Source of the DNA: a virus
Virus record (IMG/VR): IMGVR_UViG_3300045988_139474
Coordinates: 1-64,000 of that record
Strand: one strand, 5' to 3'
DNA length: 64,000 nucleotides
The notes below the pieces were generated by a model. It ran no database searches. It saw nothing but the letters and a program-made list of their open reading frames with translations, and had not been told where the DNA came from. This document shows, piece after piece, positions 1 to 64,000 of the stretch (positions are counted from its first letter, which is position 1; every line of letters begins with the position of its first letter). Made by a program: the position numbers and the translations under genes.

Positions 1-211
1 CATGATTGTCTTTCAGATATTGACGCTTGGCTGCTAGCAGATTCCTGAAGATACGGCGGATTAAGTAGGCTTGAATCGTCTTGCCCTCTTTCGTCTCACC
101 CATCTTGAGCATAAGGGCATGGTGTACCCTCACGGCCTCGAAAACTAGGTCATCATAGCTTGAGGTGATTGATAAGTCAGCCACTATCAATCCAGACAAC
201 CTTGCTCGCAT
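1..211 (-). CDS. hypothetical protein, 3' end runs off the window
   Basis: Minus-strand frame is open from 295 to the window edge. First ATG is at 211 (MRARLSGLIVADL...). Absent from the ORF track because it is truncated. Confidence 0.3.
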   Translation of the reverse strand, partial: MRARLSGLIVADLSITSSYDDLVFEAVRVHHALMLKMGETKEGKTIQAYLIRRIFRNLLAAKRQYLKDNH

Positions 212-295
212 AACAGGGTCAAATGAAGCAGCGTATCGGATAGAATCAAAGCCTGAGTCAAAAATGTATGGCTCAAGGCTCGATTCATTAGGCCT

Positions 296-1246
296 TCAGG
301 CTGGTTGTTTCAACCCAAACAAGTAATAGCCCACGGCATTGTAGTACTCAGCCTGTTCTTTCGGAATCTTGAAGAAAGGGTCAGTAATATCCGACAGGAA
401 ATATGCTCCACCGCCAACAATAAACAGGTTATCAACTTTGTCTAAAATGTCGCCAAACTGGTCTTCAATGATGACTTTCAAATTCCCGATGTAGTCCAAT
501 TTTGCTTCTTGGATGAAGCTTGCTACTTCATAACTCACACCTCTTCGTTTGAAGCTGCCTTCGTTCAGGATTTGTCGGGCTTCAGTCAGGGTCAGATTAA
601 GGCCGTGAGCCTCTTTGACCTTCTCAATCAATGCTGAAGCAATGACGATAGCACCTTGCTTCTCAATACCTCGCAGCATGTTTGCAGAAGTCTTACCATT
701 AACTACATGGCATACATCCAAAGTTAGAAAGCCCACGTCACACAAGACATAGTTCAATTGCGGGTTGAAGTCTTTGCTGACTTGTGGGAATGTAGCACCG
801 TATCGGTCGATAGTCAGCTTGCTGGCTGCGCCTTGAGGTAATACAATCACTCGTACATCCTTGCCTAAGCCTTTGAACAGGTTTTCTACCGTCTCTTTGT
901 AATAGCCTGAATTGCTAACTTGAGCGATAGACAACCCCAAGACAATGATATCAGGCACGGAGATGTCCAAGTCCTTGATAGCCTTGAGCAGGAACAGCGG
1001 TGTCGCTTTCTCAAGGCGTGAGTAGTCGGAGATGTCGATAATGGCTGAGTTTTGAATACCCAATGCTGCATCACCAACATAGAATGAACGGCCTTCGTGC
1101 TCAATCAAGTTCACGTCATTCACCAGCGCATTCTTTTCAACTTGTGCAACGGCTGAGGGAAACTTGAAGATGTTTTTGACGGAATTGCTGTCGCCATAGA
1201 CAACTTTTACATCGCCAAAGCCAGTATCAACTGCTAAAATATTCAT
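296..1246 (-). CDS. ParM/Alp-type actin-like ATPase
   Basis: 316 aa. Actin-fold motifs MNILAVDTGFGDVKV, LCDVGFLTLDV, FIVGGGA and C-terminal NAVGYYLFG are colinear with R1 ParM (IDDGSTNIK / IIDLGGTTLD / VIGGGAE / LVNGMYLIG). Confidence 0.8.
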   Translation of the reverse strand: MNILAVDTGFGDVKVVYGDSNSVKNIFKFPSAVAQVEKNALVNDVNLIEHEGRSFYVGDAALGIQNSAIIDISDYSRLEKATPLFLLKAIKDLDISVPDIIVLGLSIAQVSNSGYYKETVENLFKGLGKDVRVIVLPQGAASKLTIDRYGATFPQVSKDFNPQLNYVLCDVGFLTLDVCHVVNGKTSANMLRGIEKQGAIVIASALIEKVKEAHGLNLTLTEARQILNEGSFKRRGVSYEVASFIQEAKLDYIGNLKVIIEDQFGDILDKVDNLFIVGGGAYFLSDITDPFFKIPKEQAEYYNAVGYYLFGLKQPA

Positions 1247-1263
1247 ATTGTTTTGCCTTTCGT

Positions 1264-1572
1264 TTAAACGGTGAAATTCGCCATGCCTTCGTCAATCTTG
1301 GCCTCACGCTGATTGCCTTCTTCGCCCTCAGTTGACTCGAAGTAGTCATCTTTGACTGTCTTCTGGCCTTTCGGCTGATAAGCAGCAACTGGTTCCATCG
1401 GGGATTCCTCAGGCACTATTTGATGGCGGTGTGGTTCAAACAATCCTTGAGGTACAGTCGATACGGCCTTGACTTCGCCTTTGCGGAGGCTATGCGACTG
1501 ATTCTTGCCTGGTCGTACAAATTCGATATTGACGAATTCAATATCATCTTCGCACTCGATAGTGATTTTCAT
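1264..1572 (-). CDS. hypothetical protein, immediately upstream of the actin-like gene
   Basis: 102-aa ORF on the coding strand, 17 nt from the next start. No recognisable motif. Confidence 0.6.
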   Translation of the reverse strand: MKITIECEDDIEFVNIEFVRPGKNQSHSLRKGEVKAVSTVPQGLFEPHRHQIVPEESPMEPVAAYQPKGQKTVKDDYFESTEGEEGNQREAKIDEGMANFTV

Positions 1573-1582
1573 GTAATTCCTT

Positions 1583-1738
1583 TCATAGGTTAAATCCTGT
1601 AATGATCAAAATTGCGATTATGCAAGCAACATTCATACCACATAGCACCCAATAGGCCGTTGACCACTTTGATTTGACGGCAATAAAGCTGAAGATGCCT
1701 GCATAGATTGAATGAAGCAGAAGTAGCAAGTACAACAT
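1583..1738 (-). CDS. small membrane protein (51 aa, two hydrophobic helices)
   Basis: Hand-translated MLYLLLLLHSIYAGIFSFIAVKSKWSTAYWVLCGMNVACIIAILIITGFNL. ATG lies 5 nt after the ligase stop, preceded by GAGG. Below the track size cutoff. Confidence 0.45.
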   Translation of the reverse strand: MLYLLLLLHSIYAGIFSFIAVKSKWSTAYWVLCGMNVACIIAILIITGFNL

Positions 1739-1742
1739 CGCC

Positions 1743-3533
1743 TCAGCCTTTCAAGATTTCGCTGAATTCCGCCTCAGTTACAATCTTCACACCCAGCTTG
1801 CGGGCTTTTACAGCCTTGCTAGATTGTGCGTCTTTGTCGTCTGTTACCAGATAATGGGCTTTGTTGATAGCAACTTCTGCTACCTTGCTACCCCAGTCAG
1901 CCAGTAATTGATTGCGTGGTTTGCTAAGCTTGCCTGTAAGAGTAACAAAGATTTCGGCTTCCTCTTTCTTAGCAACTTCAGCCAGTACAACGTTGAAGCC
2001 AGTCTCAAAGGCGGATTTGATAAAGTCAAAATTCTCTTCAATAGACTTGGCTGGTACATATGTAGGCAATTCAGCTTCCAGTTCCTTCGGCAATCGGCCT
2101 AATTCTTTCATGCTTGTGAAGAAGTCTTTGCCTGTCTCGGCATAGTATGCGTTGATAATCGCGGTGGCTGTATCGCCTACACCATTTAGATTCATCGCTT
2201 GTAAGAATACAGGCAATGTAATTGTCTTGAGGTTATCCAGCAGTTCATTTCCACGTTGTATGAATGCGGGAGTCAAGACGGCTTCCAGATTGCGGCTATC
2301 AGAGTCAACCAGATTCTTCAGGGCTTGTAGGGTAGTCAGCTGAAAGTGCTCAATCATGGCGTCAATCTTAGCTTCAGCGAAGCCGAAAGGCGCAACAGCA
2401 GTCATCAAAGCCTTAACCATGACTGCTTCGCGGTCGAGTTCATAGGTCAGGTGAACGCCATCCCATTTAGTCGGTTTGCCGTTCCATGTTGTAGGAATGA
2501 TTGCTTCGGTAGATTTGATTGTACCGCACCAATCAGGAATGACTTCATTGGCTTTGGTCACTTGGATGATTGAGCCTTTGCCGATGTTGTTTTCCAAGAT
2601 AGCTTTGAAATTGAAGCCAGAGCACAAGCTGATAACGCTACCAGACATTTCAGTCGGTTGAATGCGGATGACTGGAATCAGACGGCCTTTGTCGGAGGCG
2701 TTAATCTCAACATCTAACACTTCGCATTCATACACTTGAGTAGGAAATTTGACGGCATAGCTGGAACCATCGGCGTTTTGAATAACAACACCGTCAGTCA
2801 AGAACGCATACGCATATTCAGGCTTGTAGTAGTTGAAGAGGCTATCCCCAGAGGTGCGGTCAAGAACCGCTCCAGCGATGAACCGTACAACGTCAAAATC
2901 TGCCGTTAATGCTTGTTTACGCTCAATTGCGTCACCAGCAATATCAGTCTCATAAGCGACAAATTCAATCAGCTCATTCAATTCATTAGGTTTAGCTGTA
3001 TTTGCAAGGCCTGCTACCATATTGCGCACGTTAGCATAGCCCTCAGCCAGTCGGTCTTTTCGGACTACCAGTTCACCGCGCACCCAACTAAGCTTGCCTG
3101 TTAACTCTTCGCTTAATTGCTGTGGAATGTTAGCTTTCGGCAGGTTAGCTGTAACATCATATCCGTATTGCCCGTCATTTCGGGTCAAGACATATTTCAG
3201 ACGGCCTTTGTCGTCATAATACGCAACGGCTGAGATTCCGTCCAGTTTTGAGGATATGCAGTCAACTTCTTCAGCATTGACTGCTTCAGCCCAAGCAGCC
3301 ATCGATTCATGTTTGCGCTTGCTTAACGAACCGACCGTGAAGGAATGTTTGTACTTCTTGAGGTGACTACCAGATTCAGCTTTGTTGCCCCAACCAATCG
3401 TCAAGACTTCTGAATCGGGCTTTTCGGCTCGAAGCTGCTCAACCAAAGCGTCAAATTCAGCGTCAGACATGATAGCTTCGCCATTGTAATAGGCTACAGC
3501 TGCCTGTTTGATTTTGCTTTCTAATGCGTTCAT
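1743..3533 (-). CDS. ligA: NAD-dependent DNA ligase
   Basis: 596 aa. Adenylation motif KxDG (SSKLDGISAV), LigA-like length and domain order, BRCT-like C-terminus (LTGKL...ARKLGVKIVTEAEF). Confidence 0.9.
   Translation of the reverse strand: MNALESKIKQAAVAYYNGEAIMSDAEFDALVEQLRAEKPDSEVLTIGWGNKAESGSHLKKYKHSFTVGSLSKRKHESMAAWAEAVNAEEVDCISSKLDGISAVAYYDDKGRLKYVLTRNDGQYGYDVTANLPKANIPQQLSEELTGKLSWVRGELVVRKDRLAEGYANVRNMVAGLANTAKPNELNELIEFVAYETDIAGDAIERKQALTADFDVVRFIAGAVLDRTSGDSLFNYYKPEYAYAFLTDGVVIQNADGSSYAVKFPTQVYECEVLDVEINASDKGRLIPVIRIQPTEMSGSVISLCSGFNFKAILENNIGKGSIIQVTKANEVIPDWCGTIKSTEAIIPTTWNGKPTKWDGVHLTYELDREAVMVKALMTAVAPFGFAEAKIDAMIEHFQLTTLQALKNLVDSDSRNLEAVLTPAFIQRGNELLDNLKTITLPVFLQAMNLNGVGDTATAIINAYYAETGKDFFTSMKELGRLPKELEAELPTYVPAKSIEENFDFIKSAFETGFNVVLAEVAKKEEAEIFVTLTGKLSKPRNQLLADWGSKVAEVAINKAHYLVTDDKDAQSSKAVKARKLGVKIVTEAEFSEILKG
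3196..3207 (-). other. exact 12-nt AG-type DNA uptake sequence AGGCCGTCTGAA
   Basis: Plus strand TTCAGACGGCCT, inside ligA. Confidence 0.7.
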
Positions 3534-3559
3534 ATAAAATCCTAGTGACAGGGTGTTGA

Positions 3560-3596
3560 TACCTTATATTCTCAACAACCAATCTTAATTTTTCGC
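3560..3596 (-). promoter_or_regulatory. class I phage promoter motif
   Basis: Minus strand GAAAAATTAAGATTGGTTGTTGAGAATATAAGG, ~55 nt upstream of the ligA ATG. Confidence 0.6.
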
Positions 3597-3633
3597 AAAA
3601 ATAAAAGCACCTAACTCAAGGAATCGGGTGCTC
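3597..3633 (-). terminator. rho-independent terminator
   Basis: Minus strand AGCACCC-loop-GGTGCT followed by TTTTATTTTTG, after 3644..4054. Confidence 0.65.
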
Positions 3634-3643
3634 AGCTATCTGG

Positions 3644-4054
3644 TCATTTGCTACATGTGTTCTGCATGCTTTTTGAGTACATGTCGTAGTCAGGAGTGAC
3701 TGTAATCGTGCTGCCTTCAGCCGTCTGAGAGTAGAAAGGATACTGCACTTTCATGTCTGCTAAGCAGCCTGTCTTCAACAGTTGAACGGTTACATGGAAT
3801 TCAGTCTTGAACTCCCTGCTTTCGGCTCGCTTGTATATCACTTTAGCAGGCTGAGACAACTCATTCAATTGCTTCTGGAAGTAGGATTCGGCCTTATTAG
3901 CTGCAAGCCCAGTCAGGATAATAGTTACAGTAGCAATAATCAACGCGCCGATTGGTCTATCTTTTCGTACAAGCAGGAAGATTGCAAGGACTGTTGCTAA
4001 AAATGCGCCTGCGATTACAATTGCAATCCATACGCCTTCTGGATTGAGAATCAT
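3644..4054 (-). CDS. N-terminally membrane-anchored protein, paralog of 4079..4480
   Basis: Starts MILNPEGVW followed by two hydrophobic helices. Same architecture and C-terminal Cys as its neighbour. Confidence 0.75.
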   Translation of the reverse strand: MILNPEGVWIAIVIAGAFLATVLAIFLLVRKDRPIGALIIATVTIILTGLAANKAESYFQKQLNELSQPAKVIYKRAESREFKTEFHVTVQLLKTGCLADMKVQYPFYSQTAEGSTITVTPDYDMYSKSMQNTCSK

Positions 4055-4078
4055 GTTGTTACTCCTTTGTTAGGTTGA

Positions 4079-4480
4079 TTACTTCTTGCAAGCGTGTTCT
4101 AAGGCTTGTTTGTAAAGTGGGAATGTAGGTCTCACGGTTATTGAACCACCTTCAACGACCTCCCTGTAGGAGTTGTAGGTCACTAGCATGTCTGACGTGC
4201 AACCATTCTTAAACGCTAGGGTCAGATAATACTTGTTACCGTATCTTGTAGGCTCAGCCCTCTTGTACTTAACGACCGCTGATTGGGTCAGGGCAGTCAG
4301 TTTAGACTGAAAATGCTTTTCAGCGCGCTCACCCAAGAACCAAACAGTTGAGAAGACAATAATGAAAGAAGCTACTGCCCAGAGTGGCTTGTCTTCTATA
4401 AAATACAGTGCTGTAAAGCCAGCGGACAAGAAAGATAGGATAAAGAATACAAGCCACACTCCTTCAGGATTAAGAATCAT
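4079..4480 (-). CDS. N-terminally membrane-anchored protein, paralog of 3644..4054
   Basis: Starts MILNPEGVW. Shares KRAE...GC..DM.V...Y......G.SITV.P with 3644..4054. Confidence 0.75.
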   Translation of the reverse strand: MILNPEGVWLVFFILSFLSAGFTALYFIEDKPLWAVASFIIVFSTVWFLGERAEKHFQSKLTALTQSAVVKYKRAEPTRYGNKYYLTLAFKNGCTSDMLVTYNSYREVVEGGSITVRPTFPLYKQALEHACKK

Positions 4481-4481
4481 T

Positions 4482-4748
4482 TTAAACCTCCCTCGTGTAA
4501 TGCAAGAAATTGCCGCCCAACTCTAGCTTGTAATGTCGGGTCGTTTCAGGAGCGTTAGCTAAAGCAAGAGCAATAAAAGGGTAACAGTCTTCAGGCAGGG
4601 CAAGGATTGTATCCTCATGCGCTAGGTACACTTTGTTGCCTGACCTTTTAAGGGATTTGATTGACGATACCGGCACCATATGTACCTCGTCAGGCGTAAT
4701 TATGTAAAGCACGCCATTATTTACTTTGGCTGAGTATGGAATATCCAT
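4482..4748 (-). CDS. hypothetical protein, single ~70-aa PH-like module (family E)
   Basis: NNGVLYIITPDEVHMVPVSSIKSL...CYPFIALALANAP matches modules in 4749..5285, 12760..13587, 15327..15935 and 15946..16215. Confidence 0.7.
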   Translation of the reverse strand: MDIPYSAKVNNGVLYIITPDEVHMVPVSSIKSLKRSGNKVYLAHEDTILALPEDCYPFIALALANAPETTRHYKLELGGNFLHYTREV

Positions 4749-5285
4749 TTAAATGTCCTTTTCATCGTAAGGTAGTGATTTCTGCACGTTTTGATAGGCC
4801 TTAACAATGGCTAGGTACATTTCCTCAGGGAATGAAGCTTTTGCGTATTTGCCCCAGTTCCAATATTCAATCTCGGTCTTGCCTTTCGTCAATTTGATTG
4901 TTTTGATACATGAGGCATAGAACCGCGTTGCGCCTTTCTCCGTAAATACCATGAGAATGTCGTCATCACTACCACGCATTTGTATATAAGTTGCGTAAGG
5001 CAAGGAAATTGGAGTTGTGGGCTCAGGTGCTTTCTCAATTTTAGCCGATTCAACCACTGGTCGGTTAGTCGCAGGTGCGCTAGATAAAGCGTCAGCAATC
5101 ATAGCATAGTATTCTCTAGGCAGCTTTATGGTTGAGCGACTGCGTGCGGCATTCGTATAAGTGACCCAAGTCTCGTCACCAGACATAGACAAAGTGATTG
5201 TTTTGGCTGGGAGTGTATACAGGTATGTAGGCGTAGCAATCCAGAGCCAGTTATTGTTCACTCTCGCATAAGGAGGATTCAACAT
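4749..5285 (-). CDS. hypothetical protein, two tandem family E modules
   Basis: NNNWLWIATPTYLYTLPAKTITLS...YYAMIADALSSAP, then ILMVFTEKGATRFYASCIKTIKL...MYLAIVKAYQNV. Confidence 0.75.
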   Translation of the reverse strand: MLNPPYARVNNNWLWIATPTYLYTLPAKTITLSMSGDETWVTYTNAARSRSTIKLPREYYAMIADALSSAPATNRPVVESAKIEKAPEPTTPISLPYATYIQMRGSDDDILMVFTEKGATRFYASCIKTIKLTKGKTEIEYWNWGKYAKASFPEEMYLAIVKAYQNVQKSLPYDEKDI

Positions 5286-5359
5286 TTCTCGGTTTCCTTT
5301 CTTCGTTACCCTCCCAACATCTGTAAGACGTCAGGAGGGATTACAGTCAATATTTCGGC

Positions 5360-6697
5360 TTATTGACGGATTTTCACGGTAGCAGGTACAGGAGCGGCAG
5401 GCACTTCACGCACTACAACCTCTCGTACAACTTCTTTGACTACAACAGGTTGAGCATGAGCTTTAGCAACACCGCCAAATACATAGCTCAGGCCGATAGC
5501 TGCGCCGAAATTACGGCGTGTGTCGTAGTTCAGGCCTGCCTTAGATACCCAACGACCGCTTTCAGAGATATGGCTAACGCCGACAGCAACTGCGCCCTCA
5601 TGTTTGAAACCGCCGACACCCATACCAATGGAGGATTGACCTGGTTGGTAGGCTTGAGGGATGATAGCAATAGCATTCGCGCCTGCTACGCCAGCACGGG
5701 ATTCACGGCGTTGGTCGTGCAAAGCTTTCTCAAAGCCATCTTGACGCGCCAAGAAGCCCTCAGTCAGTTTCTTCAATTCAGCAATCTGAACGTCTTGAGT
5801 TGTATTCCAATTGGTTTGCTGGTTGTTGTACTGGGTAGCAATAGCTTGTACCGTTTCAATCTTGGCTGAATTCTGCTCAATACGGATGGTGTTGTTAGAC
5901 ACCTGACCCGCAACCGCGTACAGCTGAGAACCGTTCACGGCATCAGTTGAAGTTGAGGTTACTTGACCCGCAGCAACGTTTTGCAATTGACGTTCATTAC
6001 CTTTAGAACCGAAAGAAACGGCTGAAGATGGGCGATGACCCGCAAATTTGCCGTATGTTACGCCATTGACTTCTGAAGTTACGGTTTGGGTGACGGTGCT
6101 AGTTGTAGAACCAAAGCCGACAGCCACGTCTTGGTAGTTTTTAGCATGAGCGTTTGTACCGATAGCGGTTGAGAATCGGGATTCCGCAGTCGCACCGCTA
6201 CCAATAGCAGTTGAAGATTGACCTTTAGCAACAGAGGCTTGACCGATAGCGGTAGAATAACCGCCCAAAGCGTTTGCGTGTTGACCGACTGCTACTGATA
6301 CTTCACCCTCAGCTGTAGCGTGAGAACCGCCTGCGAATGAGGCCTTGCCCTTAGCTTGAGTGGCTTTACCGATAGCCGTTGCGCTGTTACCAGTCACGCG
6401 TGAACCGCTACCGATAGCAACGGTCATATTTTCCTCAGAATAGGCCTTAAAGCCTGCTACCACGTTCATGTTACCATAGCTTTCGGCTTGCTGACCGATT
6501 ACAGTTGAAACTTTACCGCCAATTTGGTTGTTTCGACCGATATTTACATGGGATTGACCGACAACGAATTGGTCGTGACCTAATACTACATGGCCTGAGC
6601 CATATACTTCAGTCTTGCCAGTAACATTGACTATGTTTTCGGCCAATACAGGCATTGAGACGGCTGCGATAGCCAATGCGATTACAGAGTGTTTCAT
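5360..6697 (-). CDS. YadA-like trimeric autotransporter adhesin
   Basis: Sec signal MKHSVIALAIAAVSMPVLA; repeated head motifs (STAIG..A.A); neck NVAAGQ..STDAVNGSQLYAV; coiled-coil stalk; C-terminal Gly/Ala-rich beta-barrel anchor (GLNYD...GLSYVF). An extra ~35-aa V/E/P-rich tail follows. Confidence 0.85.
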   Translation of the reverse strand: MKHSVIALAIAAVSMPVLAENIVNVTGKTEVYGSGHVVLGHDQFVVGQSHVNIGRNNQIGGKVSTVIGQQAESYGNMNVVAGFKAYSEENMTVAIGSGSRVTGNSATAIGKATQAKGKASFAGGSHATAEGEVSVAVGQHANALGGYSTAIGQASVAKGQSSTAIGSGATAESRFSTAIGTNAHAKNYQDVAVGFGSTTSTVTQTVTSEVNGVTYGKFAGHRPSSAVSFGSKGNERQLQNVAAGQVTSTSTDAVNGSQLYAVAGQVSNNTIRIEQNSAKIETVQAIATQYNNQQTNWNTTQDVQIAELKKLTEGFLARQDGFEKALHDQRRESRAGVAGANAIAIIPQAYQPGQSSIGMGVGGFKHEGAVAVGVSHISESGRWVSKAGLNYDTRRNFGAAIGLSYVFGGVAKAHAQPVVVKEVVREVVVREVPAAPVPATVKIRQ

Positions 6698-6744
6698 AGT
6701 GTTTTCCTTTCGGGTTAATGTAGCACCATTACGGTGCGGGATTT

Positions 6745-7671
6745 TTAGTCAGTTGTAATAACCATGCCTTTTCGGGCTGCTTCGTCAAGATACCCTTGAT
6801 TTGAGTTAACAAATCGCAGGTAACTGTCGGCTTTCTTGTAGAACGCTTCAAACAACGCAACTACAAGCTCCCTTTGAGTTCTGCGGGCTTCGTCTAATGG
6901 CGGTGAGAAAAGATTGTAAATATGGCCTACAGCCTCTGCCATATTTTCGGTCATACCGCCTAAGGCTCGGAATAGTACTTTGCCGTCTTGATAGACAACA
7001 GGCCAGCATGAGCCGTTTCCGTATGGGTTATCAAGCACCATGAATTGCTTCGTGTCGGTAATAGTGCAGCCGTTAATCTCCAAACGCGGCATGTCGAGGA
7101 TAACTTCACCGCCGACAGTAGCATTGACAAGGTCGCAAGATACCTGTGCTGAGTCTTTCAGGGTGGACTGGATTAGCGTTGCACCGCGATATGCTCGTGA
7201 AACACCCGATACTCGACAGCCACTCACGTCTGAGCCGTTAATCTCGCTCATGCCCTCAATAGTGCTGCGTTGAACGACACTTTGATTGACGACCATTGAA
7301 CTGCCTTGAACCGTTGAACTTCCACGGACAATCGAATCAATCACGCTTGCGCTTCCTTTTACTGTACTGCCTTGTACTAAAGCATGGCCTGAGATAAATG
7401 CGTTATCCCAGATTCTAGCACCCTCAATAGCAGTGGCATCTTCAAAAATCCAAGATTCGCCACAAGGGGAAAGAACCTCTGGACTGTCGACAATACCGCC
7501 GATTGTTCCTTTCGGGATAAAGCCGTTGATATCTTTGAGTGCGCGGATACGGTAACGACCGCTAACATTTGTATGATTGAGTGAAATCAGCTCATACTTA
7601 TCACCCACTCGACAACCGTGCCACCCACCGTTGCCTTCTTGGACGTGTTGATGTAGGATTAACTTAGACAT
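6745..7671 (-). CDS. hypothetical protein with beta-helix-like repeats
   Basis: 308 aa. Iterated short repeats (GSTVKGSASVIDSIVRGSSTVQGSSMVVNQSVVQRSTIEG). Confidence 0.75.
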   Translation of the reverse strand: MSKLILHQHVQEGNGGWHGCRVGDKYELISLNHTNVSGRYRIRALKDINGFIPKGTIGGIVDSPEVLSPCGESWIFEDATAIEGARIWDNAFISGHALVQGSTVKGSASVIDSIVRGSSTVQGSSMVVNQSVVQRSTIEGMSEINGSDVSGCRVSGVSRAYRGATLIQSTLKDSAQVSCDLVNATVGGEVILDMPRLEINGCTITDTKQFMVLDNPYGNGSCWPVVYQDGKVLFRALGGMTENMAEAVGHIYNLFSPPLDEARRTQRELVVALFEAFYKKADSYLRFVNSNQGYLDEAARKGMVITTD

Positions 7672-7686
7672 TCATGTCTCCTATGA

Positions 7687-7968
7687 CTAATTAACTCGCA
7701 TGAGAGATTCCATATTTGTTTCGGCCTTTTTCTCTTCCTTTGAGGCTTCAACGGCTTTCGCACCCGCCACGAAGATTGCGAACATTTGAGCGGTATCCAA
7801 TTTGCGATAAGCAAAGAAGTCACCGCGCAATGGATGTTCTGCTTGTTCTTCTTCACTCATGGCGTAGTATTCCAGTTGAATCTCAGGGTCAAATCCCCAT
7901 TCTTCTGCTTTACGCACCATGAATTCTTCAAAGGCTTCCAGATATTTGTTAACACTCAAATCGTCCAT
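7687..7968 (-). CDS. hypothetical protein
   Basis: 93-aa ORF downstream of class I promoter 8005..8034. Confidence 0.65.
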   Translation of the reverse strand: MDDLSVNKYLEAFEEFMVRKAEEWGFDPEIQLEYYAMSEEEQAEHPLRGDFFAYRKLDTAQMFAIFVAGAKAVEASKEEKKAETNMESLMRVN

Positions 7969-8004
7969 TTCAATACTCCAGTGATAATTGGTTGTTTATA
8001 GGGT

Positions 8005-8034
8005 ATAGTCTCAATCGCCAATCTTAATTTTCTT
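8005..8034 (-). promoter_or_regulatory. class I phage promoter motif
   Basis: GAAAATTAAGATTGGCGATTGAGACTATACC, upstream of 7687..7968. Confidence 0.6.
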
Positions 8035-8035
8035 G

Positions 8036-8395
8036 TTACCAAGAAACTCTGTCAACCACCCGGCCGTAATACTGAATTGTATCCCAATCAATTTCAAAGC
8101 CGTCTGCCTTCAGCCTTTTAGCTAATTGCGCTTGGTCGATTATTGAGGCGATGTAGATAGTGGCGGAGGCTGATCCCTTCTTGTAATGATGATATGAATG
8201 GTCTAAATAAACCAGCTCAGAGTGTGCTCCAGAATCTTCCCATCTCAAGTCCAAGTCAGATGCGCCTTTAGCAGCGATTTCTTGTATGATGCCTAGTAGT
8301 CTTTCATACATCTCATCTGGAGCGCGTTTCTGGAATTCAGCTGTAGCTTGTCGGGCAATATCTGCGGCTTTCGGCTCGGATTTAAATTTTATCAT
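8036..8395 (-). CDS. family A small protein (~115-aa paralog family)
   Basis: Family pattern ...MYERLLGIIQEIAAKGASDLDLRW...LAKRLKADGFEIDW...VVDRVSW. Confidence 0.75.
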   Translation of the reverse strand: MIKFKSEPKAADIARQATAEFQKRAPDEMYERLLGIIQEIAAKGASDLDLRWEDSGAHSELVYLDHSYHHYKKGSASATIYIASIIDQAQLAKRLKADGFEIDWDTIQYYGRVVDRVSW

Positions 8396-8405
8396 ACTAT
8401 TCCTC

Positions 8406-8663
8406 CTAATTGTCTAACAAATCTTCAGGCGACGTAACAAATATGCAAACCAGAGAATTTGAGCCTTCTACAAACTCAAACCAAATGATTGCGTTATAAT
8501 TACCATACTTTCGGTAAAACTCTGCGGAGTTTTTACACTCACGTGCCTTGTAGTCGTCATCATACCAGTTATACATCTCACGGGCACGGCTCATCATAGG
8601 ATAAACATGGTCGATATGATATATGCTACCGTTCAACATCTCCATGGCTTCTTCGCTTGTCAT
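8406..8663 (-). CDS. hypothetical protein
   Basis: Start moved to ATG 8663 (MTSEEAMEML), preceded by AAGGAAG and directly after the upstream stop. Confidence 0.6.
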   Translation of the reverse strand: MTSEEAMEMLNGSIYHIDHVYPMMSRAREMYNWYDDDYKARECKNSAEFYRKYGNYNAIIWFEFVEGSNSLVCIFVTSPEDLLDN

Positions 8664-8673
8664 AATAGCTTCC

Positions 8674-9024
8674 TTATTTATCCCACATGATATAGCCTGC
8701 GAGTTCACACGTATCCCCCCAGTAATCGACTGTGAAGCCTTCCTCGCTCAACCAGCGGCATATTTGGCTGAAATCGACTGTTCCGTGATCAATATACACT
8801 TTAGCGAGAAGGCCATGATAACGGATGCGTTTAGTAGTAACTTTTATTTCCTCGTTGTAGTCATTATCCCACCAAACTTGTAAACCAGCTGCACCTTGAC
8901 TTGAGAATTCTTCAATAATAGACTTAAAACGGTCTTGAATGCTCATGCCTTGTTCTGCAATAGCTTTCTTGTAACAAGATTTGGTACGCTCACCAAAGCT
9001 TAGATTCTCTTTTGAGCTTTCCAT
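8674..9024 (-). CDS. family A small protein
   Basis: Start moved to ATG 9024 (MESSKENL; SD AAGGAAA). Pattern ...FKSIIEEFSSQGAAGLQVWW...WLSEEGFTVDYW...GYIMWDK. Confidence 0.7.
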   Translation of the reverse strand: MESSKENLSFGERTKSCYKKAIAEQGMSIQDRFKSIIEEFSSQGAAGLQVWWDNDYNEEIKVTTKRIRYHGLLAKVYIDHGTVDFSQICRWLSEEGFTVDYWGDTCELAGYIMWDK

Positions 9025-9034
9025 ACGATTTCCT

Positions 9035-9505
9035 TTAGAATAAATGACGCTCCCAGACTTCAACATAGTCTTTGACTTCATCTTCACTCACGTCAGGCTC
9101 GAAAACGTCTGGATTGTCTCCCTTGAGGTTGTATTCCTGCAATAGATGTCCTAAACGGTAGAATCCGCCGTTGTAGGCCACGATTGTATCGTCTTGAAGA
9201 GGGGTCAAACCTCCACAATCTCGGAGCGTAACAGCGCGCAGTTCATGGTCTGATAGTGTGAGGCTGCCGCCCAACTGTTGAAGACTATGGAATATTAAAG
9301 CCAAAGTTTCATACAGTGTAGGGTTATCACCAAATTCTTCGCTTTCTAGCAGATAGGTGAATATCTCATCGGAGCTTTCGGCTTGATAGTCAATCCAGAG
9401 AAAATGCGGAGCAAAGCTAGCATAAGTTTTAGATTCCAAAGGGATATCAGACACTAGCAGATTGAGCTCACTCATGCGGGTATCGCCATTAGGGTGTGAG
9501 GTCAT
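9035..9505 (-). CDS. hypothetical acidic protein
   Basis: 156-aa ORF behind class I promoter 9545..9572. Confidence 0.7.
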   Translation of the reverse strand: MTSHPNGDTRMSELNLLVSDIPLESKTYASFAPHFLWIDYQAESSDEIFTYLLESEEFGDNPTLYETLALIFHSLQQLGGSLTLSDHELRAVTLRDCGGLTPLQDDTIVAYNGGFYRLGHLLQEYNLKGDNPDVFEPDVSEDEVKDYVEVWERHLF

Positions 9506-9544
9506 GATTTAAATTCCTGTTAGAAAGGATTGATTGCATGAGAA

Positions 9545-9572
9545 ATGTCTCACGAACCAATCCTAATTTCGT
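9545..9572 (-). promoter_or_regulatory. class I phage promoter motif (variant)
   Basis: GAAATTAGGATTGGTTCGTGAGACATTTCT, upstream of 9035..9505. Confidence 0.5.
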
Positions 9573-9584
9573 CAATTTTCGGCC

Positions 9585-10223
9585 TTATTCGCAAAGTGCG
9601 TAGCTGAAGATTCTAGCACGAGGGTCAAAAGAGATGACGTTGTTATTGCCTTGCACTTCGTTGTTTTGACCGACCAGAATGACGGTATTATCATTGCCGA
9701 CAATCGTGTTATTGTCGCCGATACAAATAATCAGGTTATCTCTGCTCTCTTTATCGGTCACAAGGCTTTGAGAATTACCGCCAAGAATGATAATGCTGTC
9801 TGAGCCATCTTGGAGTGTGGTATCGCTTTTATAGCCTTGTACGGAGGCCACGCAGCCCAAGCCGTTCAATTTTACTTTTTGTTCGTCCATCGGAAAGGTC
9901 ACGGAATCATAAGTCAGTAGCATGTGCTCCTCAGGCTCAGCGCAAAACTCGCTGCCCATTGCTAGGGTGTCAGCAATCTTGCGAATAGCTCGGAGTGCAG
10001 TTTCACGTTCTCCCTCATCTTCACAACGGAGCGTTTGAACGGCATACGCTTTGATGAATTCAGCGACTGCTGGAGCATTGACTTCTAAGAAGCCTCCCCA
10101 AGTCACCATATGAATGCTGACTGATTTTTCTTGGCCATAACGTTGAACGAACCATTCATGCAAGCCTTTAGACAAGCGACTTACAGCATCGGCATTGACT
10201 CGTACATTAGTTTCAAACTTCAT
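9585..10223 (-). CDS. hypothetical protein with C-terminal beta-helix-like repeats
   Basis: Start moved to ATG 10223 (MKFETN; SD GGAG). Tail IIILGGNSQ...ICIGDNNTIVGNDNTVILVGQNNEVQGNNNVISF. Confidence 0.7.
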   Translation of the reverse strand: MKFETNVRVNADAVSRLSKGLHEWFVQRYGQEKSVSIHMVTWGGFLEVNAPAVAEFIKAYAVQTLRCEDEGERETALRAIRKIADTLAMGSEFCAEPEEHMLLTYDSVTFPMDEQKVKLNGLGCVASVQGYKSDTTLQDGSDSIIILGGNSQSLVTDKESRDNLIICIGDNNTIVGNDNTVILVGQNNEVQGNNNVISFDPRARIFSYALCE

Positions 10224-10261
10224 GATTCTGACTCCAGATAGAAAGATTGGTTGTATATAAT

Positions 10262-10292
10262 GTATTATCTCAACGACCAATCTTTATTTTTA
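10262..10292 (-). promoter_or_regulatory. class I phage promoter motif
   Basis: TAAAAATAAAGATTGGTCGTTGAGATAATACA, upstream of 9585..10223. Confidence 0.6.
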
Positions 10293-10299
10293 CGCCGTC

Positions 10300-10656
10300 T
10301 TAAAAATAGATTGAGCCAATGACTCTAGCACGCTCGTATGGGTGTTTGTACCGCCCCAGCTCAAAGTACTCATCTGTAATCCAGCCGTTGATTGCGTTCA
10401 TGTCCAATACGTGCATGTTGTAAACGGTTACAAACATTGTATCGCAAGTTTGACGGTCAATGGTTAGCACTACTGGTTTAGCAGCCCATTCATCCTCGCC
10501 GTCATAGGCCTCTGCAACCCAATTGATAGCTAGCTCACGGCAGCCAGCTTTCTCAGCTTTCTCGACACATTCTTCTAGAATCTTGAATACCTCGTATGAG
10601 CGCGCACGTCTGCTTATTGCTACCGCCTTGCGCACAATTTCAATTGTTGAGTTCAT
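10300..10656 (-). CDS. family A small protein (divergent member)
   Basis: Start moved to ATG 10656 (MNSTIEIV). Pattern ...VFKILEECVEKAEKAGCRELAINW... Confidence 0.65.
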   Translation of the reverse strand: MNSTIEIVRKAVAISRRARSYEVFKILEECVEKAEKAGCRELAINWVAEAYDGEDEWAAKPVVLTIDRQTCDTMFVTVYNMHVLDMNAINGWITDEYFELGRYKHPYERARVIGSIYF

Positions 10657-10671
10657 GTTTATTCCTAGCAA

Positions 10672-11463
10672 TTAAGCCATGAAGGGCAGTTTGTCGGCCT
10701 TAACGAATCGACCGTCATATGTGCGACAGTACCAAGTATCAGGTTCAAATAGAGGGTTAAACAACGCACCCAAGCTTTCTTCCTTAGAACGCACCTCACG
10801 CCTAGTGCCGTCAATCAATCGGATTTCAGTACCAACGGAGGCTTTGAAGTACAAGCCCAAGTGAATATGATTCAGTCCAGTCATAGTCAAGACATTTCCT
10901 GCGCCCTCCACGCTAACTACACCGCCACGTGTGATGGTAATCTCGTTATCGTTTCCACTGACTTTGATAACACTAAAATCGCCGATAGAATCAATGCGGT
11001 TTCCGTCACCGCGTACAACGGCTAAAGCCTGCCAGATAGGATTGAGGGCGATACGATTTCGCATGCCTTTGCTAAACAGCATGTTTTGGGTGCCAGATAC
11101 GCTGATAAAGCCTTTTGCGCTGTCTTCAAAACAAACACTAGCAACAGCATCAGGGGCAAAATGCGTGTAATCGACTTGCCCTTCAGAAGAGTCAACACCG
11201 TCACCAATGGTGAAATGTCGTTTGAAGCCGTCTTCATCCCGCAACTCTTCTAGGGCTTTAAATACGCCCAGTGTTTGCATCCCATAGCCTTCTGTTACAA
11301 CCATGTTAGCTAATACGCCGAAAAGCTCGGAGCGCGCCATAGCAGATTGTGTCAGAATGTCGGTGAGCAGCTTGCGGGATTTGTCACCCAAGAGGGATTG
11401 CGATGTAAGGTCAGCAAGACCGTCAGGCAGAAGCTCATGAATTAAGCTTTTAGTAATGTCCAT
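10672..11463 (-). CDS. hypothetical protein with beta-helix-like repeats
   Basis: 263 aa. VVRGDGNRIDSIGDFSVIKVSGNDNEITITRGGVVSVEGAGNVLTMTG. Confidence 0.75.
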   Translation of the reverse strand: MDITKSLIHELLPDGLADLTSQSLLGDKSRKLLTDILTQSAMARSELFGVLANMVVTEGYGMQTLGVFKALEELRDEDGFKRHFTIGDGVDSSEGQVDYTHFAPDAVASVCFEDSAKGFISVSGTQNMLFSKGMRNRIALNPIWQALAVVRGDGNRIDSIGDFSVIKVSGNDNEITITRGGVVSVEGAGNVLTMTGLNHIHLGLYFKASVGTEIRLIDGTRREVRSKEESLGALFNPLFEPDTWYCRTYDGRFVKADKLPFMA

Positions 11464-11605
11464 GATAGTTCCTAGTGATATGTTTCTCTGACCGCCTGCT
11501 AGGTATCCCTACAAGCGGTCAGTTAATTGATGATTAATCCTCTGAGAAATACAGGCCGTTTTCAACGAAGTAGCTGTCGCTGAGTTCTTCATCCCAGACT
11601 TTATC

Positions 11606-11950
11606 CTAGTCAATACATTTGCGGAGATAATCAGGCAATACATTCAAAGCAACGTTTTCCAGTTCCTCGCAGATTTCTTGAGCAAATTCGGCCTTGTCGG
11701 AGTATTTGCCCCGATATGCGTCCATGGCTGTACCCAAGTCAAAGATGCCTGTAGCTTCAAAGTAAGCTTCCATGATTTTGCGTTCATCACTTGAGGCTTC
11801 TTCCCATTCTTGAAGCTCATCAAAATACTTCTCAATGCTCAGGCCTTCTGGGTAGTCATCGGCTTCTTCGATACCGCCTGCCTCTTCAATTTCTTCGTAG
11901 TTGCTGAATTCAAACAGGTAGCACCATTCGCCGTTTACTTTGATAGCCAT
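11606..11950 (-). CDS. acidic protein, possible ArdA-like antirestriction protein
   Basis: Start moved to ATG 11950 (MAIKVNGEW; SD AAGGAG). Very acidic. C-terminal AY..A.G......AMDAYRGKYSDKAEFAQEICEEL...LPDYL resembles the ArdA C-terminal region. Confidence 0.45.
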   Translation of the reverse strand: MAIKVNGEWCYLFEFSNYEEIEEAGGIEEADDYPEGLSIEKYFDELQEWEEASSDERKIMEAYFEATGIFDLGTAMDAYRGKYSDKAEFAQEICEELENVALNVLPDYLRKCID

Positions 11951-11989
11951 GTTATTACTCCTTCTTTCGGGTTTAGTTGGTTCATACTT

Positions 11990-12020
11990 GTATATCGCAT
12001 GCGCCAGATTTAATTTTCTA
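11990..12020 (-). promoter_or_regulatory. class I phage promoter motif (variant)
   Basis: GAAAATTAAATCTGGCGCATGCGATATACAAG, directly after terminator 12031..12067. Confidence 0.55.
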
Positions 12021-12030
12021 AAATTTTTAG

Positions 12031-12067
12031 CAAAAATAAAACCTCCCAATCGAAAAGACTGGGAGGC
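12031..12067 (-). terminator. rho-independent terminator
   Basis: CCTCCCA-GTCTTTTCGAT-TGGGAGG followed by TTTTATTTTTG, after 12094..12294. Confidence 0.75.
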
Positions 12068-12093
12068 ATTCACGGTCAAGGTCGGTTGCGGTC

Positions 12094-12294
12094 TTACGCT
12101 TCCTTATCCGATTGATAATTCATCCATGTAACAACTAGTAGCAAGGCAATCATGAAAAGCAATAGCATGATTAGCAAACTTAACTCTAAAGCCGTGGACC
12201 AGGGCACGAAGCCGTTGATATTGGAATACATGTAGATGATACTACTTGTAAGCAACACCGCAGTGATAAAGCCCGATATTCCGCTGAAACTCAT
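12094..12294 (-). CDS. small membrane protein
   Basis: 66 aa with two hydrophobic helices. 4-nt overlap with the upstream gene; terminator directly downstream. Confidence 0.55.
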   Translation of the reverse strand: MSFSGISGFITAVLLTSSIIYMYSNINGFVPWSTALELSLLIMLLLFMIALLLVVTWMNYQSDKEA

Positions 12295-12746
12295 TGATTG
12301 CCTCTCATTTGAGATAAGACTACAACGGCTCTAGCAAGTGCCTCTTCCAAAGAAAGGTCATTCTTTGAAGCCTCACCGACAGGCTTGACGTCAGTTGAGG
12401 GTAGCTCTTCAAGCGGTTTGGTCGGAATTACCTTGACTTCAACCTCACCTGCTTCTGTTCCATTAGGCCAGAAAAACAGCGTGCTACTTATGGGGTCAAA
12501 TGTATAGTATGAACGGCCTTCTTTAAGGTCGTATTTTTGGTGTTTGTTCCAAGTCTTCAAGAAACGCTTATCGCTACTCAAAAGCCCAACCAAGATTGAC
12601 GGGTCTTTTTCGGCTACAGCACGACATAGTCGGCATAAGGCTTCTTCAGCACGCTCACCGCGTTTCTTCATCTTCTTCAGCTTTGCGAGTTCCTCAGGCC
12701 GAATATCAACATAGTCAATTGCAGGTAAATCTACAGTACAAGGCAT
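12291..12746 (-). CDS. hypothetical protein (family D motif KD.SIL..LLS.D..FL..W)
   Basis: AVAEKDPSILVGLLSSDKRFLKTWNKHQ is shared with 12760..13587 and 15327..15935. Confidence 0.7.
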   Translation of the reverse strand: MPCTVDLPAIDYVDIRPEELAKLKKMKKRGERAEEALCRLCRAVAEKDPSILVGLLSSDKRFLKTWNKHQKYDLKEGRSYYTFDPISSTLFFWPNGTEAGEVEVKVIPTKPLEELPSTDVKPVGEASKNDLSLEEALARAVVVLSQMRGNQ

Positions 12747-12759
12747 GATTATTGCTCCT

Positions 12760-13587
12760 TTACATATTAAAACATGACGGGTCAGGTGTAGCCTTAGACG
12801 GCATGTCTGATGGCTCTGTCTTGCTTACCAAGTCTAAAATCTCGGTCAAGAATCGGTAGAACGCGTCACCCTTGCCCTCTCGTTTGACGAAAGTGCGGCT
12901 GGTTGTATCCTTGCTTGAGTCAGCGAAGTAGTCAATATAAAACCAAGATTCACCATCTAGCTCGAAAGGCTTGCTGACTACTTTGATTGTATCAATCAAT
13001 ACGCCCTCCAACTTCGACACGATAGTTTCAACGTCTGCGGAGGCCGTCTGGATTCCGTCTTGTTTCGGTTTCTTAGCTTTCGTCTCGGTTGCTGCTTGTA
13101 AAGCCTTATCAACTTGAGTTTGGGATGAGTTGAAAGTTACAAGCTTTCCGTTTACCTTATCAAACAGGCTGTAAAGCTCCTTTCGTTGACAATTTTGTTT
13201 CTGTACTTCCTCCCAGAGTTCCAAGAAATACGAATCTTTGCTGAGGATTTCGACCAAGATTGTCTTATCTTTCTTAAACAGGATATGGCTGATAAGTTGT
13301 ACCGTGTTGAAAGCTCGCTGAACTTTTGGCTCGGTTACAAGCGTTGCTGCTTGTTTCTGACGGAGGCCAAGATTGACGCGGTCAATGACTTGCTTAGCTA
13401 TTCTACCGTTGCTGCGCTTGGGGCTAAAGTGGATGATGAATGGTCGTCCTTGTCTATTGAATCGGATAGTCGTGGCGTCATAGTCAAAAATGCTATTGAA
13501 GGGTACATGGACTGTTCTGCCGTCAGCCATCGGTACAACCAAAGAATAGCCGTCAGCTGAGGTGTAGGGTGCAAAAGCTTGAGTCAC
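12760..13587 (-). CDS. hypothetical protein (family E module plus family D motif)
   Basis: ISHILFKKDKTILVEILSKDSYFLELWEEVQKQN parallels ISDVLFEKDKSILIKLLSEDAHFLKIWREIQNRN in 15327..15935. Confidence 0.75.
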   Translation of the reverse strand: MTQAFAPYTSADGYSLVVPMADGRTVHVPFNSIFDYDATTIRFNRQGRPFIIHFSPKRSNGRIAKQVIDRVNLGLRQKQAATLVTEPKVQRAFNTVQLISHILFKKDKTILVEILSKDSYFLELWEEVQKQNCQRKELYSLFDKVNGKLVTFNSSQTQVDKALQAATETKAKKPKQDGIQTASADVETIVSKLEGVLIDTIKVVSKPFELDGESWFYIDYFADSSKDTTSRTFVKREGKGDAFYRFLTEILDLVSKTEPSDMPSKATPDPSCFNM

Positions 13588-13604
13588 AGGGATTCTTCCT
13601 TTCT

Positions 13605-14144
13605 TTAGATTGTAGCACTTGTAGGCTGAGTCGGAGCAAGAATTTGAGTTGTTGCTAGCATTTGGTTAATGCTCTCTTCAGTCGCTCGCACCCAATCATT
13701 ACCAGTATCAGGGAAAGCGTGAGTCAATTCGTTCAGTCCAGTTGAGTGTAAAACAACGTACTGGTCATGAATGCGCAGGCGGTTTCGGACAGCAGGTATA
13801 GCAATCTCAGCGCAAGCTTTCAACGGCTTACCACTAACAACGCCCAATACAATGACTGGGTTATCCCCAAGGGATTTCACGGCTTGACCGTTGCGCACTA
13901 GATTGATTGCATCTTCAGCACCAAAGGCTCGGTTGGCCAGTTCTTCATAAGCTACTTGAGCTTGATACGCAAATTCAAGGAGGGCAAAGGCTTCCTGACC
14001 GATTTTGCAGGATTTGAGGAAGCTATCAACGCAGTTTTCGGCTTGAAAAGTTGTAAGCGTGTCTTTGAATTCATGACGGCCATCAATATGCTTTGAGACT
14101 TGCTCGGCGAATTGTTGCCAGTTGTAATCGGCTTTGATATTCAT
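13605..14144 (-). CDS. hypothetical protein, paralog of 14162..14665
   Basis: NWQQFAEQVSKHIDG... versus LWNQFASKVEDYIDA.... Identical RBS context AAAGGAAGAATCCCTATGAA. Confidence 0.75.
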   Translation of the reverse strand: MNIKADYNWQQFAEQVSKHIDGRHEFKDTLTTFQAENCVDSFLKSCKIGQEAFALLEFAYQAQVAYEELANRAFGAEDAINLVRNGQAVKSLGDNPVIVLGVVSGKPLKACAEIAIPAVRNRLRIHDQYVVLHSTGLNELTHAFPDTGNDWVRATEESINQMLATTQILAPTQPTSATI

Positions 14145-14161
14145 AGGGATTCTTCCTTTCT

Positions 14162-14665
14162 TTAGGCTTCTGGTTTCTGTTCTAAGGCTTTGCGGATTTC
14201 TTCGTTGCTAGCAAGTCTCCATTCGCAGTACAGCTCAGGAAAGTTTTTGCGTACAGCAATCTGACCGTTTGGTAGGATAGTCAGATAATGCTTCTTGATA
14301 TCAGACATAGGTACACCGCCAGCAACGCTGTAATTAGCGTTGAGGAAGCCTGTCAATTGATCGCCACTAATCTCAGTCAGTACAAATAGAGGGTTAGCTT
14401 CAGAAGATATGCGGACGGCTCGACCTGCTTGTACGTGTTTGTAAGCAGTAGCGCGGTCAAAGAACGCTGCGTCATAAGCAATCTGGGCCAGTTGAGCCAG
14501 TCTCAAGAGTTGTTGAGAGGCTTCAGGGACTGGTAAGTTAGCCAGATTGTGGATTTCTTTCACACACTGGTCTAAGGTCATTAATTCGACAGTCGGAGGT
14601 TGCGCGTCAATGTAATCTTCGACTTTAGAAGCAAATTGATTCCAGAGTTTCGTTGAGAGTTTCAT
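14162..14665 (-). CDS. hypothetical protein, paralog of 13605..14144
   Basis: Start moved to ATG 14665 (MKLSTKLWNQF). ATGA overlap with the stop of 14662..14844. Confidence 0.75.
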   Translation of the reverse strand: MKLSTKLWNQFASKVEDYIDAQPPTVELMTLDQCVKEIHNLANLPVPEASQQLLRLAQLAQIAYDAAFFDRATAYKHVQAGRAVRISSEANPLFVLTEISGDQLTGFLNANYSVAGGVPMSDIKKHYLTILPNGQIAVRKNFPELYCEWRLASNEEIRKALEQKPEA

Positions 14666-14844
14666 AGGGATTCTTCCTTTCTGTATAGGCTCTTGAATCG
14701 AGGGTCTAGGCGCAATTGTTGTTCGATACGCTTGCGGTGTTCCTCTTGCGTCCATTTTCGCTTGCGCTCACTAGTCTTAGGGAGCCTGCGTGTTTCTCGT
14801 AGCATGTTTTGTCGGGTGTTCTGTTGTTTTGAATCATAGTTCAT
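14662..14844 (-). CDS. small highly basic protein
   Basis: 60 aa, Arg/Lys/Gln-rich. SD GAGGA upstream; stop overlaps the next start (ATGA). Confidence 0.5.
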   Translation of the reverse strand: MNYDSKQQNTRQNMLRETRRLPKTSERKRKWTQEEHRKRIEQQLRLDPRFKSLYRKEESL

Positions 14845-14892
14845 CAGTCTGAATCCTCAGGTTATGTTTGGTCGTCTAAATTTTCGCTCAGT

Positions 14893-15213
14893 TTACTCCC
14901 AACGAATAATATCAATACAGTCTCCGAATACCGTATGATAACACATCTCAACCTCGAAGCCGTCCTCACGTAAGCGGTCAACTACTGCTTGAACGTCAAA
15001 TTGCGTATCTACATTAATGTTTACAAAGATAAGTGAGCCAGTTCGGCGTAACAGGTCGGTATTTGTAACAGCTACTGTAGGCATGTCCAGCCCTGCAGAC
15101 CGCGTAAAGTCTAAACCTTTTGCGCCTAAGCTTGATGCCTCCTTAACAGCTTCGATAATGCCAACATAAACATCTTCTGTTAAGTTAGCTGGGGTCAGAT
15201 TTACTTTGTTCAT
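14893..15213 (-). CDS. family A small protein
   Basis: Start moved to ATG 15213 (MNKVNL; SD AGGAG). ...IIEAVKEASSLGAKGLDF...VVDRLREDGFEVEM...CIDIIRWE. Confidence 0.7.
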   Translation of the reverse strand: MNKVNLTPANLTEDVYVGIIEAVKEASSLGAKGLDFTRSAGLDMPTVAVTNTDLLRRTGSLIFVNINVDTQFDVQAVVDRLREDGFEVEMCYHTVFGDCIDIIRWE

Positions 15214-15249
15214 TTTGTTACTCCTGAAAGGTATTGTTTGGTTATACTT

Positions 15250-15280
15250 GTAAATCTCACTAGCCAATCTTAATTTTTAG
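15250..15280 (-). promoter_or_regulatory. class I phage promoter motif
   Basis: TAAAAATTAAGATTGGCTAGTGAGATTTACAAG, directly after terminator 15282..15316. Confidence 0.6.
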
Positions 15281-15281
15281 C

Positions 15282-15316
15282 AAAAAGAAAACCTCCTAAT
15301 CAAAAGACTAGGAGGC
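15282..15316 (-). terminator. rho-independent terminator
   Basis: CCTCCTA-GTCTTTTGAT-TAGGAGG followed by TTTTCTTTTTG, after 15327..15935. Confidence 0.75.
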
Positions 15317-15326
15317 CGTCTGGGAG

Positions 15327-15935
15327 CTAGTCCTGGTTGCGGGCTGCTTCTTGCGCTAAATGGTCGGCCAATACCTTAGCCAGCGCAGCCGATAAAGACA
15401 AGGAAGAGTTGCTTGCAGGGCATACTGGGCCAACTGTTACTGTCGGCTTTTCCTCAGTCTTTTTCATAGCGGATAACTTGCCGCAGGCTGTAAGCTCTTT
15501 GGTCTTTTCGTTGAAGGTGCACCAAAGCTCCCTGTGCAGAAAATTGCGGTTTTGAATTTCTCGCCAGATTTTCAGGAAGTGTGCATCTTCACTCAAAAGC
15601 TTGATTAGGATTGACTTGTCTTTCTCAAACAGGACATCGCTTATACGGCTTAATGTCTTGATAGTCTGCTCATTCAGCTCAGGTTCAACGGCTTCTTTCG
15701 GCGACAACTCAGGCTTTGAGGGCTGCTTAAGCTCATCTAGCAATTGCTTAGCTATTATGCCGTTGCTCGTCTCAGGGTCAAACAAAAGAGTTGAGGTTTT
15801 GCCTGTTGAATGGTCGATATAGTAGATGGAATCCTCTGTGTAAGATATAATGCTATCAATACAGATGCGCAAATCAGTGGAGGGTAAAATCAAATACGTG
15901 AGGCTATAGGACATAATAAAGGGTGTGTCGGACAT
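15327..15935 (-). CDS. hypothetical protein (family E module plus family D motif)
   Basis: See 12760..13587. N-terminal module LTYLILPSTDLRICIDSIISY. Confidence 0.75.
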   Translation of the reverse strand: MSDTPFIMSYSLTYLILPSTDLRICIDSIISYTEDSIYYIDHSTGKTSTLLFDPETSNGIIAKQLLDELKQPSKPELSPKEAVEPELNEQTIKTLSRISDVLFEKDKSILIKLLSEDAHFLKIWREIQNRNFLHRELWCTFNEKTKELTACGKLSAMKKTEEKPTVTVGPVCPASNSSLSLSAALAKVLADHLAQEAARNQD

Positions 15936-15945
15936 AGATGTCTCC

Positions 15946-16215
15946 TTAATTTACTTTGCTAACAGTTCCTGCTCTGAATTCCTGCAACCATCGTTTGCCC
16001 GCTAAGCAAGATTCCAGCGCATCGCGGATTGCTTGATAATACTCAAGGGCAAGGGTCAAGGTTGTTTCCTCACCGCCTCGAATATAGACAAGGCGCGTAT
16101 GCTCTTCATCCTTGCTAAGGCTTCGTATTGCATACAGGCGCATAGCATATGTTACGCCAGGTGTAAACACAAATAGCAAGTCCTTGCATATTTCAGCCAT
16201 CTTTGTACTTAACAT
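15946..16215 (-). CDS. hypothetical protein, single family E module
   Basis: LLFVFTPGVTYAMRLYAIRSLS...EYYQAIRDALES. Confidence 0.65.
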   Translation of the reverse strand: MLSTKMAEICKDLLFVFTPGVTYAMRLYAIRSLSKDEEHTRLVYIRGGEETTLTLALEYYQAIRDALESCLAGKRWLQEFRAGTVSKVN

Positions 16216-16231
16216 TTCAATTGCCCTATGA

Positions 16232-16849
16232 TTAATTGATCAATTTGTTGCGAAACTCGTCAAAGCCGTCAAACAAGACTTCTTTGATAGCCGTGCAGAC
16301 TTCTTGGCTTAGGCCTTCTGATTCTCGAATCTCAGGGACAATCACGGCAGGCACACCCTTTTCTTGAGAGGCGTTATACATCCAAGCGCAAACGTCCATT
16401 AATTCTTGGTCGACAGGGATATCATCCAAGTACAAGACAATATCGCCTGAGGCCAATTCTTTGCTACGCATCCAGCCAGCTGATTGGGCGAATCGGGTTG
16501 AGCCGTCTCCTGCAGTATTTCGCAAGCCGTCCACAACGTTCAATTCCAGAATGTCTGAGAAAAACGCCTTGTCTTCATCGCTCATATGGCGTCTGCCTAA
16601 GCTTGAGTACCAAGAAGAGATGATTACAACTTCGACATCCTTAATCATTCGGCGGTTCTTGATATCGTCAATCAGCGAATGAAGATTGCTCAAGAGGTCT
16701 CGTGAGATGATGTCGCCACGATTGCGTGAAGCAACTTTGAATTCTTGCTCAATTGCTTTGGTGTCCTTTGCGTCATACAAATCGCAATAGCGGTTGAACG
16801 CCTTGCGATTATTTAAGACACCATCAATATCCAGAAATACAACTAACAT
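16232..16849 (-). CDS. HAD-superfamily phosphatase-like protein
   Basis: N-terminal HAD motif I: MLVVFLDIDGVLNN (DxDGV). Confidence 0.75.
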   Translation of the reverse strand: MLVVFLDIDGVLNNRKAFNRYCDLYDAKDTKAIEQEFKVASRNRGDIISRDLLSNLHSLIDDIKNRRMIKDVEVVIISSWYSSLGRRHMSDEDKAFFSDILELNVVDGLRNTAGDGSTRFAQSAGWMRSKELASGDIVLYLDDIPVDQELMDVCAWMYNASQEKGVPAVIVPEIRESEGLSQEVCTAIKEVLFDGFDEFRNKLIN

Positions 16850-16892
16850 AATGATTCCTTACCCTTACTTTTCAGACATTTCACAGGTTCAA

Positions 16893-17477
16893 TTAGCATA
16901 TCCCTGTCGTCCATTCATGCACACCAGGGTTAAAGATTCTATCAAAGTCAGCGTTAAGGCTTATGCCTTTGCCGTTCAGGTGCGTGACGAAGATTGTTGG
17001 CAGTATTGGAAGCCCTCGAAATAAGAAGTCAACAACGTGTAGTCTTTCATACTTATCTACATATCCGCCGTCCAGAATAACCGCACGGCCTTGAGTATCA
17101 GGCTCATCTAAGTAGTATTCTGCAACCCATTCAATAGCTTTCTCAAAGCGTACAAGGCTATTGTTCGGCTCGTAGATGACGTCAGCATAGTCACACTCAC
17201 GCGCTTTGAGCAGGGCTTGAGTCGCTTCAATAACTCGTTCAGGGTCATGCGGTTCACTACTGCTCGGCATTACTACTAGCTTGGGGCGTAGTTCAAAAAC
17301 AGTCACGAAGTGTCGGAATATCTTGAAGACATCATCCAGAAGCGTCAGCGATATTGGTTTATCAGACAGCTCAGGAATCAGCTTGTAATCATCCAATTCG
17401 ACTTCGCCATTATCTACCTTATTACAAAATATCGGGTCGTTGAGTACTCCGTCTATCCCTAAGAATAGCATTAGCAT
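16893..17477 (-). CDS. HAD-like paralog lacking the nucleophile Asp
   Basis: Start moved to ATG 17477 (MLMLFLGIDGVLND; SD AGGAGG). Motif I reads GIDGV instead of DIDGV. Confidence 0.7.
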   Translation of the reverse strand: MLMLFLGIDGVLNDPIFCNKVDNGEVELDDYKLIPELSDKPISLTLLDDVFKIFRHFVTVFELRPKLVVMPSSSEPHDPERVIEATQALLKARECDYADVIYEPNNSLVRFEKAIEWVAEYYLDEPDTQGRAVILDGGYVDKYERLHVVDFLFRGLPILPTIFVTHLNGKGISLNADFDRIFNPGVHEWTTGIC

Positions 17478-17487
17478 TTCAGGCCTC

Positions 17488-17940
17488 CTACAAATAGCGA
17501 GAACCGACAACAGCGAAGCTATCTGGCGATTTAATTTCAGCATACCAAACACGGTGTCCATAGTAACCGTTATGGTGGTTGTAAACCGCAAAGTTCAAAT
17601 CGCCTTTGTCAGTCTCTACATCGAAGAACATACAGTCATCAATATCAATACCAGTACCAATGCCGTCATCTCCAATCCAGTCAATAAACTCCTTATTGCC
17701 TGAGCTTTCGACAAAGCTGATATTGCGCACTTCAGCACCAATATAGTCGTTGAAGTCTGTATCTTCTTGCCAGCTGATATAGCCGTATGACTCACAGCAT
17801 TGCTGACCGTCTTTGATACCGAAAAAGCTGGCTGTCCCATCTTCGTATTCAATCAACACACCGTCATACCAGCTGAAGCGGTCTGAGCCTGGGATATGGT
17901 AATGGTCTTTATGGGCGATTGCTTTGATAATTCGTTTCAT
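17488..17940 (-). CDS. hypothetical protein
   Basis: Start moved to ATG 17940 (MKRIIKAI; SD AGGAAG). Contains QQCCESYGY and HHNGYYGH. Confidence 0.7.
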   Translation of the reverse strand: MKRIIKAIAHKDHYHIPGSDRFSWYDGVLIEYEDGTASFFGIKDGQQCCESYGYISWQEDTDFNDYIGAEVRNISFVESSGNKEFIDWIGDDGIGTGIDIDDCMFFDVETDKGDLNFAVYNHHNGYYGHRVWYAEIKSPDSFAVVGSRYL

Positions 17941-17950
17941 GCTTCTTCCT

Positions 17951-18250
17951 TTACATGTAAGGGTCACGGCGATACAGGTTATAGCCCAATCTACTACAGG
18001 CGTGCTTTACAATATCATAAGAGGATTCCAAGATGAATTCACTCAATTCAAAACCTGAGCCGACAATGTATTCATCTTCTTTCTTACCGTACATCTGTTT
18101 GCTTAACGGTTTCTTCCATTCCCAGTAGAAGCCGTCAGTATCAACTCGTACAAGCCCTTTAGTTTGAAGCTCATAGACAAGGTGTTCTAGTGTATCGCCC
18201 CTAGCTGCTATGTCTCCATCACGGTTCAGTAGTACCAATTTAGTCTGCAT
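17951..18250 (-). CDS. hypothetical protein
   Basis: 99-aa ORF, tightly packed on the coding strand. Confidence 0.65.
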   Translation of the reverse strand: MQTKLVLLNRDGDIAARGDTLEHLVYELQTKGLVRVDTDGFYWEWKKPLSKQMYGKKEDEYIVGSGFELSEFILESSYDIVKHACSRLGYNLYRRDPYM

Positions 18251-18265
18251 GCTATAATCCTCGAA

Positions 18266-18703
18266 TTAGCCGTAAATCTGTTTGAGTACTTCTTCTGGCT
18301 GGGCTTCTGTATAGAAATGTTCGTCAGCCTCACCTGCTTTGCGGTAGGTGATTTCGCACTCTTGCCGCCCAGAATCAAAGCACCAAATCTGGATGCCGCT
18401 GATGTCGCAAACCTTAAACTTATGGTGCAACGGATAGCTAGGGATACAGGGATGAGGTTTACCTTGCAACTCAATCTCGGTTGAATTCAGCCCAAGCGGT
18501 TTGAACTGACCACCTACACCTAAGTGCGCGTCAATAGCTCGCTTCAACTCAAGCAGTTTGTCTCGGTCTAACCTGGTCACCTCACAACCTGAGTCAGATT
18601 TCACCTGGAAGTAGACAGAATTGAAATTGTCGGTAAATACGGACAGCAGTGAATCGTCATTGCTAGATGAGTCATCAAATAGCAGGTCTTTGATTTCGTT
18701 CAT
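18266..18703 (-). CDS. hypothetical protein
   Basis: Start moved to ATG 18703 (MNEIKDLL), 1 nt after the upstream stop. Confidence 0.7.
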   Translation of the reverse strand: MNEIKDLLFDDSSSNDDSLLSVFTDNFNSVYFQVKSDSGCEVTRLDRDKLLELKRAIDAHLGVGGQFKPLGLNSTEIELQGKPHPCIPSYPLHHKFKVCDISGIQIWCFDSGRQECEITYRKAGEADEHFYTEAQPEEVLKQIYG

Positions 18704-18704
18704 G

Positions 18705-19310
18705 TCAAATGTCCTTATAATCCCAGAATTCAATACACACTTTGTAGGTCTTAACAAAATTCTTCAGGCCTTCTTCGGAGTTGTAGTACAGGGATTTTTC
18801 TAAATCACCATACACTTTACCGTATTCTGGATGAGTCGCTTCAAATTCGTTAATCCAAGAAAATCCCGATTCATCGTTGATATCTGCGCGCAAAGTCCAG
18901 CCAGTTTGAAAGCGGTCACTCAAGCACATAGGATTCAAAGTGATTGCCGGACTCGTGCCGTATTCCCATTCTTTACCTAGTTCAAATCTCTTCAAGAAGT
19001 CTTTGCTGGAAATGCTAAATTCTGGCTCCGCCGATTGTTCAAAAAGGTCATCTGGCTCAGGAATCTTCCAGCTAACAATCATATCAACGCTATGGCTGTT
19101 AGCATCAGGTTCAGACAATATCACGTCATATTCGCAGCTTTCCAGATACAGCTTGAGTGGTTCGACGTATGGAGCCGCAACCCCATTCAGGATAGTTGAG
19201 TCTTCACCCGTCAAAGCCGCACTAGTCAATTCTGCTTTGACGCCTTCAATTACACCTGGCTCGTTCTTGACGAAAGCAGCCATTTCTCTCAAATCGTGAG
19301 CATTAATCAT
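18705..19310 (-). CDS. hypothetical protein carrying the family C domain
   Basis: C-terminal ~105 aa (PEFSISSKDFLKRFELGKEW...IEFWDYKDI) match the C-terminal half of 20073..20726. Confidence 0.75.
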   Translation of the reverse strand: MINAHDLREMAAFVKNEPGVIEGVKAELTSAALTGEDSTILNGVAAPYVEPLKLYLESCEYDVILSEPDANSHSVDMIVSWKIPEPDDLFEQSAEPEFSISSKDFLKRFELGKEWEYGTSPAITLNPMCLSDRFQTGWTLRADINDESGFSWINEFEATHPEYGKVYGDLEKSLYYNSEEGLKNFVKTYKVCIEFWDYKDI

Positions 19311-19365
19311 TCTTGTTTCCTTTGCTATTAGACGGCTGAGACAATCTTCAGCCGTCTCAAATTCT

Positions 19366-19677
19366 TTATGGGCGTTCGATTACATACAGGAATGCGATGT
19401 AGTATTCGTCATCCACAGCAATCGTTTTGCGTTTGTCTGCGTCATTCCATAATTCGCGGTAGTATTCCGCAGGAAAGATACACCACCCAGCTTCATCAAA
19501 TCGGCCTAATCTTTTCTCAACGACTGCAGTCATGTCTGCGATACTCAAGAAATTTTGACCGCTCAATTCTTCTACAATCTGGTGATGATTGCTATCGTCA
19601 GTCGCTGCAACCAAAACATAGTTGTCGATTTTAGGCATGATTACATCTGGCTGGTCGTTGTTAGTTTCGGGTTTCAT
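19366..19677 (-). CDS. family B small protein (~90-aa paralog family)
   Basis: Start moved to ATG 19677. YVLVAATDD...FLSIADMTAVVEKRLGRFDEAGWCIFPAEYYRELWN. Confidence 0.7.
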   Translation of the reverse strand: MKPETNNDQPDVIMPKIDNYVLVAATDDSNHHQIVEELSGQNFLSIADMTAVVEKRLGRFDEAGWCIFPAEYYRELWNDADKRKTIAVDDEYYIAFLYVIERP

Positions 19678-19678
19678 T

Positions 19679-19966
19679 TTATGCTGCCTCTCCAATAACA
19701 GGCTCTTCGCCGATATACATGTAAGTTGCTACGCTGTATTCGTGACCCCATTTGTGGCCTGCACGGTCTAATTCATCGTAGCGGTCAACAGGGTAAATAT
19801 CCCAAGTGTTTTCTTTAAATCTGCCCAAAACTTCTTTTACTTTCTCACGCATTTCTTCCATGTCTTTAAACCACAAACCGCCCAGTTGTTCTGTAGGGAT
19901 GATGGTTTTGAGTTCGTCAGAAGTTGCTACTACAACGAAAGTTTCATATTTAGCTTCAGAGTTCAT
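19679..19966 (-). CDS. family B small protein
   Basis: FVVVATSDE...FKDMEEMREKVKEVLGRFKENTWDIYPVDRYDEL. Confidence 0.7.
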   Translation of the reverse strand: MNSEAKYETFVVVATSDELKTIIPTEQLGGLWFKDMEEMREKVKEVLGRFKENTWDIYPVDRYDELDRAGHKWGHEYSVATYMYIGEEPVIGEAA

Positions 19967-20001
19967 TTTAGTTCCTTTTAGACTATCGGTTGTTCATACT
20001 T

Positions 20002-20030
20002 GTATATTGCATTCGCCAAATTTAATTTTC
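20002..20030 (-). promoter_or_regulatory. class I phage promoter motif (variant)
   Basis: GAAAATTAAATTTGGCGAATGCAATATACA, upstream of 19679..19966. Confidence 0.55.
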
Positions 20031-20072
20031 TAAATTTGGCGATTTATTAGCGTTCCACGTACAACCAAGTAG

Positions 20073-20726
20073 TTACAGGTCACCATAATCCCAAAATTCA
20101 ATACCGCTTCCAAAGGTATCCGCAAAACGTTTCAAGGCTTTCTCGGAGGTGTAGTACAGGGTCTTTTCTAAATCGCCACGCACTTTGCCGTATTTTGGAT
20201 GCTTAGCTAGAAAATCGCTAATCCAAGAAATACCAGCTTCTTCGATGACATCGGCATATAAAGTCCAGCCAGATTTTGAATTATATCCCCAGCAGTCAGG
20301 GTCTAAAGTGATTGCGGCACAAGGTGTACGCACCCAGCCTTCGGCCAGATTAAACTTCTTCAAGAAGTCTTCACCTGAAATCGAAAACTCAGGCTGTTTC
20401 GATTGAGAGGTCTCAGGGATTTCCTCGTGCTGAGGTGTATCAACGCTATGACTGTTAGCATCCACGTACATCCAAGTAGTTTGACGGTGGCCGTATTCTT
20501 TCAGGATTTCGGCTTTCTCTTCTTTCGTCATTTCTTTGTAACGTTCATTCGGCATAATCACCCATTGCGTTGAACGATAGAAACCTAACAGTTCCACGAC
20601 TTTTTCGTTCATTTCTGCAACACTCTTGAAACGCAGGCCAGCTAAGTCAACCACAGGGTTGAGATGTCGCATAACATTAGAAGCAGCTACGATTACATAT
20701 TCATCTTCACGGATTTCAGGTTTCAT
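20073..20726 (-). CDS. fusion of a family B module and the family C domain
   Basis: N-terminus YVIVAASN...FKSVAEMNEKVVELLGFYRSTQWVIMPNERYKEM. C-terminus PEFSISGEDFLKKFNLAEGW...IEFWDYGDL. Confidence 0.75.
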   Translation of the reverse strand: MKPEIREDEYVIVAASNVMRHLNPVVDLAGLRFKSVAEMNEKVVELLGFYRSTQWVIMPNERYKEMTKEEKAEILKEYGHRQTTWMYVDANSHSVDTPQHEEIPETSQSKQPEFSISGEDFLKKFNLAEGWVRTPCAAITLDPDCWGYNSKSGWTLYADVIEEAGISWISDFLAKHPKYGKVRGDLEKTLYYTSEKALKRFADTFGSGIEFWDYGDL

Positions 20727-20761
20727 TTTAGTTCCTTTAAGACTATCGGTTGTTCATACTT

Positions 20762-20791
20762 GTATATCGCATGAGCCAATCCTAATTTTTC
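20762..20791 (-). promoter_or_regulatory. class I phage promoter motif
   Basis: GAAAAATTAGGATTGGCTCATGCGATATACA, upstream of 20073..20726. Its leader is nearly identical to that of 20002..20030. Confidence 0.6.
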
Positions 20792-20808
20792 TGAAATCCG
20801 ATAATTTT

Positions 20809-21060
20809 TTACGGTGCACCAATCTCAAGAATGGCTGCATATGAAATATTTGGGTCAAATGCTGTACCGTCCCAGCCTGTACTATCATTCCAACGGCGGC
20901 AGAAGGCCGAAAGCTCTAACAACTCCCAATAGTCGTGCCCTAAGGTCTCTGCTACAACTTTATCGGCCGTATTTACGTCAGGATATTGATGAGAAGCCAA
21001 TTGGTCCATAACATACTCGCTTGTATCGCCTTCAGCGTCAGCAATCAAAATATATTTCAT
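20809..21060 (-). CDS. family B small protein
   Basis: MKYILIADAEGD...YPDVNTADKVVAETLGHDYWELLELSAFCRRWND. Confidence 0.7.
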   Translation of the reverse strand: MKYILIADAEGDTSEYVMDQLASHQYPDVNTADKVVAETLGHDYWELLELSAFCRRWNDSTGWDGTAFDPNISYAAILEIGAP

Positions 21061-21074
21061 GAGAATTTCTCCTT

Positions 21075-21329
21075 TTAGCTCTCGGATTCCTGCGTCTCAA
21101 TGACTACAGCATAAGTTGTGGTTGTATCGATAGTCATATCCAGCCAGTCAATCCCATTCCAGCGTTCGCAAAGCTCTTCAGGCGTAAACAGCTCCCAGTC
21201 AGAATCGCCCATGGCTTCTTCAATCGCTTCGCTGGCTGTTTGAATGCTAGGATATTTTACAGCGGAAAGCTGCTTCATCTTGTAAAAACGGTCATCACCG
21301 ATTGCTTCCGCAATCAAAATATGTTTCAT
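21075..21329 (-). CDS. family B small protein
   Basis: MKHILIAEAIGD...YPSIQTASEAIEEAMGDSDWELFTPEELCERWNG. Confidence 0.7.
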   Translation of the reverse strand: MKHILIAEAIGDDRFYKMKQLSAVKYPSIQTASEAIEEAMGDSDWELFTPEELCERWNGIDWLDMTIDTTTTYAVVIETQESES

Positions 21330-21706
21330 GAGAGTCTTCCTTCTTTTTCTTCAACCCAGATGATAGCGTCAATAACATCAATACCCTCATCTACCATTCG
21401 TATCCACAAGACAGTTAGCTTTTCTTTCTCCAAGCGTTCAGCCAGATTGTCCCAGTCAATCCAGTGTCCGATATTGACACAAACTTCGGCCAAACCGTCG
21501 ACAAGGTCACCAGGATTTATGAAAGTGGCATAGCCCTCACTAGCATCTTCAGCCTCAAACAAACTCAAGCCTCTAGCTCCGAATGCAGCTGCTTCTGTAA
21601 TACGCTCAACAATATCCTCGTACACGGCATCATTTATCTTAGCCTTAAAGCCTTGCAGAGCTTCACGCGCTACATCGCCAACGGCTTTGTGGGTTTCTTG
21701 TTCCAT
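21326..21706 (-). CDS. family A small protein
   Basis: ...VYEDIVERITEAAAFGARGLSLF...LAERLEKEKLTV...VIDAIIW. ATGA overlap with the next gene. Confidence 0.7.
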   Translation of the reverse strand: MEQETHKAVGDVAREALQGFKAKINDAVYEDIVERITEAAAFGARGLSLFEAEDASEGYATFINPGDLVDGLAEVCVNIGHWIDWDNLAERLEKEKLTVLWIRMVDEGIDVIDAIIWVEEKEGRLS

Positions 21707-21993
21707 TATTTACCTTTCCATTTCTTACGTTTCACTTTCAAGATTGCGAGATATGATGCTTGCGGGCTGATAAGTGATTTATCGCCGACAGCTGAATCAT
21801 TCCATAACTGTCGGAAAGCCTTAGCAGTGAATAGTTTGTAATAGCCAAACTCATTCGGATGGCCTAAAACTCGCTCAATCTCTGCCTTCATTTCAATCTT
21901 ATCAGGATAGCGTTTTGAAGACAGTTCATTCAAGACTTCCTCCGTCTTTTGCCCTACAACGCTCGGAGAAGCCACCAACATGTATGTAGCCAT
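21706..21993 (-). CDS. family B small protein
   Basis: MATYMLVASPS...YPDKIEMKAEIERVLGHPNEFGYYKLFTAKAFRQLWND. Confidence 0.7.
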   Translation of the reverse strand: MATYMLVASPSVVGQKTEEVLNELSSKRYPDKIEMKAEIERVLGHPNEFGYYKLFTAKAFRQLWNDSAVGDKSLISPQASYLAILKVKRKKWKGK

Positions 21994-22008
21994 GATATTT
22001 CCTCCTAT

Positions 22009-22350
22009 TTAGCTCCAGTCAATATGCTTGATTACCCAGTATAAATCGGGATGGTCGCCAATTCTGAGACTGCCGAATGAAGTTTTCATTAGGCGGTCAA
22101 ATATCGTGTCATGGTTGTACGCACGGCTATTGTAGATTTTCACCCTCATGACACTACCTTCAGGCCCACTACAAACCAAAACAGTATCTTCAGGATGTCT
22201 AGCAATCGTCCAGTCCAATTCTATCTTACAGCAACCATTATCCTTAGCTCGCTCAATCGCAGCCGTTAATGCTTCCCATAGTTCGTCTGTCTCTCGCTCC
22301 TCAATCCGTCTAAAGGCCGCAAGAATATCGCTAGGTCTAGCACTTTTCAT
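22009..22350 (-). CDS. family A small protein
   Basis: ...RRIEERETDELWEALTAAIERAKDNGCCKIELDW...VIKHIDWS. Confidence 0.7.
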   Translation of the reverse strand: MKSARPSDILAAFRRIEERETDELWEALTAAIERAKDNGCCKIELDWTIARHPEDTVLVCSGPEGSVMRVKIYNSRAYNHDTIFDRLMKTSFGSLRIGDHPDLYWVIKHIDWS

Positions 22351-22706
22351 TCAGGCTCTCCCCAAAGGATGTAATTGACGACTAAGCCTAATGATGGATG
22401 GTTGATACCTTCCAAAAGGAATCCGTCATCTTTCAAGCGTTGTTCCAACACGTCTCGGTTGATACTATGCGCGTTGTAAATCTTTGCTAGATATGTATAG
22501 GCTTCTGGCGGTTCAGTCGTATCTAAGATAATATCGCCCTCATGCCGTACAATCCGCCATTCCAAGTGCATGCGAGTACAGCATTTATCAGCGGCAAGCT
22601 TAATAGTTGAGGCCAGGTATCGGTACAATTCGTCTGTTTCGCGTTCCTTCGCACGATTGAGGATAGCACGGACATCTGCAGCTAATGGTGTTTGAGTATC
22701 AGTCAT
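22347..22706 (-). CDS. family A small protein
   Basis: Start moved to ATG 22706 (MTDTQTPL). ...NRAKERETDELYRYLASTIKLAADKCCTRMHLEW...LKDDGFLLEG...VVNYILW. Confidence 0.7.
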   Translation of the reverse strand: MTDTQTPLAADVRAILNRAKERETDELYRYLASTIKLAADKCCTRMHLEWRIVRHEGDIILDTTEPPEAYTYLAKIYNAHSINRDVLEQRLKDDGFLLEGINHPSLGLVVNYILWGEPE

Positions 22707-22710
22707 AATG

Positions 22711-23085
22711 CTATTGCTCCCGCCAAGAGATTGTTGAAACGACTTGACCGACCAAGTCTGCGTATTCGTGGAAAGTAAGCTCAAAGCCCTCTGCTTCTAA
22801 ACGCTTTGCCAGTTCAAGGCTATCGAAGCGGTTTGAGTCATAGATGATTACAAATTGCACACTCCCCACGCGGTTTCCGTCCTTATCGAGGATTGCACCC
22901 TTATCGGCGTGATGCGGACTAACCAGCCAAGTAAGATGCACGGTATGGCAACAGCGTTTAGCTGCCTCACGAATAACGTCAAGCAAGAGGTTATACAGCT
23001 TGTCCGTCTCTTTCTCACGTGCTTGCTTCAAGATTTTCAGTACCTGTTTTGCTTCAGGGATAAAGGATACTTGAGTGCCGGCCAT
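22711..23085 (-). CDS. family A small protein
   Basis: Start moved to ATG 23085 (MAGTQ; TAATG overlap). ...KQAREKETDKLYNLLLDVIREAAKRCCHTVHLTW...LEAEGFELTF...VVSTISW. Confidence 0.7.
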   Translation of the reverse strand: MAGTQVSFIPEAKQVLKILKQAREKETDKLYNLLLDVIREAAKRCCHTVHLTWLVSPHHADKGAILDKDGNRVGSVQFVIIYDSNRFDSLELAKRLEAEGFELTFHEYADLVGQVVSTISWREQ

Positions 23086-23432
23086 TATTTTGTCTCCCAA
23101 GAGATAACATCAATCACACGGCCTAAGCTAGAATGGTCATAGCAGCTAACGTTGAAACCGCCGTTCTCAAACCAGTTAATGAGGTCAGAGTGAGTAACCA
23201 GGTGTGAGCCGCAAACGTCAATTCGCATTTCACCGTTTTCAATCTTGCTATACTCTACATGAGGTACAGGGCTATTAAGGCCACCCCAATACACACTCAA
23301 TACTTTCAAGCCTCTGTTTGCGGCGTCAACGACATAGGCCATCAAAGTTTCGCAAACGTCTTGTGTATCTCGGTCTTGAGCTTTCTTCAGGATTTCACGG
23401 GCTTGTTCAGCAGTTACAGGGTTGAATTTCAT
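23085..23432 (-). CDS. family A small protein
   Basis: ...KKAQDRDTQDVCETLMAYVVDAANRGLKVLSVYW...FENGGFNVSC...VIDVISW. Two tandem class I promoters lie upstream. Confidence 0.75.
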   Translation of the reverse strand: MKFNPVTAEQAREILKKAQDRDTQDVCETLMAYVVDAANRGLKVLSVYWGGLNSPVPHVEYSKIENGEMRIDVCGSHLVTHSDLINWFENGGFNVSCYDHSSLGRVIDVISWETK

Positions 23433-23469
23433 GATGTTGACTCCTATTATTAAGTTTGGTTGTATAAGG

Positions 23470-23498
23470 TATTATCTCACAGTCCAATCTTAATTTTC
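23470..23498 (-). promoter_or_regulatory. class I phage promoter motif (proximal copy of a tandem pair)
   Basis: GAAAATTAAGATTGGACTGTGAGATAATACC, upstream of 23085..23432. Confidence 0.6.
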
Positions 23499-23537
23499 TG
23501 CGTTTTAGCTCGTATTGTTAAGATTGGCTGTATAAGG

Positions 23538-23566
23538 TATTATCTCAACGGCCAATCTTAATTTTC
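23538..23566 (-). promoter_or_regulatory. class I phage promoter motif (distal copy of a tandem pair)
   Basis: GAAAATTAAGATTGGCCGTTGAGATAATACC, abutting the stop of 23566..23826. Confidence 0.6.
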
Positions 23567-23826
23567 TATCTGTCGTAAAACGATTTTACCTTTGCAAATT
23601 TCTTGCGCGCTGAATCGTAGTTGATATTGAAGATAACGTGATTAGAATCTTTGTCTGTTAAGAAAATGACTTGCCCGCTAGGCGAAAATCCTACAACATA
23701 GTACACCTTGCCGATACGCAGACCTGTTCCGACCGTCATTTCATAGTCAACATTAGCACCCAGAAACTTGTAATACTTTCCTGCTTTCAAGTCTCTAATG
23801 CTAAGCAATTTTGCCGGTTTCTCCAT
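23566..23826 (-). CDS. hypothetical protein (module shared with the N-terminus of 27382..28026)
   Basis: KAGKYYKFLG...GKVYYVVGFSPSGQVIFLTDK versus GTKYYVVQVE...IFFVGYDMQGDLIFQS. Confidence 0.65.
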   Translation of the reverse strand: MEKPAKLLSIRDLKAGKYYKFLGANVDYEMTVGTGLRIGKVYYVVGFSPSGQVIFLTDKDSNHVIFNINYDSARKKFAKVKSFYDR

Positions 23827-23830
23827 CCTC

Positions 23831-24112
23831 TTAGCCCTCGCTACAAGTCATGTAGGCAATGAAGACCTGGTCTGGAATCTGATTTTTGGCTGCCGCTTCG
23901 TTGCGTAACTCGCAATAATAGGCTGCAGGAAAGATATTCCAGCCAGTCTCATCGAATCGTCCTAAGGCCTCCTCAACGCTATTAGTCATGTCGGCAATGC
24001 TTTCAAAGTGCCGCCCAGTCAACTTCGCCATATCCTCAGGTTTGACGCTTCCTGCATACGGATTGTAGGCCACCAAGATAAAGACAGCAGGCTTTTGAGT
24101 TTCATGGTTCAT
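23831..24112 (-). CDS. family B small protein
   Basis: FILVAYNP...FESIADMTNSVEEALGRFDETGWNIFPAAYYCELRNE. Confidence 0.7.
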   Translation of the reverse strand: MNHETQKPAVFILVAYNPYAGSVKPEDMAKLTGRHFESIADMTNSVEEALGRFDETGWNIFPAAYYCELRNEAAAKNQIPDQVFIAYMTCSEG

Positions 24113-24378
24113 TCGGTTTCTCCTTTATGATAAGCATGGCGCATAGCAGGGCTAATTTTGGATGTTGAAGGCTCTTTCTCTGGAGTCGTACAACGGATGT
24201 CGAATTGATTGCCCGCACTAGCAATTACATGGCATTCGGTTTGAGACGGCTCAGGGCTGCGGAGTGCAAACGACACTGGCAGGTAAATCGTCAAAAAGAA
24301 ACCGACTATCGCAAACACGGGCATAGCGACTTTTAGCACGAAGTCTTTGAGAAACTCCCAATAGAAACTTTTATTCAT
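24109..24378 (-). CDS. membrane-anchored small protein
   Basis: 89 aa with one hydrophobic helix (VAMPVFAIVGFFLTIYLPVSFAL). 4-nt overlaps on both sides. Confidence 0.6.
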   Translation of the reverse strand: MNKSFYWEFLKDFVLKVAMPVFAIVGFFLTIYLPVSFALRSPEPSQTECHVIASAGNQFDIRCTTPEKEPSTSKISPAMRHAYHKGETE

Positions 24379-24860
24379 TCGGCTTCCTCATCGTCCTTAG
24401 TCAACCATTCCATGATTACAAATGTGATGGCGGTAGTCAATTGCTCAATATTTGAGATGTCCTTCTGCTCAATTGCTTTTTCCATCAAAGGTTTCAGGAT
24501 TTTGGGTATGATTTCTTCAGGAGTAGCAACCAATTGCTGGCCTTTGTAGTCGCTGGAGAAATGCATCAGATTTAAGGCAGAATCCCAGCAAACGCCATCT
24601 TCCCAGTCAAAATAGTACACGGTGTCTTTATTTTGGAGGGCTTCGGCAGGATAGTCCATCGCTCGCAATTGTTTGATAACCATTGCGATAGCGCGGTAAT
24701 GCTCACGCGCTGCAGGGAGAAACTCGTCAACTTTGCTAAAGAACGCAGTTTCAACTGTATTGAAAATTTGCTGAGGCTTTAAGCCTAAAGAGGACATATC
24801 CTCAATAAGTTTAGCGCGTTTGGAACTGGCGTCCAGCAATTCTTTTGTATTATCGTCCAT
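24375..24860 (-). CDS. hypothetical protein
   Basis: 161-aa ORF on the coding strand. Confidence 0.7.
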   Translation of the reverse strand: MDDNTKELLDASSKRAKLIEDMSSLGLKPQQIFNTVETAFFSKVDEFLPAAREHYRAIAMVIKQLRAMDYPAEALQNKDTVYYFDWEDGVCWDSALNLMHFSSDYKGQQLVATPEEIIPKILKPLMEKAIEQKDISNIEQLTTAITFVIMEWLTKDDEEAE

Positions 24861-24872
24861 GATATTCCTCTC

Positions 24873-25298
24873 TTACAAATCATACCACAATTGCTCTACC
24901 AAATCAGGAGTTTCGGCTAACGCTTCATCCAGCATGATACTAAAGCGTTGAGCGATTTCAGGCGTGATTTCTTTCTCTTCCAAGAAGTCCTCATCATCGC
25001 CAAATACGCGGTCAATCAGTTTTTCACCTAAGATGTAAACCAGCTCATCGGCAACCCAACAAGGATTAGCATATTGTCCCTGGCTTGAATAATGTGACTC
25101 AGAATTTTCTATCACAGCTTCGATAGCCAAAAATGTTCCGATTTCAGCCAAATCTGCTTCGGCCTTCTGTTTATCGCCATAGATGTCTTGATAGACTTCA
25201 TAGGCAAAGTCCATACCAGCATACTTGCCGTGCAGGTCATGACCGTTCAAAGCGTCAATCAGCGTATTCTCTACTGTTTCAAAAAGTTTGGGTTTCAT
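24873..25298 (-). CDS. hypothetical acidic protein
   Basis: 141 aa, Asp/Glu-rich, behind class I promoter 25325..25357. Confidence 0.7.
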   Translation of the reverse strand: MKPKLFETVENTLIDALNGHDLHGKYAGMDFAYEVYQDIYGDKQKAEADLAEIGTFLAIEAVIENSESHYSSQGQYANPCWVADELVYILGEKLIDRVFGDDEDFLEEKEITPEIAQRFSIMLDEALAETPDLVEQLWYDL

Positions 25299-25324
25299 GA
25301 GATTTCCTCAGTTGTCTATTGATA

Positions 25325-25357
25325 CTGTAATATTGCGGTGACCAATTTTAATTTTTC
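25325..25357 (-). promoter_or_regulatory. class I phage promoter motif
   Basis: GAAAAATTAAAATTGGTCACCGCAATATTACAG, upstream of 24873..25298. Confidence 0.55.
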
Positions 25358-25360
25358 GGT

Positions 25361-25609
25361 TTAAAAGGTTTCTTTCATCCGCTTCGCCCAGTCAACTATT
25401 TCCCTACCCTCGTCACTGGAAGTGTCCAAGTGTTTTATAATGCTGTCTAATAGTGCAGCACAAGTAGGAAATTTGTCTGAGATGTAAGTAGTTTCCCAGG
25501 CATAGCCGTTCCATTCCAGGACTTCCAGACAATAACCCTTAGGGGTCACTTTGATAACGCAGTCAGTACCAGTTCCTGAGCTAAATTCACGTATATGTTT
25601 TGCCATCAC
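25361..25609 (-). CDS. hypothetical protein
   Basis: 82-aa ORF with a 4-nt overlap with the upstream gene. Confidence 0.65.
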   Translation of the reverse strand: MMAKHIREFSSGTGTDCVIKVTPKGYCLEVLEWNGYAWETTYISDKFPTCAALLDSIIKHLDTSSDEGREIVDWAKRMKETF

Positions 25610-25818
25610 TCAATCTCAACTTTGAATGCTTCGATTACCTTTTGTACACGATTTGCCAATTCTTCCAAATCGCCGGCATGAATAATCATAGCTTTTTCAT
25701 GGTAGTCGTTTCTAGTCTTAGTATCGCAAGGCAAATGAATCACGGCTGTAGCCATATCATTCTCATGGACTTTGGTTGAAGCAACAATCGGATATTTCAC
25801 ACGTTTGATTGTAGTCAT
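25606..25818 (-). CDS. hypothetical protein
   Basis: 70-aa ORF in a tight operon. Confidence 0.6.
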   Translation of the reverse strand: MTTIKRVKYPIVASTKVHENDMATAVIHLPCDTKTRNDYHEKAMIIHAGDLEELANRVQKVIEAFKVEIE

Positions 25819-25819
25819 G

Positions 25820-26014
25820 TTATTTGTTCCTCAGGAAAAGGCGTTTAATCCAAGAAAGGCGACACGGTACAGGCACTCTGACTACCAGTTCACCTTCATA
25901 AATCGCAGTTGCCTGCGCTCTGATTTTCAGTTTTGCTTGCTCGGCATTATCCGCGAACACGGAGGCCGACCATTCTTTACCACCAAATCGGTATTTGAAG
26001 AGATATTCTTGCAT
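25820..26014 (-). CDS. hypothetical protein
   Basis: 64-aa ORF in a tight operon. Confidence 0.55.
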   Translation of the reverse strand: MQEYLFKYRFGGKEWSASVFADNAEQAKLKIRAQATAIYEGELVVRVPVPCRLSWIKRLFLRNK

Positions 26015-26286
26015 TAGGCTTCCTCTTTACCCTCAATTTGGGCTGTAAAATAATCGCCCTCACCGTCAACGTATGAGTATTCAATATCTAACTCACAAGG
26101 CGCAAAGCCTTTCATTCTAGCGTGCATTTTGCAATAGCTTAGCACTTTGTCTGCAGACCAACGGCCTTTCAAGGTGACTGTACCGTTGCTAAACAGAAGC
26201 TGACGCGGAATGTATGTGCCACCAGCTGGTTTCAACTCAGGGAACAATACAATGGCTTTGATTTCAGTCCATTCTTGAGTTTTCAT
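26014..26286 (-). CDS. hypothetical protein
   Basis: 90-aa ORF behind class I promoter 26315..26352. Confidence 0.65.
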   Translation of the reverse strand: MKTQEWTEIKAIVLFPELKPAGGTYIPRQLLFSNGTVTLKGRWSADKVLSYCKMHARMKGFAPCELDIEYSYVDGEGDYFTAQIEGKEEA

Positions 26287-26314
26287 TTTGACTCTCCATA
26301 CTACTAAGTGTTGT

Positions 26315-26352
26315 TCATACTGTTATATCTCAATCACCAATCTTAATTTTTC
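26315..26352 (-). promoter_or_regulatory. class I phage promoter motif
   Basis: GAAAAATTAAGATTGGTGATTGAGATATAACAG, upstream of 26014..26286. Confidence 0.6.
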
Positions 26353-26366
26353 GGCCTTCAGAAAAA

Positions 26367-26483
26367 TTACCCAAATATTGAGTACAGCACCCAAGTAACG
26401 ATTAACATCCAGAAGATAGGAAAATCATCCATACACGCCGCAAGTACAAGGGCAGCAATGATAAGAATAGTGAAAACGTCCAT
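26367..26483 (-). CDS. small membrane protein (38 aa), paralog of 27176..27358
   Basis: Hand-translated MDVFTILIIAALVLAACMDDFPIFWMLIVTWVLYSIFG. Start overlaps the upstream stop (TGATG). LYSIFG compares with LLYAIFG. Confidence 0.4.
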   Translation of the reverse strand: MDVFTILIIAALVLAACMDDFPIFWMLIVTWVLYSIFG

Positions 26484-26800
26484 CAAAATTCTCCGCATTT
26501 ATCAGCATATTCTCGACTGCGCTCAAGATTGTGAGTGATTGTAAAGCGAGATTCCTGCACACGTCCGACTTCTTCATCGCACCGCTCAGCAATAAGCTCG
26601 GAGTTATACAACACGTTACTATAACGCGCACTGCAAGCCATAAATGCTTCCTCGTACACTTTAGCCTTAAGCAGCCACAATTGTCTCTCTTGGCACTTCA
26701 ACTTAAGTTCAGAAGGCGTCATGTGTCCGTCACTTGCTATTACCGCAATGGCTATGAGCATGAGCGTGAGGTAGCAAGCAATAAATATCTTAAAGTTCAT
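26483..26800 (-). CDS. signal-anchored protein ending YADKCGEF, paralog of 26797..27165
   Basis: Start moved to ATG 26800 (MNFKIFIACYL; ATGA overlap). N-terminal hydrophobic helix; C-terminus SREYADKCGEF. Confidence 0.65.
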   Translation of the reverse strand: MNFKIFIACYLTLMLIAIAVIASDGHMTPSELKLKCQERQLWLLKAKVYEEAFMACSARYSNVLYNSELIAERCDEEVGRVQESRFTITHNLERSREYADKCGEF

Positions 26801-27165
26801 TGAAACTCTCCGCATTTATCGGCATAGTTGTTAGTCCTGGTTAAGTACTCAGCAGATGAAACAGAAAAGACACCTGTCATAGAAAACGCACTGTCACGAC
26901 ACTCAGCTACAATGTCTGACTCATCGTCTGTACCTGTCGCAACACGGCGTGAACCTGATTGCATACATTGTAGGAAGACAGACTCACTCTGCTTCAATGT
27001 TTGTTTGATAGCTTTCCGTTTCACGCAGGTTTCTTGCAGCTTTTCGGCTTCTACCTTTCCGCTGTCGGCGGTGCGGCTATCTAAAAAGTACAGACTAGCA
27101 GCTGCTATAAGCAGACAGAATGCTAAGCTTGCGACAGCAGAAGCGATAATATGTTTTGGGTTCAT
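26797..27165 (-). CDS. signal-anchored protein ending YADKCGEFQ
   Basis: Start moved to ATG 27165 (MNPKHII; SD AAGGAG). N-terminal helix ASAVASLAFCLLIAAASLYFL; C-terminus NNYADKCGEFQ. Confidence 0.65.
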   Translation of the reverse strand: MNPKHIIASAVASLAFCLLIAAASLYFLDSRTADSGKVEAEKLQETCVKRKAIKQTLKQSESVFLQCMQSGSRRVATGTDDESDIVAECRDSAFSMTGVFSVSSAEYLTRTNNYADKCGEFQ

Positions 27166-27175
27166 GTCAAGCTCC

Positions 27176-27358
27176 TTACCAATAGTCATCGCACGCCACG
27201 GCGATAAAAACAAGCAATACAAACACGCCTAATCCCCACCAGCCAAATATTGCATACAACAGTATGAATATACCGCAAATCAAGAAGAATGAGGCTTCTT
27301 CTATTAGGACGGCCAGCGCGAGGGCTATCACCCATACAATAAGGTAGGTGTTATCCAT
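27176..27358 (-). CDS. small membrane protein
   Basis: 60 aa, almost entirely hydrophobic (two or three helices). Confidence 0.55.
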   Translation of the reverse strand: MDNTYLIVWVIALALAVLIEEASFFLICGIFILLYAIFGWWGLGVFVLLVFIAVACDDYW

Positions 27359-27381
27359 TTCAAATCCCTTAGCGTTCAGTT

Positions 27382-28026
27382 TTAATTCTTGAGTATGACG
27401 CGCACGACAGTCACATAGTTATCACTAGCTCCTGTTTCATCGTCATAGTCTCCGCCCAAATACTGGTACAGACTGAATTTGCGCGGTCGTCCGATAACTG
27501 GGTCATCATAAGTACAAGTGAAGTCCAAGTGAGACCACTCATAGATATGGCCGTGATCAGAGTCACTGCCTGAGAAAGTGTCTCGCTCAAGCGTGAATGT
27601 TCTGGGCGAGTCAGGAAGCATTACAATAAGCTTCTCAACCTCGTCAGGGATTCTGAAGTCAGGATAGCCCAAAGCCCTAATCCCCAGGCCTCCGTTCCAT
27701 CCTTGACCGCAGTATCTAACCAGTTTATTGCCCAGAAATACCTTTTCAACTGAGGGTGTTACGGGTTTTTGATTTGCTTCAGCCTTCGGGGCAGTTCTGC
27801 TCAACTGTAGTTGAATCCCCTTGTCGACTACGAAGCATTTTGAATTTGCGAGGCTTTGGAATATCAAATCCCCTTGCATATCATACCCTACAAAGAATAT
27901 TTGCTCATTAGGGCTCAAGCCTTGTCCGTCTTCAACTTGAACAACATAATATTTTGTACCTGATTTTGTTGTTTTCCATAATATTTCCTCTAATCCGAAT
28001 TTCAGAAATGCACTTGATAATCTCAT
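27382..28026 (-). CDS. hypothetical protein
   Basis: 214-aa ORF. N-terminal module is related to 23566..23826. Confidence 0.7.
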   Translation of the reverse strand: MRLSSAFLKFGLEEILWKTTKSGTKYYVVQVEDGQGLSPNEQIFFVGYDMQGDLIFQSLANSKCFVVDKGIQLQLSRTAPKAEANQKPVTPSVEKVFLGNKLVRYCGQGWNGGLGIRALGYPDFRIPDEVEKLIVMLPDSPRTFTLERDTFSGSDSDHGHIYEWSHLDFTCTYDDPVIGRPRKFSLYQYLGGDYDDETGASDNYVTVVRVILKN

Positions 28027-28043
28027 TTAACATTTTGGCGGTC

Positions 28044-28415
28044 TCACTCCTTAGGCCTTAAAGGATAAACAAGCGCGTCAAACTCTAGCTTGTCTTCTAT
28101 TGAGGCTGCGTGAACAATATCAATTATGTCAGTCTTGCCTTTGCCTGTAAAGTGGATAGGCATTTCCCACTCAGGCCACCATTCTGGTGTATCTGCAAAA
28201 GCAGCTGCCGTAAACTCTGGGACTTCTACAAAGCTGGAACCGTCCCAGTCATTATAGTCGTTCCAATTAGCCGTCCTCCGTATTGTCCCGCAAATAGTAG
28301 CGTGACAACCAGATAAAGGCCACTCGAATCGTACTTGGCAGGCATAAGTCTGAGTCGGTATGTCGATAAGCTCAAAAATCTTGAGAATGACGTAGGGTGA
28401 TTCATATTCAATCAT
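28044..28415 (-). CDS. hypothetical protein
   Basis: 123-aa ORF behind class I promoter 28440..28472. Confidence 0.7.
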   Translation of the reverse strand: MIEYESPYVILKIFELIDIPTQTYACQVRFEWPLSGCHATICGTIRRTANWNDYNDWDGSSFVEVPEFTAAAFADTPEWWPEWEMPIHFTGKGKTDIIDIVHAASIEDKLEFDALVYPLRPKE

Positions 28416-28439
28416 GCAGTCTCCTTAAGGGTGCTGTTA

Positions 28440-28472
28440 CCATAATATCTCAACAACCAATCTTAATTTTTA
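28440..28472 (-). promoter_or_regulatory. class I phage promoter motif
   Basis: TAAAAATTAAGATTGGTTGTTGAGATATTATGG. The TAA stop of 28463..29140 lies inside the motif. Confidence 0.6.
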
Positions 28473-29140
28473 CCTGATAATTCAGCCTTGACTAGCTCAT
28501 CAATCATCAAAGAATCATGAGGCTTCAGTTTATCAAGAATCCTCTTGTGCTCAGGCAATATAATCTTCTCAATCCTAGTCAAGTCAACAGTAGGGTTTTC
28601 AAGCAACATCGTTATATCGGCTAAATCGGGATAATCTCTGCCTGAGGATAGCTTCATTAGAATCAATCCCTCAATGCTAGCAATTCTAACTCCTGAATCT
28701 ACTTCGGCAGTCTTGTAGATATAGGATAAATATTTAACAGGCAAATTGATGAACTCAGGAGTCAATAAGTCAAGGGTAACTCCAGTTGATTTATGCTCAA
28801 TGTAATGACCGTTCAACACTTTGAACTTACTGCTTGCGCCAATCAATATTTTAGCCTTGCTAAGCCGATATTCAGACAAGAAGATAAAGTCAGCATCTTC
28901 GGTGCGCCTATTTCTGGCCCAGTAAGCAATCGCCATGCCTCCTACTAAAATCGGCTTATTCTTCCAGGGGATTCTTGAAAAGTCTTTGATAGCTTCCAGC
29001 ACCTCAGGGAATCCGTGAAGTGACTCAATCAAAGTCCTTTGACCAATGTTAGGGTATCTACATTTATTGGTGACTGTATTTACCCTGCCCATAGCCTCAT
29101 TAATCAGTTTAGTCCTAACCTTACGTTCAATCGGATTCAT
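28463..29140 (-). CDS. AbiEii/DUF1814-like nucleotidyltransferase-fold protein
   Basis: ILVGGMAIAYWARNRRTEDADFIFL fits the GG.A...R.T.D.DF signature of AbiEii-type NTases. 4-nt overlap with the upstream gene. Confidence 0.6.
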   Translation of the reverse strand: MNPIERKVRTKLINEAMGRVNTVTNKCRYPNIGQRTLIESLHGFPEVLEAIKDFSRIPWKNKPILVGGMAIAYWARNRRTEDADFIFLSEYRLSKAKILIGASSKFKVLNGHYIEHKSTGVTLDLLTPEFINLPVKYLSYIYKTAEVDSGVRIASIEGLILMKLSSGRDYPDLADITMLLENPTVDLTRIEKIILPEHKRILDKLKPHDSLMIDELVKAELSGKN

Positions 29141-29784
29141 AGCGATTGCCCTGACTCTTTAGTAATCCCAATCAAATAATTCTGGAATCCTGCGGAAGTT
29201 CCATACAGTTCATCACGCTGGTCATAAAAATCCGCTACTGACTCAAATTTGGTTGCTGACTTGGTCAGTTTATTCCTGTCAATCTTCCACACGGAATAGC
29301 CTAGATTAAACGCCATCTCACACAACTGAAGCCACATACCTGCGCCAGCTTGAGATTGCTCTTTGTCCGTTACAACAGAACCAGTTAGATTGAGAATATA
29401 GTTCAGCATAACATGTAGCGGAATACCTCGATACATATCATTTGACTTGTCTCTCCATACCAGCACCTGATTAGTAGGGACTTTAGGGAATCCCTTATAA
29501 GTGATGCCGTTAAGGGAGCGATAAGCTGCAAAATAGACAACTTCGCCCTCGCTATCAACTGCATAATAGGCCTTGTATTTGGTAGTAACTGGGGCATTGA
29601 TATACTTATCGACTTGATGGATATTAATACCAGAATTCACTTTGCCAACTACCTTGCCAAGCCCCTTATCATGAGCCATCTGAATTTGGTTCTTTACATG
29701 GTTGATTAACCTGTCAGGAATCTCACCAACATACTGAGGGCTCATTTCGTTTAATCCTTGAATTATTTTGGACACCTTATTCAT
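29137..29784 (-). CDS. hypothetical protein, possibly GNAT-like
   Basis: 215 aa. EQSQAGAGMWLQL loosely fits the acetyl-CoA Q/R-x-x-G-x-G/A motif. Co-transcribed with the NTase. Confidence 0.35.
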   Translation of the reverse strand: MNKVSKIIQGLNEMSPQYVGEIPDRLINHVKNQIQMAHDKGLGKVVGKVNSGINIHQVDKYINAPVTTKYKAYYAVDSEGEVVYFAAYRSLNGITYKGFPKVPTNQVLVWRDKSNDMYRGIPLHVMLNYILNLTGSVVTDKEQSQAGAGMWLQLCEMAFNLGYSVWKIDRNKLTKSATKFESVADFYDQRDELYGTSAGFQNYLIGITKESGQSL

Positions 29785-29797
29785 CTGCTACTCCCAA

Positions 29798-30481
29798 TTA
29801 CTTAGCTGAAACCGCAGCACCGCATAATACAACACTAGGATTGCCCGAAACTCGATATTTCATCAGATTCCGATACACTGGTGTAATATTAGGCATACTG
29901 TAATGCTCCTTGATAATACCGTTGAACAGGTACTTACCCATTGTATTAGGGATAGCCACACCGTTCTTGATAGTAGCAGGCTTATTACAATCTACCTCAG
30001 CATAAGTGATGACTTTGAGCTCATTGTATTTAGCAGCCAGTTTCTTTGAATAATCCTCTAAGGCCTTCCAACGGCCTGTATTCATCGAATGATTCTGAGG
30101 TACAATGTTAGTCATCAAAAAGGACTCACTAACAGTTGATAACTCAGACGAATTGCTACTAGCAGCCATATGTCCACGGTCATAGCCAGTTCTGGTGTAA
30201 TCTTTCGGTTGAGCTGAATACCAGCCTACACGATAATCGGCGCGGAAATTGTTAGTGCGTGGCGCATGATTCTTCGCTTCATAGCTAGACAGGGATTCAT
30301 AGGTGACTACAGGAATCTTGAGCTTTTTGTTAAAATAGGACACATATTCCTTATTGCACAACTTCACGACATTCAGGTTGTCGGTAATCTTCACATAATT
30401 ATCTGACTCAACGCATAATTCAGCAGCATTAGCAGACAACGCGAACATCAGCATAGTCATCGGTAACAATTTACATTTCAT
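29798..30481 (-). CDS. secreted DNA/RNA non-specific endonuclease (DRGH beta-beta-alpha-Me family)
   Basis: Signal peptide MKCKLLPMTMLMFALSANA; catalytic YDRGHMAAS and downstream NIVPQNHSMNTGRWKALE, as in NucA/EndoG-type nucleases. Confidence 0.85.
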   Translation of the reverse strand: MKCKLLPMTMLMFALSANAAELCVESDNYVKITDNLNVVKLCNKEYVSYFNKKLKIPVVTYESLSSYEAKNHAPRTNNFRADYRVGWYSAQPKDYTRTGYDRGHMAASSNSSELSTVSESFLMTNIVPQNHSMNTGRWKALEDYSKKLAAKYNELKVITYAEVDCNKPATIKNGVAIPNTMGKYLFNGIIKEHYSMPNITPVYRNLMKYRVSGNPSVVLCGAAVSAK

Positions 30482-30519
30482 AGGTCTAACTCCTTTAATT
30501 TGGGTGAAAGGTGCTGTTA

Positions 30520-30552
30520 CTGTAATATCGCAGCACCCAATCTTAATATCTA
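30520..30552 (-). promoter_or_regulatory. class I phage promoter motif (variant)
   Basis: GATATTAAGATTGGGTGCTGCGATATTACAG, upstream of the nuclease gene. Confidence 0.55.
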
Positions 30553-31227
30553 CCAGCGCCAGAGGAAGCTCAGAGGGATTACATTGGGATAGCCCAATTC
30601 ATCTTCACACTTGCACTTAACATACCAAGACAAACACTCGTTGTCGAAGGTAAAGCAAAAGACGGCTTGATAACGGCTGTAGTCAATATCAAACAGGCCT
30701 TTTATCTTCTCCCAAGCTTCTGCTTCGTCATAAGCCTCAGGCAATATCGACTTATCAAACAAGTTGCGATATTTCCACAAGTTGATAGCATTCGGCAGCT
30801 TCAAGTCCTCAGGGCTTGAGTAGATAACCAGCTGGTCGGAAAACTTAGCCAGAATCTGTACTGTCGTCAAATACAATTCCTGCATCTCGACCGACCGCGT
30901 GGAAGCAAAATCGCATAGCTCAATCAACTCCTCAGGAGGAATCCGAATGCCATTGGGCGTTCTACTCAAGAATGTATAAGCATACATGTCATGCTGATTG
31001 TCTCCGTACATCCGCCCATGAATCCGCTTCACGGCCATCTTGGACTTCTTGTGAAGCTTGAACTGCTTGCCGACCAATTCAATCGGGATAAACAGCTTAG
31101 TCTCGCTTTCGGACAATACGCCCCTATTGTTGACTACAATATTGCTGAAGTAGTCGGTGCTATTGTACTGAGTTACCCCTCGACACAAAATCTTGTTTTC
31201 CAGACAACGATAATGGATCAATCCCAT
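30550..31227 (-). CDS. hypothetical protein immediately downstream of the beta-prime gene
   Basis: 225-aa ORF. Its start abuts the beta-prime stop (TAAATG). Confidence 0.7.
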   Translation of the reverse strand: MGLIHYRCLENKILCRGVTQYNSTDYFSNIVVNNRGVLSESETKLFIPIELVGKQFKLHKKSKMAVKRIHGRMYGDNQHDMYAYTFLSRTPNGIRIPPEELIELCDFASTRSVEMQELYLTTVQILAKFSDQLVIYSSPEDLKLPNAINLWKYRNLFDKSILPEAYDEAEAWEKIKGLFDIDYSRYQAVFCFTFDNECLSWYVKCKCEDELGYPNVIPLSFLWRW

Positions 31228-34200
31228 TTATACTTCCTTTCTGTCGCAATCATGAATTAATTTGCCCATCATCAGTTTCTCAACTGGTAGATGTTGATAG
31301 CCGTCTGCATTCTTCACGCTGTTCTCAAGTGCTTGTCTAGCCCAACCAAAGCCTAATCGTTTCAAGATAGACGGATTTTGGGCGATTGAGTCAACAACTG
31401 TCCTGAACTTAGGATTAGGGTCATTAAATCCCCTGCTCCTCAGGAAGCTCTGGCCGTTGCTTAATACAGATACGTCACTCAAGCCCCTGACGATAACCTC
31501 AAGCAAGGTTGTATAGATATCAATGCCTGACTCGTCAAAGATTCTATGCAGTTCCATCAATACCGCTTTGGCTGACTGGTCGTAAGGCAAGTCATTAAAG
31601 CTCGTAGCAGGCTTGGCCTCAGACGAAGCAATATCAAGAAAGCTCGTTGCTTGCGCGCCTGTAGCCTTGATAAAGTCCGCAATTGCATTACCGACAGTGT
31701 ACTCCAAATCAGCCAAAGTCACACTGCCTGATGTATGTTTTCCTCTTAGGCCAGACTGGTTTAGAGGCTCGCCTGTACTAGTGCCAGCCATTACGCCGAT
31801 GCCTGTTCCTAGTCGGTAGAAGTCTTGAGTAGCAGGATTCAATCCACAACATACCGCGCAAAGGCCGTTATCATGTTCGCACATGATAGGACTGCGTACA
31901 ACAACTGTCTTCGGCAAGTCTTTCAGCATGTGCTTATACAAGATTGTACCGCGTTTCAAATCGCCCACAGGCTCGGCCAATACCTTGCCTTCAGCCTTTG
32001 AGGATTCTAGCTCTATACCTTTCTCAGCCTTACAGTCATGCGTTGTGATATTTAAATCCCTGCACAAGTTAACCAATTGACGCTCAAGATAGCCTGAGGC
32101 TGGTACCATGAAGCTGTTCATAGCCAAGCCACGTCTTGCTGGGCCGCAAGTCCGAATGTAGCTCAACACCGGCAATCCCTCGCTCAGGGCTTCTGGAATC
32201 GGCTCTTCCAAACCGCCTTGCATGGATGTTAACAAGCCTTTTGATACAATCATCTGACGGACTTGAACTGGCGTCACCCTAGCTCCTGAGTTAGCCATAG
32301 CAATCATGGAACTGTTCCTGTCTGTTGACTCGAACCAGTCTTTTACGGCCTTATTGATGTTCGTGTCCCAAGCCTTAATCCGTTCATCAAAGCCCATATC
32401 TTTCGGCAAGGCTTTGACTTCATCAATCAAGGCTTGTTGCTTGGCTGACTTCTTGACGTCATCATATGCTAAGGATAAACCAAACTTGGTTGACGTGCGG
32501 AACCAGAGGCGTTGAAGCTTCGTCAGATACTTGTGAGCATCATTACCATACTTGCGACATAACTCCAAGATGTATTTCTTCACGCCTTTCTTGTCTAACA
32601 CTTGAGTCGGTAGAATATCCGTCAATTCCCAATGGACTAATGCGCCCACGTTAGTCTTGAATCGCTGACCGTCAGTCGTCTTAACAATAATCCAGTCATC
32701 AAAAGCCAACAAGCCCTCATCATATCGGGTCAAGGCTTCCTTAGCCAGGCCGATGAATTTGACTTCCTCAGGCTCTTCAGCCAAAGCTCGTGTTAACAAC
32801 CATGAACCGACAATCTGCTCATGACCAGGTGAAGTTGATACCTTATCCCAAGCGGCAGCTGATAGCAAGTTGCGCTCGAATGATACGACCTCTTTCAATT
32901 CTTGGCAAGCCTCATCCGAAATATGGCGGTGAGTACTCATGGTGTCGCCGTCACAGTCTGCATTGAATGGAGCCATAGCAGCTGGCGGCATATGAATCGC
33001 CTTACCTGAAACAGGAATGACTTGAAAGGCCATTACAGAGTACATATGCAAGCTCGGTGCACGGTTCAAGATGATATATTCATCCTTAACAACACCCTCA
33101 ATAGCCTCCATCGTGTCTGGCGCCAATCGTTTGACCTGCGCTTGAGCCTTGCGGAAAGCCTTGATACTGGGTGTACCTTCTTTTCGGTGCTTTTGAGTGA
33201 GCCAATGAATGATATCAGGCTTAAACAACTCAAGCAGCATAGCATAAGGAATCCCCACGCTGTTGATAGGCATATCAGGAGCGGACAGAATGACTGAACG
33301 GCCTGAAAAATCGACCGTCTTGCCTAACAACGCGCCACGCGGTAATGAGCCCTCCTTACCCTTCAACTTCTCAATACGTGGAATCAGTTTGGCGTTACCA
33401 AATTCACCACCTTCGATAAATTGGATGTTAATCATCTTCTGAACGACACAAGAGGTCATCGACTTAACAACCTGAATCTGCTCAGGGGTCAAGCTATCGG
33501 AGGACATCAAAGCAGCCAGTTTACTCGATTCGCGGATAAGCCTTGAGTAAATCAAGTTTGTCTCGTCATAAAAGATTTTCTCATCAGCACGGCGCAACGG
33601 TCTAGCATCTGGAGGTGTCACGACAACGGTTGAGTTGATAAAAGACAGCAGGTTGTAACCAGCCTTCTGATACTTCTCAGACACCCCTGCATAGCTGAAT
33701 CGCAACGTCTCTACGCAATCAATGTTACGCTCCAACAAGTCGTACAGGCCTGAGATACCGCCTTTCAATTCAGGTGAATCGTCAATAATTAAGCAATAGC
33801 GTTTACCGTCTAGGCCGTACAACGCCCCAGCCGTGTTCTCTTCTAGCTCTAAATTCACTTCACCCAAAGATACCGCTTGCAGGGTTTCTGGTGTAACATC
33901 AATCAATTCCGCAAATGTCTTCAAGAACAACGGATTGATATAGTGGCAATTCAGCTCAATATGGCCGTAACGCTTGCTGCGCTCTTCAGCCTTAACATAG
34001 TCCACACCGCATACTTCGCAAGTCAGGATAGTGTCCGACTTCTTCGCTCTCGGATTATGATGACCGCAAGAACATGTATAGTCATGCTCTGGGCCAAAGA
34101 TATTCTCAGCATACAAGCCGTCTGGAATCGGCTTTGGGTGCTTGTAGTTGAAGTTGTACTTACCCATGTTTATCACTTCGCCATGGGACAACTCCCTAAT

Positions 34201-34236
34201 TCTTTCATCGCTGAGCAAAAACATTTTATCCTCCAA
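31228..34236 (-). CDS. compact RNA polymerase beta-prime (RpoC) homologue
   Basis: 1002 aa, colinear with E. coli RpoC: Zn ribbon (ENIFGPEHDYTCSCG...CEVCGV...RYGHIEL), GKTVDFSGRSVI...ELFKP, NRAPSLH...APFNADCDGDTM (Mg site NADFDGD), bridge helix SGYLERQLVNLCRD, trigger loop GVMAGTSTGEPLNQSGLRGKHTSG. Confidence 0.9.
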   Translation of the reverse strand: MEDKMFLLSDERIRELSHGEVINMGKYNFNYKHPKPIPDGLYAENIFGPEHDYTCSCGHHNPRAKKSDTILTCEVCGVDYVKAEERSKRYGHIELNCHYINPLFLKTFAELIDVTPETLQAVSLGEVNLELEENTAGALYGLDGKRYCLIIDDSPELKGGISGLYDLLERNIDCVETLRFSYAGVSEKYQKAGYNLLSFINSTVVVTPPDARPLRRADEKIFYDETNLIYSRLIRESSKLAALMSSDSLTPEQIQVVKSMTSCVVQKMINIQFIEGGEFGNAKLIPRIEKLKGKEGSLPRGALLGKTVDFSGRSVILSAPDMPINSVGIPYAMLLELFKPDIIHWLTQKHRKEGTPSIKAFRKAQAQVKRLAPDTMEAIEGVVKDEYIILNRAPSLHMYSVMAFQVIPVSGKAIHMPPAAMAPFNADCDGDTMSTHRHISDEACQELKEVVSFERNLLSAAAWDKVSTSPGHEQIVGSWLLTRALAEEPEEVKFIGLAKEALTRYDEGLLAFDDWIIVKTTDGQRFKTNVGALVHWELTDILPTQVLDKKGVKKYILELCRKYGNDAHKYLTKLQRLWFRTSTKFGLSLAYDDVKKSAKQQALIDEVKALPKDMGFDERIKAWDTNINKAVKDWFESTDRNSSMIAMANSGARVTPVQVRQMIVSKGLLTSMQGGLEEPIPEALSEGLPVLSYIRTCGPARRGLAMNSFMVPASGYLERQLVNLCRDLNITTHDCKAEKGIELESSKAEGKVLAEPVGDLKRGTILYKHMLKDLPKTVVVRSPIMCEHDNGLCAVCCGLNPATQDFYRLGTGIGVMAGTSTGEPLNQSGLRGKHTSGSVTLADLEYTVGNAIADFIKATGAQATSFLDIASSEAKPATSFNDLPYDQSAKAVLMELHRIFDESGIDIYTTLLEVIVRGLSDVSVLSNGQSFLRSRGFNDPNPKFRTVVDSIAQNPSILKRLGFGWARQALENSVKNADGYQHLPVEKLMMGKLIHDCDRKEV

Positions 34237-34891
34237 TCAAGTATTCAGCACGTTGGGATAGCCGTGTTCTGTATTTGGTAATGTAATTTCGCAATGGTTG
34301 TTCCTCGTCAGGCCTGAACCTGCTCTTCAACACCTCAATGTCCGAAAACTCAGACACTGTCTTACCCTTCAAGTCCATGAGGCTTTCTAGGGCTTCGACA
34401 ATTTCAATTATTGTTTCAGGCAATTCTGCCTTGATATCGTCATAATAGCCTGAATTCAGGATTATGACTGAAATGCAGCCTGTAATAACGTAGGCTTTTG
34501 TCTCTTCACCAATCGCAACTTTGGCGTGCTTCTCTGGCGTGTTGATTAATTCAGTCGAATACTCGACCAGTTCATCAATCAACATCTTCATCTCAATCGA
34601 ACTCCTGATTGCTGAGCTGATTCTGTATGATTCAAGCTGCTCTGATAACAGGTCTTGGCCTGTAAGTAAGGCCTTGTCCTGTATCTTCACGTCCAGTTGG
34701 GTCTGTATTATCTTAGCCTTATTGCAAGCCGTCTGATAGTTATCAAACACCCGATTGAGCAATGTATCCATTTCCCAAAGGTTGTCCGATTTCAAAGCTC
34801 GCATGTAGAAAGCAGGGTTGAAGAACTCGCTCAACTCCTGCCCTCCAATATCAAGGCCGTGTTGCATATGCACAGGGACTTTTGAAGACAT
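34226..34891 (-). CDS. hypothetical protein overlapping the beta-prime start by 11 nt
   Basis: 221-aa ORF, probably translationally coupled to the beta-prime gene. Confidence 0.7.
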   Translation of the reverse strand: MSSKVPVHMQHGLDIGGQELSEFFNPAFYMRALKSDNLWEMDTLLNRVFDNYQTACNKAKIIQTQLDVKIQDKALLTGQDLLSEQLESYRISSAIRSSIEMKMLIDELVEYSTELINTPEKHAKVAIGEETKAYVITGCISVIILNSGYYDDIKAELPETIIEIVEALESLMDLKGKTVSEFSDIEVLKSRFRPDEEQPLRNYITKYRTRLSQRAEYLIGG

Positions 34892-34897
34892 ACTCTG

Positions 34898-35218
34898 TTA
34901 TCCTAACAGGCTATCCAGTACACTCAAGTCAATCTCAGTCTCTGGCTTCTCAGCCTGTTGATTCTGCAAGTCAGTCAGTCGTTTAGACGTGCCTGTTTCC
35001 AAGCACTCCTTGATTTCCTGTCGGGTTGACGCTCCGACCTTAGGAAGTTTGGGAATGTCGTCAACGGTCTTGAAGTCGTGACCCAACTCAAACCAAGTTT
35101 CCAAGCTTTCAGCTGCAGCCTTGAAGCTAGCAGCACGGTGCTCATCGCCTTGCTTGTAATACAACTCACTCAATTCAGCCAAGTGATTCATAACGGCATC
35201 TGCGGTTTTGATATCCAT
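34898..35218 (-). CDS. stand-alone DNA polymerase beta 8-kDa (HhH / dRP-lyase-like) domain protein
   Basis: 106 aa. VMNHLAELSELYYKQGDEHRAASFKAAAESLE...IPKLPKVGASTRQEIKECLETGTSKRLTDL is colinear with human Pol beta residues ~20-90 (LTELANFE...AYRKAASVIAKY...[30 protein letters not shown]). Confidence 0.6.
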   Translation of the reverse strand: MDIKTADAVMNHLAELSELYYKQGDEHRAASFKAAAESLETWFELGHDFKTVDDIPKLPKVGASTRQEIKECLETGTSKRLTDLQNQQAEKPETEIDLSVLDSLLG

Positions 35219-35244
35219 AAAATAACCTCATTTTGCTACAATAG

Positions 35245-35276
35245 ATGATATTTCAGTCACCAACGTTAATTTTTGC
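35245..35276 (-). promoter_or_regulatory. class I phage promoter motif (variant)
   Basis: CAAAAATTAACGTTGGTGACTGAAATATCATC. The TAA stop of the DNA polymerase gene lies inside the motif. Confidence 0.5.
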
Positions 35277-38200
35277 GATATTTCACTTTGAACGTAGCTT
35301 TGGACTGCTGAATCGTTTTGCCCCACTCATACTTCAAGGCTTTACCAACGCCCCAAAGCTCCGACCAACCATAGTCCTGAGGTTCAGAGGTCTCAACCTC
35401 AATACCCTCCAAGTCATAGGTCTTGGATAGCTTCAGACGGCTTAACAGCCCATCAATTGCTATACTAGTGCCTTTGATAGTAACAGTCCTTTCATCCTGT
35501 TCTCTTGGCGTGAAGTCAATGCTGCAAAGGTCTCGACCGTTAGCAGCCAGTTCATAGTCAATTGAAACTGGGATTCCGACCGACTGACGAACACGGTTCA
35601 CCATTACCTCTTCCATACCCTCCAAGTACTCAAAGATTGTATCGACTGATGTTGAATCGTCATAAGCGTCATGGGTGAACGCATACGGCGCGCAATCATA
35701 GCCCTGTTTCTCGCAATACTCAAGGAACTGATACATGCTAGTGCCTGCCACCAAACTACCAAGTGATTGAATAATCTGGTTTTGGGCTTGACGGTATTTA
35801 GCACCGCCTCCTGCATTTACATCAATCGGCACTTTGTTCCCCAGCATAGTCGTAACATAGGCATTCGTGCGGTCAATCTCGGCATGAGCCTTATGAATGA
35901 ACTCCTTAATGCCTGGGAATTGCTTGAAGAACGCGTCAAAGATTGCCTGAGCTTTCTGAACGTCACCGCCTGTATTGTCAAAAGCAAAGGATTCCACACC
36001 CTTTCCATATAGGATTGAAAAACTGCATGCCTTGCTGAATCGCCTTTCTTCGCTGGTGATTTCAGCCTCAGGCTTCTCAAAGATTTTTGAAGCAGCATAT
36101 CGGTGAATGTCCTTACCGTCCAAAAATACCTGAATCAGATTGCGGTCACCTGTTACCCTTGCCAGCACTGTAACCTCAAGCGCAGAGTAGTCAGCATGAA
36201 CCAATACGTGATTAGGCCGTCTAGGAATCATGATGGCTCGCATTGGTGAACCCGCACTAATGCTATGGAATGCAGCTGACCAACGTCCACTGTTTGCGGC
36301 CAAAGAGTTAAACTCAACATTCGTCAGCAAGCTTCCTGTCCGTTTTTCTTCAGCCGTCAAACTTTCATACGGCTTCTTGCGGAGCCAAATATTGTCGCCA
36401 TAGGTAGTGTCTGTTGTATCTACCAAATGTACGCTGCCTCGACCTTGTACACCGTTGATATTGGCTGAGATGACTTTCAAGATTTTCTTGAGTAGAAACA
36501 AGTCAAACAACAGTTTGAACTCTTTTGTCCAAGTCTCAGGCTTGTCGGAATCGACACCCAAGTAGCGTGAGTGAATCTGATACTGATACTTAATGGTATC
36601 AGAAGCATAACGCCCGATATAATTGGGTAATTCCTCAATGGCGGTCTTCAACATGCTACCAATAAAATTAGCCGTCTTGTTCTTGTTGCCTTTGACATAA
36701 GCCGACAAGAAAGACAAAATGTCCTTAATGCTGTTGGACTTCAAGAAGTCATCACTCGGAAACACACTCATGACCTCAGGCAATCTACCCATCAAGTCGC
36801 TAGTCTCCAAGAATAGGTTGAGGATTACACCCAAGCGCAATTCCTCTGTTAAGTAGGTTTTCCAGAAAAAGTCTCTACTTGCCGCAGTATTGCTACCAGG
36901 ATTCCAGAACCTTTTCAGCCACTCAATCTCTTTCTCTGGTGTATCTACCAGCATGACTTTTTCTTTTTGCGTCTTGCCCGTATAGTACACGAAATTGAAT
37001 GGAATCTTTTGCTGCCCATAGGTAGCCCAATCCATAGCCAATTCAGGGCTGAGGTTAGCTTTGCAGGCCTCGATAATGTTGCGCATCAGCGGTACAGCCT
37101 CAGCATACATCTCTTGTTCCAAAGCATTAGCAGCATTCTCATCCCACATGAAGCCATGTAATTCAAACTTAACAGCCATCCACGGTTGACGCAGACAGAA
37201 ATGGTAGCTAGGCATCACCTCAGGATACTCAAGCTGATAGTGGTGAGCCAATACAACAGTGTAAGCAGCGTCAAGCGCGCAATACACACCCAGAATCGTC
37301 TTGGGAGTAGCACCCCAAGCAGAAGGGAAATGACGCAAGGCTTCAACGATTTCAGACGGCTCGAAATTTGCCTCAGCATACTCCAAGAACGCAAGAATGC
37401 CTGCGTTTCCACTCGCTCGCAACGTCTCAATATCGCCAGCATAACAAGCTTCTCGCAAGGCTGCGTTTCGACCGACTTTGCTTACAAACTTCTTGTACTC
37501 AGCCTGAAATTCCTTAACGTCAGCCTCCCAGATTGCAGCACCAAATTTCTTGCGCAGCAGGTCTTTCAGGCTGGAACGCTCAGCATTCACAGAAGCCATG
37601 ACTATCACGTCTTGGAACTTGTAAAACTTCTTAACAATTCGGAAAGCAACAGCAATCTCAAACGTGCAGTTGTATGTGTAAATGCGCTGATAATTGGCGT
37701 CCAAGAACGCCTCAAACGCTTTCAATGCTCGCTCAGACAACCCTTCAAAAGGTACATCATAGTGGTAGCCATAAGCATGATTGATGTCGGCGGAAAAGCT
37801 CAGGCCGATTTCAGTCAGCTTGAATCCCTCACTCATCGGCTCGACCGCGTTTGTCTCAAAGTCCAGCCCCAACTTGCCCTCTTGAGCCGTTAACACTTCC
37901 AACAGCTTCAGGAATTGCTCTTCACCGTCAATCTTGGTTGTCTTGATTTTCACTTGAGACTTGAACTCATGGAGATAATCAATCCGCTGACGATACTCAA
38001 TAGCATCTTCACCCGATTTAACCGTGAAATATGATTTGACGGCAGCAGCTGAGATTTCAGGTATCTCAAGCGTTGGGATAGCCTGAGACACTACCAGCTG
38101 AGACATCATCTTACCCTTACTGATTGACGGGAACAGGCAGTCAACGGCTGTACGACCGACGCAAATGACCTTTGTAATCCCCTGCTCTTTCAAGAAAGCC

Positions 38201-38409
38201 AAGATTTCTTCGCGGTCTTTGTTTGAGATTTCCTCGTTGATAGTCGTGAACTCAATCAGATACGGCAGGAAGCTCAGGGAATTGACTGTTGTGCGCATAA
38301 CGGCAGAGGCCGTCTCGCTAGATGTAAAACAGTCAGTCACTGTAATCGCTTGGTTGTCTAAGTTTGAAATGATGGCTGTCTTTGCTGATCCTAATTCTTT
38401 AATCCACAT
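35266..38409 (-). CDS. family A DNA polymerase with 3'-5' exonuclease domain and an extra ~170-aa N-terminal domain
   Basis: Exo I LGLDFETNAV; motif A HADYSALEVTVLA; motif B RRFSKACSFSILYGKG; motif C FTHDAYD. Confidence 0.9.
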   Translation of the reverse strand: MWIKELGSAKTAIISNLDNQAITVTDCFTSSETASAVMRTTVNSLSFLPYLIEFTTINEEISNKDREEILAFLKEQGITKVICVGRTAVDCLFPSISKGKMMSQLVVSQAIPTLEIPEISAAAVKSYFTVKSGEDAIEYRQRIDYLHEFKSQVKIKTTKIDGEEQFLKLLEVLTAQEGKLGLDFETNAVEPMSEGFKLTEIGLSFSADINHAYGYHYDVPFEGLSERALKAFEAFLDANYQRIYTYNCTFEIAVAFRIVKKFYKFQDVIVMASVNAERSSLKDLLRKKFGAAIWEADVKEFQAEYKKFVSKVGRNAALREACYAGDIETLRASGNAGILAFLEYAEANFEPSEIVEALRHFPSAWGATPKTILGVYCALDAAYTVVLAHHYQLEYPEVMPSYHFCLRQPWMAVKFELHGFMWDENAANALEQEMYAEAVPLMRNIIEACKANLSPELAMDWATYGQQKIPFNFVYYTGKTQKEKVMLVDTPEKEIEWLKRFWNPGSNTAASRDFFWKTYLTEELRLGVILNLFLETSDLMGRLPEVMSVFPSDDFLKSNSIKDILSFLSAYVKGNKNKTANFIGSMLKTAIEELPNYIGRYASDTIKYQYQIHSRYLGVDSDKPETWTKEFKLLFDLFLLKKILKVISANINGVQGRGSVHLVDTTDTTYGDNIWLRKKPYESLTAEEKRTGSLLTNVEFNSLAANSGRWSAAFHSISAGSPMRAIMIPRRPNHVLVHADYSALEVTVLARVTGDRNLIQVFLDGKDIHRYAASKIFEKPEAEITSEERRFSKACSFSILYGKGVESFAFDNTGGDVQKAQAIFDAFFKQFPGIKEFIHKAHAEIDRTNAYVTTMLGNKVPIDVNAGGGAKYRQAQNQIIQSLGSLVAGTSMYQFLEYCEKQGYDCAPYAFTHDAYDDSTSVDTIFEYLEGMEEVMVNRVRQSVGIPVSIDYELAANGRDLCSIDFTPREQDERTVTIKGTSIAIDGLLSRLKLSKTYDLEGIEVETSEPQDYGWSELWGVGKALKYEWGKTIQQSKATFKVKYRKN

Positions 38410-38421
38410 TAGGGTGGCCTC

Positions 38422-40146
38422 CTATTTGACAGGTAATTCTTTCATGGTGTTGAAAAACCAATTGGGCACGTAACGTTTGACTTGACCTAACAACCAGCCA
38501 AAGGTAGGGTCAAGCATGAAAGTGTATGATTTATCGGTTGACGAACGGACACCACGGCCTGAGCCTTGAATAATCGCCAAGACAGTTGCATAAGCATACC
38601 AACCTGCGTCCATGTCTTTCTTCTTAACGACCCAAGGGTCACCAAGGAACGGATAAGGACATTTCATGAAGATGTTTACAGCAGCCAAGCCCTTACCCAA
38701 GTCAACACCCTCTGTAATGCTTGGAGACACGCAGATAGTGCCTGGCTTCAAGATTTCCTTGAGTTTGCGTATCTCTTCTGTTGTCGGGATGAAGATACGG
38801 TCTTTCAAGGCTGAAAGCTCCTTGTACTTGTTCGCATTGACGTAGGATACCGAATGAATAATCACATTAGTGTCGGCTGGGTACTTGCTAATGATTGAGT
38901 CAATAATCTTGACGTAATCGGGAAAAGCTGATTCAAATGTATCCTTGTTCAGTTTCGGCATGCCTGTAACCGCAAAGAATGGTCTGTTCTCCAGCGGAAA
39001 GATGTAGTCACCATTGTAAACAAAGGTATCCTCATCACTCAAGCCTAAGCTATCCTTCACGCGCTCAGCAGTAGCAGACATGAAGATGATAGCTTGAGGA
39101 CGGCCAAACAATTGGTTGTAGTACTCACGCGGAATGAATACAGGCTTGAGGCTGAACTGGTATTTCTCCTTATCCCACTCAATTACCCATTCATCAAAGT
39201 TGCTACCAACCAATACATCCAGCTTGAACGCTAATGATGAGTAAGCATTCACTCTTGGCGTCAGGGTCTTTTCAATATCCCGATTCAAGGCCTTAGCCCA
39301 GTCAGCAATTTGACGGCCTTCTAAACTCGCTTGAATCGCCTCTGCTTTGATTTCATTCGTCTTACTCTCAATCTCAATATTAATTTTGCGCAGGGCTGAA
39401 CGTAAGGCTAAAGACACTTGAGAAGCATAGTGCTTAGTCAAGGCTTTGATTGAGGTAACAGGAACGCCTAAGCGGTCATCCAAATCCTCTTCATACTCAA
39501 GCAATTCTCTAGCCAGCTTGATAAGATTCAAGTCAAAGGCAATGCTAGCAATACAGGCTTCCTCAAAGTTGTGCGCCTCATCAACTACCAATAAGCCGTC
39601 TGTGTTGAAGAACTGGAAGCCTGTAAAGAAGAAGGCATAGTTCAGATTCTTCAGTTTGGAATGAATATAGGCTTGCTGCGCAGGACGATAGGAACACATA
39701 TTGTCTTCCTTAGAATAGCGACAATTAGCGTGATGTTTCTCGCTTCTTGGAATCCCTGTGTCTTCCTCTGTATAGCAATCAAAGTTAGTGGCTGAAATCA
39801 GCTTCTTCATACCATGAATCTGGAAGTCATCCATGTATTGATTTTGCAGCAAGATTGTCTTAGTCAGAATCAGCGACTCGTCTGCATACTTTGGGTCATC
39901 CTCTAAGGCTTGTTCTTGATACCTCTGAATCAGCTCAGTATAGACAGCGGAAATTTGAACCGCAACCCAAGATTTACCAGTACCAGTCTCAAGGCTCAAC
40001 ACTACTCGTTTCTTGTCCTTATTGAAGATAGCATCCAGAGACAGCATGATAGCTTCCAACTGGTGTGGACGGTATTGAAAATTGGGGAATCTAGCTTTCA
40101 AGATTTCCATGATTTCATTAGGTGTGACTAGATGGTCTAACAGCAT
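38422..40146 (-). CDS. DinG/XPD-like superfamily 2 DNA helicase
   Basis: Walker A LETGTGKSWVA; DEAH box LVVDEAHNF; Cys-rich insert between them (FDCY...HANCRYSKEDNMCSY), as in Fe-S helicases. Confidence 0.8.
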   Translation of the reverse strand: MLLDHLVTPNEIMEILKARFPNFQYRPHQLEAIMLSLDAIFNKDKKRVVLSLETGTGKSWVAVQISAVYTELIQRYQEQALEDDPKYADESLILTKTILLQNQYMDDFQIHGMKKLISATNFDCYTEEDTGIPRSEKHHANCRYSKEDNMCSYRPAQQAYIHSKLKNLNYAFFFTGFQFFNTDGLLVVDEAHNFEEACIASIAFDLNLIKLARELLEYEEDLDDRLGVPVTSIKALTKHYASQVSLALRSALRKINIEIESKTNEIKAEAIQASLEGRQIADWAKALNRDIEKTLTPRVNAYSSLAFKLDVLVGSNFDEWVIEWDKEKYQFSLKPVFIPREYYNQLFGRPQAIIFMSATAERVKDSLGLSDEDTFVYNGDYIFPLENRPFFAVTGMPKLNKDTFESAFPDYVKIIDSIISKYPADTNVIIHSVSYVNANKYKELSALKDRIFIPTTEEIRKLKEILKPGTICVSPSITEGVDLGKGLAAVNIFMKCPYPFLGDPWVVKKKDMDAGWYAYATVLAIIQGSGRGVRSSTDKSYTFMLDPTFGWLLGQVKRYVPNWFFNTMKELPVK

Positions 40147-41143
40147 TGTTCTTTTCCTTTGCTAAAGTTTGCAACCGTGTCAGCAGGCTCTGCAATTTCT
40201 CAGGGTCATCAGCCCACTTGACTAACATTCGGCCTAAATATTCCTCAGGGTCTTCATAAGCAGGCATTACATTGACTTTTGAGCAAGTCGGAAATGTCCG
40301 TTTAATCTTATGATACAACTTCCAGCTCAAATGCGTCTCATCCAGCAGGATATTGATTTTGCTAGGAGATATGCGACGCAACATAGCTATCTGAAGACTG
40401 GTGATTGTCGAACCGAAAACACACAACGGATTCGGCAATCCTAAAATTGTCGCAGCAATAGCGTCAAACACGCCCTCAACTAAGGTCACCTCGCAATATT
40501 CATTGTCGGGTCTGAAGACGTTAGTTGGGCTGTATAGATACTTGACGCCAGCTGGAATGTAGTATTTCATCTTGCCCTTCGGTTTATAGAAGCGCAGATT
40601 ATAGCTGATAACTCTCCCAAAGTAAAGGCTGGGTACAGTCACACCGCTGTCGGGTAATTGTCTGAAGCCAAAGTAGTCCGCCAGTTGAACGTAGAACGGA
40701 ATGCGTGAAGCAAGATAAGCCTTTGCGGTATCGTCCAGCGGTTGGAATAAGGCCGTGTAATCTATCGGCGGAATGTTATCAAAATTGAATGGCGTGTCTG
40801 TTACCATCTTGGACTTGAAAGCCGTCAAGACTGCGTCATACCGCACTTCTTCTAAAGGCCGTCCATCGTCCACGATACCGACTGCGTCACACTTAAAACA
40901 GTGTCCTACTTGCTTCTCGCGGTCAAAATAGAATTTGCCGTCATCATCTTCCTTGCCTCGTAATTCAAGGCAATAAGGGCAATCATACCTGTCGTGAGTC
41001 TCTGTTTGGCCGACAATATCATGGTCGTCAGGATTGAATACCTTCACCCTATGAGACAGCGCAGATTTCCTACTGGCTGCATAGCTCGGTATCTTCCTGC
41101 TGGCTTCGTCAACAGTGCGCCAAAGCTCTGTTATATTCGACAT
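40118..41143 (-). CDS. DnaG-type DNA primase (zinc finger plus TOPRIM)
   Basis: Zn finger CPYC...(18)...CFKC; TOPRIM LVEGVFDAIA and ILLDET. Confidence 0.8.
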   Translation of the reverse strand: MSNITELWRTVDEASRKIPSYAASRKSALSHRVKVFNPDDHDIVGQTETHDRYDCPYCLELRGKEDDDGKFYFDREKQVGHCFKCDAVGIVDDGRPLEEVRYDAVLTAFKSKMVTDTPFNFDNIPPIDYTALFQPLDDTAKAYLASRIPFYVQLADYFGFRQLPDSGVTVPSLYFGRVISYNLRFYKPKGKMKYYIPAGVKYLYSPTNVFRPDNEYCEVTLVEGVFDAIAATILGLPNPLCVFGSTITSLQIAMLRRISPSKINILLDETHLSWKLYHKIKRTFPTCSKVNVMPAYEDPEEYLGRMLVKWADDPEKLQSLLTRLQTLAKEKNNAVRPSSHT

Positions 41144-41194
41144 TATTGATTTATCCCTCCAATTGTACTTAAAAACGGCATCTGGCTTGCGTTA

Positions 41195-41236
41195 AAAAAG
41201 CCCTGATGAGCTTTGATATTTCACTCACCAGGGCTA
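41195..41236 (-). terminator. rho-independent terminator
   Basis: AGCCCTGGTGAG-loop-CTCATCAGGGCT followed by TTTTTT, after 41248..42444. Confidence 0.75.
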
Positions 41237-41243
41237 ATTTTTA
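41212..41243 (-). promoter_or_regulatory. class I-like promoter motif overlapping a terminator
   Basis: TAAAAATTAGCCCTGGTGAGTGAAATATCAAAG, upstream of the primase gene. Degenerate core. Confidence 0.4.
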
Positions 41244-41247
41244 GCAA

Positions 41248-42444
41248 TTACACTTTCTTGCGAACCATCTTATCAAACATTGGCGCCAACAACATAGCTT
41301 GAACGCGTGCAGCGTTGTATGGCTTATTAGTCTTAGCCAAGTCAAAGTAGTAGCGTGCAGCATCCTTAACAGAACCGCCGAAAACAGGGGATTTCTGAGC
41401 CAGATAGGTCTTAGCACGCATATTCAGCGCAACGCCGTTAACAATAACGCTCAACAGGTCTTTGGCTGATACTTTCTTGCCTTGCAAGTAGTCACCCAAA
41501 GCTTTCAGGCCGTCTCGATTCGTTGCAGCTTCTTTCAAGGCTTTGCCCTTAGATTGTTTCGATTCAGACAGAACCCATTTGATAGCATCTTCAACGGTGG
41601 AATAACCGCTGATTGCTTTCATGGCTGCTTGAACCTCTTTCTGAGCTGGGCCAATCTTGACGGTGCTTGAAATCAGGCCTTTAATCGGCTTGCCGTTGTT
41701 AGTGTCTTCAGCCTTAACGCCTGAATAGACGTGGGAAGCACTAACAGTATGGATACCTGCTTTCAAGATTTCCTCAACCTTGTCGGAAACCTCAAACCAT
41801 TCTTTCGGCGTTTCATTACCCAACAACTCTTCAACATCCAAGCCTGAGCCTGTTTGTTGCATAGCGCGTTTTGAGTTTGCGCCAATAGTATTGATGGTAG
41901 CGTCACTCGAAGCTCGAACACGCATGCCTGGGCCAGAACCAATCAGGAGATAGGTTGACAAGACGATAGCACCGTCATGGCCGACTTTAGCGTACAATTT
42001 CTTGAGTAAGTCAACCAGTTCATACTCTTTCTCCGTATCAACTTGAAGATTGCCGGTCACGAACATACCCTTGTCCAGATTCAAGTCAATCAGGCTATCC
42101 AGGTTGACGCTTGAGATGTCCTCATCGTCAATCTCTGAGCCTAAGTTCAGCTCAATGCCTGGATAGTCACCAGCACGTGAGTAGAAGTTGCGCGCCAAGT
42201 TCATAGCAGCCTCTTTACTCATGTACATGCGATACTCATAGTACAAGGCTTCAACAGGGTTTCGGGCTTCCTGAGCCAGTTTCTCATAACGCTTGCGCGC
42301 TTGGAGATAACGTTTCTTGCCTTCAGGTGTCGACATGTACTTATTCATCGTGTCAATCATCTCAGGCGAAAACATCTTATCAAAAGAGGCACTCTCACCA
42401 AACTTTGCAGCTTGAGCGATTGCACCCTTTAGTCTTTCAGTCAT
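41248..42444 (-). CDS. hypothetical protein (398 aa) followed by its own strong terminator
   Basis: Long ORF on the coding strand with no recognisable motif. Hairpin plus T-run at 41195..41236. Confidence 0.75.
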   Translation of the reverse strand: MTERLKGAIAQAAKFGESASFDKMFSPEMIDTMNKYMSTPEGKKRYLQARKRYEKLAQEARNPVEALYYEYRMYMSKEAAMNLARNFYSRAGDYPGIELNLGSEIDDEDISSVNLDSLIDLNLDKGMFVTGNLQVDTEKEYELVDLLKKLYAKVGHDGAIVLSTYLLIGSGPGMRVRASSDATINTIGANSKRAMQQTGSGLDVEELLGNETPKEWFEVSDKVEEILKAGIHTVSASHVYSGVKAEDTNNGKPIKGLISSTVKIGPAQKEVQAAMKAISGYSTVEDAIKWVLSESKQSKGKALKEAATNRDGLKALGDYLQGKKVSAKDLLSVIVNGVALNMRAKTYLAQKSPVFGGSVKDAARYYFDLAKTNKPYNAARVQAMLLAPMFDKMVRKKV

Positions 42445-43147
42445 TGTTGTCCTTTCGGGCTAAGACATCCAAGGCCGTCTCAATCAAAGCGATTCTGGCT
42501 TCTCGTGAGAATATGCCTGCGGCTGTATTAGCCTCATTCAGTACCAGCACTGAGAACAGGTTGCCTACTGTAATCAAATCAGCCGTGCAACCGTAAACAG
42601 CAATGGTCTGGTTGGTTATCGGATAGTTTTGGTTATACATCGCCAGAGCAGCCCGCACTTGAGATGAAAGCGTTGCAGCATAAGCAGCATAGTAGGCAGG
42701 TGAGCTTACTCGCATTCCATCATCTTCAGCCTTCTCAAGTCTTGGGGCAATCATAACCAACAGGTCAGACAGTCTCAAGCTATCGGAGGCCAATTGACTC
42801 AACTCATTGTCCTTTTCAATATCTGCATTGAACGGAGCGTTATGCATGCTGTAATAAGCAAGGCTATCAAACACGCTCCTGTCCGATACAAAACCTGAGC
42901 CGAAATTGCGGAACAGCTCATAGCGATTCTTGATTAGCAACTCTTGGAACGCTATGCCCTTTTCAGGTTCATTGGCTGCTAATCGTAAAATGTCCTGATG
43001 CGTCTTAGTGCCTTCAGGCATATGGTCTCGACTAGCGAAGCGCGCAACAGGCACGCCATGCTTCTCCGACCAATCAGTCATCAGTGTCGTCTTTCCTGCT
43101 CCGTGTGAGCCGCAGATAACGACCTTAAAATCCTTGTAATTTTTCAT
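42437..43147 (-). CDS. P-loop NTPase, candidate (deoxy)nucleoside monophosphate kinase
   Basis: Walker A VICGSHGAGKTTL near the N-terminus. 236 aa. Overlaps both neighbours within the nucleotide-metabolism operon. Confidence 0.55.
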   Translation of the reverse strand: MKNYKDFKVVICGSHGAGKTTLMTDWSEKHGVPVARFASRDHMPEGTKTHQDILRLAANEPEKGIAFQELLIKNRYELFRNFGSGFVSDRSVFDSLAYYSMHNAPFNADIEKDNELSQLASDSLRLSDLLVMIAPRLEKAEDDGMRVSSPAYYAAYAATLSSQVRAALAMYNQNYPITNQTIAVYGCTADLITVGNLFSVLVLNEANTAAGIFSREARIALIETALDVLARKDNND

Positions 43148-43706
43148 ATAAATAATTTTCCGTTAAGAAAGCCTCACCAATAGCCAGCAAGTCTTTATCC
43201 AGCATCTGGTATTTCTTGAATGTTGTCTCTTGAATCTTCGCTACATTAGCCCAATCAAATTCACCGTCTGGTGTCTTGTCCTTGTAGCCTCGCAAATTAA
43301 GCTCTTCTACAATCTCATGCTCAACCGCCAATAAATCGGCTAATTTGACGATGAACTTGGTAACATCAGATACTTCAGACACGCCTAAGTCAGCAAGCAC
43401 CTTGTCCTCAATAACGCCCAAGGCCTTAACCAAATCAGGGTTTTCTCGTTTGACTACATACTTAACATCGCCAGTAACGACTTCAGGCAAATCATGACTT
43501 GCAGCATACTGGACGATTTCAAACTTCAAGTCATCCGTGAACGTGATACCGTGTTGGGCATAGAAGTCGATGATATCAAGGCAGATAGCCACTACCTCAG
43601 CATGGTGCTGAGATAAAGAACGGCGGTGTGCTCGAACGTTAACACCAGACCAACGGTCAACGTGATGAGAGGCTTTTGTTAAATCGAAGAAATTGTTGTA
43701 AGTCAT
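43125..43706 (-). CDS. HD-domain phosphohydrolase (YfbR-like 5'-deoxynucleotidase)
   Basis: H...HD...D metal ligands: SQHHAEVV...AASHDLPEVVTGD. Confidence 0.75.
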   Translation of the reverse strand: MTYNNFFDLTKASHHVDRWSGVNVRAHRRSLSQHHAEVVAICLDIIDFYAQHGITFTDDLKFEIVQYAASHDLPEVVTGDVKYVVKRENPDLVKALGVIEDKVLADLGVSEVSDVTKFIVKLADLLAVEHEIVEELNLRGYKDKTPDGEFDWANVAKIQETTFKKYQMLDKDLLAIGEAFLTENYLYEKLQGF

Positions 43707-43734
43707 GATATTTGTCCTATATGTAAACGATATG

Positions 43735-44892
43735 TTATTTGATTGGGCAGAACATGTCTGAGTGTTTAAAGGCTGTCTTCAAGTCAGAATTGACGATATT
43801 GTCTAAGGCTTCAAGCATCAATCCCTCTAACTCGGCCTTATCGCTTTCGGTTGTTGTCTTGGTCCAGATTTTACGAATCATTTCATAAGCAAGAATCGCC
43901 AGATAGTCCTTAACCAAAGAAGAATTTTGGAAGACAGTGCGATTAGTCAAGCCTAAGGCGATTTCCAGCAGCTTGTGAGGGACATGACGGTTGACGTACA
44001 AGAATGAAATTGCATTAGTCATGAACACCCTTACAGCATTGACGAATTCATCAGCTGTTTCAAACGGTGCAAGATAGCCCGTCAGATTATCCAGTCCAGG
44101 ATAAGACAAAGCAACCTTGTTATCCAAGACGGCCTTGAATTGCTTCTCAGCCAAATTATTGCCCTTCTCAACTGCTACTGGGTCGTTAGCCAGATACACG
44201 TGCAGATTGTTTGAGAACAGCGTGTAATTACCAATTCCCTCAGCAAATTCCTCAGGGTGTTTTTGGTGTAAGTACAGAGCAGTCAGTTCCTGCAGGAAGC
44301 TGAACTCAAAGAAGTTGATAGTAAACACACCATAGCTGACGTCATTTGACCGATTGATTACAGTCACATCAAGCTGTTTCGTCTCTTGATTGACGTCAAA
44401 GTACAGCATGTTATTACATGACCTGTCCTTGATATGCGGTGTTCCATGATTGAATTTGATAGCGTCATACGATTCTTGGGCTGGGTCAAAGATACTCAAG
44501 ACGGCTTGACGGGTCTGAGGGTTGGCCTCAAGATACTTGATAACGCCAGCCCATTGATTATGCTGATACAACATTGGGCCATAGGCTCTAGTCCATGTAA
44601 CGCCATCGTCTGAATACAAAGGTGCGCGGTGTAGGAAGTATTCCAACCAGCCTGAAATTACCTTAGAACCCGATAACACCCAAAAGGTCTCTGCAATAGC
44701 AGCAGCGATTGAGTTATTGCGTCCGTCAAGTGTAACATAACGCTCTTTTGGGTTAGTAACGCAGATTGTAGCTCGCTTTACGGCCTTAGTTGTACCCTTC
44801 TCAGATTGAGTTACTGCGCCGTGAGAGTCAATCAATCTCGCAGCTTGGATATACGCGTCATTTACATTCAACGCATTGATTAAGTGTGGCAT
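43735..44892 (-). CDS. thymidylate-synthase-fold enzyme (ThyA or dUMP hydroxymethylase homologue)
   Basis: Start moved to ATG 44892 (MPHLINAL; SD AAAGGA). Colinear with ThyA: RQAVLSIFDP, nucleophile Cys in DRSCNNMLYFDV (ThyA APCHAFFQFYV), INRSNDVSYGVFTINFF (QRSCDVFLGLPFNIAS, Asn kept), NNLHVY (GDTHLY). Confidence 0.8.
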   Translation of the reverse strand: MPHLINALNVNDAYIQAARLIDSHGAVTQSEKGTTKAVKRATICVTNPKERYVTLDGRNNSIAAAIAETFWVLSGSKVISGWLEYFLHRAPLYSDDGVTWTRAYGPMLYQHNQWAGVIKYLEANPQTRQAVLSIFDPAQESYDAIKFNHGTPHIKDRSCNNMLYFDVNQETKQLDVTVINRSNDVSYGVFTINFFEFSFLQELTALYLHQKHPEEFAEGIGNYTLFSNNLHVYLANDPVAVEKGNNLAEKQFKAVLDNKVALSYPGLDNLTGYLAPFETADEFVNAVRVFMTNAISFLYVNRHVPHKLLEIALGLTNRTVFQNSSLVKDYLAILAYEMIRKIWTKTTTESDKAELEGLMLEALDNIVNSDLKTAFKHSDMFCPIK

Positions 44893-44914
44893 GGTTATCC
44901 TTTCTGTTTGCCTG

Positions 44915-44978
44915 TTCATTATACACAAAGAACGATAAGGCCGAAAAACGCATTCACGAAGAAATTATTTTTCGGCCA
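44915..44978 (-). promoter_or_regulatory. class II promoter-like repeat (sigma70-like, perfect TATAAT)
   Basis: Minus strand GAATGCGTTTTTCGGCCTTATCGTTCTTTGTGTATAATGAAC, upstream of the ThyA-fold gene. Overlaps hairpin GGCCGAAAAA..TTTTTCGGCC, which may terminate dcd. Confidence 0.5.
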
Positions 44979-44983
44979 GTTAG

Positions 44984-45544
44984 CTAGACAGTAGAATCTT
45001 CTGAGAGGACAGCTGCCGATACGGCGTTGTACCCTTGATAGTGTCCGTTGTATCCGTCTGCTTCTAGCAACGGAATATCCAGCTGGTTGAACTTGAGCTG
45101 ACCTATACGCTGGCCAGCCTTCAACACGATAGGATACGGCGCGGAATTATACAATTCAAGAGTGACTGAGCCGTTGAAGCCTGGGTCAATGAAGCCTGCT
45201 AGTTGATGTTCCAACCCGACACGGCCTAATCTTGACTTCAAGCAAAAGTCAGCACATATATCCAGAGGGATTGAAAAGATTTCCGCAGTATGAGCCAGAA
45301 TGAACTGTTGAGGCTGGAGGGTGAATGTTCCTCCCTCCTCAAGCTTAACCCAGTCAAAGTATTCCTCATTGCCTTCCAGCCAGCTTTTCAACGGCTCGGA
45401 TTTACCATTGGGAACCATTAGCTCACAACCAAGAGTTACATCCAAGCTTGCAGGATTGATTAGCTTGCGCAGGTCAAATACATCTCTGTTCTCAACCAGC
45501 CCTTTAGTAATCAACCGCTCGATATTGTAGCGCGACAGAATCAT
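44984..45544 (-). CDS. dcd: dCTP deaminase family protein
   Basis: KSRLGRVGLEHQLAGFIDPGFNGSVTLELYNSAPYPIVLKAGQRIGQLKF parallels E. coli Dcd SSLARLGL...[34 protein letters not shown]. Confidence 0.85.
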   Translation of the reverse strand: MILSRYNIERLITKGLVENRDVFDLRKLINPASLDVTLGCELMVPNGKSEPLKSWLEGNEEYFDWVKLEEGGTFTLQPQQFILAHTAEIFSIPLDICADFCLKSRLGRVGLEHQLAGFIDPGFNGSVTLELYNSAPYPIVLKAGQRIGQLKFNQLDIPLLEADGYNGHYQGYNAVSAAVLSEDSTV

Positions 45545-45545
45545 G

Positions 45546-46280
45546 TTATTCTCCAGTCAGGATACGGTGAACGGACAAGGCTTGGAATTGAGCGTCAGTC
45601 AAAGCGTTATGAGCAGCATCTACAGGAGGTCTAACTCGCGCAATCTTAGGAAACAACAGGGTGGCTGTACGCATATCAAACACGTGATAGTATTCCCAAG
45701 GCACTTCATGACCTAGAATCTGAAGCCAAGCAGAAATGATTGAGATGTCGTATCCACTGCCATTTCCCCAGACACCAATATCCTCTGAGATAACATTAGG
45801 CTCACCAGCTGCTGCTTTCTCGCCAATCAGACGGCGCAAGGCTTCTTTGCACTTGCGGAAATACTCAAGGAATACCAATGCAGCATCTTCGTGCGACATT
45901 GTACCTGATAAAGCTTCGTTTCTGACTTCAGTATTCTGACTGCGCCACCAATTCAAGGTATCTTCATCATGAGTAAAGCGTGAGTCCAGAGCAGGTCTGA
46001 TTTTGATATAGCCGTCTGGAATCAGTCCTTTCAAGACACCCATAGTAGCAATACCAATAGTCAGAATCTGTACGCCATCTCTACCTTTCGATGGACGGCC
46101 TACAGTCTCTAAGTCAATCATCAAATGCGCAGAAGGCATCTTATTGTCGGTGAACTGTTTAAGGACTGGGACGTGAGCCAGACCAGGGTATTTCACCATA
46201 CCTTCAGGCGTTTCCCTGTCCTTTTCCGTGATCAGAATTTCAAGGCAAGCAGGGTCTTGGCTAGTGAACGAATGCAGCAT
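45546..46280 (-). CDS. DEDDh 3'-5' exonuclease
   Basis: Start moved to ATG 46280 (MLHSFTSQ; SD GGGAGGG). Exo I MIDLETVG, Exo II GNGSGYDISI, Exo III HNALTDAQ. Confidence 0.75.
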   Translation of the reverse strand: MLHSFTSQDPACLEILITEKDRETPEGMVKYPGLAHVPVLKQFTDNKMPSAHLMIDLETVGRPSKGRDGVQILTIGIATMGVLKGLIPDGYIKIRPALDSRFTHDEDTLNWWRSQNTEVRNEALSGTMSHEDAALVFLEYFRKCKEALRRLIGEKAAAGEPNVISEDIGVWGNGSGYDISIISAWLQILGHEVPWEYYHVFDMRTATLLFPKIARVRPPVDAAHNALTDAQFQALSVHRILTGE

Positions 46281-46665
46281 AAATAGCCCTCCCTGCGAAG
46301 TACAGACCAACCAGCAATACAACCGCAATAATCGCAATATGCAATTTGTTGAACTCGCTAGTGTCTAACAATCCTTTAGGCTGTTCCGCTTCGGTCTTCG
46401 CCAAGTCCTTCAAAGCCAATGCTGAACGGTACAAGTCATAGCTACCAGACAAACTGTCTGCGGCCTTACTGGCTGTAAAGCAATCGTAAGCCAGTTGAGT
46501 CAGGTCGGTAGGAATATTCAGTGTACGACCACTTGCGGAAAGCTCGGTCAGGCTTTGAATAGCAGCTTCTTCCAAGATAGTCCGATTAGCCTGCTTGAGT
46601 ACACGGTGAGCAGCCAATAACAAGGCAGCTTGCTCAGCGGTCAAATTTGGATACACAACAATCAT
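46261..46665 (-). CDS. hypothetical protein with C-terminal membrane helix
   Basis: 134 aa. C-terminus HIAIIAVVLLVGLYFAGRAIYAAFV. Confidence 0.65.
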   Translation of the reverse strand: MIVVYPNLTAEQAALLLAAHRVLKQANRTILEEAAIQSLTELSASGRTLNIPTDLTQLAYDCFTASKAADSLSGSYDLYRSALALKDLAKTEAEQPKGLLDTSEFNKLHIAIIAVVLLVGLYFAGRAIYAAFVH

Positions 46666-46668
46666 ATA

Positions 46669-47100
46669 TCACTCCTTGTCGGTAATCCCATACGGCAATA
46701 CAAGTCGAATGATTGCGGGTATAGGGATTCTAAACATCTTGTTGACCTCAGTCAAGTCCTCAGTCTTCACTAGCAGGTCAGTCGTTTTCGGGTCAACATC
46801 TACACGCAAGTTGCTTACGGCAAATGGTGTCTGTATTCTAGCTCGGTGAATTGGTGTTCCCAGTTCAGTCATCGGCTCGAATCGGCCTAACGCTTCCAAT
46901 GGCGCCAGCCCTAATCGGTTACAAGCAACCTTAGACAACAGCAATATCTCTTCTGCGTCTGCCTCAGGATACTCAGCAAAGATTTTGGGCAGTTCAAGGT
47001 CTGTATATTGCTTATCATCAATCTTTACAAGAAAGCCTGTTACTGTCTTCTCAAGCGTCATAGTGAAGCCTGTTGAACCGCAATTATCAAACTTAATCAT
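46669..47100 (-). CDS. hypothetical protein
   Basis: 143-aa ORF in a tight operon. Confidence 0.7.
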   Translation of the reverse strand: MIKFDNCGSTGFTMTLEKTVTGFLVKIDDKQYTDLELPKIFAEYPEADAEEILLLSKVACNRLGLAPLEALGRFEPMTELGTPIHRARIQTPFAVSNLRVDVDPKTTDLLVKTEDLTEVNKMFRIPIPAIIRLVLPYGITDKE

Positions 47101-47474
47101 GCTACTTTCATCCCCTTCGCTCGGAGTGACTCAATCATCTCCTTGTCGATAGCGTCAATCTGGTCTTGGTACATGATTGGGATTGAGCTCAGCTTCAAAC
47201 GGAAACTCAATGCGCCCAAGTCCTGCTCCAGATAAACGAAGCGCAGGCCGTCTCGGTCGAAACGATAGCCGATGACTTCATTTGTACCAGCCGTTCCTGC
47301 GAAATGCAATTCACCAGAGTTATTGAGTACATCACGCGCTTCTGTAAACTGTTGCATAGTCAGGCGTGTTGAGCTCAAGTCAGTAAAAATCAGGTTTCGG
47401 GCTTCGTGTAAGCCTTTTGCTTTCACCAGCCAATCAAAGAATCGGGGGAAATTGTTATTGCTAGTGATTTTCAT
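47097..47474 (-). CDS. hypothetical protein
   Basis: 125-aa ORF with 4-nt overlaps on both sides. Confidence 0.7.
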   Translation of the reverse strand: MKITSNNNFPRFFDWLVKAKGLHEARNLIFTDLSSTRLTMQQFTEARDVLNNSGELHFAGTAGTNEVIGYRFDRDGLRFVYLEQDLGALSFRLKLSSIPIMYQDQIDAIDKEMIESLRAKGMKVA

Positions 47475-47770
47475 GACTCAACCTTATCGAATCTATGGAA
47501 TTCTTCAAACCATACACCATAGTGTCGGGATATAAAGGCATGGTCAAACAACTCAACAAACTTCAAGTCTCTATTGACTTGCGGTTCATAAGGGCTGAAA
47601 TAACAGCTTCTCAAGCTCAGGTTGTCGTGATGGTTAAGGTATTTTCCAAATGGGATCATTTGAGCGGGCAGGCAATAAATAACCACATGCTTGCCTTCAG
47701 CTAAAAGGCGTTCAGCCTCTTGTAGCATGCGTTCTGTACGGCCTGTTTGTCTGTTAGGGTCTTGAAACAT
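47471..47770 (-). CDS. hypothetical protein
   Basis: 99-aa ORF in a tight operon. Confidence 0.65.
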   Translation of the reverse strand: MFQDPNRQTGRTERMLQEAERLLAEGKHVVIYCLPAQMIPFGKYLNHHDNLSLRSCYFSPYEPQVNRDLKFVELFDHAFISRHYGVWFEEFHRFDKVES

Positions 47771-47772
47771 AG

Positions 47773-48516
47773 TCAGTTCCTTTCATAAGGTTTTGCTTGA
47801 AAAACATAAACGATTGATTCTAACCAATCAACAATCTCAGGATTCAACGGCATAGTTTTGAATCCGCATCTGTATAGCATTGCGGAATCGTAGATTTCAA
47901 TAGGCAATCGGACAGGCAAAGTCTCAAAGCCTGCTTGAGCGGTTTTCATCTTATCAACAATTGCTTTTGAATTATGATAAGCCTGTTTCGTGCTGAATGG
48001 GACGGTCGGTTGCTCATAGCCGATGTCGTGACCAAACAATTCCTTATAGACGGCGTACATGTCGACACCTAAGGAATACGCACGCGCAATATAGACAGCT
48101 ACTGTATCTTGATTAGGACTCAGCGCAATCATCCCTTGAACATTCTTCGTACTGGCTGCTGCAATACAAGTAGCACCTTTCAAATTCCAGAAGTCGTCAA
48201 GCTGCGACACCTCTTTCCATTTCACATAAATATATGGCTTCTCAGCTGTAATCAATTTCAAGTTAAGGCAGACAATAGCAATCAGAAAAGTAAACGCAAT
48301 GCTGAAAGCAGCCCAATCACCCTTTAGGAGCGCGTTACAGGCCGTGAACGCAGAAATGATTGAAAACGATATGGCTGCTGGTTGTTCCCAGATAGCCGAC
48401 CAATCAATCCGCGTTTTCACGATACGCATTGACTTGAGTGAGACAGCATGGTTGAAAGTCTCAGCTGTAAGCAGCTTTCCAGTCTGCACGTCAAAAATAA
48501 ATTTGTTGATAGACAT
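47773..48516 (-). CDS. membrane protein
   Basis: 247 aa with two central hydrophobic helices (PAAISFSIISAFTACNALL / FSIAFTFLIAIVCLNL). Confidence 0.7.
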   Translation of the reverse strand: MSINKFIFDVQTGKLLTAETFNHAVSLKSMRIVKTRIDWSAIWEQPAAISFSIISAFTACNALLKGDWAAFSIAFTFLIAIVCLNLKLITAEKPYIYVKWKEVSQLDDFWNLKGATCIAAASTKNVQGMIALSPNQDTVAVYIARAYSLGVDMYAVYKELFGHDIGYEQPTVPFSTKQAYHNSKAIVDKMKTAQAGFETLPVRLPIEIYDSAMLYRCGFKTMPLNPEIVDWLESIVYVFQAKPYERN

Positions 48517-48563
48517 TTTGAGTTTCCTTTTTCACTGGGTCTAGTGCGAATTTTACTTAATGG

Positions 48564-49388
48564 TTATCTGAGAACATGATATCTTTTTATCTGCTTCAGA
48601 AATTCGATTTGTTCGGTTGTAGGCTTGAGTAATCCCATGAAAGCGGCACCGCTGTAGTAAAAATGCGAGTTGTGCCTACGGTCTCTTAAGGAATACTTGT
48701 CAAGAAGTACATAATAAAACACAGGATTAAAGTTTTTATCGAAAATACGCAATTTAGCTACATAGTCTCTTAACTCGATGGTGACTGGGAATAAAAGCCT
48801 ATCAGTAAAAGCACCCTTTTCAGCTACTTCAAATGTTCTTGAGTAATAAAACTTTTCGTCTGCAGTTAGCTTTAAAATGTCTTCGCCTGACCTGCTGAAA
48901 ACACAAATGCCATAATTGCCCAAGGCAGGCATTTGTGTTAAGTCTTTAGTGACTTCAAAAATCCTTATGTGAGTCTTGCCCTTAGTCGGCCAAGAAGTAT
49001 TCCTATGACTTTCATCCGCTTTAATAATGAGACCATTATAAAAGTTTTGAATAGAAAGGACTGAATAAGGGTCATCCGTCATATTTTGTATGAAGAATGC
49101 GCGTGGTTTCATTAGGCCTTGTATTAAATATTGATAATTGATATTAGCTGTAAGCTCAGGGTGTTTTTCTCTAATCTTATTAAAGAATTTAAGGTGCTTG
49201 CCGTGAACTGTTAAATCAAAAAATCCTCCTGAATAGTTTTCAGGCAAGTCTTTAGAATCAACTGTTGACCTGTCAAACTCAAAATTTTTTAATCTGGCGT
49301 AATCTACATCCAATTCGTATATTCTGGAAAGAACCCATGGAGTGTCTCTATCCGCAGCATCAACGCCGTCTATCTCAATACCATACAT
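48564..49388 (-). CDS. hypothetical protein (AT-rich module, gene 2)
   Basis: 274-aa ORF. Sampled 60-nt lines are 32-37% GC. 19-nt overlap with gene 1. Confidence 0.7.
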   Translation of the reverse strand: MYGIEIDGVDAADRDTPWVLSRIYELDVDYARLKNFEFDRSTVDSKDLPENYSGGFFDLTVHGKHLKFFNKIREKHPELTANINYQYLIQGLMKPRAFFIQNMTDDPYSVLSIQNFYNGLIIKADESHRNTSWPTKGKTHIRIFEVTKDLTQMPALGNYGICVFSRSGEDILKLTADEKFYYSRTFEVAEKGAFTDRLLFPVTIELRDYVAKLRIFDKNFNPVFYYVLLDKYSLRDRRHNSHFYYSGAAFMGLLKPTTEQIEFLKQIKRYHVLR

Positions 49389-49900
49389 CCTATTACCCCT
49401 CTTGATACCATATATGTGTCTGCCTGAACTACTCTTGAGCCTGTAACAGGTATTTTCGGGTAATCCTCAAGGATTTCTCTTTTTTGACCTGTATCAAAAA
49501 TTATATTGTATTCTGGATTGTTCCAATTAGCTCTATTGTAATTTGTAGGCAATAACACTTGCTGAGGGTGAACGAATCCTCCAAAATCGGTTTTCCCTAT
49601 CTCGTTGCTGTTAACATTAGCAAGTTTTAGTATCTTGAGCCCTTGCCCCTCGACATTCAGCACAAGATAATCCTGTATGCTATCATATTTCTCATTTAGC
49701 TGAAACGGATTAGAATATACAATGAACTTCTCACCAAATTCTATTTCAGGAAGATTTGGGACGATACCGACATCAATGACCTTCGGATACCCCCCCCGCA
49801 ACATTACAGATGAGACCGTAACAATATGCTCAGTTATTGATTTGATATCAAATTGATTTCTGAATTCTAAGTCAGAAAGATACAAGCCGTAGCCTGGCAT
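49370..49900 (-). CDS. hypothetical protein (AT-rich module, gene 1)
   Basis: 176-aa ORF preceded by a 456-nt non-coding structured region, not by a class I promoter. Confidence 0.7.
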   Translation of the reverse strand: MPGYGLYLSDLEFRNQFDIKSITEHIVTVSSVMLRGGYPKVIDVGIVPNLPEIEFGEKFIVYSNPFQLNEKYDSIQDYLVLNVEGQGLKILKLANVNSNEIGKTDFGGFVHPQQVLLPTNYNRANWNNPEYNIIFDTGQKREILEDYPKIPVTGSRVVQADTYMVSRGVIGCMVLR

Positions 49901-49951
49901 ATCTTTTCCTTTCTTAAAGTTTGAGATTGATTGAAAAAGATTTCCTCTTTA

Positions 49952-50058
49952 GGAATCGCCCTAACCCTGTTGCTAGCAGAAGCGTTGGAGAGTGAACGCT
50001 GACCTAGCATACTGCATGGAGGTAGGAGAGGTAATTGATACAAGGTCAAAGCGATTCC
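49952..50058. ncRNA. candidate structured RNA element (three nested helices); strand unresolved
   Basis: GGAATCGC 49952-59 pairs with GCGATTCC 50051-58. Inside it, TGCTAG 49971-76 pairs with CTAGCA 50004-09. Inside that, AGCGTT 49981-86 pairs with AACGCT 49995-50000. Confidence 0.3.
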
Positions 50059-50356
50059 GAAAAAGAACTGGTTACCATTATCCAGCGTCACTGAGCTTTC
50101 GCCATGACGGATTTTCTATACATTAAGTCTGGAGTGATAGTAGGCTTTATTTTACTTTGCGCCTACCAGACAAAGTTCAGGAGTCAACTTGCTCAGCACA
50201 GCCAGCTAGAAAATAGGCTAAACTAACAGGCTGCACTCAACAGGTTTAACTGTTGAAAAACAAAAGGAACTTAATATGCTAAAACAAGGCCAATATTACC
50301 ATTTATGTCTCCCGCATATTGGCGGACGGGATATGCAACCCCTTGCAGAAAATCAA

Positions 50357-50980
50357 TCAGCTACAGATTTCAGTCATCATAGCTTTATACAGCTGGTTTC
50401 TTTTGCGAACAGATTCAATTGAGTCGTTCATAAATACAGGATGTTTGTCGACAATTATTTCCGCAATTTCGCTCGGAGTTTTCGAACAAAATTCATAGTC
50501 AATCATCCTAGTATGACCGTCAACTACCAGATAGCTCTTGCCTTCTCCCCATGCAGACCATTTAAAGAAGTCACAATCTAGTCCGTCTAACAAATAGGCA
50601 TTGTCCTTGTCTTCAATGTAAAAGTATGTTATGCCTCTTCTCCCTCTAATAGGCAGATGCATCACAAAATACGGATTTACGCATGAATCTAACAAGGCCT
50701 TTGGCTCTACTGGAACTTTCTTGTAAGAAGCTCCCTCCATAAATACTACACCGACGAAGACGATAAGCAAACTCAGGCCAATTATTAGCAGCAACATAGC
50801 TTCAGGCGCAAATTGGGTTTTGGTAAAATACCAGCCTATCAAAACACAAGCTGCCATAATAACCCCAGCCCCTATGACCCCAGTATTGAGTACATACGTG
50901 TGCCATCTCGTTGAGGATTTGCTGTAATACGCTCGAAACTCGCCTGTTTGACGGTTCATTTTCAGTAGCGTATCAGTCAT
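50357..50980 (-). CDS. membrane protein
   Basis: Start moved to ATG 50980 (MTDTLLKMNRQ; SD GGAG; 8-nt overlap). Two hydrophobic helices, then a soluble domain. Confidence 0.7.
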   Translation of the reverse strand: MTDTLLKMNRQTGEFRAYYSKSSTRWHTYVLNTGVIGAGVIMAACVLIGWYFTKTQFAPEAMLLLIIGLSLLIVFVGVVFMEGASYKKVPVEPKALLDSCVNPYFVMHLPIRGRRGITYFYIEDKDNAYLLDGLDCDFFKWSAWGEGKSYLVVDGHTRMIDYEFCSKTPSEIAEIIVDKHPVFMNDSIESVRKRNQLYKAMMTEICS

Positions 50981-51563
50981 TGAGTGACTCCATGTATTTT
51001 GCAAACTCTTCTGAGTCGGAGCTTTGAGCAGGCTCAATCGCGTCATAGTATTTTGAAGTGCCCTCTACAGTCACGGACAATTCTTTGATAAACTCGTCAA
51101 CATCCATGTTAACATCACGGAAATTGTTGATTGAGATACCGGCAGAAATACGGCTTCGCTCAAATTTCAATTCGTCAATCTTCGCAAGGATTGAAGATTT
51201 TGATTCCTCCCAAGAGTCAATCTGGGATTGAATGCGTGCCAAGAAGTCTTGTTTCTTACCTAACAACACTTTAATGCGGAATGCTTCACGCGCTTTGCGA
51301 GGGTCTTTAGATTCAGCTGCGCGCAACTCTTGCTCCAGTCCTTTCAAGATACTTGTATGCTGCTTCACTTGTTCTTGAGTATCCGACTCAACGGACTTGA
51401 GTTGGGCTTGCTCGATACAAATGCTCTTGAGATGTTTATTCAGCTTGTCGATTTCACCCTGAATATACTGTTTCGCTGCGGAAGAATCAGAGCTAATCAT
51501 GTCCTTAACAGCACCGTTAGTTTTAGAAGTGAAAATGGCTTTTACAGCTTTAAATACGTTCAT
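50973..51563 (-). CDS. coiled-coil protein, possibly PspA/IM30-like
   Basis: N-terminus MNVFKAVKAIFTSKTNGAVKDM resembles PspA [22 protein letters not shown]. The rest is long heptad-rich helix. Confidence 0.4.
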   Translation of the reverse strand: MNVFKAVKAIFTSKTNGAVKDMISSDSSAAKQYIQGEIDKLNKHLKSICIEQAQLKSVESDTQEQVKQHTSILKGLEQELRAAESKDPRKAREAFRIKVLLGKKQDFLARIQSQIDSWEESKSSILAKIDELKFERSRISAGISINNFRDVNMDVDEFIKELSVTVEGTSKYYDAIEPAQSSDSEEFAKYMESLND

Positions 51564-51599
51564 TTGATATGTCTCCTGACTAGGTTGATAATAGGTAGC

Positions 51600-51631
51600 T
51601 TTAAATCTCGCTCACCAATTTTAATTTTTAA
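51600..51631 (-). promoter_or_regulatory. class I phage promoter motif
   Basis: TAAAAATTAAAATTGGTGAGCGAGATTTAAAG, upstream of 50973..51563. Confidence 0.55.
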
Positions 51632-51663
51632 GCTTTCCGCAAGAATCTTAGCGTTGAGACACT

Positions 51664-51834
51664 TTATGTCGCTTCGCGCAAGACTTTCAAGGCTGAAGCG
51701 TCAACATTGTAGCGTTTCAGCAACATCTTTTTAACAGATGACTTGCTAGGCAATTCATTCGGGTCAACTGTAATCTTGTCTTCAATCAGCTTTGCGCCTT
51801 GTTGAATCTTGAAATACCAAGTTTGAAACATCAT
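51664..51834 (-). CDS. hypothetical small protein
   Basis: Track ORF 51664..51915 overlaps the tRNA. Start moved to ATG 51834 (MMFQTWYF; SD GAGGAAG). Confidence 0.5.
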   Translation of the reverse strand: MMFQTWYFKIQQGAKLIEDKITVDPNELPSKSSVKKMLLKRYNVDASALKVLREAT

Positions 51835-51857
51835 GACTTCCTCAATCGTTATTAATC

Positions 51858-51935
51858 TGGTGGGTGCCGCAGGACTCGAACCTGTCTGCCTACCGTTTAT
51901 GAGACGGCTGCTCATACCTCATGAGCTTGACACCC
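51858..51935 (-). tRNA. tRNA with anticodon CAT (elongator Met or Ile2), CCA encoded
   Basis: Minus strand folds as a cloverleaf: GGGTGTC AA GCTC ATGAGGTAT GAGC A GCCGT CTCATAA ACGGT AGGCAG ACAGG TTCGAGT CCTGC GGCACCC A CCA. 7-bp acceptor, T-loop TTCGAGT. One A-C mismatch in the T stem, and A instead of U at position 8. Confidence 0.8.
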
Positions 51936-51981
51936 TCTGCTTAATCTGGTGCTTGGGATACTTTATCGCTCAAGCTATGAC

Positions 51982-52012
51982 TGTATATTCTGTTCACCAA
52001 TTCTAATTTTTA
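51982..52012 (-). promoter_or_regulatory. class I phage promoter motif driving the tRNA
   Basis: TAAAAATTAGAATTGGTGAACAGAATATACAG, ~45 nt upstream of the tRNA 5' end. Confidence 0.55.
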
Positions 52013-52028
52013 TGAATCGGCGAAATTT

Positions 52029-52406
52029 TCATTTCAAGTCCAATTCTTCTTTCACGCGTTTGACTACATCTGGAACAAAACCGTCCAAGACTTCAGCCGC
52101 ATCAGAAAGAATGTAAGTGTCAAAACGCATTTGCAATTCTTTCAAGGCCGTGCTAGTTTTGCGTTTACCGCCTTCTGAATTGAAAATATCAACCATTGTC
52201 TCTGCTACTGCTTGAGACAGATAGTAATTTGTCTGATGAATAGCACCCTCAAGGATTTCCATGCGGGTCTCATAGGCTTTAGTCTCAGCAATAACCTCAT
52301 CTCGTATTGCGTCTGGGATTCGTTCCAAGATAGCCAAAGCCAATTTGTTATCGGCGCATTCGGCTTCTCTACGAAGCTCCTCTAAAGTCATATTGCTGAA
52401 ATACAC
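52029..52406 (-). CDS. hypothetical protein
   Basis: 125-aa ORF behind class I promoter 52436..52466. GTG at 52406 or ATG 15 nt downstream. Confidence 0.7.
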   Translation of the reverse strand: MYFSNMTLEELRREAECADNKLALAILERIPDAIRDEVIAETKAYETRMEILEGAIHQTNYYLSQAVAETMVDIFNSEGGKRKTSTALKELQMRFDTYILSDAAEVLDGFVPDVVKRVKEELDLK

Positions 52407-52435
52407 GGTGTTTCCTTAAAAGTGCTATTCATAAG

Positions 52436-52466
52436 CTGATATTCCATCAGCCAATCTTAATTTTTA
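52436..52466 (-). promoter_or_regulatory. class I phage promoter motif
   Basis: TAAAAATTAAGATTGGCTGATGGAATATCAGC, upstream of 52029..52406. Confidence 0.6.
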
Positions 52467-52669
52467 ATTGACCACTTCTGCTCAAGAACTAAGGCGCACA
52501 GCCCAAGCATACGGTCGGTTGTCGTCTTGAGATAAACAAGTTTTCCGCTAGGATAAGCATACAAGTCACCTGTTTCTTGAATGCTTAACACTGTTGCTTG
52601 AATGCCGTATGAGTCAGACACTACTTGAGTGCCCTCTCGCAGTTCATCAATCCTTAGCATTGCCGTCAT
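52457..52669 (-). CDS. hypothetical small protein
   Basis: Start placed at ATG 52669 (or 52660), overlapping the end of the upstream gene. Its stop lies inside class I promoter 52436..52466. Confidence 0.5.
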   Translation of the reverse strand: MTAMLRIDELREGTQVVSDSYGIQATVLSIQETGDLYAYPSGKLVYLKTTTDRMLGLCALVLEQKWSIKN

Positions 52670-53330
52670 TGTGCTTGTAGAAGGCTTCATAGGCCTTGTA
52701 AACAGAATCAACGGTCACTTCGGATAACCCCTCAGCCAGACGCAAGGCTTGGGCGTTATCTTCAAGGCCGTTCACGAATTTGCGATATGTACCGTCATTG
52801 TAGCCGTTATTCTGGCGGAATCTGTTCAACGCATTCTTGACGACATATCGGGTGTACAACTCATCAAAACCCATTCCGATTCGTTGGCAAAGACGCAAAA
52901 ATTGCTTCACGGTATCGGGGCTTCGATTAATCATGGAATTGATGAACGGTGTAACATTCTTGTCGTATTCAGTATTGAGTTTGAGTGGCTTCTCTTCTAC
53001 ACCGTCAACCACAAATGCGATATGATGTCCCAACGGTCTCACGCGGTCTTCAAAGTCAAATTGCGCGGTCGGTCGGAATAACAACTCAGGCTCAATCAGG
53101 TCAGACAACAAGAAGTGCCAGATATCAACCAGTTCAGTCTTAGCATTCTCAATATCAATCTCCTGTTGCTTCCACCATTTGTAGCCTACTGATTCAAGGT
53201 ATTCACCTGTTTCAGCAATGATTGCATTAGCCCAAGAATTGCCCTTAGCATACCATTCTGCGCCCTGCGTTACAACATTGTTCTCGTGCTGCAATCGTAG
53301 CATCGTCAGCACTTTATTGAGTGTGTTCAT
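52647..53330 (-). CDS. all-alpha NTP pyrophosphohydrolase of the dimeric dUTPase family
   Basis: LQHENNVV...EWYAKGNSWANAIIAETGEYLESVGYKWWKQQ...ELVDIWHFLLS matches the dimeric dUTPase / dCTPase-type helical core. Confidence 0.7.
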   Translation of the reverse strand: MNTLNKVLTMLRLQHENNVVTQGAEWYAKGNSWANAIIAETGEYLESVGYKWWKQQEIDIENAKTELVDIWHFLLSDLIEPELLFRPTAQFDFEDRVRPLGHHIAFVVDGVEEKPLKLNTEYDKNVTPFINSMINRSPDTVKQFLRLCQRIGMGFDELYTRYVVKNALNRFRQNNGYNDGTYRKFVNGLEDNAQALRLAEGLSEVTVDSVYKAYEAFYKHNDGNAKD

Positions 53331-53345
53331 AGTTTTCCTTTCGGT

Positions 53346-54275
53346 CTATCGTTTATGCTTGATAAGTATTCGTTTGTAGATTTCTTTACCGCCAATCGTA
53401 ACAGCCATATCAATATCCTCCGCCCAACCTTTAGGACGGCCATGGTTGTTCGAACAGCCAATCACTTCAAATTGGTCGGGATTATGTTTGAGAAAGAATG
53501 TAATAGGTACACCCATCACGCCATCATAGTCATGCGGGATGTTAGCAACTTTAGATACCTCAATAGCATCATAGTTGTCGTACTTCGGATGAGTTTCAGG
53601 GCTGTAGGCTTGTTGAAGAACCAACTTCTCAGGCCGTTTAGCATGGTCTAGGTTAGTGAACCAACTAACATTGCCTAGACTTCGCCACTTTCGGCCTTCC
53701 TCATCTTGACGATAACGTGTTGCTTTCGGCTCGTAGTAATCAGGCACTAAGAACTCCATATCATTCTTATTCGCACCTGCCCACATCTTATTGTCTCGCA
53801 ACAATTGAAAGATTCCATTATATGCAAAGGCATTCTGGTTACCAATTATCAAGAACTTCTTGTTATATTCAACCAATTGCGCTACATATTCCCGAAACAG
53901 AGAAAATGGCGGATTGGTTACAACAATGTCCGCTTGTTTCAGCAACTCGACGCACTCATCGCTGCGAAAGTCTCCGTCACCTTTCAACGGCTCGATTACC
54001 GCATTGCCCTCACCCCAGTATTCCGCCCGAACACCGTGCTCAGAATTTTCAGTTTTGTAACCGCTCGCAATCAGCTTCTTCAAGCCCAGCTGTTTGAAGT
54101 TGTCGAAGAAGTAACGAAAGAAGTTGCTAGCATTCGGGTCATCGCAATTGCAGTAAACAACTTTGGCCTTGAAATGTTGTTTGTAATGCTGCAATTCCTT
54201 TTCAATATCCGACAGCTGAGTGTAAAATTCATCATTCTCGTTTACTTTGGCTGCGTTGAGGAATTTATTAGTCAT
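53346..54275 (-). CDS. N6-adenine DNA methyltransferase (EcoRI-methylase-like family)
   Basis: N-terminal NDEFYTQLSDIEKEL and catalytic motif IV VVTNPPFSLF. Confidence 0.8.
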   Translation of the reverse strand: MTNKFLNAAKVNENDEFYTQLSDIEKELQHYKQHFKAKVVYCNCDDPNASNFFRYFFDNFKQLGLKKLIASGYKTENSEHGVRAEYWGEGNAVIEPLKGDGDFRSDECVELLKQADIVVTNPPFSLFREYVAQLVEYNKKFLIIGNQNAFAYNGIFQLLRDNKMWAGANKNDMEFLVPDYYEPKATRYRQDEEGRKWRSLGNVSWFTNLDHAKRPEKLVLQQAYSPETHPKYDNYDAIEVSKVANIPHDYDGVMGVPITFFLKHNPDQFEVIGCSNNHGRPKGWAEDIDMAVTIGGKEIYKRILIKHKR

Positions 54276-54335
54276 ACCAAATCCCTTGTGTGTTCATAGT
54301 GGCTTCCTTTCTTGTTTCCTGCGGTTGTTCCGCTT

Positions 54336-54402
54336 CTCACAATACACAAAGAACGAAAGGGCGCAAAAGCGCATTTATTTTAAAATATTTTCGATTTTTC
54401 TA
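54336..54402 (-). promoter_or_regulatory. class II promoter-like repeat
   Basis: AAATGCGCTTTTGCGCCCTTTCGTTCTTTGTGTATTGTGAG (TTGCGC-16-TATTGT), upstream of the methyltransferase gene. Confidence 0.45.
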
Positions 54403-54467
54403 TAAGTCGTTGTTTTGCTTAAGAAGAAAGTTTATTCAGGCTTCAGTCTCTGCTCTTGACTGAACCC

Positions 54468-54535
54468 ACTCACAATACACAAAGCACCGTGAGATGAAAA
54501 AGCGCATTTAGCGGAAAATATTTTTCGATTTTCTT
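54468..54535 (-). promoter_or_regulatory. class II promoter-like repeat
   Basis: AAATGCGCTTTTTCATCTCACGGTGCTTTGTGTATTGTGAG. Second copy, 130 nt upstream of the first. Confidence 0.45.
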
Positions 54536-54590
54536 GCAGCATTTTCGGAGCGGTCGGAGGGCTGGGTAGAGGGGACAGCATGCACTGCTA

Positions 54591-54765
54591 ATTTGCAATA
54601 TGAATCTTGTAACGGTTGGGATTCCGTACATAAAGACAAGATTTTGACTAAAAATTTCCTTGCGAAAACAATCGACTATCCACGAAATATACGATTTCAA
54701 TGTCATAGATGTGATACACAATATACACACAAGTATTATATATCTAATAATTAATAAAACAGACA
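54591..54765 (+). repeat. ~170-bp repeat unit U1 (plus orientation)
   Basis: TTGCAATATGAATCTTGTAACGGTTGGGATTCCGTACATAAAG..GATTTTGACTAAAAATTTCC..CTATCCACGAAATATACGATTTCAATGTCATAGATGTGATAC, then AT-rich TATTATATATCTAAT. Confidence 0.85.
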
Positions 54766-54968
54766 CTCACCCCAATATCCGTGAGACTGCTACAGCCATG
54801 AGAGTGAAATCAGTCATTCATCCTTCTGCTGAGTCTCTCTTCTTACAATCATGAGCCCAAGCAAGGATTCCTCCGACCGAAAACAAGCATACACTGAGAT
54901 TGAAACAAGGACTGTTCTGCTTGCGTTGTGATGATTGAGCAAGCTAGAACTGAAACCAGTCAAGCAGT
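54766..54968 (+). ncRNA. candidate non-coding transcript L1 downstream of U1
   Basis: No credible ORF. Shares blocks (ACAGCCATGAG, CATCCTTCTGCTGA, GACTGTTCTGC.TGCGT, CTCCGACCG) with the minus-strand leaders downstream of U4 and U5. Confidence 0.3.
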
Positions 54969-55170
54969 CATGAATCTTGAGGCGTGAGCTACTGATTTGA
55001 AAACTGAAGCCTGTAGGGAACAGGAATCGGAACATAAATACAGGATTTTGGCTAAAAATTTCCCTGATTTATTAGAAACTTATCCACGAAATATACGATT
55101 TCAATGTCATAGATGTGATACAAATAGATAACACACAAGTATATATAGATTATAGAAAGAAAACAGACAC
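54969..55170 (+). repeat. ~170-bp repeat unit U2 (plus orientation)
   Basis: ..GGAATCGGAACATAAATACAGGATTTTGGCTAAAAATTTCCCTGATTTATTAGAAACTTATCCACGAAATATACGATTTCAATGTCATAGATGTGATAC, then TATATATAGATTAT. Confidence 0.85.
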
Positions 55171-55310
55171 TGATATTCTTCTGCTGCACACTCACTCAAC
55201 TAAGGAATCAGACGGCCTAAAGACTGAAATCAATCATCATGAAAGATTCTTCTCAATCCTGCTGAAGCATGAAAACAGCCCTGCTGTGTTACCAGAGGGC
55301 TGATGTTTTC
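55171..55310 (+). ncRNA. candidate ~140-nt non-coding transcript L2 downstream of U2
   Basis: Runs from the AT-rich end of U2 to the terminator hairpin 55276-55302. Only a motif-less 62-codon ORF overlaps it. Confidence 0.3.
55271..55310. terminator. bidirectional terminator hairpin
   Basis: CAGCCCT (55276-82) pairs with AGGGCTG (55296-302). A T-run follows on both strands (plus ATGTTTTCGG; minus TTTTCATGC). It lies between convergent units. Confidence 0.6.
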
Positions 55311-55444
55311 GGCCTGATTAAAATTAAGCCAAAATTCCGCGAAAATTAGCTGGGTCGGGATTCTGCCCAAGTCGTTTACCATTCAAGGTCGCTAAAATCG
55401 AAACTAGACTGCTCTGCGCTTGAATACGGCTGTGAAGCTTAAAA

Positions 55445-55951
55445 TTAGCGACTTAAGAATTCTCTGCTGGAGGCCTGTTTGGCTTCGTCTAGCAACTTGT
55501 ACGCCAATTTTCGGCCTGCTGTACTAATGGCCAGCTTGACGGTCGGTGCGAGATTGGGTTCATATGCTCCGTCCATAGTCTTGATGTAGCAGATTCTGAA
55601 ATTCAACTGTTGATTAGCAGCTGTCTGTCTCAAGATACTTTCAAATGCTGGCGGGGTCATGATTTCATACACCGACAAGACGATTGACCGCAACAACTCT
55701 GCATTCGTCTCATCCAGCCGTACATTCAACAATTCCTGGGGCAACTGGATGTATCTGTCCAAGTCCAGCGGTCGGATACCGCAGGGGATGTTAATCAGAT
55801 TGCTTTCAGGCAACAGCTTGTTGTATTCCTCAATTGATGAAAACAGCTTGGCGGATAGCCTGTTCTGCCAATAGCGTGATGATTTCATGTAGTGCAGCTG
55901 CTCTTCTGAAAGCTCAGCCCATTGTTCCTTGACGGGTCTCAATAACGTCAT
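55445..55951 (-). CDS. hypothetical protein
   Basis: 168-aa ORF. Last gene before the bidirectional terminator 55271..55310. Confidence 0.7.
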   Translation of the reverse strand: MTLLRPVKEQWAELSEEQLHYMKSSRYWQNRLSAKLFSSIEEYNKLLPESNLINIPCGIRPLDLDRYIQLPQELLNVRLDETNAELLRSIVLSVYEIMTPPAFESILRQTAANQQLNFRICYIKTMDGAYEPNLAPTVKLAISTAGRKLAYKLLDEAKQASSREFLSR

Positions 55952-56253
55952 GATTCCTCCCTCCCAAAATTGGGGTGACGCAATCTTCTTGGGACATTGT
56001 ATCTCGGAGCAAACTGAGGGTCACCAACAGCAACAGCCGTCCAGTATCCGTTGCGCTGAACTATCTGGTATTTGCAACCTAGCTCAACATCGCCAAATCG
56101 GCCAGCTAGAAACTCGAATAGCAACTGGTGAGCTTTAGTCATAGCTTGAGGTGTCGTAACGTTAGGAACAGCCGATATAGCCCGATAGCCGTCAAGTAGC
56201 TTGACTTCTGTATCGGGGTCTATCTCAACCGTCATAATCTCGTGAAACAGCAT
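55948..56253 (-). CDS. hypothetical protein
   Basis: Start moved to ATG 56253 (MLFHEIMTVE; SD AAGGAG). Confidence 0.65.
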   Translation of the reverse strand: MLFHEIMTVEIDPDTEVKLLDGYRAISAVPNVTTPQAMTKAHQLLFEFLAGRFGDVELGCKYQIVQRNGYWTAVAVGDPQFAPRYNVPRRLRHPNFGREES

Positions 56254-56263
56254 GTACGACTCC

Positions 56264-56428
56264 TTACTGGCGGTTGTGTTGTTTCCATAGTGCAAACATA
56301 TCATCCCATGAACCTAATTCCATGAGCAATACGCTGAATTCAACTGGCTTACCGTCAATCAGGTACATGCCAGGACATGTTCTGTTCAGGTGTTCGTTGA
56401 ATTGGGTTGTTTGATTTGCGTTCATCAT
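56264..56428 (-). CDS. hypothetical small protein (54 aa)
   Basis: Hand-translated MMNANQTTQFNEHLNRTCPGMYLIDGKPVEFSVLLMELGSWDDMFALWKQHNRQ. ATGA overlap with the upstream stop. Confidence 0.45.
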   Translation of the reverse strand: MMNANQTTQFNEHLNRTCPGMYLIDGKPVEFSVLLMELGSWDDMFALWKQHNRQ

Positions 56429-56880
56429 TTGCCTCCTAAAGATTGAATGGCCTGGTTGAAGTCGATAGCTAGCTGTACGGCCTTAACAACTAGCTCCTTG
56501 TTAGTCATCCTGCTGTACTCACCTGAGGTAACCATGCTATTGAGCAAGACATTAGCCCTTGACTCAACAGACTTGTCAGACGGTAGGATAGCGGTATTGT
56601 AATCAATCTGACTAGCAGCCCAGATAGTCTCAATCTGAGCATGCTTGAAAGAGATAGGCTGGCCTGAATAGCTCTTGCCTGTCTTCTCACGAATCTTGAA
56701 GACACCATAGCAGTAGCAATCATCAATGCTAATCTGATTGACGGCCAGTATGCAGTCTGAACCTGCTAACTGGACGAAGAACCATGCACCGTGACTACAA
56801 GTCATATACTTCCAAGTGCTGAAATCTCTGGCTGCTGTTCCCTCGTCTGGGACAGTCGTGATTCTGTTAACAACTTGCAT
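56425..56880 (-). CDS. hypothetical protein
   Basis: 151-aa ORF in a tight operon. Confidence 0.7.
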   Translation of the reverse strand: MQVVNRITTVPDEGTAARDFSTWKYMTCSHGAWFFVQLAGSDCILAVNQISIDDCYCYGVFKIREKTGKSYSGQPISFKHAQIETIWAASQIDYNTAILPSDKSVESRANVLLNSMVTSGEYSRMTNKELVVKAVQLAIDFNQAIQSLGGK

Positions 56881-56881
56881 T

Positions 56882-57130
56882 TCAGCCTCCTTTCGTCCAG
56901 TTATCCTGTTCTGGATGATATGGAATCTTTTTCCTGAGCGGGCCAGGGGCAGTAGGTTGAGTTGACTTACGCGGCAACTGCTTAACCACTAGGCCAAGAT
57001 GCTTCTGCATTTTATGCATCTGCTCATACAACTCGTCAATTTCCTGACGTTGCTCTCTTACTTGACGGCGCAAGCTTCTCAGCTCAATATCTATCGACTT
57101 CAGGTCAAATTCTAATTCTGACTGTTTCAT
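56882..57130 (-). CDS. small coiled-coil protein
   Basis: Start moved to ATG 57130 (MKQSELEFDL). Heptad-rich, Arg/Gln-rich helix. Confidence 0.6.
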   Translation of the reverse strand: MKQSELEFDLKSIDIELRSLRRQVREQRQEIDELYEQMHKMQKHLGLVVKQLPRKSTQPTAPGPLRKKIPYHPEQDNWTKGG

Positions 57131-57144
57131 CTTCAGCCTACCTT

Positions 57145-58641
57145 TCAATTAACGCGTTCGTGTATCGTCTTGAATTTTACAATCAGCCCATTATCGGCCT
57201 TGAAATGTCTCGGCTTAATCCATGTCATAGCAGCTGTAGCCAAATTATTGAACAGCAGAATCTCCATGACTACCTTGCCTAGCTCTAGTGTCGCTAAAGC
57301 AAACTGTTTGTCTTTCTCACGCTTCATCTCAATCAGATGAAAGGTCTTTTCGGCCTTTAGCTCTTCATAAATCTCATGCTGCAACTTAGTGCCTGGAACT
57401 TTCGGAGTGCGTTGCAAGGCTTCTTTCAAGTATGATTGAGTCGGTAATGTCGCATAGCCCTCAACCGTGATATTGACACTCGGCACTTCGATATATGGCT
57501 GAGGCTCTGCAAAAGGCTCAGAAACCGTTTTTGGCTTATAGAAGCCGTTAGCGTCAACGCCGTATCCCGACAACTCATAGTATGGCGAAGGCGTTTTGAG
57601 CTTATCCTCGTCTCGTTTTGACAGGATAAATCGGATTACTTCCAATTCTGCTTTTAGTCGGTAGGCGTTCATATAAACCGCTTTGATACCGTCAAAATCA
57701 TTCGGCTTCAAGTCTTCTTGACTGACGATATCAAGCCCGCACAGAGGGATATGTACTTCATCATCACGCACCTTGTACACATACCCATTCTCATCCAGAT
57801 AAGGCAGCAATTCCTTGCTTGTAACCAATGTCGGCATATTCAGTTTGCCGTCTCGGATAATCGACAGATTGCGATAAACACGGACAACATGTTTCTTGCC
57901 GTTAGGTTGAGTAAGGATAGCGTCAGCTGCATACATCAGATTGAGGTTAGCGCGTGAACGATTCGGCACGATTTCAACACGGTACAGTTTGTCTCGGACA
58001 ATATCAACTGTTTCACCCTGCCAGTCGGTCGTTTCGGCCTTAGCTCGCTGAGTTATCACTTTTGACTTGTAGGGGTTCACCAATGCCTTATGCTCAATAA
58101 TAGCAGCCATGAGGTTCATGAGTGTCTTCTTGTTTGAGTAAGCCAGCACTTTATCTTCGCAAGGCTTTTCGGCTTCCTCTTCGCTTTGAGTATCACCCAA
58201 GATAGCTTCAATCGCCTTATCGGGATTCTGCAATGCTTCTGAGCTCAACACGAAATTAGCTAAGTCTTTGCGACGCAGATTGTAGGCGCAAACATTAGCA
58301 GCTGAAACAGGTCTGCGTTTGAAGATAGCAACAGCAATCTTACGGATGACGCTATCAGGCACATCTTTACAATTCATGTAAACAGCTTCAGGCGCACCCA
58401 ACAGGCTTGAGAAAGACTTGCCCTTGTAATTGCGACTGCGGTATTGACGCGGAATCAGAAACAATTTGGCAGTATCTGACTGAGCCAAGTCTTTGAGGTC
58501 AGTAGCAAATTCCATTTCATCTAGGTCAATGCCTGAAATGCTACTGTCTGTTGTTTGCAGTTTGAATCGGGTATCAGCATCCATTAGGACAGCTTCAAAC
58601 CGTACACCTGAAAGCTGTATCAGGAAGAGTGTTGGGTTCAT
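57145..58641 (-). CDS. hypothetical protein (498 aa)
   Basis: Long ORF behind class I promoter 58672..58703. No recognisable motif. Confidence 0.75.
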   Translation of the reverse strand: MNPTLFLIQLSGVRFEAVLMDADTRFKLQTTDSSISGIDLDEMEFATDLKDLAQSDTAKLFLIPRQYRSRNYKGKSFSSLLGAPEAVYMNCKDVPDSVIRKIAVAIFKRRPVSAANVCAYNLRRKDLANFVLSSEALQNPDKAIEAILGDTQSEEEAEKPCEDKVLAYSNKKTLMNLMAAIIEHKALVNPYKSKVITQRAKAETTDWQGETVDIVRDKLYRVEIVPNRSRANLNLMYAADAILTQPNGKKHVVRVYRNLSIIRDGKLNMPTLVTSKELLPYLDENGYVYKVRDDEVHIPLCGLDIVSQEDLKPNDFDGIKAVYMNAYRLKAELEVIRFILSKRDEDKLKTPSPYYELSGYGVDANGFYKPKTVSEPFAEPQPYIEVPSVNITVEGYATLPTQSYLKEALQRTPKVPGTKLQHEIYEELKAEKTFHLIEMKREKDKQFALATLELGKVVMEILLFNNLATAAMTWIKPRHFKADNGLIVKFKTIHERVN

Positions 58642-58671
58642 AATTCATCACCTATCTGTCGGGTTGTAGGT

Positions 58672-58703
58672 TGTTATCTTTCAACAGCCAGTGGTAATTT
58701 TTA
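58672..58703 (-). promoter_or_regulatory. class I-like promoter motif (degenerate)
   Basis: TAAAAATTACCACTGGCTGTTGAAAGATAACAAC, upstream of 57145..58641. Confidence 0.4.
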
Positions 58704-58979
58704 AATCAGTCGTTGTTGTCCTGCTTTCAAGTACCAAGTCAGTACTCCTGCAGACACGCAGAGGAAAGACTCAACGGCTCGTTGTTTTGAGAGTGTAGCG
58801 AAGTTAGCAGGGTCGCAGAACATGATTTCAGGCTCATCTGCCTCAGGGTATTTCAGCTTCACAAGAAACAAGTTATCCTCAAGTTCATGTTCAGAAAAGA
58901 CTTCAGTCATTTCAGGTAATGTTTGCTCAACCATCAATTGATGTTTGAAGCGTGGTAGCAGTGTATTGTTCATTCGCAT
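58701..58979 (-). CDS. hypothetical protein
   Basis: 92-aa ORF behind class I promoter 59012..59042 and repeat unit U3. Confidence 0.65.
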   Translation of the reverse strand: MRMNNTLLPRFKHQLMVEQTLPEMTEVFSEHELEDNLFLVKLKYPEADEPEIMFCDPANFATLSKQRAVESFLCVSAGVLTWYLKAGQQRLI

Positions 58980-59011
58980 GTTTGTTATTTCCTTGTCTGG
59001 TTATTCATGAT

Positions 59012-59042
59012 TTATAGTCTCAGCAACCAATTATAATTTTTA
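59012..59042 (-). promoter_or_regulatory. class I phage promoter motif (variant)
   Basis: TAAAAATTATAATTGGTTGCTGAGACTATAAATC, upstream of 58701..58979. Confidence 0.55.
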
Positions 59043-59169
59043 TCAGCCCTGTCAGCACAGGGTTCAGTCGGTCGGATAGCTGAGGATTGAGATTTCAGTT
59101 TCATGGCTGTTAGTCGATTAAGTGGTGATTGAGGTCTGATTGTGAGGGCTGAGGAATGATTGTTTTCCG

Positions 59170-59335
59170 TCTAGTTAATATAATATAGAACGTTGTATTT
59201 GGGTTTGGTATCACATCTATGAGTTTGGAATTGGATATTTCGTTGATAACTCGTTGAAATAAAGCAGGAATTTTTAGCCAAAATCTTGGTTTTATGTACG
59301 GAATCCCAACTATTACAAGATTCAGTTTCCAATTC
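59170..59335 (-). repeat. ~170-bp repeat unit U3 (minus orientation, most diverged)
   Basis: The reverse complement aligns with U1/U2: ..GAATCTTGTAATAGTTGGGATTCCGTACATAAAACCAAGATTTTGGCTAAAAATTCC..TTATCAACGAAATATCCAATTCCAAACTCATAGATGTGATAC. Confidence 0.8.
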
Positions 59336-59350
59336 CTGCTATTGCGTTGC

Positions 59351-60169
59351 TTAAAGCTCTGAATTAGTCATGCTTGAGTCGATGTAATTCAGCACAGGCC
59401 GTCTCAGCTTCTCACTCACTGTACCAGAAGTCATCTCAGCTTGCTGTCCTGGTACAGGCTTGTCGCTTGAGGGCTTCTTGTAGTTGCGTTTGTTCTTCTG
59501 AGCTCGTTTGAACTCTTCCTTATCAATCCCTAGCTTCTTCTGCAAGTCCTCTTGAACTTCACCCCATGTAAGGGACTTACCCTCAGCCAGATAGCCGTCA
59601 TAGATTTTAGCATAAGTCTTAGACAGGCCTAAAGCAGGGTCAGACACTTTGATTTCTCGCAACAGTTTATCCTTGTCAACCAGGCCTGCTTTCATGTAGG
59701 TTACGAAGTCTGTCTGTGATTGAAGCTTCTGAGGAGCAGCAACCAGCCACATGAGTGCAAGGTCTAATGGCTGAGCAACTGGGACTTTGACTCCAAACAT
59801 CATGCGCGGTTTAGCTCGGTGAACGGCTGAGGCGTAAGGGTCAAAGCCGATATTGAACAGCAGGTCATAAGTCTTAGTCTTACCACCGCCTTGAGCAGCT
59901 TTCATCTGATACTGCCCAGCACCTACTTCCTTGAAGTCAAATTCGTCTGCTAAGGCTTCCATGACTTCATCTTCGTCTGAGATGACTAGCAAGTCTAGGT
60001 CTTGAGTTGCTCTCGGTTTGGGTGCATATTCGTTGTAGGCTAATCCACCCACGATACAGTACTCAAAGTCATTCTCAGTCATGACTGCTATCAGTCGCTT
60101 GAACTGGGACTTGAAGTCTTTGTAGCCTAATGCTTCATATGCTTTGAGTAGCTCGGCACTTCTGGACAT
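59351..60169 (-). CDS. AbiEii-like nucleotidyltransferase-fold protein with basic C-terminal tail
   Basis: CIVGGLAYNEYAPKPRATQDLDLLVI fits the same GG.A...R.T.D.D signature as 28463..29140. Lys-rich tail (KRAQKNKRNYKKPSSDK). Confidence 0.55.
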   Translation of the reverse strand: MSRSAELLKAYEALGYKDFKSQFKRLIAVMTENDFEYCIVGGLAYNEYAPKPRATQDLDLLVISDEDEVMEALADEFDFKEVGAGQYQMKAAQGGGKTKTYDLLFNIGFDPYASAVHRAKPRMMFGVKVPVAQPLDLALMWLVAAPQKLQSQTDFVTYMKAGLVDKDKLLREIKVSDPALGLSKTYAKIYDGYLAEGKSLTWGEVQEDLQKKLGIDKEEFKRAQKNKRNYKKPSSDKPVPGQQAEMTSGTVSEKLRRPVLNYIDSSMTNSEL

Positions 60170-60256
60170 ACATTTCCTTTCAATTTTGAAAACTGGCTAA
60201 AATCGCCAAAATTAACGCGGTTAGAACGCTGCTTGGGCGAATGCTTGCTCAACTCG

Positions 60257-60640
60257 TTAAAAGTTGCTCTCGGTCGCTGCTAGGCCGTCTATTACGCGTT
60301 TGCGGTAAATCCTCATCACTCGGTCTTGAACAACGTCTCCGTGACAGGGATGAGGGCTACACCAGCAGAAAAGTCGGATATCATAGCCTTTCAGCAATTC
60401 TTCAACTAATCTACTGATAATCTTGTATTCTCTTGATTGGGTATCAGCCAGCTGCTTATCAAGATATTCAGCATACAAAGGGATACACTTGCCTCTTCCA
60501 TGTTCTTCAACAGTGAAAGGATTTCCTAAGCCTAATGCTTCATAAGGCGGTGTTGAGCCCCTTCCTATGTAATACTGTTTAACTTGAGGATTCTGGTCGT
60601 AGCTCATCTTGCGGATATTTTCAACTGTAATCCTGCTCAT
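60257..60640 (-). CDS. DUF4326-like protein
   Basis: YYIGRGS...LGNPF...YAEYL...RLFCWCSPHPCHGDVV fits the DUF4326 pattern (YvGR...GNPf...L.C.C.p..CHgdvl). Confidence 0.6.
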   Translation of the reverse strand: MSRITVENIRKMSYDQNPQVKQYYIGRGSTPPYEALGLGNPFTVEEHGRGKCIPLYAEYLDKQLADTQSREYKIISRLVEELLKGYDIRLFCWCSPHPCHGDVVQDRVMRIYRKRVIDGLAATESNF

Positions 60641-60659
60641 ATTGTCCCTCCTTGAGTCT

Positions 60660-60689
60660 TGATATCTGTTCAGCCAATTCTAATTTTTC
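60660..60689 (-). promoter_or_regulatory. class I phage promoter motif (variant)
   Basis: GAAAAATTAGAATTGGCTGAACAGATATCAAG, upstream of 60257..60640. Confidence 0.55.
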
Positions 60690-60905
60690 AGTCAGTTCAG
60701 TCTCAGGTTTCGTGTTAACATGACTGATTGAGAGCTCAGTCAGCAGAAGGATGTATGATTGTTTTCATCTCTAGGCTGACCAATCATCAGTCAGCCAGAC
60801 GGTCTAAGCTAGGGATTTTCGGCTCATGACTGTTAGTTTCCTTGTTCTTCTGATTCTAGCCTGCTACTCACACACGCAGGCAGAACAGTCTCATGTTTTT
60901 CATTC

Positions 60906-61000
60906 TCATGGTTTGAGATTCTGTTTTCAATTTCATGATTTCAGCCTCATGGCTTGAGATTCTGTTTTCAATTTCATGATTTCAGTCTCATGGCTGTTTG
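60906..61000. repeat. 41-nt direct tandem repeat, ~2.3 copies
   Basis: TCATGG(T/C)TTGAGATTCTGTTTTCAATTTCATGATTTCAG(C/T)C at 60906-60946 and 60947-60987. A partial third copy starts at 60988. Confidence 0.85.
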
Positions 61001-61044
61001 TTAGATTGAGGATTTCTATGCATGACTGTTCTCAAGTCTCAAAG

Positions 61045-61212
61045 ATTAATTTATTAGTTATATAATACCTGTGGTGTTGATATTGTATCACATCTATGAC
61101 ATTGAAATCGTATATTTCGTGGATAACTCGTTGTAACTCAATAGAAATTTTTAGACAAAATCTTGGACTTATGTACGGAATCTTGGCGGGTACAGAATCT
61201 AGATTGCAGTTT
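61045..61212 (-). repeat. ~170-bp repeat unit U4 (minus orientation)
   Basis: Reverse complement: ..GATTCCGTACATAAGTCCAAGATTTTGTCTAAAAATTTC..TTATCCACGAAATATACGATTTCAATGTCATAGATGTGATAC, then GGTATTATATAACTAAT. Confidence 0.85.
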
Positions 61213-61424
61213 CTGTATCCCAGCAGCAAGATTCATCAGTCAATCATTGATTTCCCTCTAATTGCTCAAGCAAGGATTTCAGTTTGTTCCCTTCCTGCTG
61301 ACTCAGGCTCCATACGGTCGGAGAAAGCCTCAGCAGTCTCAAATTTCTGTTTTTCATGCTCATGGCTGTAAAGTCTCAATTCAGGGCTTGGTTGAGTGTT
61401 GAAGAGGGTGTCAGGGTTGTTATT

Positions 61425-61592
61425 CTTCTATTAGATAATATATAATCTGTGGTTGTGTATTTGTATCACATCTATGACATTGAAATCGTATATTTCGTGG
61501 ATAAGTTTCTAATAAATCAGGGGAATTTTTAGACAAAATCCTGTCTTTATGTTCCGATTCCCAGCCGTTACAAGATTCATATTGCAAATCAG
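61425..61592 (-). repeat. ~170-bp repeat unit U5 (minus orientation)
   Basis: Reverse complement: TTGCAATATGAATCTTGTAACGGCTGGGAATCGGAACATAAAGACAGGATTTTGTCTAAAAATTCCCCTGATTTATTAGAAACTTATCCACGAAATATACGATTTCAATGTCATAGATGTGATAC. Confidence 0.85.
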
Positions 61593-61594
61593 CA

Positions 61595-61631
61595 ATAAAA
61601 AAGCCCTGCTAGCATGAAACTAACAGGGCTG
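61595..61631 (-). terminator. rho-independent terminator
   Basis: AGCCCTG-loop-CAGGGCT followed by TTTTTTATTG on the minus strand, after 61653..61943. Confidence 0.75.
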
Positions 61632-61652
61632 GGGTTGGGGTATGACTGTAGG

Positions 61653-61943
61653 CTAACGGAACAGCTCAGGGTGAGCTATCTCAAGGTCGATACAAGTGTT
61701 GCGGTAGTCAGGGTCAATGAAGGCATCTACTGACTCATTGCCCTCTTCGTCCACGATTGTCCGTTTCAAGCCTAAGACTGCTGAGTGTGTATTATTCATG
61801 TAATACTCTTCCATTACAATCAGCTTCTCACCATCACGGGATTCCACTTGGTCTTGAGAAAACTCGCAGTCAAGATTGCCGGCATATCGCTCTAACTCGG
61901 AAAGCTCGCATTCTACCATCACGTCATCTAATTGCTCATCCAT
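61653..61943 (-). CDS. small, very acidic protein
   Basis: 96 aa, roughly a quarter Asp/Glu. Followed by terminator 61595..61631. Confidence 0.65.
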   Translation of the reverse strand: MDEQLDDVMVECELSELERYAGNLDCEFSQDQVESRDGEKLIVMEEYYMNNTHSAVLGLKRTIVDEEGNESVDAFIDPDYRNTCIDLEIAHPELFR

Positions 61944-61959
61944 GCTTACGCTCCGTTGA

Positions 61960-63084
61960 TTATTCAGGTTTACCTTCTACAACTTTACCAGAGTGTACAC
62001 CCAATACGGTATAAGCGCAAGTGCGGGCTTTCTGGCCGTTGTAGTCGGTCGGTACAGACACGAAGTCCTCAGGAGCAACAGACACCTCAAGGATTACGCT
62101 GTCTCGGCCACTGCCATATTGCTCAGCGTATTCCAACGCGCCGACATGTAAGCCATGAGAACAGGTCTGATCTGGGTCATCGTTGACTTCTTCACGCGGC
62201 ATGGTAATAGTTGCGCCGATTTTGTTCTTAATCTTGTTTGAGTACAAGTCATACAAGTCTGGTCGTACAGCCTTGTAAGCCAAGACTGAGCCGTCTTCAC
62301 GCAATTTGATACAGTTATGCTCCAAGAACATGAACAGGGTCTCAAACACGCGTTTGCTAGGGTTCTTCGCCAGACGGTTGAAGAAGGCAATCACTCGGTC
62401 GGAATCCTCAGGCTGAGAAGCCAGTACAGGTTTGATAGTGCTGTAAACTTCTTCAGGGACTTTCTTGTCTTGAATATACAATACGCCGTCTTTTACAACC
62501 CAGCCATCAATTCCTAAGCTGTCCGCAATTTCAGCGACTGTAGCGGATTCAAAGTAAACAGCCAATTGCTCAGGTTTGAAGTTTTCACTAGCAACCAATT
62601 CTTCAATCTCTTTGAATGATGGTTCAGCAGTCGTAAAGACTTTAGTGGCGATGTCTGAGCCTAATTCACGGAACAGGTACACGGTTGAGGTGAACATGCT
62701 GTAGGAATATTTCGGCTTTGGTGCGGCCTTTTTAGCCTTAGATTTTGCCTTCGGTTTTGCTTTAGATTTGGGCGCGGATTTGTCCTTGGTATTCCCTACA
62801 GAAGCCGTATTTTTGGCCTCAGAAGCTGAACGTTTTGTTGGGGCTTTACCAGCCACTTTTTTCGATTTAGTTGATTTTCGGGCTTTTGTAGGGCGGTCTG
62901 CTTTCGGTTTGTCGGGTGCTGGGGTATCAGCTGTTTCAGGGTTTTGTCGGGCTAACTCGGCATAACGGCGCAGGGAGCGGTCTGAAACGCCAGACTGCTC
63001 AACAAATTCTTTCTTGGTACCAGCTTCGACAGCCGCAATGTAATCACGGCCAAGCTGGATGCGTTGTTCAGTTGTTAATTTCAT
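61960..63084 (-). CDS. putative DNA-binding protein (N-terminal HTH, Lys/Ala/Pro-rich linker, conserved C-terminal domain)
   Basis: Start moved to ATG 63084 (MKLTTEQR). HTH-like SGVSDRSLRRYAELARQ; histone-H1-like KAKPKAKSKAKKAAPKPK linker. Confidence 0.6.
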   Translation of the reverse strand: MKLTTEQRIQLGRDYIAAVEAGTKKEFVEQSGVSDRSLRRYAELARQNPETADTPAPDKPKADRPTKARKSTKSKKVAGKAPTKRSASEAKNTASVGNTKDKSAPKSKAKPKAKSKAKKAAPKPKYSYSMFTSTVYLFRELGSDIATKVFTTAEPSFKEIEELVASENFKPEQLAVYFESATVAEIADSLGIDGWVVKDGVLYIQDKKVPEEVYSTIKPVLASQPEDSDRVIAFFNRLAKNPSKRVFETLFMFLEHNCIKLREDGSVLAYKAVRPDLYDLYSNKIKNKIGATITMPREEVNDDPDQTCSHGLHVGALEYAEQYGSGRDSVILEVSVAPEDFVSVPTDYNGQKARTCAYTVLGVHSGKVVEGKPE

Positions 63085-63156
63085 GGTGTTTTGTCCTTTG
63101 ATCAAGAGGATTATTCAACAGCCTCAATCTACAACAGACTGAGGCTCAGAATTCAG

Positions 63157-63375
63157 TTATGCGGGCTTGCAGATAGGAAACCAACGGTCATGTTTGGTGT
63201 CGTAGAATTTACCGTTATTCTGGAAGAACATAGCATTCGTTACAGCCAGAGGCGCATTCAGTTCACGGCGGTCTTTCAATTTTGCTAACGCCCAAGCTTT
63301 GAATTCATCGGTCAGGTCAGACACTTTGAGATTGAAGCTTTCGGCGATTTGGCGGAGGGTTGTTTGCGGTTTCAT
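63157..63375 (-). CDS. hypothetical small protein
   Basis: Start moved to ATG 63375 (MKPQTTLRQI; SD AAGGAAA), downstream of class I promoter 63420..63446. Confidence 0.6.
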   Translation of the reverse strand: MKPQTTLRQIAESFNLKVSDLTDEFKAWALAKLKDRRELNAPLAVTNAMFFQNNGKFYDTKHDRWFPICKPA

Positions 63376-63419
63376 ATTGATTTCCTTTAAGTAGGTTGAG
63401 ATACCATGTTTATAAGCTG

Positions 63420-63446
63420 ATATCTCAACCGCCAATCTTAATTTTC
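63420..63446 (-). promoter_or_regulatory. class I phage promoter motif
   Basis: GAAAATTAAGATTGGCGGTTGAGATATCAGC, upstream of 63157..63375. Confidence 0.6.
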
Positions 63447-63923
63447 TGCTTTCTTAGTGACTTCTAAGCCGTGTTTGTCCATGTAGGTGTTGAAGCTTTC
63501 GGGCAGGTGTAGTCGGAGGACATTTTCAGGCTTCTTCACGTATTCTTTCAGCCATTCGGTCGCTTCAGCTACTGTTTTCTCAAAGTCGAAGCCAATCAAT
63601 TCGTCACGCATCGCAGTATGGTTTAGGCCGTCTGAATAGCAAGTCAGCATGAATTTGCTTCGCAGCAGAATGCTAAGATTGCCACGGATATGCCAAACAT
63701 CAATAGGCAGCTCAGGGACTAACTTCAGTAGCAGGTCTCCTGCATAGAAGCCTTTTGATTTTACAAACTCACGGTACTCGTTTGCATAAGGCTTCAAGTC
63801 AATATCCCGCAGATGTTTACCACCAATCTTAATCAGGGCTTCATGCATAGTCTTAGGGAATTCAATTTGAGTGAATCCCAAGTCTTTCAGCACTCTAGCT
63901 TTATCCCAGTCATATCTCGACAT
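63438..63923 (-). CDS. hypothetical protein; may extend upstream beyond the window
   Basis: The frame stays open from 63923 to 64000 (..NNRSEYIRDTKRFFFFAPSETKQ-MSRYDW) and no SD precedes ATG 63923. Its stop TAA lies inside the class I motif. Confidence 0.6.
   Translation of the reverse strand: MSRYDWDKARVLKDLGFTQIEFPKTMHEALIKIGGKHLRDIDLKPYANEYREFVKSKGFYAGDLLLKLVPELPIDVWHIRGNLSILLRSKFMLTCYSDGLNHTAMRDELIGFDFEKTVAEATEWLKEYVKKPENVLRLHLPESFNTYMDKHGLEVTKKAEN
63625..63636 (+). other. exact 12-nt AG-type DNA uptake sequence AGGCCGTCTGAA
   Basis: Plus strand AGGCCGTCTGAA, inside 63438..63923. Confidence 0.7.
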
Positions 63924-64000
63924 CTGCTTAGTTTCAGACGGCGCAAAGAAGAAAAAGCGTTTTGTGTCTCGGATGTACTCTGACCTGTTATTGCCGCAGT

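What the first reader, a model, noticed from the sequence alone, without database searches (positions are those of the whole stretch)
48564..50356. AT-rich two-gene module behind a 456-nt structured non-coding region, with no phage promoter motif
Genes 49370..49900 and 48564..49388 overlap by 19 nt and match nothing I recognise. Sampled 60-nt lines are 32-37% GC, against roughly 38-50% in sampled flanking lines. Upstream on the coding strand lie 456 nt without a credible ORF and without the class I or class II motifs. This stretch contains a clean nested set of helices: 8 bp 49952-59 with 50051-58, 6 bp 49971-76 with 50004-09, and 6 bp 49981-86 with 49995-50000. Two further hairpins are present (50140-45 with 50161-66; 50238-43 with 50250-55). 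A large structured RNA followed by two unknown proteins in a compositionally foreign island resembles accessory (defence, anti-defence or exclusion) cassettes that use a non-coding RNA component. It could also be a long regulatory leader.
Basis: partly seen in the sequence, partly recalled or inferred. Interest (0 to 1): 0.65.

Follow-up and report, generated by a model that had tools for sequence, protein, structure and literature searches.

The report
Conserved phage RNA beside a mobile gene pair
The 456-nt gap holds a real, conserved, folded RNA of about 425 nt that matches no known family. It belongs to the core genome of a small group of uncultured large phages, whereas the two AT-rich genes behind it are a separate, dispensable, horizontally moving cassette of unknown function.

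Summary
Both ORFs, their 19-nt overlap, the low GC (37.5%, the lowest stretch of that size in the window) and all five helices are there.

The interpretation of one RNA-plus-protein cassette does not hold.
- Thirteen distinct copies of the non-coding region were recovered from related phage contigs at 82-99% identity.
- These copies are far better conserved than third codon positions of neighbouring genes.
- They fold into about 14 helices, 99% paired, with 9 pairs changed on both sides and about 13 G-U pairs that work only on the gene strand.
- They match no Rfam family.

The RNA and the genes separate freely. Two close relatives lack the two genes and keep the RNA. One lineage keeps the RNA beside a decayed cassette. 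One carries a 35%-identical allele. Four other phage contigs carry the gene pair with no room for the RNA.

The RNA always lies downstream of a tRNA-Met, between variable gene slots. My best reading is a new phage structured RNA acting on its own, possibly a stable processed ncRNA. A cis-acting leader or processing element is the main rival. The two proteins remain functionally blank: no family, PDB or fold match, and the AF2 models were poor.

The parts
49931..50354 (-). Conserved structured RNA element (about 424 nt). This is the block shared by all 13 distinct homologues, whatever flanks it.
   Evidence: Alignments A5 and A10. The 5' limit is set by L003/L015/L019, where the upstream context differs. 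The 3' limit is set by L004/L007, where the downstream context differs. Mapping to window coordinates.
50110..50354 (-). 5' domain, a multi-helix junction. Helices: 50323-50312/50301-50289; 50255-50250/50243-50238; 50237-50225/50207-50195; 50190-50186/50177-50173; 50171-50161/50145-50127.
   Evidence: RNAalifold. Changes on both sides occur in 50237-25/50207-195 (3 pairs) and in the GUAGGC/GCCUAC hairpin (G-C to U-A in 5 sequences). The closing helix is ambiguous: GAUUUUCUG 50354-46 with UAGAAAAUC 50118-10, or GGUUGCAUAUCC 50340-29 with GGAUAAUGGUAACC 50083-70. Both are invariant.
50068..50109 (-). Two central hairpins: 50109-50101/50096-50086 (GAAA loop in most copies) and CUGG-AUAAUGGUAA-CCAG.
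   Evidence: Pair 278/297 changes U-A to C-G in 5 sequences.
49943..50067 (-). 3' domain. A helix of about 27 bp (50067-50040 / 49970-49943) is topped by a three-way junction with helices 50009-50004/49976-49971 and 50000-49997/49984-49981.
Evidence: 4 pairs with changes on both sides and 5 G-U pairs in the window copy. It is the longest inverted repeat in the 64 kb.
49931..49941 (-). U-run AUCUUUUUCAA at the 3' edge of the conserved block. The presence/absence breakpoint of the cassette lies directly after it.
   Evidence: It lies 4 nt from a weak A-U/G-U stem base, so it is not a canonical intrinsic terminator, and the scan did not flag it.
49370..49900 (-). ORF1 of the mobile two-gene cassette (176 aa, predicted all-beta, function unknown).
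   Evidence: AF2 gave pLDDT 50. Foldseek gave no match.
48564..49388 (-). ORF2 of the cassette (274 aa, function unknown). It is translationally coupled to ORF1: 19-nt overlap, with a conserved AGAGG shortly upstream of its ATG.
   Evidence: AF2 gave pLDDT 33. No PDB sequence match.
48529..49930 (-). Presence/absence segment. It is replaced by about 8 nt (CCGAC...) in relatives L004 and L007.
   Evidence: blastn break points 49931-49935 / 48528. Junction alignment.
47773..48516 (-). 247-aa membrane-type gene. It directly follows the RNA in cassette-less relatives and precedes the cassette in L002.
50357..51563 (-). Two upstream genes (229 aa and 196 aa) that are absent from relatives L003 and L015. 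This is a second variable slot, on the 5' side of the RNA.
51858..51935 (-). tRNA-Met, conserved upstream of the RNA in every relative checked. It lies 205 nt upstream in L015 and about 1.5 kb upstream in the window.
51615..51628 (-). Nearest upstream copy (one mismatch) of the promoter-like motif. The next copy is at 52451-52464, and there is none downstream until 28470.

Best explanation
Two independent features sit side by side.

(A) Window 49931-50354 (- strand) is a new, about 425-nt structured RNA and a core element of this phage lineage. It is transcribed with the genes as part of the long - strand transcript that also carries tRNA-Met (inferred). It folds into a 5' multi-helix domain, two central hairpins and a 3' domain built on a helix of about 27 bp (shown by conservation and covariation). 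It acts as an RNA in its own right. My committed reading is a stable RNA processed out of the polycistronic transcript, which works through its many conserved unpaired nucleotides on a protein or RNA partner during infection (inferred). In genomic setting it resembles the phage large RNAs GOLLD and ROOL, but it is not a member of either family.

(B) ORF1 and ORF2 (48564-49900) form a translationally coupled, low-GC accessory cassette of unknown function. It moves horizontally among large myoviruses and is dispensable here. It merely occupies the variable slot just 3' of the RNA.
For: RNA under selection:
- 13 distinct homologues were found.
- Identity to the window is 87/88/94/97% for L003/L006/L001/L004. 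Third codon positions of seven neighbouring genes are only 74/69/78/91% identical.
- 86% of paired columns are invariant. Outside four variable blocks, 79% of unpaired columns are invariant.
- Indels break all reading frames.

Structure:
- 107-115 consensus pairs are 99% paired.
- 9 pairs (32 cells) change on both sides, against 5.3 (10.8) in shuffles (0 of 500 shuffles reach the observed value) and 0-1 in slid controls. These pairs lie in four helices.
- G-U pairs are frequent, and the fold z-score is -4.4 against -2.2, which points to the - strand.
- The element is the most structured of 290 windows.

Independence from the cassette:
- RNA without genes: L004, L007.
- RNA beside a decayed cassette: L006 and L012 come from two different IMG/VR metagenome datasets and are 99.93% identical. 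L019-L024 are further cases.
- RNA beside a 35%-identical allele: L003, L015.
- Genes without RNA: L002, L011, L014, L018.

Cassette is foreign and mobile:
- It has the lowest GC in the window.
- It is 80% identical at the nucleotide level in L002, a phage whose backbone does not align with the window.
- The SD-ATG overlap is conserved down to 23% protein identity.

Setting: tRNA-Met lies upstream in all relatives. GOLLD and ROOL are phage RNAs often found near tRNA islands (PMC12286853).
Against: - There are no expression or end-mapping data. No promoter motif, sigma-70-like site or canonical terminator bounds the element, so a discrete RNA species is inferred, not shown.
- All homologues are at least 82% identical, and each domain falls into about two haplotypes that recombine. 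The changes on both sides therefore represent few independent events.
- Ten of the 14 helices show no change on both sides: eight never vary and two vary on one side only.
- The long-range closing helix is ambiguous.
- The element ends 20-35 nt before the next start codon, as a 5' leader would.
- It has no Rfam match and is shorter than ROOL or GOLLD.
- Nothing at all is known about what the two proteins do.
Confidence: 0.45

Rival explanations
1. Cis-acting intercistronic leader. The folded region stays part of the polycistronic mRNA and controls the downstream block of nucleotide-metabolism and replication genes. It could act as an RNase III processing site in the 27-bp helix, as a 5' stabiliser after cleavage, or by antitermination or translational control of whichever gene comes next.
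For: - It is on the same strand as the genes, with no promoter or terminator of its own.
- It ends 20-35 nt from the next RBS in every context.
- The long, nearly continuous helix has the length typical of RNase III substrates (established knowledge from T7 early mRNA and the lambda N leader).
- In the MFE fold the U-run can pair with the purine-rich RBS of ORF1.
- It is retained whatever the immediate downstream gene is, as expected if it serves the whole operon.
Against: - About 425 nt with some 14 helices and strongly conserved unpaired nucleotides is far more than a processing or stabiliser hairpin needs.
- No similar element occurs at other gene junctions of the window.
- The sequence between the element and the next start codon is not conserved across contexts.
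Confidence: 0.3
2. One reading: the RNA and the two proteins form one accessory (defence, anti-defence or exclusion) system with an RNA component.
For: - They are adjacent and on the same strand in the window and in seven relatives.
- The island is compositionally foreign.
- The cassette evolves fast: a 35% allele sits in an 86% backbone.
Against: - RNA and cassette occur without each other in both directions.
- The RNA stays intact where the cassette is a pseudogene.
- The RNA has backbone GC (42.6%), not island GC.
- There are no PADLOC, RT, nuclease or toxin signatures, and no tandem repeats.
Confidence: 0.05
3. DNA-level element. The conserved block is a replication origin, a recombination or homology arm that mediates cassette exchange, or a protein-binding region, and the predicted RNA folds are incidental.
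For: - It sits between two indel-prone slots.
- It is itself mosaic through recombination between its two domains.
- Gene conversion could inflate its conservation.
Against: - Changes on both sides preserve pairing, and many G-U pairs work only on one strand.
- The fold z-score is strand-asymmetric.
- There are no iterons, no AT-rich unwinding tract and no repeats.
- Cumulative GC skew shows no inflection here.
- No repeated motif of the T4 promoter-plus-stem-loop type flanks the cassette.
Confidence: 0.07
4. Unannotated or decaying protein-coding sequence, either small proteins or a pseudogene.
For: Mechanical ORFs exist: 74 aa on the - strand and 40-48 aa on the + strand. A stop-free stretch of about 33 codons recurs.
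Against: - That stretch has no conserved start codon, and its middle is read in different frames in different relatives.
- Indels not divisible by three occur throughout.
- Conservation shows no codon periodicity and exceeds that of third codon positions.
Confidence: 0.03

Closest known systems
GOLLD and ROOL large ornate RNAs of phages and prophages
   Same: Phage-encoded, several hundred nt, many helices, function unknown, and often near tRNA genes. One GOLLD lies downstream of a Met-tRNA (PMC12286853). Here tRNA-Met lies 0.2-1.5 kb upstream in every relative.
   Different: There is no match to either Rfam model even at E <= 10. The element is shorter (about 425 nt; that paper says many GOLLD RNAs exceed 800 nt, and ROOL is also longer from my own knowledge). 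It is known only from one narrow phage lineage. Oligomerisation is untested.
Stable RNAs species 1 and 2 (rnaC, rnaD) in the phage T4 tRNA cluster (own knowledge, not checked here)
   Same: Non-tRNA stable RNAs that are co-transcribed with phage tRNAs and processed out of the precursor. Their function is still unknown.
   Different: The T4 RNAs are about 120-140 nt and lie within the tRNA cluster. This element is three times larger, and in most genomes one to three protein genes separate it from the tRNA.
RNase III processing hairpins between genes of phage T7 early mRNA and in the lambda N leader (own knowledge)
   Same: An intercistronic long imperfect helix on the coding strand, with no promoter or terminator of its own.
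   Different: Those sites are single hairpins of about 50-60 nt and recur at several junctions. Here a unique 425-nt multi-domain fold has conserved loops, and no second copy exists in 64 kb.
Hyperplastic regions and PeSL (early promoter plus stem-loop) cassette shuffling in T4-type phages (PMC2839356, PMC4122927)
   Same: The cassette behaves as such regions do. It is a non-essential ORFan gene pair that is inserted, deleted, replaced and moved between otherwise near-identical phage genomes. In L002 the gene order is permuted relative to the 247-aa neighbour.
   Different: No repeated motif of a sigma-70 promoter plus terminator stem-loop flanks the cassette. The conserved neighbour is a 425-nt unique RNA, not a 50-70-bp repeated element.

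Membership tests
GOLLD / ROOL (and other Rfam large RNAs: OLE, HEARO, raiA) | Significant match to the family covariance model | tested here: not met
   Rfam 15 at gathering threshold over the whole window gave only tRNA. Permissive E <= 10 scans of the element in the window, L016 and L006 gave no hit to any of these families.
GOLLD / ROOL | Encoded in phages or prophages, often near tRNA genes | tested here: met
   The context is a phage (RNAP beta'-like, PolA, primase, dUTPase). tRNA-Met lies upstream in all relatives.
GOLLD / ROOL | Length: many GOLLD RNAs exceed 800 nt (PMC12286853); ROOL about 580 nt (my own knowledge) | tested here: not met
   The conserved block is about 424 nt.
GOLLD / ROOL | RNA-only homo-oligomeric cage | not testable with these tools
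   Needs in vitro transcription plus SEC or cryo-EM.
RNA-component defence or toxin-antitoxin cassettes (type III TA ToxIN-like, retron, CRISPR) | Obligate co-occurrence of the RNA locus with its protein genes | tested here: not met
   RNA without genes: L004, L007. Genes without RNA: L002, L011, L014, L018.
RNA-component defence or toxin-antitoxin cassettes | Tandem RNA repeats (ToxI, CRISPR) or a reverse transcriptase (retron), or a match to a known defence protein | tested here: not met
   No tandem repeats. No RT or other Pfam domain. No PADLOC hit.
PeSL-type mobile regulatory cassette (T4-type hyperplastic regions) | Repeated sigma-70-like promoter plus terminator stem-loop flanking the variable genes | tested here: not met
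   No direct repeat at the cassette borders. There is no excess of promoter-like or terminator-like sites, and none at the borders.
RNase III processing site | Roughly 20 bp or more of near-continuous double-stranded RNA on the transcript | tested here: met
   Helix 50067-50040 / 49970-49943 has 27 pairs with one 1x1 mismatch.
RNase III processing site | Cleavage by RNase III in vivo or in vitro | not testable with these tools
   Needs end mapping in wild-type and rnc hosts, or in vitro cleavage.
tRNA / tmRNA-like element | Cloverleaf or tRNA-like domain detected | tested here: not met
   ARAGORN found nothing in 49850-50450, including at a relaxed 80% threshold.

The most novel reading that the evidence does not exclude
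The element founds a new class of large, two-domain, trans-acting phage RNA. It could be a ribozyme, an RNA-only assembly like GOLLD or ROOL, or a decoy or scaffold for a host or phage factor. It is made from the tRNA-containing transcript and is kept as core equipment while the protein genes around it come and go.
Probability: 0.3. Interest if true: 0.7.

Novelty: new member of a known kind. Interest (0 to 1): 0.45.

Why it matters
Phage-encoded large structured RNAs are few, and none has a known function. A further family with a clear two-domain fold, a fixed position downstream of tRNA-Met and natural domain-swap recombinants would be a compact new test case, at about 425 nt, for what such RNAs do.

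The case also shows that an RNA next to ORFan genes in a phage variable region need not belong to them. Comparison with close relatives separated the two cleanly.

The ORF1/ORF2 pair is a rare, phage-only, horizontally moving operon of completely unknown function. In one phage group it sits among baseplate and tail genes; in this group it sits among early genes, where it is often lost.

Tried and rejected
- INPHARED phage genomes: megablast and blastn of the region and of 14 kb of backbone found no match. The nearest cultured phages share only 34% identity in RNAP beta'.
- GTDB genomes: two exact-pattern scans gave nothing.
- One metagenome hit (L010) was a chance 24-mer.
- IMG/VR holds only three contigs of the lineage.
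- Rfam at permissive thresholds returned only noise, such as snoRNA-like hits in the upstream coding end.
- A relaxed ARAGORN run found no tRNA-like domain.
- Sigma-70 and terminator scans were at background level.
- No paralogue of the RNA exists in the window or in the loci that carry only the cassette.
- Proteins: Pfam, PHROGs, PADLOC, NCBIfam and PDB profile searches were empty. A full HMMER profile scan of 1.8 billion representatives added one homologue.
- AF2 of ORF2 (pLDDT 33) and ORF1 (pLDDT 50) was too poor. Foldseek gave TM below 0.25 and was disregarded.
- A coding reading of the 456 nt was rejected.
- The U-run as an intrinsic terminator was rejected: it lies 4 nt from a weak stem.
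- The MFE helix AUAUUAAGU/ACUUAAUGU was rejected because type-B sequences break it.
- A TnpB guide-RNA (omega RNA) origin was considered because TnpB genes occur nearby in L015 and L022. It was rejected because they are lineage-specific insertions more than 0.9 kb away and absent from most genomes.
Full report
**Context.** The window is part of an uncultured large phage. All genes lie on the - strand. They include a multisubunit-type RNA polymerase beta'-like protein, a family A DNA polymerase, a helicase, a primase-like protein, thymidylate synthase, dUTPase and an NAD-ligase. Nothing in the INPHARED phage collection matches at the DNA level. The closest cultured phages share only 34% identity in the beta'-like protein. 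Related metagenomic contigs reach 142-152 kb.

**Observation check.**
- The two ORFs, 49370..49900 (176 aa) and 48564..49388 (274 aa), exist and overlap by 19 nt.
- They have no hit in Pfam, PHROGs, PADLOC or NCBIfam.
- The pair is 37.5% GC. That is the lowest 1337-nt stretch of the whole 64 kb (mean 44.3%, sd 2.0).
- The 456 nt upstream (49901-50356) carry only a mechanical 74-aa GTG ORF.
- The window's recurrent motif AAAATTAAGATTGG is absent there. It has 9 exact copies and 13 with one mismatch or fewer, all on the - strand. The nearest copies are at 51615-51628 and 52451-52464, and the next downstream is at 28470.
- As RNA the - strand folds with z = -4.4 against -2.2 for the + strand.
- In a scan of 290 overlapping 440-nt windows of the - strand this element ranked first (z = -5.2; genome mean -0.87, sd 1.4).
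- Its long helix is the longest inverted repeat in the window.

**Relatives.** The 274-aa protein has only three homologues among 5.8 billion proteins. A full profile scan added one more. A profile of ORF1 found fifteen. Their contigs, together with exact-pattern DNA scans of IMG/VR and metagenomes, gave 13 distinct copies of the non-coding region. Two GTDB genome scans found none.

**The non-coding region is a selected, structured RNA.**
- Its identity to the window copy is 87, 88, 94 and 97% in L003, L006, L001 and L004. Third codon positions of seven neighbouring backbone genes are only 74, 69, 78 and 91% identical in the same comparisons.
- Indels not divisible by three occur throughout. 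The only recurrent stop-free stretch has no conserved start and is read in different frames in different copies. It is not coding.
- RNAalifold gives 107-115 pairs in about 14 helices.
- On the 13-sequence alignment 99.4% of cells are paired. Nine pairs (32 cells) keep pairing through changes on both sides, against 5.3 (10.8) in column shuffles (0 of 500 reach the observed value) and 0-1 when partners are slid.
- These changes lie in four helices, given here in window coordinates: 50237-25/50207-195; the GUAGGC/GCCUAC hairpin 50166-61/50145-40; 50109-01/50096-86; and the 27-pair helix 50067-40/49970-43.
- About 13 columns are G-U pairs, which would be A-C mismatches on the other strand. The RNA is therefore the - strand, the same as the genes.
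- 86% of paired columns are invariant. Outside four variable blocks, 79% of unpaired columns are invariant. That pattern fits a conserved core with variable periphery.
- Caveats: all copies are at least 82% identical. Each domain exists in about two haplotypes that recombine (L024 is type A/B; L020 and L021 are type B/A), so the compensatory changes reflect few independent events. Eight helices never vary and two vary on one side only. The long-range closing helix is ambiguous between two invariant, mutually crossing pairings.
- The conserved block is 50354-49931. Its 5' edge is defined by three different upstream contexts. Its 3' edge is defined by relatives that continue differently after AUCUUUUUCAA.

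**No known family matches.** Rfam 15 finds only the tRNA-Met at 51858-51935. Permissive scans (E <= 10) of three copies give no GOLLD, ROOL, OLE, HEARO, intron, riboswitch or ribozyme hit. ARAGORN finds no tRNA-like or tmRNA-like domain. There are no tandem repeats and no paralogue in the window.

**The RNA and the two genes are separable.**
- L004 (IMG/VR) and L007 (an independent ENA assembly) are 95-98% identical to the window on both sides. They lack 49930-48529 entirely. The RNA is followed after about 8 nt by the RBS of the 247-aa gene, and the junction is the same in both.
- L006 and L012 come from two different IMG/VR metagenome datasets and are 99.93% identical. They share a 2-nt deletion in ORF1 and a split ORF2, yet keep an intact RNA with compensated helices.
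- L019-L023 have truncated ORF1. L024 keeps only an ORF1 remnant and has lost ORF2 and the 247-aa gene.
- L003 and L015 carry at the same site an allele only 34-36% identical in protein, while the RNA and backbone are 86-87% identical in DNA.
- Conversely, L002 carries an 80%-identical cassette next to a DNA ligase gene. Its backbone does not align with the window. The cassette there is preceded, not followed, by a 247-aa-like gene.
- L011, L014 and L018 are T4-like contigs that carry gp5, tail-tube and, in L011 and L014, gp25 and gp2 genes, plus portal, gp23 and sheath in L011. They carry distant versions among baseplate and tail genes, with 16-45 nt upstream.
- nhmmer finds no copy of the RNA in those loci.
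- The slot on the 5' side of the RNA is also variable. The 229-aa and 196-aa genes of the window are absent from L003 and L015, where the RNA starts 205 nt after tRNA-Met and a 55-aa ORF.
- The constant backbone is therefore tRNA-Met, the 55-aa ORF, the RNA, the 99-aa gene and onward. The protein genes in between come and go.

**The cassette.**
- ORF1 and ORF2 always occur together with the same 19-nt overlap. A conserved AGAGG lies shortly before ORF2's ATG, even at 23-25% protein identity. This indicates translational coupling (inference).
- ORF2 has conserved N- and C-termini and a variable middle.
- AF2 models were poor: pLDDT 33 for ORF2 and 50 for ORF1, the latter all-beta. Foldseek and PDB profile searches gave nothing usable.
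- Function is unknown. Low GC, horizontal transfer, allelic replacement and frequent decay mark it as a dispensable accessory operon.
- This is the behaviour described for hyperplastic regions of T4-type phages (PMC2839356, PMC4122927). No PeSL-like repeated promoter and stem-loop flanks it here.

**How the RNA most likely works.**
- Shown: it is a conserved, strand-specific, multi-helix RNA fold. It is part of the core genome and independent of its neighbours.
- Inferred: it is transcribed within the long - strand unit that begins at the motif copies at 51628 or 52464 and contains tRNA-Met. There is no further motif until 28470.
- I commit, at about 45%, to a stable RNA processed from this transcript and acting through its conserved unpaired nucleotides on a partner. 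This is comparable in setting to GOLLD and ROOL, which are phage RNAs of unknown function often near tRNA islands (one GOLLD lies downstream of Met-tRNA; PMC12286853), and to the T4 stable RNAs of the tRNA cluster (own knowledge). It fails the membership test for GOLLD and ROOL: no model match, and a shorter length.
- The main rival, at about 30%, is a cis-acting leader or processing element for the downstream replication-gene block. The support is threefold: the element has no promoter or terminator of its own; it ends 20-35 nt before the next start codon; and its 27-pair helix is long enough for RNase III. Its size, its unique occurrence and its conserved loops argue against a mere processing hairpin.

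**Verdict.** The RNA is a new family of a known kind, a phage structured non-coding RNA, so far confined to one narrow uncultured lineage. Interest is moderate. The finding is worth a covariance-model search of larger collections and transcript mapping, which would decide between a stable ncRNA and a leader.

Noticed in passing
window 54677-54718 (+), 55081-55122 (+), 61084-61125 (-), 61462-61503 (-): A 42-nt sequence (TATCCACGAAATATACGATTTCAATGTCATAGATGTGATACA) occurs four times without a mismatch, twice on each strand. It is part of a repeated intergenic element of about 130 nt with its own hairpins. The copies at 61.1-61.5 kb lie in long gaps without ORFs.
   Followed up: partly
window 3579-3592, 8018-8031, 15264-15277, 23484-23497, 23552-23565, 26337-26350, 28457-28470, 52451-52464, 63432-63445 (all -): The motif AAAATTAAGATTGG has 9 exact copies and 13 with one mismatch or fewer, all on the gene strand and mostly in short intergenic gaps. 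It is probably a phage promoter class. No copy lies between 51615 and 28470, which implies a very long transcription unit.
   Followed up: partly
window 61361-61800 (-): This stretch has the second most negative folding z-score of the - strand (-4.8). It is intergenic and contains a strong hairpin followed by a U-run, plus one copy of the repeated element. It may be a second non-coding feature.
   Followed up: partly
L015:7757-8635 and L022:1-281: TnpB-type (OrfB_IS605 / Cas12f-like) genes are inserted in two relatives within a few kb upstream of the RNA. They are absent at that position in the window and most other relatives, so these are lineage-specific transposon insertions in a phage.
   Followed up: no
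alignment A10 (window 49922-50362 and homologues): The RNA is mosaic. Its 5' and 3' domains each have two main sequence types, and natural recombinants exist (L024 is A/B; L020 and L021 are B/A). The recombination point falls between the domains.
   Followed up: yes
L006:about 4080-4090 and about 4350-4360 (A10 columns about 93-101 and 362-369): In type-B copies the variable linker UUUGAAGU is perfectly complementary to ACUUCAAA in the apical part of the 3' domain. The domain recombinants lack the match. It could be a loop-loop contact or chance (read).
   Followed up: no
window 5360-6697 (-): A phage gene encodes a YadA-like trimeric autotransporter adhesin, with head repeats, stalk and membrane anchor.
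   Followed up: no
window 50973-51563 and 50357-51046 (-): The two genes upstream of the RNA encode a coiled-coil protein (with weak SMC/LmuB-like hits) and a membrane protein. They overlap by 74 nt and are missing as a block from L003 and L015, so they form another accessory cassette.
   Followed up: partly
L002:9172-11328: The large subunit of ribonucleotide reductase in this other cassette-carrying phage has a weak Pfam Intein_splicing hit between two Ribonuc_red_lgC hits, which suggests an intein.
   Followed up: no
window 27382-31227 (-): Five consecutive ORFs of 214-227 aa lie just upstream of the RNA polymerase beta'-like gene. Whether they are paralogues or split polymerase subunits was not examined.
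   Followed up: no

What the first reader, a model, noticed from the sequence alone, without database searches (positions are those of the whole stretch)
54591..61592. Five copies of a ~170-bp repeat in two inverted sets bracket a 5.5-kb gene block
U1 (54591-54765) and U2 (54969-55170) lie on the plus strand. U3 (59170-59335), U4 (61045-61212) and U5 (61425-61592) are their reverse complements. The shared core is long and almost identical: TTATCCACGAAATATACGATTTCAATGTCATAGATGTGATAC, preceded by GATTCCGTACATAAAG-CAAGATTTTG-CTAAAAATT. Each unit ends in an AT-rich stretch with a TATTAT/TATATA/TATATT hexamer 16-20 nt after GTGATAC, a sigma70-like layout. If these are promoters, U3-U5 fire into the minus-strand genes, as expected. 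U1 and U2 would then fire the opposite way, into ORF-less DNA and head-on against the 55445-58979 operon. About 3 kb of repeat-rich non-coding DNA is very unusual in an otherwise gap-free phage region. Candidate roles: an early-promoter battery with leader RNAs, a replication origin, a recombination or inversion substrate, or proximity to the physical genome ends.
Basis: seen in the sequence. Interest (0 to 1): 0.85.

Follow-up and report, generated by a model that had tools for sequence, protein, structure and literature searches.

The report
Repeated promoter-like modules with non-coding tails
An uncultured ~150-kb phage, probably of oral Neisseria, carries at least nine copies of a highly conserved ~170-bp promoter-like DNA module. 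Each copy is followed by a stretch with no gene but with a conserved RNA hairpin, so the five repeats are real but do not form a gene-bracketing switch.

Summary
The five repeats are real, at the stated coordinates give or take about 10 nt. A 41-nt core is exact in four copies and occurs nowhere else in the 64 kb. They do not bracket anything in particular. The same genome has four more copies in an ORF-free 2.2-kb array just left of the window. Relatives carry 11 or more copies, and 88 were found in all, only in one clade of human-oral phages. The host is probably a commensal Neisseria, because the window is enriched in DNA uptake sequences.

The ~170-nt unit is a DNA-level element. It has no consensus fold, no covariation and no Rfam match, and conservation collapses just after an AT-rich TATTAT-like block. 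Downstream "bodies" have stops in all frames. They show strand-specific CTGA/TGA and C-over-G bias, a conserved box (AGCCATGAG) and a hairpin with compensatory changes.

The genes after U3 and U4 carry a separate gene-proximal promoter-like motif of their own, with 24 sites in the window, all on the coding strand.

Best reading (about 45%): self-contained transcription modules that make non-coding RNAs. Replication origin, inversion switch, genome ends and PeSL membership are not supported. The function of the RNAs is unknown.

The parts
54583..54746 (+). U1 unit: conserved DNA module, TGAATCTTGT ... GATTTTGACTAAAAATT ... TATCCACG..GTGATAC, then an AT-rich TATTAT block
   Evidence: nhmmer; exact 41-mer at 54677-54717; GTGATA-17-TATTAT; folds no better than shuffles, z -0.16
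54747..54987 (+). U1 body, with no ORF. It has a C-rich/G-poor start, Box 1 at 54793-54811, the covarying hairpin at 54916-54947, and a tail (AGTCATGAATCTTGAG) running into U2.
54988..55151 (+). U2 unit
   Evidence: nhmmer; exact 41-mer at 55081-55121
55152..55444 (+). U2 body, with no ORF. It runs head-on toward the 3' end of the operon at 55445-58979. It contains a DUS-like CAGACGGCC at about 55208. A hairpin AGCCCTG..CAGAGGGCT followed by GATGTTTTCGG at 55277-55309 is a weak terminator-like site.
   Evidence: sequence
59179..59339 (-). U3 unit, with the diverged core allele AATTCCAAACTCATAGATGTGATAC
58980..59178 (-). Region between U3 and gene 58979: Box 1 at 59091-59109, a hairpin CCCTGTGCTGACAGGG, then the separate gene-proximal motif AAAAATTATAATTGG at 59027-59041 just before the SD and ATG
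61057..61217 (-). U4 unit
   Evidence: exact 41-mer at 61085-61125; GTGATA-18-TATTAT
60641..61056 (-). Region between U4 and gene 60640, 416 nt with no ORF. Box 1 copies lie at 60978-60996 and 60937-60955, inside a 41-bp tandem duplication (60898-60979). The covarying hairpin is at 60856-60884, and a second hairpin is GGCTGAC..GTCAGCC. The gene-proximal motif is at 60674-60688.
   Evidence: RNA fold z -2.92
61433..61595 (-). U5 unit
   Evidence: exact 41-mer at 61463-61503
61218..61432 (-). U5 body, with no ORF: Box 1 variant CAGCCATGAGCATGAAAAAC at about 61349-61368, and the tail GATTGACTGATGAATCTTG running into U4
61602..61630 (-). Intrinsic terminator of the upstream gene (61653-61943), ending about 7 nt before U5. 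It insulates the unit from upstream transcription.
   Evidence: 12-bp stem, then TTTTTTATT

Best explanation
Each repeat is the control region of a self-contained transcription module. The ~170-bp unit is double-stranded DNA read by proteins. It has an upstream platform of conserved words (GAATCYTGT, GGATTC, CAAGATTTTGGCTAAAAATT), an invariant 40-nt core, and an AT-rich -10-like block where RNA polymerase would start.

Transcription then runs into a 150-450-nt 'body' that encodes no protein. The body keeps a fixed order of RNA-level features:
- a C-rich, G-poor, unstructured start;
- the box CAGCCATGAGACTGAAA;
- a hairpin UUCUGCYUGC-[GUGUGA-type loop]-GCARGCWAGAA;
- DUS-like words;
- a tail that abuts the next unit.

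Modules stand alone in intergenic spaces or are stacked 2-5 deep into ORF-free arrays. They occur in either orientation relative to neighbouring genes, and tandem copy number drifts by unequal recombination.

What is shown: the repeat family, its restriction to one phage clade, the lack of RNA structure in the unit, the absence of ORFs in the bodies, the strand bias of the bodies, the covarying hairpin, and purifying selection on the unit and leader.

What is inferred: that the AT-rich block is a start site, which polymerase uses it (host sigma-70 enzyme or the phage's own beta'-containing enzyme), when it fires, and what the RNAs do.
For: 1. Family and spread. There are 5 copies in the window and 4 more in the same genome. 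There are 88 hits in all loci fetched. One 141.8-kb contig has at least 11 copies over 80 kb in both orientations. A scan of 185,579 bacterial and archaeal genomes gave no hit. More distant phages that share rIIB at 32-40% identity have no comparable repeats.

2. The unit is not a folded RNA. RNAalifold on 59 distinct copies gives -1.8 kcal/mol. A single-sequence fold has z -0.16. The apparent s1/s3 covariation vanishes on testing (Fisher p = 1.0). Rfam gives no match.

3. The conservation profile looks like a promoter. It is near-maximal up to GTGATAC, moderate through CACAAGTATTATATA-CTAATAA, then about zero. First units of arrays share no conserved upstream sequence, and U5 starts 7 nt after a terminator.

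4. The bodies are non-coding and strand-specific. Stops occur in all frames and TGA is 3-4 times expected. CTG is 3.6x and TGA 3.4x expected, against CAG 1.3x and TCA 1.8x for their complements. The segment before Box 1 is 31% C and 12% G.

5. The hairpin covaries. 90.6% of cells are paired, against 27-47% in slid controls. Five pairs change on both sides, and one pair is CG in 19 and UA in 15 sequences with one mismatch. The hairpin pattern occurs only in bodies, on the unit's strand, in the window, L008 and L012.

6. Constraint. Between the window and relative L199, the U3 unit is 88% identical and its leader 90%, against 74% at fourfold-degenerate sites of neighbouring genes (z about 3.5 by my own calculation).

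7. Independence from protein genes. What follows a unit is another unit in 36 cases, a convergent gene in 20 and a same-strand gene in 13. An opposed unit never follows. One unit lies antisense between two long co-directional ORFs (L004, unit at 8341). Genes after U3 and U4 have their own promoter-like motif.
Against: - There is no transcript data, so the start site, direction and timing are all inferred.
- The sigma-70 match is mediocre. GTGATA matches TTGACA at 4 of 6 positions. The distance to the best -10-like hexamer ranges from 15 to 20 nt. Promoter-like hits in the region are no more frequent than in shuffles (19 against 16.3).
- The 'promoter' is better conserved among paralogues than the 'product', the opposite of most ncRNA genes. 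The key activity may therefore be at the DNA itself.
- No terminators separate tandem units, so discrete RNAs would need processing or Rho.
- Apart from the hairpin, the U1 body folds no better than shuffles (z -0.47).
- The core and Box 1 form a 15/19 inverted repeat without covariation. This hints at a DNA-binding protein acting on both sides of the AT-rich block.
Confidence: 0.45

Rival explanations
1. This is the first reader's main idea: a battery of early promoters for protein-coding genes. Host RNA polymerase starts at each unit, the bodies are long 5' leaders, and tandem copies simply boost early expression of the downstream operons.
For: - U3 and U4 point into same-strand genes.
- The neighbourhood (rIIA/rIIB-like, Tad2-like, DUF4326, ORFans) looks like an early or host-takeover region.
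- A conserved linear box plus a hairpin downstream of a promoter resembles lambda nut or HK022 put antitermination signals (my knowledge, not tested).
- Many T4 genes have both early and middle promoters (my knowledge). The extra gene-proximal motif therefore does not exclude this reading.
Against: - Only 13 of 69 units are followed by a same-strand gene, while 20 face a convergent gene.
- ORF-free arrays of 2-5 units are conserved across genomes.
- One unit lies antisense between two co-directional genes.
- Genes after U3 and U4 have their own promoter-like motif 20-40 nt from the SD.
Confidence: 0.2
2. The units are protein-binding DNA platforms whose job is not transcription. Candidates are multiple replication origins, centromere-like sites for the phage's actin-like ALP partition protein, or packaging or nucleoid-organising sites. 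On this view the AT-rich block is an unwinding element.
For: - The unit is better conserved than what follows it.
- It contains repeated 9-mers in inverted and direct order (GAATCTTGT / ACAAGATTC / ACAAGATTT).
- It has a DnaA-box look-alike, TTATCCACG.
- The core and Box 1 form a 15/19 inverted repeat without covariation.
- An actin-like ALP gene lies 2 kb from the 4-unit array.
Against: - The DnaA-box positions 4-6 vary, and the last base is an invariant G rather than A.
- Having 9-14 dispersed copies is odd for an origin, centromere or pac site.
- GC skew does not reverse.
- The bodies carry strand-specific composition and a covarying hairpin. These features point to a single-stranded, most simply RNA, product.
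Confidence: 0.12
3. The units are mainly recombination substrates. Either they are PeSL-like cassettes that shuffle genes between phages, or they are inverted repeats that flip the 4-kb block between U2 and U3.
For: - Tandem copy number differs between relatives. The U1/U2 position holds 2, 3 or 4 units. U4+U5 is a single unit in L030 and L035.
- The methylase gene next to U1 is present or absent between relatives.
- 41-nt exact identity in opposite orientation is enough for homologous recombination.
Against: - Four independent genomes (the window, L020, L015/L021 and ODNI01000015) are collinear across the whole region, with no inverted form seen.
- No recombinase domain was found in the block.
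- Indel end points are not at the units. The methylase indel ends about 300 nt from U1, and a 1.2-kb insertion lies at about 61.92-61.96 kb.
- Recombination explains copy-number drift. It does not explain why the unit and leader are more conserved than neutral sites.
Confidence: 0.08
4. The ~170-nt unit is itself a structured non-coding RNA or ribozyme, transcribed from further upstream.
For: - The sequence is long and highly conserved.
- At first sight there was apparent hairpin complementarity between GAATCTTG and CAAGATT(C/T).
Against: - RNAalifold gives -1.8 kcal/mol over 175 columns.
- There is no covariation.
- The single-sequence fold has z -0.16.
- Rfam gives no hit even at E <= 5.
- First units have no conserved upstream promoter, and U5 follows a terminator.
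Confidence: 0.03

Closest known systems
PeSLs (promoter-early stem-loop cassettes) of T4-like phages (PMC2839356, PMC4122927)
   Same: Both are multi-copy, roughly 100-bp-scale conserved promoter-containing cassettes. Both are scattered through the plastic early regions of a large lytic phage. Both are capable of recombining with each other, with copy-number or indel differences between close relatives.
   Different: PeSLs combine a strong sigma-70 promoter with a stem-loop terminator. They sit directly between a stop codon and the SD/ATG of the next ORFan. Here the unit has no stem-loop. It is followed by 150-450 nt of non-coding sequence or by another unit. It forms ORF-free arrays, and gene-content breakpoints are not at the units.
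Tandem strong early promoters at the leading end of T7 (A1, A2, A3) and early-promoter clusters of T5/SPO1 (my knowledge, not tested here)
   Same: Several promoters of one type stacked in tandem in a non-coding stretch, firing the same way.
   Different: Those clusters lie at one genome end and lead into early genes. Here the arrays are dispersed, occur in both orientations, and often face convergent genes. The conserved part is 3-4 times longer than a sigma-70 promoter.
Lambda nut (boxA + boxB) and HK022 put antitermination RNA elements (my knowledge)
   Same: Each has a promoter-proximal linear box followed by a hairpin whose loop is conserved while the stem covaries, repeated downstream of each promoter of one class.
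   Different: There is no sequence similarity and no N-like protein was identified. The nut/put elements occur twice per genome and always lead into operons, not ORF-free arrays.
Sibling sRNA arrays and phage pseudo-ToxI repeat arrays (my knowledge)
   Same: Tandemly repeated non-coding transcription units. In the pseudo-ToxI case a phage uses a repeat RNA as a decoy.
   Different: ToxI-type repeats are 36 nt and processed by a cognate nuclease. Sibling sRNAs have their own terminators and a conserved RNA part. Here the period is 380-810 bp, there are no terminators, and the best-conserved part is the untranscribed unit.

Membership tests
Bacterial sigma-70 promoter | -35 hexamer close to TTGACA and -10 hexamer close to TATAAT (A2, T6), 16-18 bp apart | tested here: inconclusive
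   GTGATA matches 4 of 6. TATTAT, TATATT or TATATA is present. U1 and U4 score 9/12 with 17-18 bp spacers. Across 59 copies the best hexamer lies 15-20 nt away. Promoter-like hits in the region are no more frequent than in shuffles.
Bacterial sigma-70 promoter | A mapped transcription start a few nt downstream of the -10 | not testable with these tools
   No RNA data. The only indirect sign is that conservation drops to background about 12-15 nt after the AT-rich block.
PeSL cassette (T4-like phages) | A stable stem-loop (terminator/attenuator) inside or overlapping the promoter | tested here: not met
   There is no consensus structure in the unit and the fold z is -0.16. Only U5 has a terminator, which belongs to the upstream gene.
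PeSL cassette (T4-like phages) | Lies between the stop codon of one ORF and the SD/ATG of the next | tested here: not met
   The next same-strand gene is 167-750 nt away in 13 cases. 36 units are followed by another unit and 20 by a convergent gene.
PeSL cassette (T4-like phages) | Gene insertions, deletions or replacements between close relatives have their end points in the cassettes | tested here: inconclusive
   Unit copy number varies. The methylase indel and a 1.2-kb insertion end outside the units.
Replication origin with DnaA boxes | TTATNCACA boxes with fixed T4, C6 and A9 | tested here: not met
   In TTATCCACG, positions 4-6 have low information (variants include TTATCAACG, TTAGTCACG, TTACCAACG). 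Position 9 is an invariant G.
Replication origin with DnaA boxes | One or a few loci per genome, with a strand-compositional switch | tested here: not met
   There are at least 9 copies in this genome and at least 11 in ODNI01000015. GC skew stays near zero with no sign change across -9.7 to +70 kb.
Invertible DNA segment | Both orientations exist in populations, and a site-specific recombinase is encoded nearby | tested here: not met
   Four genomes are collinear. No recombinase was found in Pfam, PHROGs, NCBIfam or PADLOC for the block proteins.
Known RNA family (Rfam 15) | A covariance-model match at or near the gathering score | tested here: not met
   Only tRNA-Met at 51861-51935 reaches the threshold. 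The best lenient hits are chance-level, at or below 26.5 bits against gathering scores of 48-70.
Physical genome ends / terminal repeats | Located at the termini of the packaged DNA | tested here: inconclusive
   The units lie at about 24.8-31.8 kb and about 88.5-90.1 kb of a 154,035-bp contig. The contig ends were not retrievable. The many short contigs that end in units are repeat-induced breaks.

The most novel reading that the evidence does not exclude
The modules are a new class of phage non-coding RNA genes, and the RNA is the product that matters. The arrays would be factories for CUGA-rich RNAs that carry a conserved GUGUGA-loop hairpin. These RNAs could act as decoys or sponges for a host RNA-binding factor or defence nuclease, or as cis-acting anti-termination RNAs. 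They would be driven by an unusually long dedicated promoter, read by a phage-specific factor or by the phage's own RNA polymerase.
Probability: 0.22. Interest if true: 0.8.

Novelty: new variant of a known kind. Interest (0 to 1): 0.6.

Why it matters
Large lytic phages are normally packed with genes. Here at least 4.7 kb of an approximately 154-kb genome (2.55 kb in the window plus a 2.2-kb array) is ORF-free sequence built from one conserved module. This sequence is kept under purifying selection across a whole clade of human-oral phages.

If the modules are transcribed as predicted, they define a new phage ncRNA family and a new promoter class. They would be found in phages of commensal Neisseria, a host group with almost no characterised lytic phages. 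They would also offer a handle on how a phage with its own RNA polymerase schedules transcription.

On the practical side, the units break short-read assemblies of these phages. Knowing this helps to close their genomes.

Tried and rejected
1. RNA hairpin in the unit (GAATCTTG pairing with CAAGATT). It looked compensatory in 5 copies, but 59 copies show no association and no alifold structure.

2. Long-range pairing between the core and Box 1. They are 15/19 complementary in consensus, but there is no covariation (observed 13.35 pairs against 13.46 when shuffled).

3. Small peptide starting at the Box 1 ATG (MRLKS...). There is no SD. ORF lengths range from 5 to about 39 codons with unrelated sequences, and TGA is enriched in all frames.

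4. Structure in the tail motif (TGACTGATGAAACTTG, reminiscent of a hammerhead CUGAUGA). Alifold gives 0.0 kcal/mol and Rfam gives no ribozyme hit.

5. Sigma-54 and CRP/FNR-type sites in the unit. By eye the spacing and key bases are not conserved. This is inference only.

6. DNA similarity to isolated phages. Megablast and blastn against 50,697 phage records found nothing.

7. Looser pattern scans of IMG/VR (14-mer core; Box 1). These returned mostly chance hits, and only one further contig had true units.

8. Stronger conservation of the unit than of neighbouring genes. This is not the case at the nucleotide level: 88% against 85-93%. Only the comparison with fourfold sites (74%) shows constraint.

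9. Function of the bracketed proteins. They are ORFans apart from DUF4326 and a weak AbiEii-like nucleotidyltransferase match in the 272-aa protein.

Full report
**1.

A repeat search and a profile built from the five copies place the units as follows:

| Unit | Coordinates | Strand |
|---|---|---|
| U1 | 54583-54746 | + |
| U2 | 54988-55151 | + |
| U3 | 59179-59339 | - |
| U4 | 61057-61217 | - |
| U5 | 61433-61595 | - |

- The 41-mer TATCCACGAAATATACGATTTCAATGTCATAGATGTGATAC is exact in U1, U2, U4 and U5. With up to three mismatches it occurs nowhere else in the 64 kb, and no shuffle gave any match.
- U3 has a diverged allele of the core but keeps CATAGATGTGATAC and GATTTTGGCTAAAAATT.
- All long ORFs in the window are on the minus strand.
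- The stretches 54276-55444, 58980-59350 and 60641-61652 have no credible ORF.

**2. Source and host**

- The window is 100% identical over the 11,246 nt that L008 shares with it, and over its overlap with L012. Both loci come from ENA contig ERZ27263344:k119_126914 (154,035 bp), read in reverse.
- It has no DNA match among 50,697 isolated-phage records.
- It encodes an RNA polymerase beta'-like protein, a family-A DNA polymerase, a helicase, a primase and an NAD ligase. It also encodes an actin-like ALP protein, an rIIB-like protein and an EcoRI-type methylase.
- The closest isolated relatives by beta' are only 27-34% identical.
- The Neisseria DNA uptake sequence GCCGTCTGAA occurs five times in the window. 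About 0.1 is expected by my calculation. Two of the copies are in the AG-DUS form typical of N. subflava, N. flavescens, N. mucosa and oral taxa (PMC3630211).
- The samples include Human Microbiome Project contigs (IMG/VR 7000000351) and ERR589xxx runs that I recall, unverified, as an oral/gut metagenome study.
- The host is therefore probably a commensal oral Neisseria. This is an inference.

**3. The five copies belong to a larger dispersed family**

- In the same genome four more units stand in tandem in an ORF-free 2.2-kb gap (L008 13374-14929). This lies 2.1-3.7 kb left of window position 1. It sits between small genes downstream of the ALP gene and convergent late-type genes such as DUF7217 and a muramidase.
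- None occurs in the ~8 kb right of the window that could be fetched.
- Pattern scans found the units in IMG/VR and ENA metagenome contigs. A profile search counts 88 hits in all loci held.
- One 141.8-kb contig (ODNI01000015.1) has at least 11 copies over 80 kb, in both orientations.
- No bacterial or archaeal genome among 185,579 species has the core.
- Phages that share rIIB at only 32-40% identity have no comparable repeats.
- Fifteen short-read contigs end inside a unit. One 75.5-kb contig ends in the same unit, inverted, at both ends. These are assembly breaks, not genome termini.

**4. Anatomy of the unit**

- Fifty-nine distinct copies give a sharp information profile.
  - It is near-invariant from TGAATCYTGT through GGATTCCGWACATAAA, CARGATTTTGNCTAAAAATT and TTATCCACGAAATATACGATTTCAATGTCATAGATGTGATAC. 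The first and last of these are interrupted by, respectively, a variable 5-nt and a variable 15-17-nt stretch.
  - It is moderate through CACAAGTATTATATA-CTAATAA.
  - It is at background beyond that.
- In tandem copies the conservation extends about 55 nt further upstream (AATCAATCATTGACTGATGAAACTTG...).
- The unit is not a folded RNA.
  - RNAalifold gives -1.8 kcal/mol.
  - U1 folds no better than shuffles (z -0.16).
  - The complementarity that looked compensatory in five copies shows no association in 59.
  - Rfam has nothing even at E <= 5.
- The DnaA-box look-alike TTATCCACG varies at positions 4-6 and ends in an invariant G, so it is not a DnaA box.
- The unit is best read as double-stranded DNA recognised by proteins.
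This is a mediocre sigma-70 match and is not enriched over shuffles.

**5. Anatomy of what follows**

- After the AT-rich block comes a 150-450-nt body with stops in every frame. TGA is 3-4 times the expected count.
- The elements keep a fixed order:
  - a C-rich, G-poor stretch (A 0.35, C 0.31, G 0.12, T 0.22);
  - Box 1, CAGCCATGAGACTGAAA, in 49 of 59 copies, 44-180 nt after GTGATA;
  - CTGCTGAAGCATGA;
  - a hairpin TTCTGCYTGC-[GTGTGA-type loop]-GCARGCWAGAA, in 39 of 59 copies;
  - DUS-like words;
  - the tail.
- The hairpin covaries.
  - 90.6% of cells are paired, against 27-47% when the partner is slid.
  - Five of 11 pairs change on both sides.
  - One pair is C-G in 19 sequences and U-A in 15, with a single mismatch.
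- In the window, L008 and L012 the hairpin pattern occurs only in bodies and only on the unit's strand. The window copies are at 54916-54947 (+) and 60856-60884 (-).
- Word bias is strand-specific. CTG is 3.6x and TGA 3.4x expected, against 1.3x for CAG and 1.8x for TCA.
- These features are the mark of a single-stranded product read in the direction the unit points, most simply RNA.
- Apart from the hairpins the bodies are not strongly structured (z -0.47 for the U1 body and -2.92 for the U4 leader).

**6. Relation to genes**

A second motif, AAAAATTAAGATTGG-N4-TGAGATAT-N5-TATNAAC, is far more common.
- It has 24 matches with up to 3 mismatches, all on the coding strand, against 4.2 expected.
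- It typically lies 20-40 nt before an SD and ATG.
- Copies sit at 59027-59041 (between U3 and gene 58979), at 60674-60688 (between the U4 leader and gene 60640) and at 58688-58702.
- The genes 'served' by U3 and U4 therefore have their own promoter-like element.

Across all copies the next feature downstream of a unit is as follows:

| Next feature downstream | Count |
|---|---|
| Another unit, same direction | 36 |
| Convergent gene | 20 |
| Same-strand gene | 13 |
| Contig end | 15 |
| Opposed unit | 0 |

One unit lies antisense between two long co-directional ORFs. The modules therefore behave as independent insertions in intergenic space.

**7. Evolution**

- Orthologous arrays in two genomes are 87% identical over 1.77 kb, both in units and in bodies.
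- Against a more distant relative (L199), the U3 unit is 88% identical and the aligned leader 90%. Fourfold-degenerate sites of three neighbouring genes are 74% identical. Both unit and leader are therefore under constraint.
- Copy number drifts. The U1/U2 position holds 2, 3 or 4 units. U4+U5 is one unit in L030 and L035.
- Gene order and orientation across 53-64 kb are the same in four independent genomes.
- The block proteins are clade-restricted ORFans with no recombinase.
- GC skew shows no reversal near the units.

**8. Interpretation**

- Best supported: each unit is the control region of a self-contained transcription module whose product is a non-coding RNA. Modules occur singly or in arrays.
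- What is shown is the anatomy, the strand-specific RNA-type signals, the constraint, and the independence from ORFs.
- The start site, the polymerase, the timing and the role of the RNA are inferred.
- Two facts keep confidence moderate. There are no transcript data, and the untranscribed unit is better conserved among paralogues than the body.
- A 15/19 inverted repeat between the core and Box 1, without covariation, suggests a DNA-binding protein acting on both sides of the presumed start.
- Rivals are weighed in their own sections. They are an early-promoter battery with 5' leaders, a non-transcriptional DNA platform, a recombination cassette, and RNA made of the unit itself.

**9. Comparison with known systems**

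- The closest described elements are the PeSL cassettes of T4-like phages (PMC2839356, PMC4122927).
- The present units resemble them in being multi-copy, promoter-containing and recombinogenic.
- They fail two defining features: an integral stem-loop, and direct abutment on the next ORF's SD/ATG.
- They add two things PeSLs lack: a conserved non-coding body, and ORF-free arrays.
- I rate this a new variant of a known kind (repeated phage promoter cassettes). There is a real chance that it is a new ncRNA class.

Noticed in passing
window, 24 sites on the minus strand (e.g. 3579-3593, 15264-15278, 26337-26351, 28457-28471, 52451-52465, 59027-59041, 60674-60688): There is a second, much more frequent promoter-like motif, AAAAATTAAGATTGG-N4-TGAGATAT-N5-TATNAAC. 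It lies 20-40 nt upstream of an SD and ATG. All copies are on the coding strand (24 found, 4.2 expected). It is probably the phage's main gene promoter class. It shares the words AAGATT and AAAAATT with the units.
   Followed up: partly
window 63627 (+), 3196, 35432, 37351, 63933 (-); DUS-like words inside bodies, e.g. about 55208 and L008 13160, 13772, 15119: The Neisseria DNA uptake sequence GCCGTCTGAA occurs 5 times in 64 kb, twice as AG-DUS. This points to a commensal oral Neisseria host. It is odd for a lytic phage to carry uptake signals.
   Followed up: partly
window 57145-58641 (-): This 498-aa ORFan is found in only 9 protein clusters among 5.8 billion. It is only 69% identical at the nucleotide level to its orthologue in L199, while neighbouring genes are 85-93% identical. 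It is a fast-evolving gene in the middle of the 'bracketed' block.
   Followed up: partly
window 53346-54275 (-): The EcoRI-type adenine methylase gene next to U1 is absent from relatives L020 and L015. It is a clean ~940-bp presence/absence difference.
   Followed up: partly
window 54336-54401 and 54469-54534: Two tandem 66-nt repeats lie upstream of the methylase start. On the minus strand they read AGAAAAATCGAAAATATTTT...GCGC...CTTTGTGTATTGTGAG. They occur nowhere else in the window and may be another regulatory element at the head of the 54-kb gene block.
   Followed up: partly
window 60898-60979 (-): A 41-bp tandem duplication (93% identical) inside the U4 leader carries Box 1 twice.
   Followed up: no
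window 296-1246 (-), 5360-6697 (-), 28463-29140 (-), 59351-60169 (-); L012 1113-1382: Unusual cargo was seen: an actin-like ALP (ParM-type) protein, a YadA-like adhesin-domain protein, two AbiEii/DUF6036-like nucleotidyltransferases, and a Tad2-like (anti-Thoeris) gene just right of the window.
   Followed up: no
L199 8032-8910: A relative carries an IS605 OrfB/TnpB-like gene between the dUTPase gene and the next block. It is absent from the window.
   Followed up: no
L001 2-129, L006 10411-10545, L013 10349-10431, L202 both ends, L199 start (poly-T then a unit): Short-read assemblies of these phages break inside the invariant core of the units. One contig ends in the same unit, inverted, at both ends.
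   Followed up: yes
window 54677-54717 with 54793-54811, and the equivalent pairs in the other units: The core segment GATTTCAATGTCATAGATG and Box 1 CAGCCATGAGACTGAAATC are reverse complements at 15 of 19 positions, at variable distance and without covariation. This is unexplained.
   Followed up: yes
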